Positions 1-12,969 of a stretch of DNA of 12,969 bases are shown here, piece by piece. Numbering within the stretch: the first letter of the stretch is position 1; every line of letters starts with the position of its first letter. Source of the DNA: Candidatus Eiseniibacteriota bacterium (lineage in GTDB: Bacteria; Eisenbacteria; RBG-16-71-46; SZUA-252); the NCBI GenBank assembly GCA_031370645.1, contig JANMQV010000168.1:1-12969 (forward strand), written 5' to 3'. The notes beneath the pieces were generated by a model. It was not told where the DNA came from, ran no database searches, and worked only from the letters and a program-made list of their open reading frames with translations. A program made the translations under genes and the position numbers.

Positions 1-398
1 GCGGTCATCGTGTCGATCGCCGCTTCGGTCTGCAGTCGCTCGGCCGTCGCGAGCGCCAGGTCGGCTCGCTTCGCCTCCATCGAGAGGCGCCCCACCGACG
101 CCTCGGCGGCCGCGACCGTCCGGATCGCGTAGATCATTTGCCCCCGCTGTTTCGTGTTGCCTTCGAGCTTGTAGGGACCCGGGAACGCGGCGCGGACCTT
201 CGCGAACGCGGCGCCGAGTTTCATCAGCGCGGCCGAGTCGGGCGGCGTGGAGCCGAGCCGCGCCTGGACCTCCGATTTCCGGGCATCGTAGAGCAGCTTC
301 TCCGCGCGATACACAGCCGCCGTCTCGGTACCGCCGCATCCCGCGAGGAGAAGCGCCACACCGACGATCAGACTCCGCTGGACCGAGATGGGACGCAT
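1..398 (-). CDS. Putative lipoprotein, helical (possibly TPR-like); C-terminus runs off the window
   Basis: Absent from the ORF track because it is open at the edge. Manual translation from ATG at 398: MRPISVQRSLIVGVALLLAGCGGTETAAVYRAEKLLYDARK..., with no stop to position 1. Basic n-region, hydrophobic h-region and lipobox LAG|C (Cys21, codon 336-338). The start overlaps the upstream stop (TGATG), suggesting translational coupling. Confidence 0.8.
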   Translation of the reverse strand, partial: MRPISVQRSLIVGVALLLAGCGGTETAAVYRAEKLLYDARKSEVQARLGSTPPDSAALMKLGAAFAKVRAAFPGPYKLEGNTKQRGQMIYAIRTVAAAEASVGRLSMEAKRADLALATAERLQTEAAIDTMT

Positions 399-1240
399 CA
401 CTCCTCCCCCCGCCCGAACTTGTAAAGGCGCGCGGCGGCGCCGTAGGTGAAGTAGGTCGCCACGCTCGTCACCGTCACGTAGACCCCGAGAAAGAGGGTC
501 GTGAATTCGGGGCGAAGGCGCGTGAGCAGGAACGAGCCCTGGCGCTCGAGAAGAAACTCCACGAAGAGCGCGGGGAGTCCGAAGAGGATGGCGAAGCCAA
601 GCGTGAGCGGCCAGGCCCGAAATCCAAAGCGTAGACCGTAGACGAAAGCGCGGATGGGATTCGTCCTCGCCTGGACCGAGGCCACCGGGACGTAGAGCAT
701 CAGCGACATGATGGCGTAGACCCCGAGGGTGACGACGAGCCAGGCGAGCATGGGGCCGAGCGGGGCCGGGATCCGCCCATTCACGAACGTTGTCAAGGGG
801 CCGGCGGCGTAGCGCTGCCATCCCAGAACCGAACCGACGCCGGCGAGGCCCGCGAGAAGCGTCGGGAAGAAGGCGACCGCCAGACGCGACGTCGCGCCGG
901 CGCCGAGCGAGAGCGCCCGGTCCGTGCGTGAGTAGAAGCGAAGCAGAGCGAGCGGGATCAGAACGGCGCCCGGAATCACGTAGAGGAAAATCTCGACCCA
1001 CCCGGTAAAGGTCGGGAGATAGCTGAAGAAAACCGGATAGTGCAGATACCCCTCGCCCCCGGTGAGCGTGACGAGCGGGGCGACGATTCCCATCGCCCAG
1101 GCGCTCTGGAGTTGCGTGCTGAGCGCCAACAGGGCCAACTGTACGATGAGGATCCAAAAGTAGGGCGTGTACTCCGCCCAGCGGAACTCACGGGCCGCGT
1201 CAAAGGCCGAACTGAACGCGTCTGCGATCGAAAGCCTCAT
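398..1240 (-). CDS. Hypothetical integral membrane protein (~6 TM segments)
   Basis: About six hydrophobic stretches (e.g. FWILIVQLALLAL, IFLYVIPGAVLIPLALL, LAWLVVTLGVYAIMSLMLYVPV, LTLGFAILFGLPALFV). ATG at 1240 is preceded by GAGGG (1246-1250) at 5 nt, so it is preferred over GTG 1246. Confidence 0.8.
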   Translation of the reverse strand: MRLSIADAFSSAFDAAREFRWAEYTPYFWILIVQLALLALSTQLQSAWAMGIVAPLVTLTGGEGYLHYPVFFSYLPTFTGWVEIFLYVIPGAVLIPLALLRFYSRTDRALSLGAGATSRLAVAFFPTLLAGLAGVGSVLGWQRYAAGPLTTFVNGRIPAPLGPMLAWLVVTLGVYAIMSLMLYVPVASVQARTNPIRAFVYGLRFGFRAWPLTLGFAILFGLPALFVEFLLERQGSFLLTRLRPEFTTLFLGVYVTVTSVATYFTYGAAARLYKFGRGEE

Positions 1241-1296
1241 GGGCACCCTCGGTTACCGGTTGATTCGGCGGAGCGAAGGCTGGAGACTAACGCCCC

Positions 1297-2958
1297 ATGA
1301 GCCTACTCGACCAGTACCTTCTTGTCCGTCGGCCCGGCGCGAACCCGGAACGCATCGATCTGCACTCCGACACGCCCTGCGGAATCGGCCGCGCTCCCGA
1401 AAATAGAATCGTCCTCACCGACTCCTCCGTCTCCCGCCAGCACGCGCGCCTCTTCTCGCGCGAGGATGCGTGGTGGATCGAGGATCTCGGCAGCAAGAAC
1501 GGGACGAAGGTGAACGGAAATCTCATTGAGGGCCCGAAGCGCCTGAAGCAGGGCGACGGACTCCAGGTGGGATCGTTCCAACTCGTCTTCTCCTCCGAGA
1601 CCGCCTCGGCGTCGGCGCGCCTGGCCGACGTGGCCGCGCCCGCGAACATGACGTCGCTTCCCTTGGAAGCGCTCGGCGCGGGCACCGACACGCGCGCCTT
1701 CGCGGGAAACATGTCGCCCGAGCGCGTCGGATCGTTCCTGAAGGCGATGGACCGGATCGGCCAGGCGCTGATCGTCCACCGCCCGCTCGACGAGCTCTAT
1801 CAGTTCATCGTGACGCTCGCCTCGGAGGTGCTCCGCGCCGATCGCACCGCGCTTCTGTTGCTGGAGGCCGACGGCGAACTGACGCCGAAGGCGGTGATGA
1901 CGAGCGGGAACGCGGCGGCCGGCGACATCGTCGTCAGCCGGACGATCGCGAAGAACACCATCGAGCAGCGCCAGGCGGTGCTGATCGGAAACGCCATGGC
2001 CGACACTCGCTTCAAGGAGCAGCAGAGCGTCATCCAGCAGCGGATCCACTCCGCGATGTGCGTTCCGCTCTGGCATGACACCGACGTGCTGGGGCTTCTC
2101 TACGTGGACAACACGGCGGCGGTGGTCCCCTTCGAAGAGTCGGACCTCCGCATTCTGACTTTCCTCGCGCATCTCGCGGCCATGAAGATCCGCGAGACCG
2201 AGTCGTACGAAGAGTTGCAGCGCCAGCAGCGCCTCGAAGCGGAGTTGAAGCGGGCGGCCACGCTGCAGCAGTCGCTTCTGCCGACGGGCGCGCGGAAGGT
2301 CGGCCGCATGGGCATCGCGGGCCGTAACGTCCCTTCGTTCGACGTCGGCGGCGACTACTTCGATTTCGTTCCGGGTCCCGACGGGCGAATGATCGTCAGT
2401 CTCGGCGATGTCGCCGGCAAGGGGATGGCCGCCGCACTCCTCATGACTGATTTGCGCGCCACCATGCGCGCGCAGGTCGAGGTGGGGCGTCCGATCGTCG
2501 ACCTCACGTCGCGCCTCAATCGCTCCATCTACGAGAACGTGAAGGGCGAGCGATTCATCACGCTGATGGTCGCGATGGTGGACGGCCTGACGGGCGAGAT
2601 CGCCTACGTGAACGGTGGGCACAACCCGCCCTACCTGCTTCGCGCCGACGGGACGCTCGAAACGCTCTCGGTCGGGGGGCTACTCCTGGGGATCTTCCCG
2701 GAGGCGGTGTACGAGACCGCGTCGATCACGCTGAAGGCCGGCGACGTCCTGACGCTTTACAGCGACGGGGTCACGGAGGCGAGAAATCCCGGGGGCGAGG
2801 AGTACGGCGAGGAGCGGCTCGAGGCGTTCCTACGCAAGCACCAGGCGATCCAGCCGGAGGAACTGGTGAACGCGCTCATTAGCGAAATTCAGAAATTCAC
2901 GAGCGCGGCTCAGTTGGCGGACGACGTGACCGTCGTCGTCATCCGCTGCGATTCGTAG
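1297..2958 (+). CDS. FHA-GAF-PP2C (SpoIIE/RsbU-family) serine phosphatase
   Basis: FHA motifs IGR...SVSRQHA...DLGSKNGT; GAF-like region (SAMCVPL...VLGLLYVD, FEESDLRIL); coiled linker (RLEAELKRAATLQQSLLP); PP2C metal-binding motifs VGGDYFD, GDVAGKG, YSDGVTEA, DDVT. Confidence 0.93.
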   Translation: MSLLDQYLLVRRPGANPERIDLHSDTPCGIGRAPENRIVLTDSSVSRQHARLFSREDAWWIEDLGSKNGTKVNGNLIEGPKRLKQGDGLQVGSFQLVFSSETASASARLADVAAPANMTSLPLEALGAGTDTRAFAGNMSPERVGSFLKAMDRIGQALIVHRPLDELYQFIVTLASEVLRADRTALLLLEADGELTPKAVMTSGNAAAGDIVVSRTIAKNTIEQRQAVLIGNAMADTRFKEQQSVIQQRIHSAMCVPLWHDTDVLGLLYVDNTAAVVPFEESDLRILTFLAHLAAMKIRETESYEELQRQQRLEAELKRAATLQQSLLPTGARKVGRMGIAGRNVPSFDVGGDYFDFVPGPDGRMIVSLGDVAGKGMAAALLMTDLRATMRAQVEVGRPIVDLTSRLNRSIYENVKGERFITLMVAMVDGLTGEIAYVNGGHNPPYLLRADGTLETLSVGGLLLGIFPEAVYETASITLKAGDVLTLYSDGVTEARNPGGEEYGEERLEAFLRKHQAIQPEELVNALISEIQKFTSAAQLADDVTVVVIRCDS

Positions 2959-4039
2959 TCGACCGCTGGGCGCTGACCGCTAGTTCGAGATTTCGCTCCA
3001 CCAGTTTCGAATGGAGGAGCGTGTCGCGATAGTTCTTACGTGCGAAGGCCGCCTTTGCCTTCGCCATCTGGGCGCGCGCTTCTCGCGCGAGCCGCTCGGC
3101 CGCCGCGTTGAGGCGCTCCCCCAGTTCCCCCTTCGCCTGCTCGAGCGATCGCGACGCGCGCTTGAGCGCCTTCTCCGCCGTCGCTTCCGGAACCGGTAGA
3201 TCGTCGCAGTCGCGAAGCAGCGTGAGGACGCCGTCCCGCACCTCGCGCGTCGAGGCATAGGCCTTCCGCGTTCCGCCATCCTTCAAGAATCGACGGGACT
3301 CTTTCTGACGGCGTTCCAGGGCCGTCAAATGATCCCGCTCTACGGCGCTCCCCGATTCCTGCAGCACTTCACTCGCCCGCTTGAGAGCGTCGTCGGTCCG
3401 GTCGAGCGTCATCGCCACGTAATCGGCGTCGTCCTCGGGCGGGCCGAGGTGGACGGCGATCTCTCGCGCGAGGCTTCTCGCCTCGAGCGTCAGCCGCACG
3501 GCGCGGGCGTAGAGATTCTCGGCGTACGCCTCGCGCGCGTCCTTCTGGCGGGCGGTCGCCGTTCCGAATTCCTCGCGAGCCTTCTTGTTGAACGAGCGGA
3601 CGACTTTCATCTTCACGGGGCGAAGGATCGCCGCCGTCCGCCCCAGTTCCGCCATCGCTCGGGTGCCCTCGTCGGTGACGATTGCTTGAGGGACGGGGGC
3701 CATTGCCACGGCCGTGTGCGGTGCCGGCTTTTTCGCGGAAGCGCGCGCGCGCTTCTTCTCTGATGTGGCGGGTGTGGGTGCGGGTGCGACTGCGATGGCG
3801 CTCGACGGAGAGGTGCTCGCTTCAGGAGTCAGCGCCGAAATCGCGAGATCCGGCGCCGTCGTGGCGGGTCCCGAAGGCGCGGCGGTGGAGTCAGGCGCTA
3901 GGGCGTAGAGGACCACCGGCGGTGTGGAATCCTCCGGACCCTCGGCCCGAGAAGTTGCCACGATCCCGCTGAGAGAAAGCGCGAACAGCGTCGCGCAGAC
4001 GGGCCCAAACGGGCGCCAACGACTCCCCATGCGACTCAT
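2939..4039 (-). CDS. Hypothetical exported protein with Pro/Ala/Ser/Thr-rich linker and three helical repeats
   Basis: Signal-peptide-like N-terminus (RWRPFGPVCATLFALSLSGIVATSRA|E), low-complexity linker, then Ala/Arg/Glu/Lys-rich helical repeats. Sigma54 promoter upstream. Start at ATG 4039 or 4030; no strong SD. Confidence 0.78.
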   Translation of the reverse strand: MSRMGSRWRPFGPVCATLFALSLSGIVATSRAEGPEDSTPPVVLYALAPDSTAAPSGPATTAPDLAISALTPEASTSPSSAIAVAPAPTPATSEKKRARASAKKPAPHTAVAMAPVPQAIVTDEGTRAMAELGRTAAILRPVKMKVVRSFNKKAREEFGTATARQKDAREAYAENLYARAVRLTLEARSLAREIAVHLGPPEDDADYVAMTLDRTDDALKRASEVLQESGSAVERDHLTALERRQKESRRFLKDGGTRKAYASTREVRDGVLTLLRDCDDLPVPEATAEKALKRASRSLEQAKGELGERLNAAAERLAREARAQMAKAKAAFARKNYRDTLLHSKLVERNLELAVSAQRSTTNRSG

Positions 4040-4098
4040 TGAAGTGGATGGTCAACGTCCATCGATCGATTCCGGTCGGAGCATAAGGCGATTAACTA

Positions 4099-4115
4099 GG
4101 CACACACTATGCCAG
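4099..4115 (-). promoter_or_regulatory. Sigma54 (RpoN) -24/-12 promoter for the 2939-4039 gene
   Basis: Minus strand CTGGCATAGTGTGTGCC = TGGCA-N7-TGC with exact GG-N10-GC spacing (consensus TGGCACG-N4-TTGC). Intergenic, ~60 nt upstream of the ATG and next to a sigma54 activator gene. Confidence 0.75.
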
Positions 4116-4233
4116 GCATGAAGTTAGGGAGGCGGTGCGGGGCGAACTCCATGCGGCCGTTCGGGCTGCGCCACCGGCGCCTCGGGTCTCGCGCGGGAAC
4201 GTGCCCGCCGGGATGATCGGCTTCGGGCCGGCG

Positions 4234-4263
4234 CGTACGGGCCCGTACGACCGAAAACGGTCG
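4234..4263. repeat. Two abutting inverted repeats: perfect 16-bp palindrome CGTACGGGCCCGTACG (4234-4249) and CGACCG-AAAA-CGGTCG (4248-4263)
   Basis: Read directly. They lie immediately after the response-regulator stop codon and ~120-150 bp upstream of the sigma54 -24 box. No U-tract. Function (enhancer site or 3' hairpin) is unresolved. Confidence 0.6.
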
Positions 4264-4265
4264 CT

Positions 4266-5666
4266 TCACCCTCCAGCCGGGCCCGCGTCCGCTGTCTCGG
4301 GATCGGCTCCCCCAATGGGGATGGAATGGCTCTCCATGCGCGAATAGAGGGCGCGCCGGCTGATGCCGAGGAGTGCGGCGGCGCGCGTCTTGTTCCCTTG
4401 CGCCCGTTCGAGCGCTTCGAGAATCATCCGCCGTTCCATCTGATCGATGCTCAACCCCATCGAGAGGAGATCGCTCGAGTCGGCGGCGAGTCGTCCCCGT
4501 TCGATCGGGAAATGATGGCGGTCGATCGGCCCGGGGCCGGCGAGAATGCAGGCGCGTTCGATCAGGTTCTGCAGTTCGCGAATGTTTCCCGGGAAATCGT
4601 AGTTCTTCAAATACTCGAGCGCCTCGGGGCGGAGATCGGAGAGAGCGCGATCCTGCTTGGAAAGAAAATGCGCCACCAAGGGCGGCACGTCCTCGCGGCG
4701 CTCGCGGAGCGGCACCAGCCGAATCGGGAAGACGTTCAGACGGTAGTAGAGATCCTCGCGGAATTTCCCTTCGCGAATCATCTCCTCCAGGCTTCGATTG
4801 GTCGCCGCGAGAATCCGGACGTCCGTGCGGCGCATGTCTTCGCCGCCCACGCGGACGTAGGTATGGTCTTGGAGGAAGCGAAGGAGCTTCACCTGGATGC
4901 TCTGCGGCAGTTCGCCGATCTCGTCGAGGAAGATGGTCCCGCCGTCGGCCACTTCGAAGCGTCCCGGCTTCGTCCGCACGGCGCCGGTGAAAGCGCCTCG
5001 CTCGTGTCCGAAGAGTTCCGACTCGAGGAGGGTTTCCGGAAGTGCGCCGCAGTTGACCGGTACGAACGGCGCCTTGGCTCGATGGCTCGCCGCATGAATC
5101 GCCTGCGCGAAGACTTCCTTGCCGGTGCCGCTCTCCCCGGTGATGAGAACGCTGGCGTCGGTCGGGGCCACGCGCCGGGCGAGATTGAGCGCGTCCCGCA
5201 TGGCGGGACTCTGCCCCACGATCGTGTCGAAGCGATGGACGTGGATCTGCTCCTGCAGCGTGTCGATTCGTCCCTGGAGGAGTTTCGAGTCGGCCTTCAG
5301 TTTTCGCGTCTCGAGGACCTGGCGAACGCGGACCGGAAGTTCCTCCAGCAGGTTTTCCTTGAGAATGTAGTCGGAGGCGCCCTCTTTCATCATCTGCACA
5401 GCTTCGCGCGCGTCGCCGAACGCGGTCATGAGGATGACGTCGGGGACGTAGGACTGCGAGCGAGCCTGCCGGAAGACCTCGATGCCGCTGGCACCCGGCA
5501 TCCGCATGTCGGAGACGACGAGGTCGAAGACGTGGGCCTTCAGTTCGTGGATGGCCGCGTCGCCTCCGAGGGCCACCGACACGTCGTACCCCTGCTCCGC
5601 CAGCGTCGTCTGGATCAGGCGACAGAGGTTCTCTTGATCTTCCGCGACGAGGATTCGTTCCGCCAT
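4266..5666 (-). CDS. Sigma54-dependent NtrC/AtoC/ZraR-family response regulator (REC-AAA+-Fis HTH)
   Basis: Receiver (LVAED, VVSDMRMP, MTAFG, YILK); Walker A GESGTGKE; ESELFGHERGAFTGA; Walker B IFLDEIGE; FREDLYYRLNV; FPGNIRELQN; HTH GNKTRAAALLGISRRALY. Confidence 0.96.
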   Translation of the reverse strand: MAERILVAEDQENLCRLIQTTLAEQGYDVSVALGGDAAIHELKAHVFDLVVSDMRMPGASGIEVFRQARSQSYVPDVILMTAFGDAREAVQMMKEGASDYILKENLLEELPVRVRQVLETRKLKADSKLLQGRIDTLQEQIHVHRFDTIVGQSPAMRDALNLARRVAPTDASVLITGESGTGKEVFAQAIHAASHRAKAPFVPVNCGALPETLLESELFGHERGAFTGAVRTKPGRFEVADGGTIFLDEIGELPQSIQVKLLRFLQDHTYVRVGGEDMRRTDVRILAATNRSLEEMIREGKFREDLYYRLNVFPIRLVPLRERREDVPPLVAHFLSKQDRALSDLRPEALEYLKNYDFPGNIRELQNLIERACILAGPGPIDRHHFPIERGRLAADSSDLLSMGLSIDQMERRMILEALERAQGNKTRAAALLGISRRALYSRMESHSIPIGGADPETADAGPAGG

Positions 5667-5689
5667 GGCGCCGTTCGCTCCTGGGATCT

Positions 5690-7111
5690 CTAGCCGCTAT
5701 CGACCGGCAGGCGGACTTCGAACTGCGCGCCGCCCCCGGGGGCGGCTCCAACTGTAACCGATCCGCCGTGCTCCGAAACGATTCGTTCCACGAACGCGAG
5801 CCCGAGCCCGGTCCCCTTGGCGCGCGTGGTGAAGAAGGGTTCGAAGATCTTGTTTCTCAATTCGAAGGGAACGCCGGGGCCCGTGTCTTCGAAATAGAGC
5901 CGCGCCTGGCCGCGGCGCTCGATCACGCGAACCGTGAGGCGCCCTCCGAGCGGCATGATGTCGCGGGCGTTGAGCGCGAGATTCAAGAAAACGTGGTGGA
6001 GCGCGTGCGGGTCGCCGTCCACGAGGAGCGTCTCCGGCGCGTTCCACTCGAGTTTCACCTCGATCTTCGATCGCTCCAATTCCACGCGTAGGATGTCGAG
6101 CGATCGGAGGAGGACCGGCTTCAGCGCGAACGCCTCCGGTTCTCCCTTCGGGCGGCGAGAGAGATCGAGGAAGTTCTGCACCACGCCCCCCATGCGGTCG
6201 ACCTCCTCGTCGATCATCCGGAGGAGTTCGGCGCGTTCCGCGGGGGGGAGCGCGTCGCCGCGCTGAAGCCGCGCCGAGGCGCCCCGAAGCACCGCGAGCG
6301 GATTTCGGATCTCGTGCGCCACGCCGGCCGCCACCTGCCCGACGGAAGCAAGGAGGTCGGTGTGGCGGAGATTCTCCTCGATCTGCCCCAGGTGTCCCAC
6401 GGTCCGCACGTAACCGAGCCCGATGAGGATGACCAGGAGCGAGGCGAAGAGCGCGGTTCCATAGAGATAGGTGCGGATAAAGGTGAGCGGGCGAAATGCG
6501 GCCGAGGCGCCCTCCACGATCACGGCTCCGAGCACCGATCCGTCGGCGTCGAGGACCGGTGCGTAACCCGAGCGGAGGAATTCGTTGTCCTTCTCGTAGA
6601 GTGCCGAGTGCGACGGCTCGCCAATGAGCGCGCGAGCGAGCGCGGCCTGGTCGAGCGTTTGAACGTCCGGCTCGAACCTGAACGGCTGGCGGAGACGCAG
6701 GAGAACGCGCGAATGGGCGTCGAGAAGCACTACGTTCGAGGCGTCGGCGCCCTGGGCCAGTTTCCTCCACTCCCCCCGCACGAAGTCGGCCGCGTCGATC
6801 GCGTCCATTTGCGAGACGAAGTCGGCGGCGGCGGTGTCTGCCAGCGCCTTCGCGGCCGATTGCGGGGGCGGCGCTTCCCCGGAGGCAGCCGTGTCCGCCA
6901 TCCGCACGAGCGCGCCGAAGTGCTCGGGCTTCACCAAGAGGCCCGCGATTTGCGCGGTTCCCTCGAGGCGTTTCCCGAGTTCCTGGTCGAGGAGACGCTG
7001 CGAGGTGCGGATAGAAAGGAAAATGGTCGCATTCACGGCGAGGACGAGCGCGCCGAGGAAGGCGAGCGTCCAGAGGACGCGCGGGCGGAGCTTTTGGATG
7101 TTGAGGAGCAT
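5690..7111 (-). CDS. Membrane-bound sensor histidine kinase (HisKA + HATPase_c)
   Basis: Two TM helices (VLWTLAFLGALVLAVNATIFLSI; YLYGTALFASLLVILIGLGYV) flank an extracytoplasmic domain. H-box VAHEIRNPL, N-box VFLNLALNARD, G1 EDTGPG, F-box IFEPFFTT, G2 GTGLGL. Confidence 0.95.
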   Translation of the reverse strand: MLLNIQKLRPRVLWTLAFLGALVLAVNATIFLSIRTSQRLLDQELGKRLEGTAQIAGLLVKPEHFGALVRMADTAASGEAPPPQSAAKALADTAAADFVSQMDAIDAADFVRGEWRKLAQGADASNVVLLDAHSRVLLRLRQPFRFEPDVQTLDQAALARALIGEPSHSALYEKDNEFLRSGYAPVLDADGSVLGAVIVEGASAAFRPLTFIRTYLYGTALFASLLVILIGLGYVRTVGHLGQIEENLRHTDLLASVGQVAAGVAHEIRNPLAVLRGASARLQRGDALPPAERAELLRMIDEEVDRMGGVVQNFLDLSRRPKGEPEAFALKPVLLRSLDILRVELERSKIEVKLEWNAPETLLVDGDPHALHHVFLNLALNARDIMPLGGRLTVRVIERRGQARLYFEDTGPGVPFELRNKIFEPFFTTRAKGTGLGLAFVERIVSEHGGSVTVGAAPGGGAQFEVRLPVDSG

Positions 7112-7137
7112 GGCGTTGCGCCGAAGCGCGAAGCCCT

Positions 7138-7167
7138 AGCCTAACGAGCGCGGAGCCGGCAAGTCAA
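7138..7167 (-). promoter_or_regulatory. Candidate sigma70 promoter of the kinase/regulator operon
   Basis: Minus strand TTGACT (7167-7162)-N18-TAGGCT (7143-7138), 26 nt upstream of ATG 7111. Confidence 0.5.
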
Positions 7168-7190
7168 CGAAGGCGCGTCATGGCCGGCTG

Positions 7191-7199
7191 TGATAGGTT
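7191..7199 (+). promoter_or_regulatory. Candidate extended -10 promoter (TGaTAGGTT) giving a leaderless transcript at ATG 7206
   Basis: TGnTAnnnT element ends 6 nt before the ATG; no SD in front of the gene. Confidence 0.5.
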
Positions 7200-7205
7200 C
7201 CGCGG

Positions 7206-8000
7206 ATGACGTTTCGGGGCTCCGTCGCGCTGCCGCTGCTCTTCGGAGTGCTCGCGGGATCGGTCGCCGGCTTGATGGGCGTGGGGGGCGGTATTCTCCT
7301 CGTCCCGTTGCTGCTCCACTTCCTGGGTCACACGCAGCACCAGGCGCAGGGCACGTCGCTTGCGTTCGTCATCGCCGCGGCACTCGTGGCGGTGATCCCC
7401 TACATACGAAACGACTCGTTGCCGTGGAGTTTGGTCGGCATGCTGGCGCTCGGTGCGGTGCCCGGCGTCATCGCGGGCGCGGCACTCGCTCGGCGGACGT
7501 CCGCGGGGCGGCTCCGCGTTTGGTTCGGACTCGCGATGCTGTTTACGGCCGCGCGCCTCTTGATCTTGCCTCCGTCCGTATCGGGAGGCGCCCCGTGGCC
7601 CGTGATCGCGAACGCGTTCCTTGGGTTCGGAGTCGGGACGTTCGCCGGATTGCTCGGCGTCGGCGGCGGCGTTTTTCTCGTCCCGGCTCTCGTCCTGGGC
7701 CAGGGGTTGAACCAGCACACGGCGCAGGGCGTCTCGCTCGCGCTGATCGTGCCGATCGGAGTGGTGGGAGCCGTCTCCTACGCCCGAAGCGGGCATTCTG
7801 AAATGCGGCTCCTGCCGGCGCTCTTCGTTGGAGGGGCGCTCGGTGGCTACATCGGCGCGAGTCTGGCCCATTTGCTTCGCGCTCCGGTACTGACGCGCAT
7901 TTTCGCGGTTTTTCTCGTGGCGGTGGCGGTTCAGATGATCGCCGGTTCCCGCCGTTTCGTGTCGCCCGCGGCTTCGCCGCCTGCAGGAGGATCCTCATGA
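7206..8000 (+). CDS. Sulfite exporter TauE/SafE (TSUP) family transporter
   Basis: Duplicated halves GLMGVGGGILLVP...AQGTSLA and GLLGVGGGVFLVP...AQGVSLA; about 8 TM segments. Confidence 0.92.
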   Translation: MTFRGSVALPLLFGVLAGSVAGLMGVGGGILLVPLLLHFLGHTQHQAQGTSLAFVIAAALVAVIPYIRNDSLPWSLVGMLALGAVPGVIAGAALARRTSAGRLRVWFGLAMLFTAARLLILPPSVSGGAPWPVIANAFLGFGVGTFAGLLGVGGGVFLVPALVLGQGLNQHTAQGVSLALIVPIGVVGAVSYARSGHSEMRLLPALFVGGALGGYIGASLAHLLRAPVLTRIFAVFLVAVAVQMIAGSRRFVSPAASPPAGGSS

Positions 8001-9778
8001 CGCTCCGCCGTTACTCCCTTGCTGTTCTGGCGTCTGTGGTCGCGGCGCTCTCGCTGACTCTGGCGGCGCCGAACGCCGGCGCGAGCGCGCCCGCGAAGAC
8101 GGTCCGCACGGCGAAACCGGCCGCCCGCTTCCCGATCGTGGAGAAGCGATTCGAACAATTCGTCCGCCGCTACGTGCAGGCCTCCTTCGCGTTCAATCCC
8201 CCGAGCGCCACCAGCGCGGGGATGCACGCTTACGACGCCAAACTCCCCGATTACGCCCCGGCGGCGATCGCGCGCGAAGCGGCGCGAATCCGGGTCGCAC
8301 TGGTCGAGATGGGGGAGATCGACCGGGAGCAACTGAGCAAGCCGATTCAGATCGACTACGACCTCTATCACCGAAAGATCGAGAACGATCTCTACCAACT
8401 CACCGATGAGCGGCGATGGGAGAGCGATCCCGGATTCTTCAATGTCGGCTGGGCGCTCGACCCGCTCATATCGCAGCAGTTCGCCCCGCCGGCGACGCGG
8501 CTCAAGAGCATCGTCGGGCGGCTGAACGAGACGCCTCGATTCTTGGCGCAAGGGCGGGAGATCCTCAAGCGGCCGCCCCACCTCTTCACCGAGTTCGCGA
8601 TCGACGAGTTCCCCGGAACGATCACCTATCTCGAGGGGACGATTCCGCGCGCATTCAAGTCGGTGAAGAACCCTGTACTCTGGAAGGAATACAAGCGTGC
8701 GCTTGCCGGAGCCAAGACCGCGGTGGATCAGCACGTCGCGTGGATGAAGGCGACGCTCCTCCCGCGGAGCGACGGCACGTTCGTCCTCGGGGCGGAGCGC
8801 TACCGGAAGAAGCTCTACTACGACGAGATGGTCGACACGCCGCTCGACACCCTTCTCGCGATCGGCATGAAGGAACTTGATCGCTTGGAGTCGCGCGCCC
8901 GCACCTGTGCCGCGAAACTGACCCCCGGTGGGACGATCGCCGACGCCATGGCGTCGGTGCGTTCGCATCACCCCCCGAAGGACTCGCTCCTCGTGGTGGC
9001 GTCCCGGCTCCTGGAGCAGGCGCGGAGCTACTCGATCTCGTCGGGCTTCCTCGCGATGCCCTCCGAGGAGCGCTGCACCGTTCGCGCGACACCCGAGTTC
9101 GCGGCCAATCGCTCCTTCGCGTCGCTCGACTCCCCCGGCCCCCTCGAGACGACGGGGCGGAAGGGGTACTACAACATTTCCCTCCCCGGCGCCGACTGGG
9201 ATTCCGCGCGCGCGGAGCAATATCTGCAAGGATTCAGTCGCGGGCCGCTCTCATCCGTCTCGCTCCACGAGGCGTATCCCGGGCACTACGCCCATTACCT
9301 CTATGGGCGGAACGCCACGTCGCTCGCGCGTAAGACCGCCGGCTGCGGATCGTTCGCGGAGGGGTGGGGGCTATACGTTGAGGAAGGAATGCTCGAGCGG
9401 GGATATGGCGGCGGCGATCCCGAATTGGAACTGGGGATGCTGAAGTGGGCATTGGTTCGCGCGTGCCGCTTCCAGGTGGGGATCCGCGTCCACACGAAGG
9501 GAATGACGCTCGAGGAGGCGACGAAGTATTTCCAGGATCACGCGTCGATGGAAGCGGTGAACGCTCAGCGGGAAGCCTACCGCGCCGCGTTCGACCCGAC
9601 TTATCTCGTCTACACGCTCGGCGCGCTTCAAATTCGGAAACTGCGCGACGATCTCATGCGCGAACAGGGGACGTCGTTCGAACTCGGGAAATTCCACGCC
9701 ACCATTCTCTCGCAGGGCGCGATTCCCGTGGTGCTCTTGCGGCGGATGCTCTTGAAGGAGGAGGGCTCGTCGCTCTAG
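7997..9778 (+). CDS. DUF885-family exported protein (metallopeptidase-like motifs)
   Basis: Sec-type signal peptide (…LAAPNAGA|S); family-typical PPSATSAG, HEAYPGH, FAEGWGLYVE, YTLGALQI..LR, FHATILSQG. ATGA overlap with the transporter gene and AGGAGG SD. Confidence 0.88.
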   Translation: MTLRRYSLAVLASVVAALSLTLAAPNAGASAPAKTVRTAKPAARFPIVEKRFEQFVRRYVQASFAFNPPSATSAGMHAYDAKLPDYAPAAIAREAARIRVALVEMGEIDREQLSKPIQIDYDLYHRKIENDLYQLTDERRWESDPGFFNVGWALDPLISQQFAPPATRLKSIVGRLNETPRFLAQGREILKRPPHLFTEFAIDEFPGTITYLEGTIPRAFKSVKNPVLWKEYKRALAGAKTAVDQHVAWMKATLLPRSDGTFVLGAERYRKKLYYDEMVDTPLDTLLAIGMKELDRLESRARTCAAKLTPGGTIADAMASVRSHHPPKDSLLVVASRLLEQARSYSISSGFLAMPSEERCTVRATPEFAANRSFASLDSPGPLETTGRKGYYNISLPGADWDSARAEQYLQGFSRGPLSSVSLHEAYPGHYAHYLYGRNATSLARKTAGCGSFAEGWGLYVEEGMLERGYGGGDPELELGMLKWALVRACRFQVGIRVHTKGMTLEEATKYFQDHASMEAVNAQREAYRAAFDPTYLVYTLGALQIRKLRDDLMREQGTSFELGKFHATILSQGAIPVVLLRRMLLKEEGSSL

Positions 9779-9793
9779 CGACCTTCGGGTCGC
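9778..9793 (+). other. Intercistronic hairpin GCGACC-TTCG-GGTCGC (cUUCGg tetraloop)
   Basis: Perfect 6-bp stem with the extra-stable C(UUCG)G loop directly after the DUF885 stop; no U-tract. Confidence 0.55.
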
Positions 9794-9809
9794 GGGGCGT
9801 CGAGCGGAA

Positions 9810-10853
9810 ATGAGCCGGCGGCGGCTTCTGCTCTGGGTGGAAAGCGACACTCCGGCCTGGCGCATTCCTGACGAAGGCGTTGAGGCGCTCCGCCGCGATT
9901 TCCCCGATGTGGAGGTAGAGCGCGCGCGGACCGACGAGGACTTGGCCGCCGCGATCGGCGACGCCGAGATCCTCTTCTCCTGGCGCCCCGAAGACGGCGT
10001 CATGGCCCGCGCGAAACGACTTCGCTGGCTCCACGTCCCGGCCGCCGGCGCCGGTGCCTATTTGACGCCCGCGTTCCGCGCCACCGGCGCCGCCCTCACG
10101 AGTTCGCGGGGCGCCCACGCCATTCCGATCGCGGAACACGTGATCGGCTCGCTCATCTCCCTCGCCCGCGAATTTCCACGCGCCCTGGACGAGCAGCGAA
10201 GCGCGCGCGGGATGCATCGCGAGGGGTGGTGGACCGACGAGGGCATGCCGCACGAACTCCACGGGAAGACGCTCGGCATTTTCGGATACGGCTTGATCGG
10301 ACGTGAAGTCGCGCGCCGCGCGGCCTGCTTCGGAATGCGCGTCATCGCCTTGAAGCGCCATCCCGAGACTCCCGAGACATGGGACGAATCGCTCCTTCGG
10401 GCGGTCGGACTTCCCCAGGAGGAGCCGCCGGTCGCCGCGTTCCTCGGCCCCACGGGATTCAACCGACTACTGGAAGAGAGCGACGCGTTGGTCCTCTCCG
10501 CCGCGCTCACGCCGGAGACGGAAGGGCGCTTCGACGCGGCTGCATTCGCTCGCATGCGCCGCGGCGTCTGGTTCGTGAACATCGCGCGCGGAAAACTCGT
10601 TCGGGAGGAAGCGTTCGCGGCAGCCGTGCGGGACGGACGGATCGGCGGGGCGGCGCTCGATGTTTCGGCGGTGGAACCCTTGCCGCGCGAGAGCGAACTC
10701 TATACGCTCGATCGTGTGCTCCTGACGCCGCACGTTTCCGCCGTGTCGCGCGGCTACTGGCCGCGAGCACTCTCGCTCTTCAGCGAAAATCTGAGGCGCG
10801 ATGCGCGCGGCGAACCGCTCTTGAACCGCGTCGATCCGGCGCGGGGCTACTGA
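9810..10853 (+). CDS. D-isomer-specific 2-hydroxyacid dehydrogenase
   Basis: PIAEHV, Rossmann GIFGYGLIG, LTPET, catalytic Arg in NIARG, AALDV..VEP (Glu), LLTPHVS (His), C-terminal LLNRVDPARGY. Confidence 0.93.
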   Translation: MSRRRLLLWVESDTPAWRIPDEGVEALRRDFPDVEVERARTDEDLAAAIGDAEILFSWRPEDGVMARAKRLRWLHVPAAGAGAYLTPAFRATGAALTSSRGAHAIPIAEHVIGSLISLAREFPRALDEQRSARGMHREGWWTDEGMPHELHGKTLGIFGYGLIGREVARRAACFGMRVIALKRHPETPETWDESLLRAVGLPQEEPPVAAFLGPTGFNRLLEESDALVLSAALTPETEGRFDAAAFARMRRGVWFVNIARGKLVREEAFAAAVRDGRIGGAALDVSAVEPLPRESELYTLDRVLLTPHVSAVSRGYWPRALSLFSENLRRDARGEPLLNRVDPARGY

Positions 10854-10865
10854 GGAGGATTGTCC

Positions 10866-11594
10866 GTGGCGGCACCCCTGATCGGCATCGCCCCCAATTT
10901 CGAGCCGGGACCCCGGAACGGCGGCAGCATCCGCATCTGGCGGAATTATCCCGGACTCCTGGCGCAAGAGGGCGCGATCGCGGTGATCCTGCCGATGCTC
11001 GAGTCTCGGGAGGAGGCGCGCGCCCTGGTGGACCGCCTCGACGGCGTCGTCCTCACCGGCGGCAGCGACATCGACCCGATCCGATTCGGACAGAACGCTC
11101 GCCCCGAGACCAATGTCGCTCCGAAGGAACGCGTGGCTTCCGACTTTCTGCTCGCCAAGACCGCCCACGAGGCGGGAAAACCGACCCTCGGCATCTGCCT
11201 CGGCATGCAGACGATGAACGTCGTCTTCGGCGGCACGATCTTCCAGCACCTGCCGGTGGACGTGCCCGGCTCGCTCCAGCACGAGGATGAACCGGACGGT
11301 GTTTCCCACGATCATCCGGTGCGTGTCGAGCGCGGCACCCTTCTCCACCGACTCTTGGGCGTCGACTCGGTGGTGGTGAATTCGTTCCATCACCAGGGGC
11401 TCGGCGACCTCGCCCCCGGATTCCGCGCGTCGGCCCGCGCCGAGGACGGCGTGGTCGAAGCCATCGAGCGCTCCGATCACCCGTTCTACCTCGGCGTGCA
11501 GTGGCATCCCGAACGGGCGTCGTCCTCCGACGCCTCGCGTCGCATCGTCCGCGCGTTCGTGGACGTTTCGAGGGGTGCGCCGCTCCGGGCGTAG
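10866..11594 (+). CDS. Gamma-glutamyl-gamma-aminobutyrate hydrolase-like protein (peptidase C26 / class I glutamine amidotransferase)
   Basis: LDGVVLTGGSDIDP, nucleophile elbow LGICLGMQ, VNSFHHQG, GVQWHPE (Cys-His-Glu triad). GTG 10866 lies 7 nt after AGGAGG (10853-10858) and is preferred to TTG 10860. Confidence 0.92.
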   Translation: MAAPLIGIAPNFEPGPRNGGSIRIWRNYPGLLAQEGAIAVILPMLESREEARALVDRLDGVVLTGGSDIDPIRFGQNARPETNVAPKERVASDFLLAKTAHEAGKPTLGICLGMQTMNVVFGGTIFQHLPVDVPGSLQHEDEPDGVSHDHPVRVERGTLLHRLLGVDSVVVNSFHHQGLGDLAPGFRASARAEDGVVEAIERSDHPFYLGVQWHPERASSSDASRRIVRAFVDVSRGAPLRA

Positions 11595-11602
11595 CGCCCC
11601 GC

Positions 11603-12685
11603 TCAGACCTTTCGTTTGTCGGGCCGGTTCCGCTGCTCGAGATGCCGCTGCTTCCACTTGCGTTTCTCGGCCTCGCGCAACCGGACGTCGGTCTTCATCG
11701 CCATCCGTCTCGCCTCCCGACCCAATTTGAGGTAGGAGCGGAACCTCGCTTCATCGAGCGTTCCGGCGTCGATCGCCTCGCGGACGGCGCACCCCGGCTC
11801 CGTGCCGTGCGTGCAGTCGCGGAATCGGCACTCGACGGCCACCGCCTCCACGTCGCCGAACGCCCGCCCGATTCCTTCCTCGTTCTCTAGCAAGAGCACG
11901 GTCCGCATGCCCGGCGTGTCGATGAGAAGCCCGCCCTGCGGGAGCGGCACGAGATGGCGCGCCGTGGTCGTGTGCCTTCCCCGATCGTCCGCGCGGATTT
12001 CCCGCACGCGCATCCGTTCGGCGCCAAGGAGCGTGTTCAGGATCGTCGATTTCCCCACGCCGGAAGAGCCGACCAGCGCCGCGGTCTTCCCCTCCGTGAG
12101 GTAACGATCGAGCGCGGTGAGGCCGTCGGCTTCGACGGAGCTGACGGCGTGCACCGCCGCCCCTTGCGCCACCGCTTCGATCTCGGCGACCGCCGCCTCG
12201 CGATCGTCGCAGAGGTCCGCCTTGCTGAGGACCACGACCGGCTCGGCTCCACTCTCCCAGAGGAGCGTGAGGTAGCGCTCCAGGCGTCGCGGATTCAGGT
12301 CGCCGTTCAGCGACTGCACCAGGAAGACCGTATCGATATTGGCGGCGATGATCTGTTCGACGGAGCGGTTTCCCGCCTCTTTCCGAGAGAATTTGGATCG
12401 GCGGTCGAGCACGCGCTCGATTCGCGCGACGCCGTCCTCCGGCCGGCCACCGGGGAGCGTGGCCATGACCCAGTCCCCCACGCAAGGGAGAAGGGCGCCC
12501 TCCGTGTTCGCTTCGTGGCGAAGACGCCCCGCCACTTCCGCGCGCCACTCCTGCCCTTCGGCCAGCAAGAGGTACATCCCGCGCTGTTCTTCGGCGACGC
12601 GGGCGGGAGTTCGCGAGTCATCGGTTTCAGTGTTCAGTTGTGCTTCGAAAAACGAATTCCATCCCAGCAATTCCAGACGGTTCAC
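11603..12685 (-). CDS. rsgA: Ribosome small subunit-dependent GTPase A
   Basis: OB-fold VGDWV; circularly permuted GTPase G4 SKAD, G1 GSSGVGKS, G2 GRHTTT, G3 DTPG; Zn site CRFRDCTHGTEPGC. GTG start with GGAGGAG SD (12693-12699). Confidence 0.95.
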   Translation of the reverse strand: MNRLELLGWNSFFEAQLNTETDDSRTPARVAEEQRGMYLLLAEGQEWRAEVAGRLRHEANTEGALLPCVGDWVMATLPGGRPEDGVARIERVLDRRSKFSRKEAGNRSVEQIIAANIDTVFLVQSLNGDLNPRRLERYLTLLWESGAEPVVVLSKADLCDDREAAVAEIEAVAQGAAVHAVSSVEADGLTALDRYLTEGKTAALVGSSGVGKSTILNTLLGAERMRVREIRADDRGRHTTTARHLVPLPQGGLLIDTPGMRTVLLLENEEGIGRAFGDVEAVAVECRFRDCTHGTEPGCAVREAIDAGTLDEARFRSYLKLGREARRMAMKTDVRLREAEKRKWKQRHLEQRNRPDKRKV

Positions 12686-12922
12686 GTCGGTGCTCCTCCA
12701 ACTCGGTGGGCCCTGCGGGACAACACACCGCGGGCGTGGCGATCGATCGGGTTGGTCGGAGTCGCCGGCGAACAGCCGGCCGGAAGGCTACCTAGGCGAG
12801 ACTACTGAAGCGGGGAAAGCCTAGCGGCCGAAGGCGGCTCCGAGGATGACCAGTGCAGTTCTCATAAGGCGACCCTCCGTAGGCTTGAGGTAACGGCGGC
12901 GGCCGGCAGGCGCCGGGCCCAA
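12686..12922 (-). promoter_or_regulatory. Structured rsgA 5' leader; putative uORF-dependent translational attenuator
   Basis: Contains the uORF, an anti-SD (12751-12761) complementary to the rsgA SD region (12693-12702), and a competing 10/11-bp helix between uORF codons 8-11 (12833-12843) and 12756-12766. Confidence 0.6.
12821..12865 (-). CDS. Putative 14-aa leader peptide MRTALVILGAAFGR
   Basis: ATG AGA ACT GCA CTG GTC ATC CTC GGA GCC GCC TTC GGC CGC TAG. SD GGAGGG (12878-12873) is 7 nt upstream. It lies between the promoter and rsgA. Confidence 0.65.
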   Translation of the reverse strand: MRTALVILGAAFGR

Positions 12923-12928
12923 CCTATA

Positions 12929-12957
12929 AATATATAGGGACTATTCAAAAGAGTCAA
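12929..12957 (-). promoter_or_regulatory. Sigma70 promoter of the leader-rsgA transcript
   Basis: TTGACT (12957-12952)-N17-TATATT (12934-12929) in a conspicuously AT-rich patch; predicted TSS ~12922. Confidence 0.78.
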
Positions 12958-12969
12958 GGGTGGGGGCGG

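Follow-up and report, generated by a model that had tools for sequence, protein, structure and literature searches.

A candidate leader-peptide attenuator before a second RsgA-family GTPase gene in Candidatus Eisenbacteria

Comparative analysis of 51 distinct leaders (27 orthologous genomic leaders plus another 24 distinct leaders of metagenomic origin) indicates that the region upstream of an RsgA-family GTPase gene is a candidate for a new family of leader-peptide attenuators. In our main reading, to which we assign a probability of roughly 0.55, the leader is an attenuator that depends on an upstream open reading frame (uORF), acts by anti-Shine-Dalgarno (anti-SD) masking, and precedes a second, stress-type RsgA paralog. 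The leader probably ties the output of this paralog to ribosome performance.

The window, by which we mean the whole stretch of 12,969 nucleotides that was analyzed, comes from an uncultured soil bacterium, Candidatus Eisenbacteria. The initial annotation had described, on the minus strand, a promoter, an SD, a 14-codon uORF, a gap of 135 nt, and rsgA, and these elements, with an RsgA-family ORF as the last, were found in place (Table 1). The sole promoter-like site compares with 0.1 expected matches in positions 11400–12969, and transcription from it would start near position 12922 (minus strand), giving a leader of ~240 nt from one promoter. A TTGAC-like -35 element and a TAnnnT -10 element lie 47–71 nt 5′ of the uORF ATG in 22 of the 27 orthologous leaders. 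The SD of the uORF corresponds to alignment columns G48–G53, which are at least 90% conserved among the 51 leaders, and the GTG start of the RsgA paralog matches the tblastn-projected starts of its orthologues. The annotation had also held that the leader lacks a U-tract terminator; indeed, positions 11400–12969 contain no terminator-like site (GC hairpin plus U-tract).

Table 1 Features of the leader and flanking genes, with positions in the window.
Feature	Positions	Strand	Details and basis
Promoter-like site TTGACT-17-TATATT	12929..12957	-	Sole sigma-70-like match in 11400-12969; comparison of leaders
Promoter elements	-35 TTGACT 12957-12952; 17-nt spacer; -10 TATATT 12934-12929	-	Sequence
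Predicted hairpin P1, 5′ end of leader	12901..12918	-	C12916-C12912 x G12907-G12903, loop GCCU; local fold
SD of uORF, GGAGGG	12873..12878	-	7 nt 5′ of ATG at 12865; preceded by C-rich tract
uORF, 14 codons and stop TAG (12823-12821), MRTALVILGAAFGR-TAG	12821..12865	-	Sequence and conservation
SD-like segment within uORF, UCGGAGCCGCC, codons 8-11	12833..12843	-	First Gly codon GGA = 12841-12839
Predicted hairpin P2	12785..12822	-	AGGCU 12822-12818 (includes two stop-codon bases) x AGCCU 12789-12785
Box B, CU-rich AGCCUUCC, candidate anti-SD	12782..12789	-	Directly 5′ of P3; covariation
Predicted hairpin P3	12764..12780	-	G12780-C12775 x G12769-C12764, loop UGUUC
Box C, GACUCCGACCAAC, anti-SD of the initial annotation	12751..12763	-	Directly 3′ of P3; pairs with 12702-12693
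Spacer, C-rich, G-poor, variable in length and sequence	12703..12750	-	27-leader comparison
Initiation region of RsgA paralog, GUUGGAGGAG, including SD GGAGGAG (12699-12693)	12683..12702	-	GTG start 12685-12683
RsgA-family GTPase, second paralog, 360 aa, monocistronic	11603..12685	-	NCBIfam and Pfam matches
Peptidase_C26/GATase gene, convergent neighbor of RsgA paralog	10860-11594	+	Next gene

RsgA is a housekeeping checkpoint GTPase that acts in late 30S assembly. The 360-residue product belongs to this family, as annotated, with 162.1 bits against a cut-off of 100 for TIGR00157 and 174.7 bits against a cut-off of 30 for PF03193 (E=2e-51). It is not, however, the rsgA of its genome but a second paralog of patchy distribution. 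The product falls below the cut-offs of the E. coli-type equivalog models (NF008931, 175 versus 360; NF008932, 118 versus 483). The same Candidatus Eisenbacteria genome contains another RsgA-like gene (G000:C56; 36% identity) that groups in the tree with the canonical RsgA of Bacillota and Streptomyces. The window gene lies in a separate cross-phylum clade of 62 rows (SH-aLRT 99, in a quick tree with long branches) that spans Eisenbacteria, Bacillota, Actinomycetota, Acidobacteriota, and others. With a canonical-type copy elsewhere in the genome and the window gene in its own clade, assignment of the latter as the housekeeping rsgA was rejected. Orthologues of the paralog (E<=1e-80) are found in 94 of the 206 genomes of the phylum, a tally that includes one unpublished genome (G099). 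A Streptomyces sp. genome likewise encodes two RsgA-like proteins, one of which is nearer the window gene (43% identity), falls within the paralog clade, and is preceded by a 23-codon uORF with its own SD. In a passage of PMC7157823, the S. coelicolor RsgA/EngC paralogs SCO6149 and SCO5211 are among the pairs in which the first-named member is WblC- and tetracycline-dependent; SCO6149 is presumably an orthologue of the window paralog. Passages of that paper carry no mention of a uORF before the Streptomyces RsgA paralog.

The uORF is real and conserved, and it appears to be translated. Its pattern, M-[TRK]-T-A-x-[VA]-x-x-G-A-A-x-G-R-stop, is kept in all 51 leaders. Among upstream regions of Eisenbacteria orthologues, 27 of 61 (25 + 36) contain this type-1 uORF, and one more is cut by the end of a contig. 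A scan of metagenomes for the core pattern yielded 59 matches, 37 of them within a uORF that has an SD and an ATG; the N-terminus of RsgA follows in 32 of these 37, and the remaining five are cut by the end of the sequence. In species genomes, ten of 12 core-pattern matches precede the paralog and two are unrelated. All real copies with enough downstream sequence thus stand before the RsgA paralog. The uORF is single-copy in the genome of the window; a search for a second core copy gave one match with three mismatches, located inside a coding region, which was rejected. Three observations point to translation and bear out the annotated uORF as part of a dedicated leader of the RsgA-family gene: length differences among leaders amount to whole codons, an SD precedes the uORF in every orthologous leader, and codon changes are synonymous (GCC, GCT, GCG, or GCA retains Ala in 18 of 27 leaders at one position, and Arg is encoded by CGC or CGT).

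Three local hairpins, P1 to P3, are predicted in the leader and conserved with compensatory changes. Helix columns were set by hand, because the MAFFT alignment misplaces hairpins somewhat; RNAalifold on the 27-leader MAFFT alignment gave no strong consensus structure, only tiny helices (-3.9 kcal/mol). Across the 51 leaders, 78.5% of P1–P3 cells are paired, compared with at most 50.4% when the partners are slid. Changes on both sides of a pair occur in 57 cells, a value reached by none of 500 shuffles (23.3 +/- 4.5). P1 has such changes in seven of its eight pairs and is missing in a sub-clade (L011, L012, L015, L131) and in L016. The three outer pairs of P2, whose arms in the window were assigned by manual reading of alignment A2, form in 91.4% of cells. 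The core pairs of P3 form in 85.7%, and the top of its stem covaries (GGC/GCC versus GAC/GUC, the latter in 3 of 27).

The CU-rich boxes that flank P3 covary with the initiation region of the paralog, which supports the anti-SD pairing of the initial annotation. Box B pairs with the initiation region of its own leader at -9.82 kcal/mol and with mismatched ones at -8.65 kcal/mol (0 of 5000 permutations as low), and the better of boxes B and C reaches -11.48 versus -9.84 kcal/mol (0 of 5000); box C gives p=0.0004 for matched versus mismatched leaders among the 51, and box and initiation-region matching in the 27-leader set gives p=0.0095 and 0.0025, all permutation values that overstate the evidence, since related sequences are not independent. 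An example of compensation in box B is the pairing CCUCCCG/CGGGAG in one set of leaders and CCUCUCG/CGAGAGG in another. The duplex between box C and the initiation region of the window is predicted at -19.2 kcal/mol, a score equaled or bettered by 3.6% of coding windows; for 16 orthologues whose gene is complete, the median rank of the better box is 3.5% of coding windows. In the clade of the window genome, the best anti-SD partner is the CUCCGACCAAC x GUUGGAGGAG pairing of the initial annotation. The box that would mask the SD differs by lineage (B or C).

These features suggest a model in which three segments compete. In the resting state, one box (box C, 12763-12751, in the window genome) would mask the SD of the gene at the foot of P3. 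The SD-like segment GGAGCCGCC in codons 8–11 of the uORF could alternatively pair with box C and the adjoining 3′ arm of P3, and this pairing would open P3 and remove the anti-SD. A ribosome over the 3′ half of the uORF would block the alternative pairing, so translation of the uORF would repress the gene and its failure would induce it. Efficient uORF translation would thus keep the RsgA paralog off, lack of initiation or arrest in the first codons would turn it on, and production of the GTPase would follow translation stress. We advance this direction tentatively and hold it possible rather than probable; its sign and trigger are the weakest steps of the model. The uORF:box C helix, the ON helix of the initial annotation, is weakly supported. 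Codons 8–11 are complementary to 12766-12756 at ten of 11 positions in a helix that overlaps P3, and the duplex in the window is predicted at -20.8 kcal/mol (matched or exceeded by 3.9% of coding windows). Covariation gave p=0.25 in the 27-leader set and p=0.008 in all 51; outside the clade of the window the helix does no better than random coding windows, of which a median of 29% pair as well. Where box B masks the SD, opening of P3 would not obviously free it.

Equilibrium folding predicts no switch, and it has no discriminating power in this GC-rich RNA. For the 256-nt leader, the predicted folding energy is -101.4 kcal/mol (z=+0.67), and 149 of 200 dinucleotide shuffles are at least as stable. 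According to the initial annotation, a ribosome arrested in the first codons of the uORF should unmask the SD of the gene. In the window, the modeled probability that the SD is unpaired is 0.21 both in the free RNA and with a ribosome at the uORF stop; it is 0.31 when the ribosome sits at the start and 0.26 when the whole uORF is held open. The footprint constraint produced no consistent change in SD accessibility across 24 leaders and no consistent effect in the type-2 leaders of other Eisenbacteria; this modeling is uninformative here. Opening the initiation region is predicted to cost 10.4 kcal/mol, compared with 9.6 kcal/mol for shuffled leaders (first-order Markov shuffles, two per leader), with the real value above the shuffled one in 24 of the 51 leaders. 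For the window the values are 10.3 and 13.3 kcal/mol.

Conservation within the uORF bears on a rival model of opposite sign, which resembles ermC and tnaC. In this model, a drug or metabolite would cause the C-terminal peptide G-A-A-x-G-R, mostly followed by UAG, to arrest the ribosome at termination or close to it; the arrested ribosome would sit over the 3′ half of the uORF and melt P2, the CU boxes would re-pair, and the gene would be turned on. Conservation is indeed strongest in the last six codons, with Gly and Arg nearly invariant and Ala kept through synonymous codons, and arrest peptides such as SecM, TnaC, and ErmCL are typically conserved at their C-termini. The stop is TAG, which is read by RF1 only, in 21 of 27 leaders. 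It lies inside the 5′ arm of P2, and a terminating ribosome must therefore open that hairpin. However, a sense codon occupies the usual stop position in five of 27 leaders, where the frame extends by 1–5 codons before a stop, which argues against a strict Arg-stop requirement. Moreover, the glycine codons GGA and GGC are each present in 27 of 27 leaders, although GGA makes up just 6 of the 30 Gly codons of rsgA, and the third-position C of codon x is invariant. This pattern suggests a constraint on the RNA rather than on the peptide. The uORF peptides of other leader types are unrelated, and ribosome footprints were without effect in the folding models, a test that is powerless here. Taken together, arrest near termination is an unlikely account of the leader.

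The composition of the leader downstream of P3 raises the possibility of Rho-dependent attenuation, in which the C-rich spacer would serve as a Rho loading site whose accessibility is set by translation or arrest on the uORF, so that control would be transcriptional. From P3 to the SD of the gene, the mean C content is 0.41 and the mean G content 0.28 (C is the higher in 26 of the 27 leaders), compared with 0.31 C and 0.36 G in the coding sense of rsgA. The first 40 nt past P3 average 16.6 C and 9.1 G (C exceeds G in 27 of 27). The genome encodes Rho (723 bits, above the TIGR00767 cut-off), and an intrinsic terminator is absent from the window leader. On the other hand, a Rho loading site covers ~70–80 nt, and the spacer is short by that measure, with 58 nt in the window, 18 nt in L018, and a range of 18–158 nt among the 27 leaders. 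The C-richness is due in part to the CU boxes, whose covariation with the SD indicates base pairing, and a sister type of leader within the phylum has a terminator-like hairpin with a U-tract instead. Any Rho polarity could also be a mere consequence of SD masking. We consider control by Rho quite improbable.

Leaders of the same paralog in other lineages speak to a further alternative, namely that no riboregulation takes place. Either a functional 14-residue peptide would be co-transcribed with the gene, or the leader would be a binding site for a protein (for example, the GTPase on a mimic of the 16S 3′-end, in which a CCUCC-like tail follows a hairpin) with the uORF incidental. The conserved uORF peptide and the absence of a switch in thermodynamic models fit this view; in addition, P3 and the CUCC box loosely resemble what we take to be their counterparts in 16S rRNA, helix 45 and the anti-SD tail. 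Against it, unrelated uORFs accompanied by terminators or SD-complementary segments recur before the paralog in several phyla, a pattern characteristic of attenuators rather than of a conserved peptide product. Of 83 distinct regions upstream of paralog-clade genes across phyla, 59 contain a uORF of 8–35 codons with an SD and an ATG, compared with 11.3 expected from shuffles. In other Eisenbacteria and in Bacillota and Actinomycetota, the paralog is preceded by unrelated uORF leaders, some of which include terminators, and two related leaders of other lineages (L064 and L142) were classed as containing an intrinsic terminator. Leaders from Brevibacillus, Bacillus, and type-2 Eisenbacteria contain a downstream segment to which part of the uORF is complementary. 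In the Brevibacillus example, this segment is able to pair with the region of the gene's SD as well, and in the Bacillus example it constitutes the 5′ arm of a hairpin that resembles a terminator; a hairpin of this kind, with a U-tract, stands after the uORF in the type-2 Eisenbacteria example. The invariance of GGA and the covariation of box and SD are likewise signals at the level of RNA. A leader devoid of riboregulation therefore seems a poor prospect.

The exact scheme of the initial annotation, in which three nested helices around the uORF form an OFF state and arrest in early codons melts them so that codons 8–11 capture the anti-SD, is largely refuted by the comparison of leaders and is very improbable, since the nested helices pair in 46.5% of cells (27 leaders; shuffles give 44.6% and a slide of one column 42.7%), are absent from the minimum free energy structure of the window leader, and include one, H1, that needs arms of P1 and P3, hairpins conserved with compensatory changes. 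All five helices it listed do occur as complementary strings where it placed them, H1–H3 being perfect in the window, and its OFF and ON helices find some comparative support. H1 (12907-12900/12782-12775) pairs in 42.4% of cells in the 27 leaders and clashes with P1 and P3 because it takes the 3′ arm of the former and the 5′ arm of the latter. H2 (12894-12888/12793-12787) is essentially private to the window genome. H3 (12886-12880/12823-12817; AGCCUA/UAGGCU) recurs in the nearest relatives, with pairs fully kept in 6–8 of 27 leaders.

Searches of Rfam and of the literature gave no counterpart of this leader. At gathering score, Rfam 15 gave no match in the whole window, and a permissive search (E up to 10) of positions 12500–12969 gave two matches, both at chance level. 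None of the leaders at 14 related loci matched at gathering score; the lone match there was a purine riboswitch elsewhere in L045. A literature search found no description of a leader or uORF before any rsgA gene, in line with the statement of the initial annotation that no rsgA attenuator had been characterized. To our knowledge, no resistance phenotype has been ascribed to this RsgA paralog.

Several known systems offer parallels. In ermC and cat86, stalling on a uORF unmasks an SD, and the Listeria hflXr and ABC-F resistance genes are uORF-attenuated. Like ermC, cat-86, and cmlA, the window locus has a short, SD-preceded uORF in a dedicated, terminator-free leader, a leader segment complementary to the SD of the gene, and a part of the uORF complementary to the masking region. 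Unlike them, it has an unrelated peptide and RNA, two alternative anti-SD boxes around a conserved hairpin, and a gene for a ribosome-assembly-type GTPase rather than a methylase or acetyltransferase. Its logic would be simpler than the four-segment logic of erm, with three competing segments and ribosome cover of the uORF favoring masking. As in Listeria hflXr (rli80), B. subtilis vmlR, and ABC-F genes, the paralog of a housekeeping ribosome-associated NTPase stands under a uORF leader, and the paralog leaders of Bacillaceae and type-2 Eisenbacteria share with them terminator-like hairpins after the uORF. Those systems, however, are transcription attenuators with intrinsic terminators, whereas the window leader is terminator-free. 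The C-terminally conserved leader peptide with a mostly fixed stop and a C-rich tract downstream recalls tnaC and uORF-Rho leaders; in the window, however, base-pairing boxes lie within that tract, which is short, and a role for Rho is hypothetical. Passages on the WblC/WhiB7 regulon of S. coelicolor similarly tie a second RsgA paralog to translation-antibiotic stress (PMC7157823). Unlike the window gene, the S. coelicolor paralog is placed under a transcription factor, the gene for which is itself attenuated by a uORF.

The analysis of the window yields a corrected anatomy of the leader that consists of P1–P3, two anti-SD boxes, and an SD-like segment in the uORF. More broadly, the paralog clade repeatedly carries its own uORF leader, in unrelated sequences and in at least three phyla. 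Such recurrence is a signature of genes induced by translation stress or ribosome antibiotics (erm, ABC-F, hflXr), and it predicts an unstudied function of the paralog in 30S-directed rescue, protection, or assembly backup. Hosts such as Brevibacillus, Paenibacillus, and relatives of Bacillus are culturable, which makes the idea directly testable, and the paralog leaders are ready-made reporters in a search for the signal. It is tempting to speculate, although we consider it doubtful, that the clade is a 30S translation-stress factor comparable to HflXr for the 50S subunit, and that its leaders, of independent origins, gauge initiation capacity directly through competing SDs. The SD of the uORF, codon 9 of the uORF, and the SD of the gene would then compete for shared CU-rich boxes. 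Working 30S subunits would traverse the uORF and leave the SD of the gene masked; a shortage of 30S subunits, or their immaturity or blockage (for example, by 30S antibiotics), would leave the uORF sites naked to absorb the boxes and release the gene. If this were true, the leaders would let 30S function feed back homeostatically on a GTPase of 30S maturation or rescue, an arrangement invented several times in unrelated sequences.

The window spans the entire contig C198 of a 3.0-Mb metagenome-assembled genome, and its 360-aa ORF encodes an RsgA-family GTPase (TIGR00157, 162 bits against a cut-off of 100; PF03193, E=2e-51). Another RsgA-like gene, with 36% identity, lies on contig C56 of the same genome. 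Of the phylum's 206 genomes, 94 have an orthologue of the window's gene (E<=1e-80), a tally that takes in one unpublished genome (G099, the source of none of the sequences compared); among good-quality genomes the figure is 65 of 121. The C56-type copy was matched in nearly all of the 41 relatives searched. Relatives at 46-55% identity are found in Brevibacillus, Paenibacillus, Bacillus relatives, Acidobacteriota, Actinomycetota, Ignavibacteriota and others. In each of the four genomes searched (Streptomyces, Brevibacillus, Bacillus and Paenibacillus) there are two RsgA-like genes: a copy close to the window's gene and a distant one. A 72-row tree, built by quick maximum likelihood and used for its main split alone because long branches meet, separates 10 distant copies, C56 included, from a 62-row clade that contains the window's gene (SH-aLRT 99). 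By sequence comparison, the window's gene is thus the second RsgA of its genome (hereafter, the paralog) and not the C56-type copy.

All coordinates and sequence strings of the initial annotation (uORF, 135-nt gap, SDs and helices) were verified against the minus strand. The terminator scan found no terminator-like site in 11400-12969, which bears out the claim that the window's leader has no U-tract terminator. Because the downstream neighbor is convergent, the unit comprises the promoter, the leader and a single gene. Elsewhere, the contig encodes an FHA-GAF-SpoIIE (PP2C-type) phosphatase (1297-2958, +) and a HisKA/HATPase histidine kinase (5690-7111, -); the long ORFs 3-1157, 2939-4039 and 4096-5751 (all -) are without a Pfam match at E<=1e-5.

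Features of the paralog locus and its leader
Feature	Position	Strand	Remarks
Promoter-like TTGACT-17-TATATT	12957-12929	-	sole such match within 11400-12969
Hairpin P1	12916-12912 with 12907-12903	-	conserved across leaders
uORF SD GGAGGG	12878-12873	-	read from sequence
uORF, 14 codons, peptide MRTALVILGAAFGR	ATG 12865, TAG 12823-12821	-	read from sequence
Leader between uORF and rsgA-family gene	135 nt	-	read from sequence
Hairpin P2	12822-12818 with 12789-12785	-	conserved; begins within uORF stop codon
CU-rich box B	12789-12782	-	flanks P3
Hairpin P3	12780-12775 with 12769-12764	-	conserved across leaders
CU-rich box C	12763-12751	-	flanks P3, other side from B
rsgA paralog SD GGAGGAG	12699-12693	-	read from sequence
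rsgA paralog start GTG	12685	-	opens 360-aa ORF
Peptidase_C26/GATase gene	10860-11594	+	next gene downstream of paralog, convergent

The same uORF is found in 27 of the 61 (25 + 36) upstream regions of Eisenbacteria orthologues that were compared, and in one further region a contig end truncates the copy. The 27 leaders share the consensus M-[T/R/K]-T-A-x-[V/A]-x-x-G-A-A-x-G-R-stop; length varies by whole codons, the Ala and Arg codons vary synonymously, and the stop is TAG in 21. The first Gly codon is GGA and the second GGC in all 27; GGA accounts for just 6 of the 30 Gly codons of the paralog gene. Synonymous Ala and Arg changes alongside invariant GGA and GGC suggest that peptide and RNA both seem to be under constraint. 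In 22 of the 27 leaders a -35/-10 pair occurs at a set distance, and the window's genome carries a single copy of the uORF. In ~186,000 species genomes, a strict core pattern of the uORF gave 12 matches, 10 before the paralog and 2 unrelated. A looser pattern gave 59 matches on metagenome contigs, 37 of which have an SD and ATG uORF of the window's kind (type 1); an RsgA N-terminus follows in 32, and the remaining 5 sequences end too early. The other 22, without a uORF, look like chance. The metagenomes add 24 distinct leaders for a total of 51, so that the uORF described in the initial annotation is conserved in homologues.

Individual leaders depart from this pattern. A sense codon occupies the usual stop position in 5 of the 27 (CAG in 3), extending the frame by 1-5 codons. 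A G nearly always follows the stop (aligned leaders, window 12820-12751); P2 pairing or release-factor preference may account for these stop and next-base preferences. In leaders L003, L008, L014, L016 and L128-L130, the uORF SD is AUGGAGGG, whose in-frame ATG allows a possible uORF 5 codons longer; the ATG within the uORF SD of L018 is out of frame and therefore probably incidental. At locus L133 (G085:C44), an apparent tRNA gene (by eye) and then a GC hairpin with a short T-run lie directly upstream of the leader, which in this different context is perhaps without its own promoter.

The fold energy of the window's leader is ordinary (-101.4 kcal/mol, z = +0.67; 149 of 200 shuffles at least as stable). 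The three nested helices that the initial annotation had proposed as the OFF fold are not conserved, with 46.5% of cells paired versus 44.6% when shuffled and 42.7% when slid one column, and the first of them requires arms of two conserved local hairpins. Hairpins P1-P3 are paired in 78.5% of cells across the 51 leaders (75.5% in the 27-leader set) versus at most 50.4% when slid. Two-sided changes affect 57 of their cells in the 51 leaders compared with 23.3 +/- 4.5 after shuffling, a count that none of 500 shuffles reaches.

Each leader's CU-rich boxes were compared with its own rsgA initiation region (SD and start of the paralog) and with those of other leaders. Under permutation p-values that are generous because leaders are kin and not independent, box B in the 51 leaders gave -9.82 kcal/mol with its own region versus -8.65 when mismatched (none of 5000 permutations as low), box C gave -8.93 versus -8.06 (p=0.0004) and the better of the two gave -11.48 versus -9.84 (0 of 5000), while wider windows in 27 leaders gave p=0.0095 and 0.0025. 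Matched box and SD variants include CCUCCCG with CGGGAG, CCUCUCG with CGAGAGG, CCUCCGC with GCGGAGG and, in the window's clade, CUCCGACCAAC with GUUGGAGGAG. Ranked among 21-nt windows from the rsgA coding region of the same genome, the better box has a median rank of 3.5% (16 orthologues); in the window, 3.6% of coding windows are as good a partner for the initiation region as box C. This co-variation supports the anti-SD of the initial annotation, with one modification: in some lineages it is the box on the opposite side of P3 that serves.

In the proposed ON helix, uORF codons 8-11 (12843-12833) are complementary at 10 of 11 positions to 12766-12756. Its downstream strand shares bases with box C and with the 3' arm of P3, making it mutually exclusive with the P3/box C structure. 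A 6-8-bp version is writable by eye in most type-1 leaders. The helix is not exceptional against coding windows, of which a median of 29% pair as well (3.9% in the window), and its co-variation is weak (p=0.25 with 27 leaders, p=0.008 with 51). The rsgA SD of the window has an unpaired probability of 0.21 in the free leader, the same value when a ribosome footprint covers the uORF stop, 0.31 when the footprint is at the uORF start and 0.26 when the whole uORF is open. Among 24 leaders, a footprint caused no consistent shift in SD accessibility under equilibrium folding, which is non-discriminating in RNA this GC-rich. Opening the initiation region costs 10.4 kcal/mol in real versus 9.6 in shuffled leaders (real higher in 24 of 51), a comparison equally non-discriminating in such RNA. 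As modeled, equilibrium folding is neutral toward a kinetic, ribosome-driven switch, speaking neither for nor against it.

Leaders of other kinds precede the paralog elsewhere in its clade. A second Eisenbacteria type (15 loci listed) has an 18-codon uORF (...R-A-S-R-P-x-R...) whose CGUGCGUCACG is exactly complementary to CGUGACGCACG further downstream, with a terminator-like hairpin and U-tract between. It occurs in other Eisenbacteria families at loci L137-L155 and L020 (e.g. L142:1-661) as a uORF followed by a GC hairpin with U-tract; copies of GUGACGC precede the uORF and follow the hairpin, and those of GCGUCAC lie within the uORF and at the SD of the gene. In Brevibacillus and Paenibacillus (L045-L079), uORF GGAAUCCUCC pairs with downstream GAGGAUUC, which is able to pair with the GGGGGAAUCC SD of the gene as well; in these leaders, a uORF segment and an SD-like third segment share one complement. 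In Bacillaceae (L064, L068, L070, L097, L114-L120), the partner of uORF ACAGCCCAUGG is the 5' arm of a terminator-like hairpin; L064 carries two such hairpins in tandem. SD-preceded uORFs also lie upstream of the paralog in an Actinomycetes MAG and a Streptomyces genome. The Streptomyces sp. gene nearest the window's (L168, ~6.275 Mb) has a 23-codon uORF, MAVVTKGLAHTRMFIHTTSAATG, ~130 nt upstream; the distant copy (L172) directly follows its upstream gene without a leader. Downstream of one Brevibacillus paralog, a purine riboswitch aptamer (RF00167, 80.8 bits; L045:2708-2809, +) presumably belongs to the next gene.

An SD and ATG uORF of 8-35 codons occurs in 59 of 83 distinct paralog-clade upstream regions versus 11.3 expected from shuffles, a count that misses several known positives with other SD spellings. 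The 83 derive from 96 loci, each with 300 nt or more of upstream sequence and a tblastn match to the N-terminus, identical regions being merged. In the recurring motif, a segment of the uORF is complementary to an element further downstream that is predicted to mask the SD or form a terminator, and this recurrence argues for a three-segment reading of the leader.

We consider it somewhat probable (about 0.55) that the window's leader is a uORF-dependent attenuator with anti-SD masking. The paralog SD would be masked by the CU box at the foot of P3, as the co-variation suggests; the SD-like 3' half of the uORF may compete for the P3 3' arm and box C, and ribosome cover of that half would set the outcome. 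The direction is more doubtful. We tentatively favor a switch that is off when the uORF is translated and on when it is not started or stalled early, which fits the terminator-type relatives, in which the uORF segment is the antiterminator partner. Ribosome arrest at the conserved uORF C-terminus, which would give regulation of the opposite sign, is unlikely. That Rho, whose gene the genome contains, loads onto the C-rich spacer (C 0.41 versus G 0.28) is less probable still, and a peptide or protein-binding role of the leader is the most improbable of these alternatives.

If it is such an attenuator, the window's leader may work like the erm/cat translational attenuators, and the wider family of RsgA-paralog leaders like those of the vmlR/hflXr type. 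The window's leader and the leaders at the 14 related loci scanned match no described RNA family in Rfam, and in the literature searched no leader preceding an rsgA gene is described. The closest published indication concerns the S. coelicolor RsgA/EngC paralogs SCO6149 and SCO5211, which are placed among pairs whose first member is induced via WblC under tetracycline (PMC7157823). The leader is of fairly high interest for the gene it would control, an RsgA paralog, and for the recurrence of uORF leaders across phyla.
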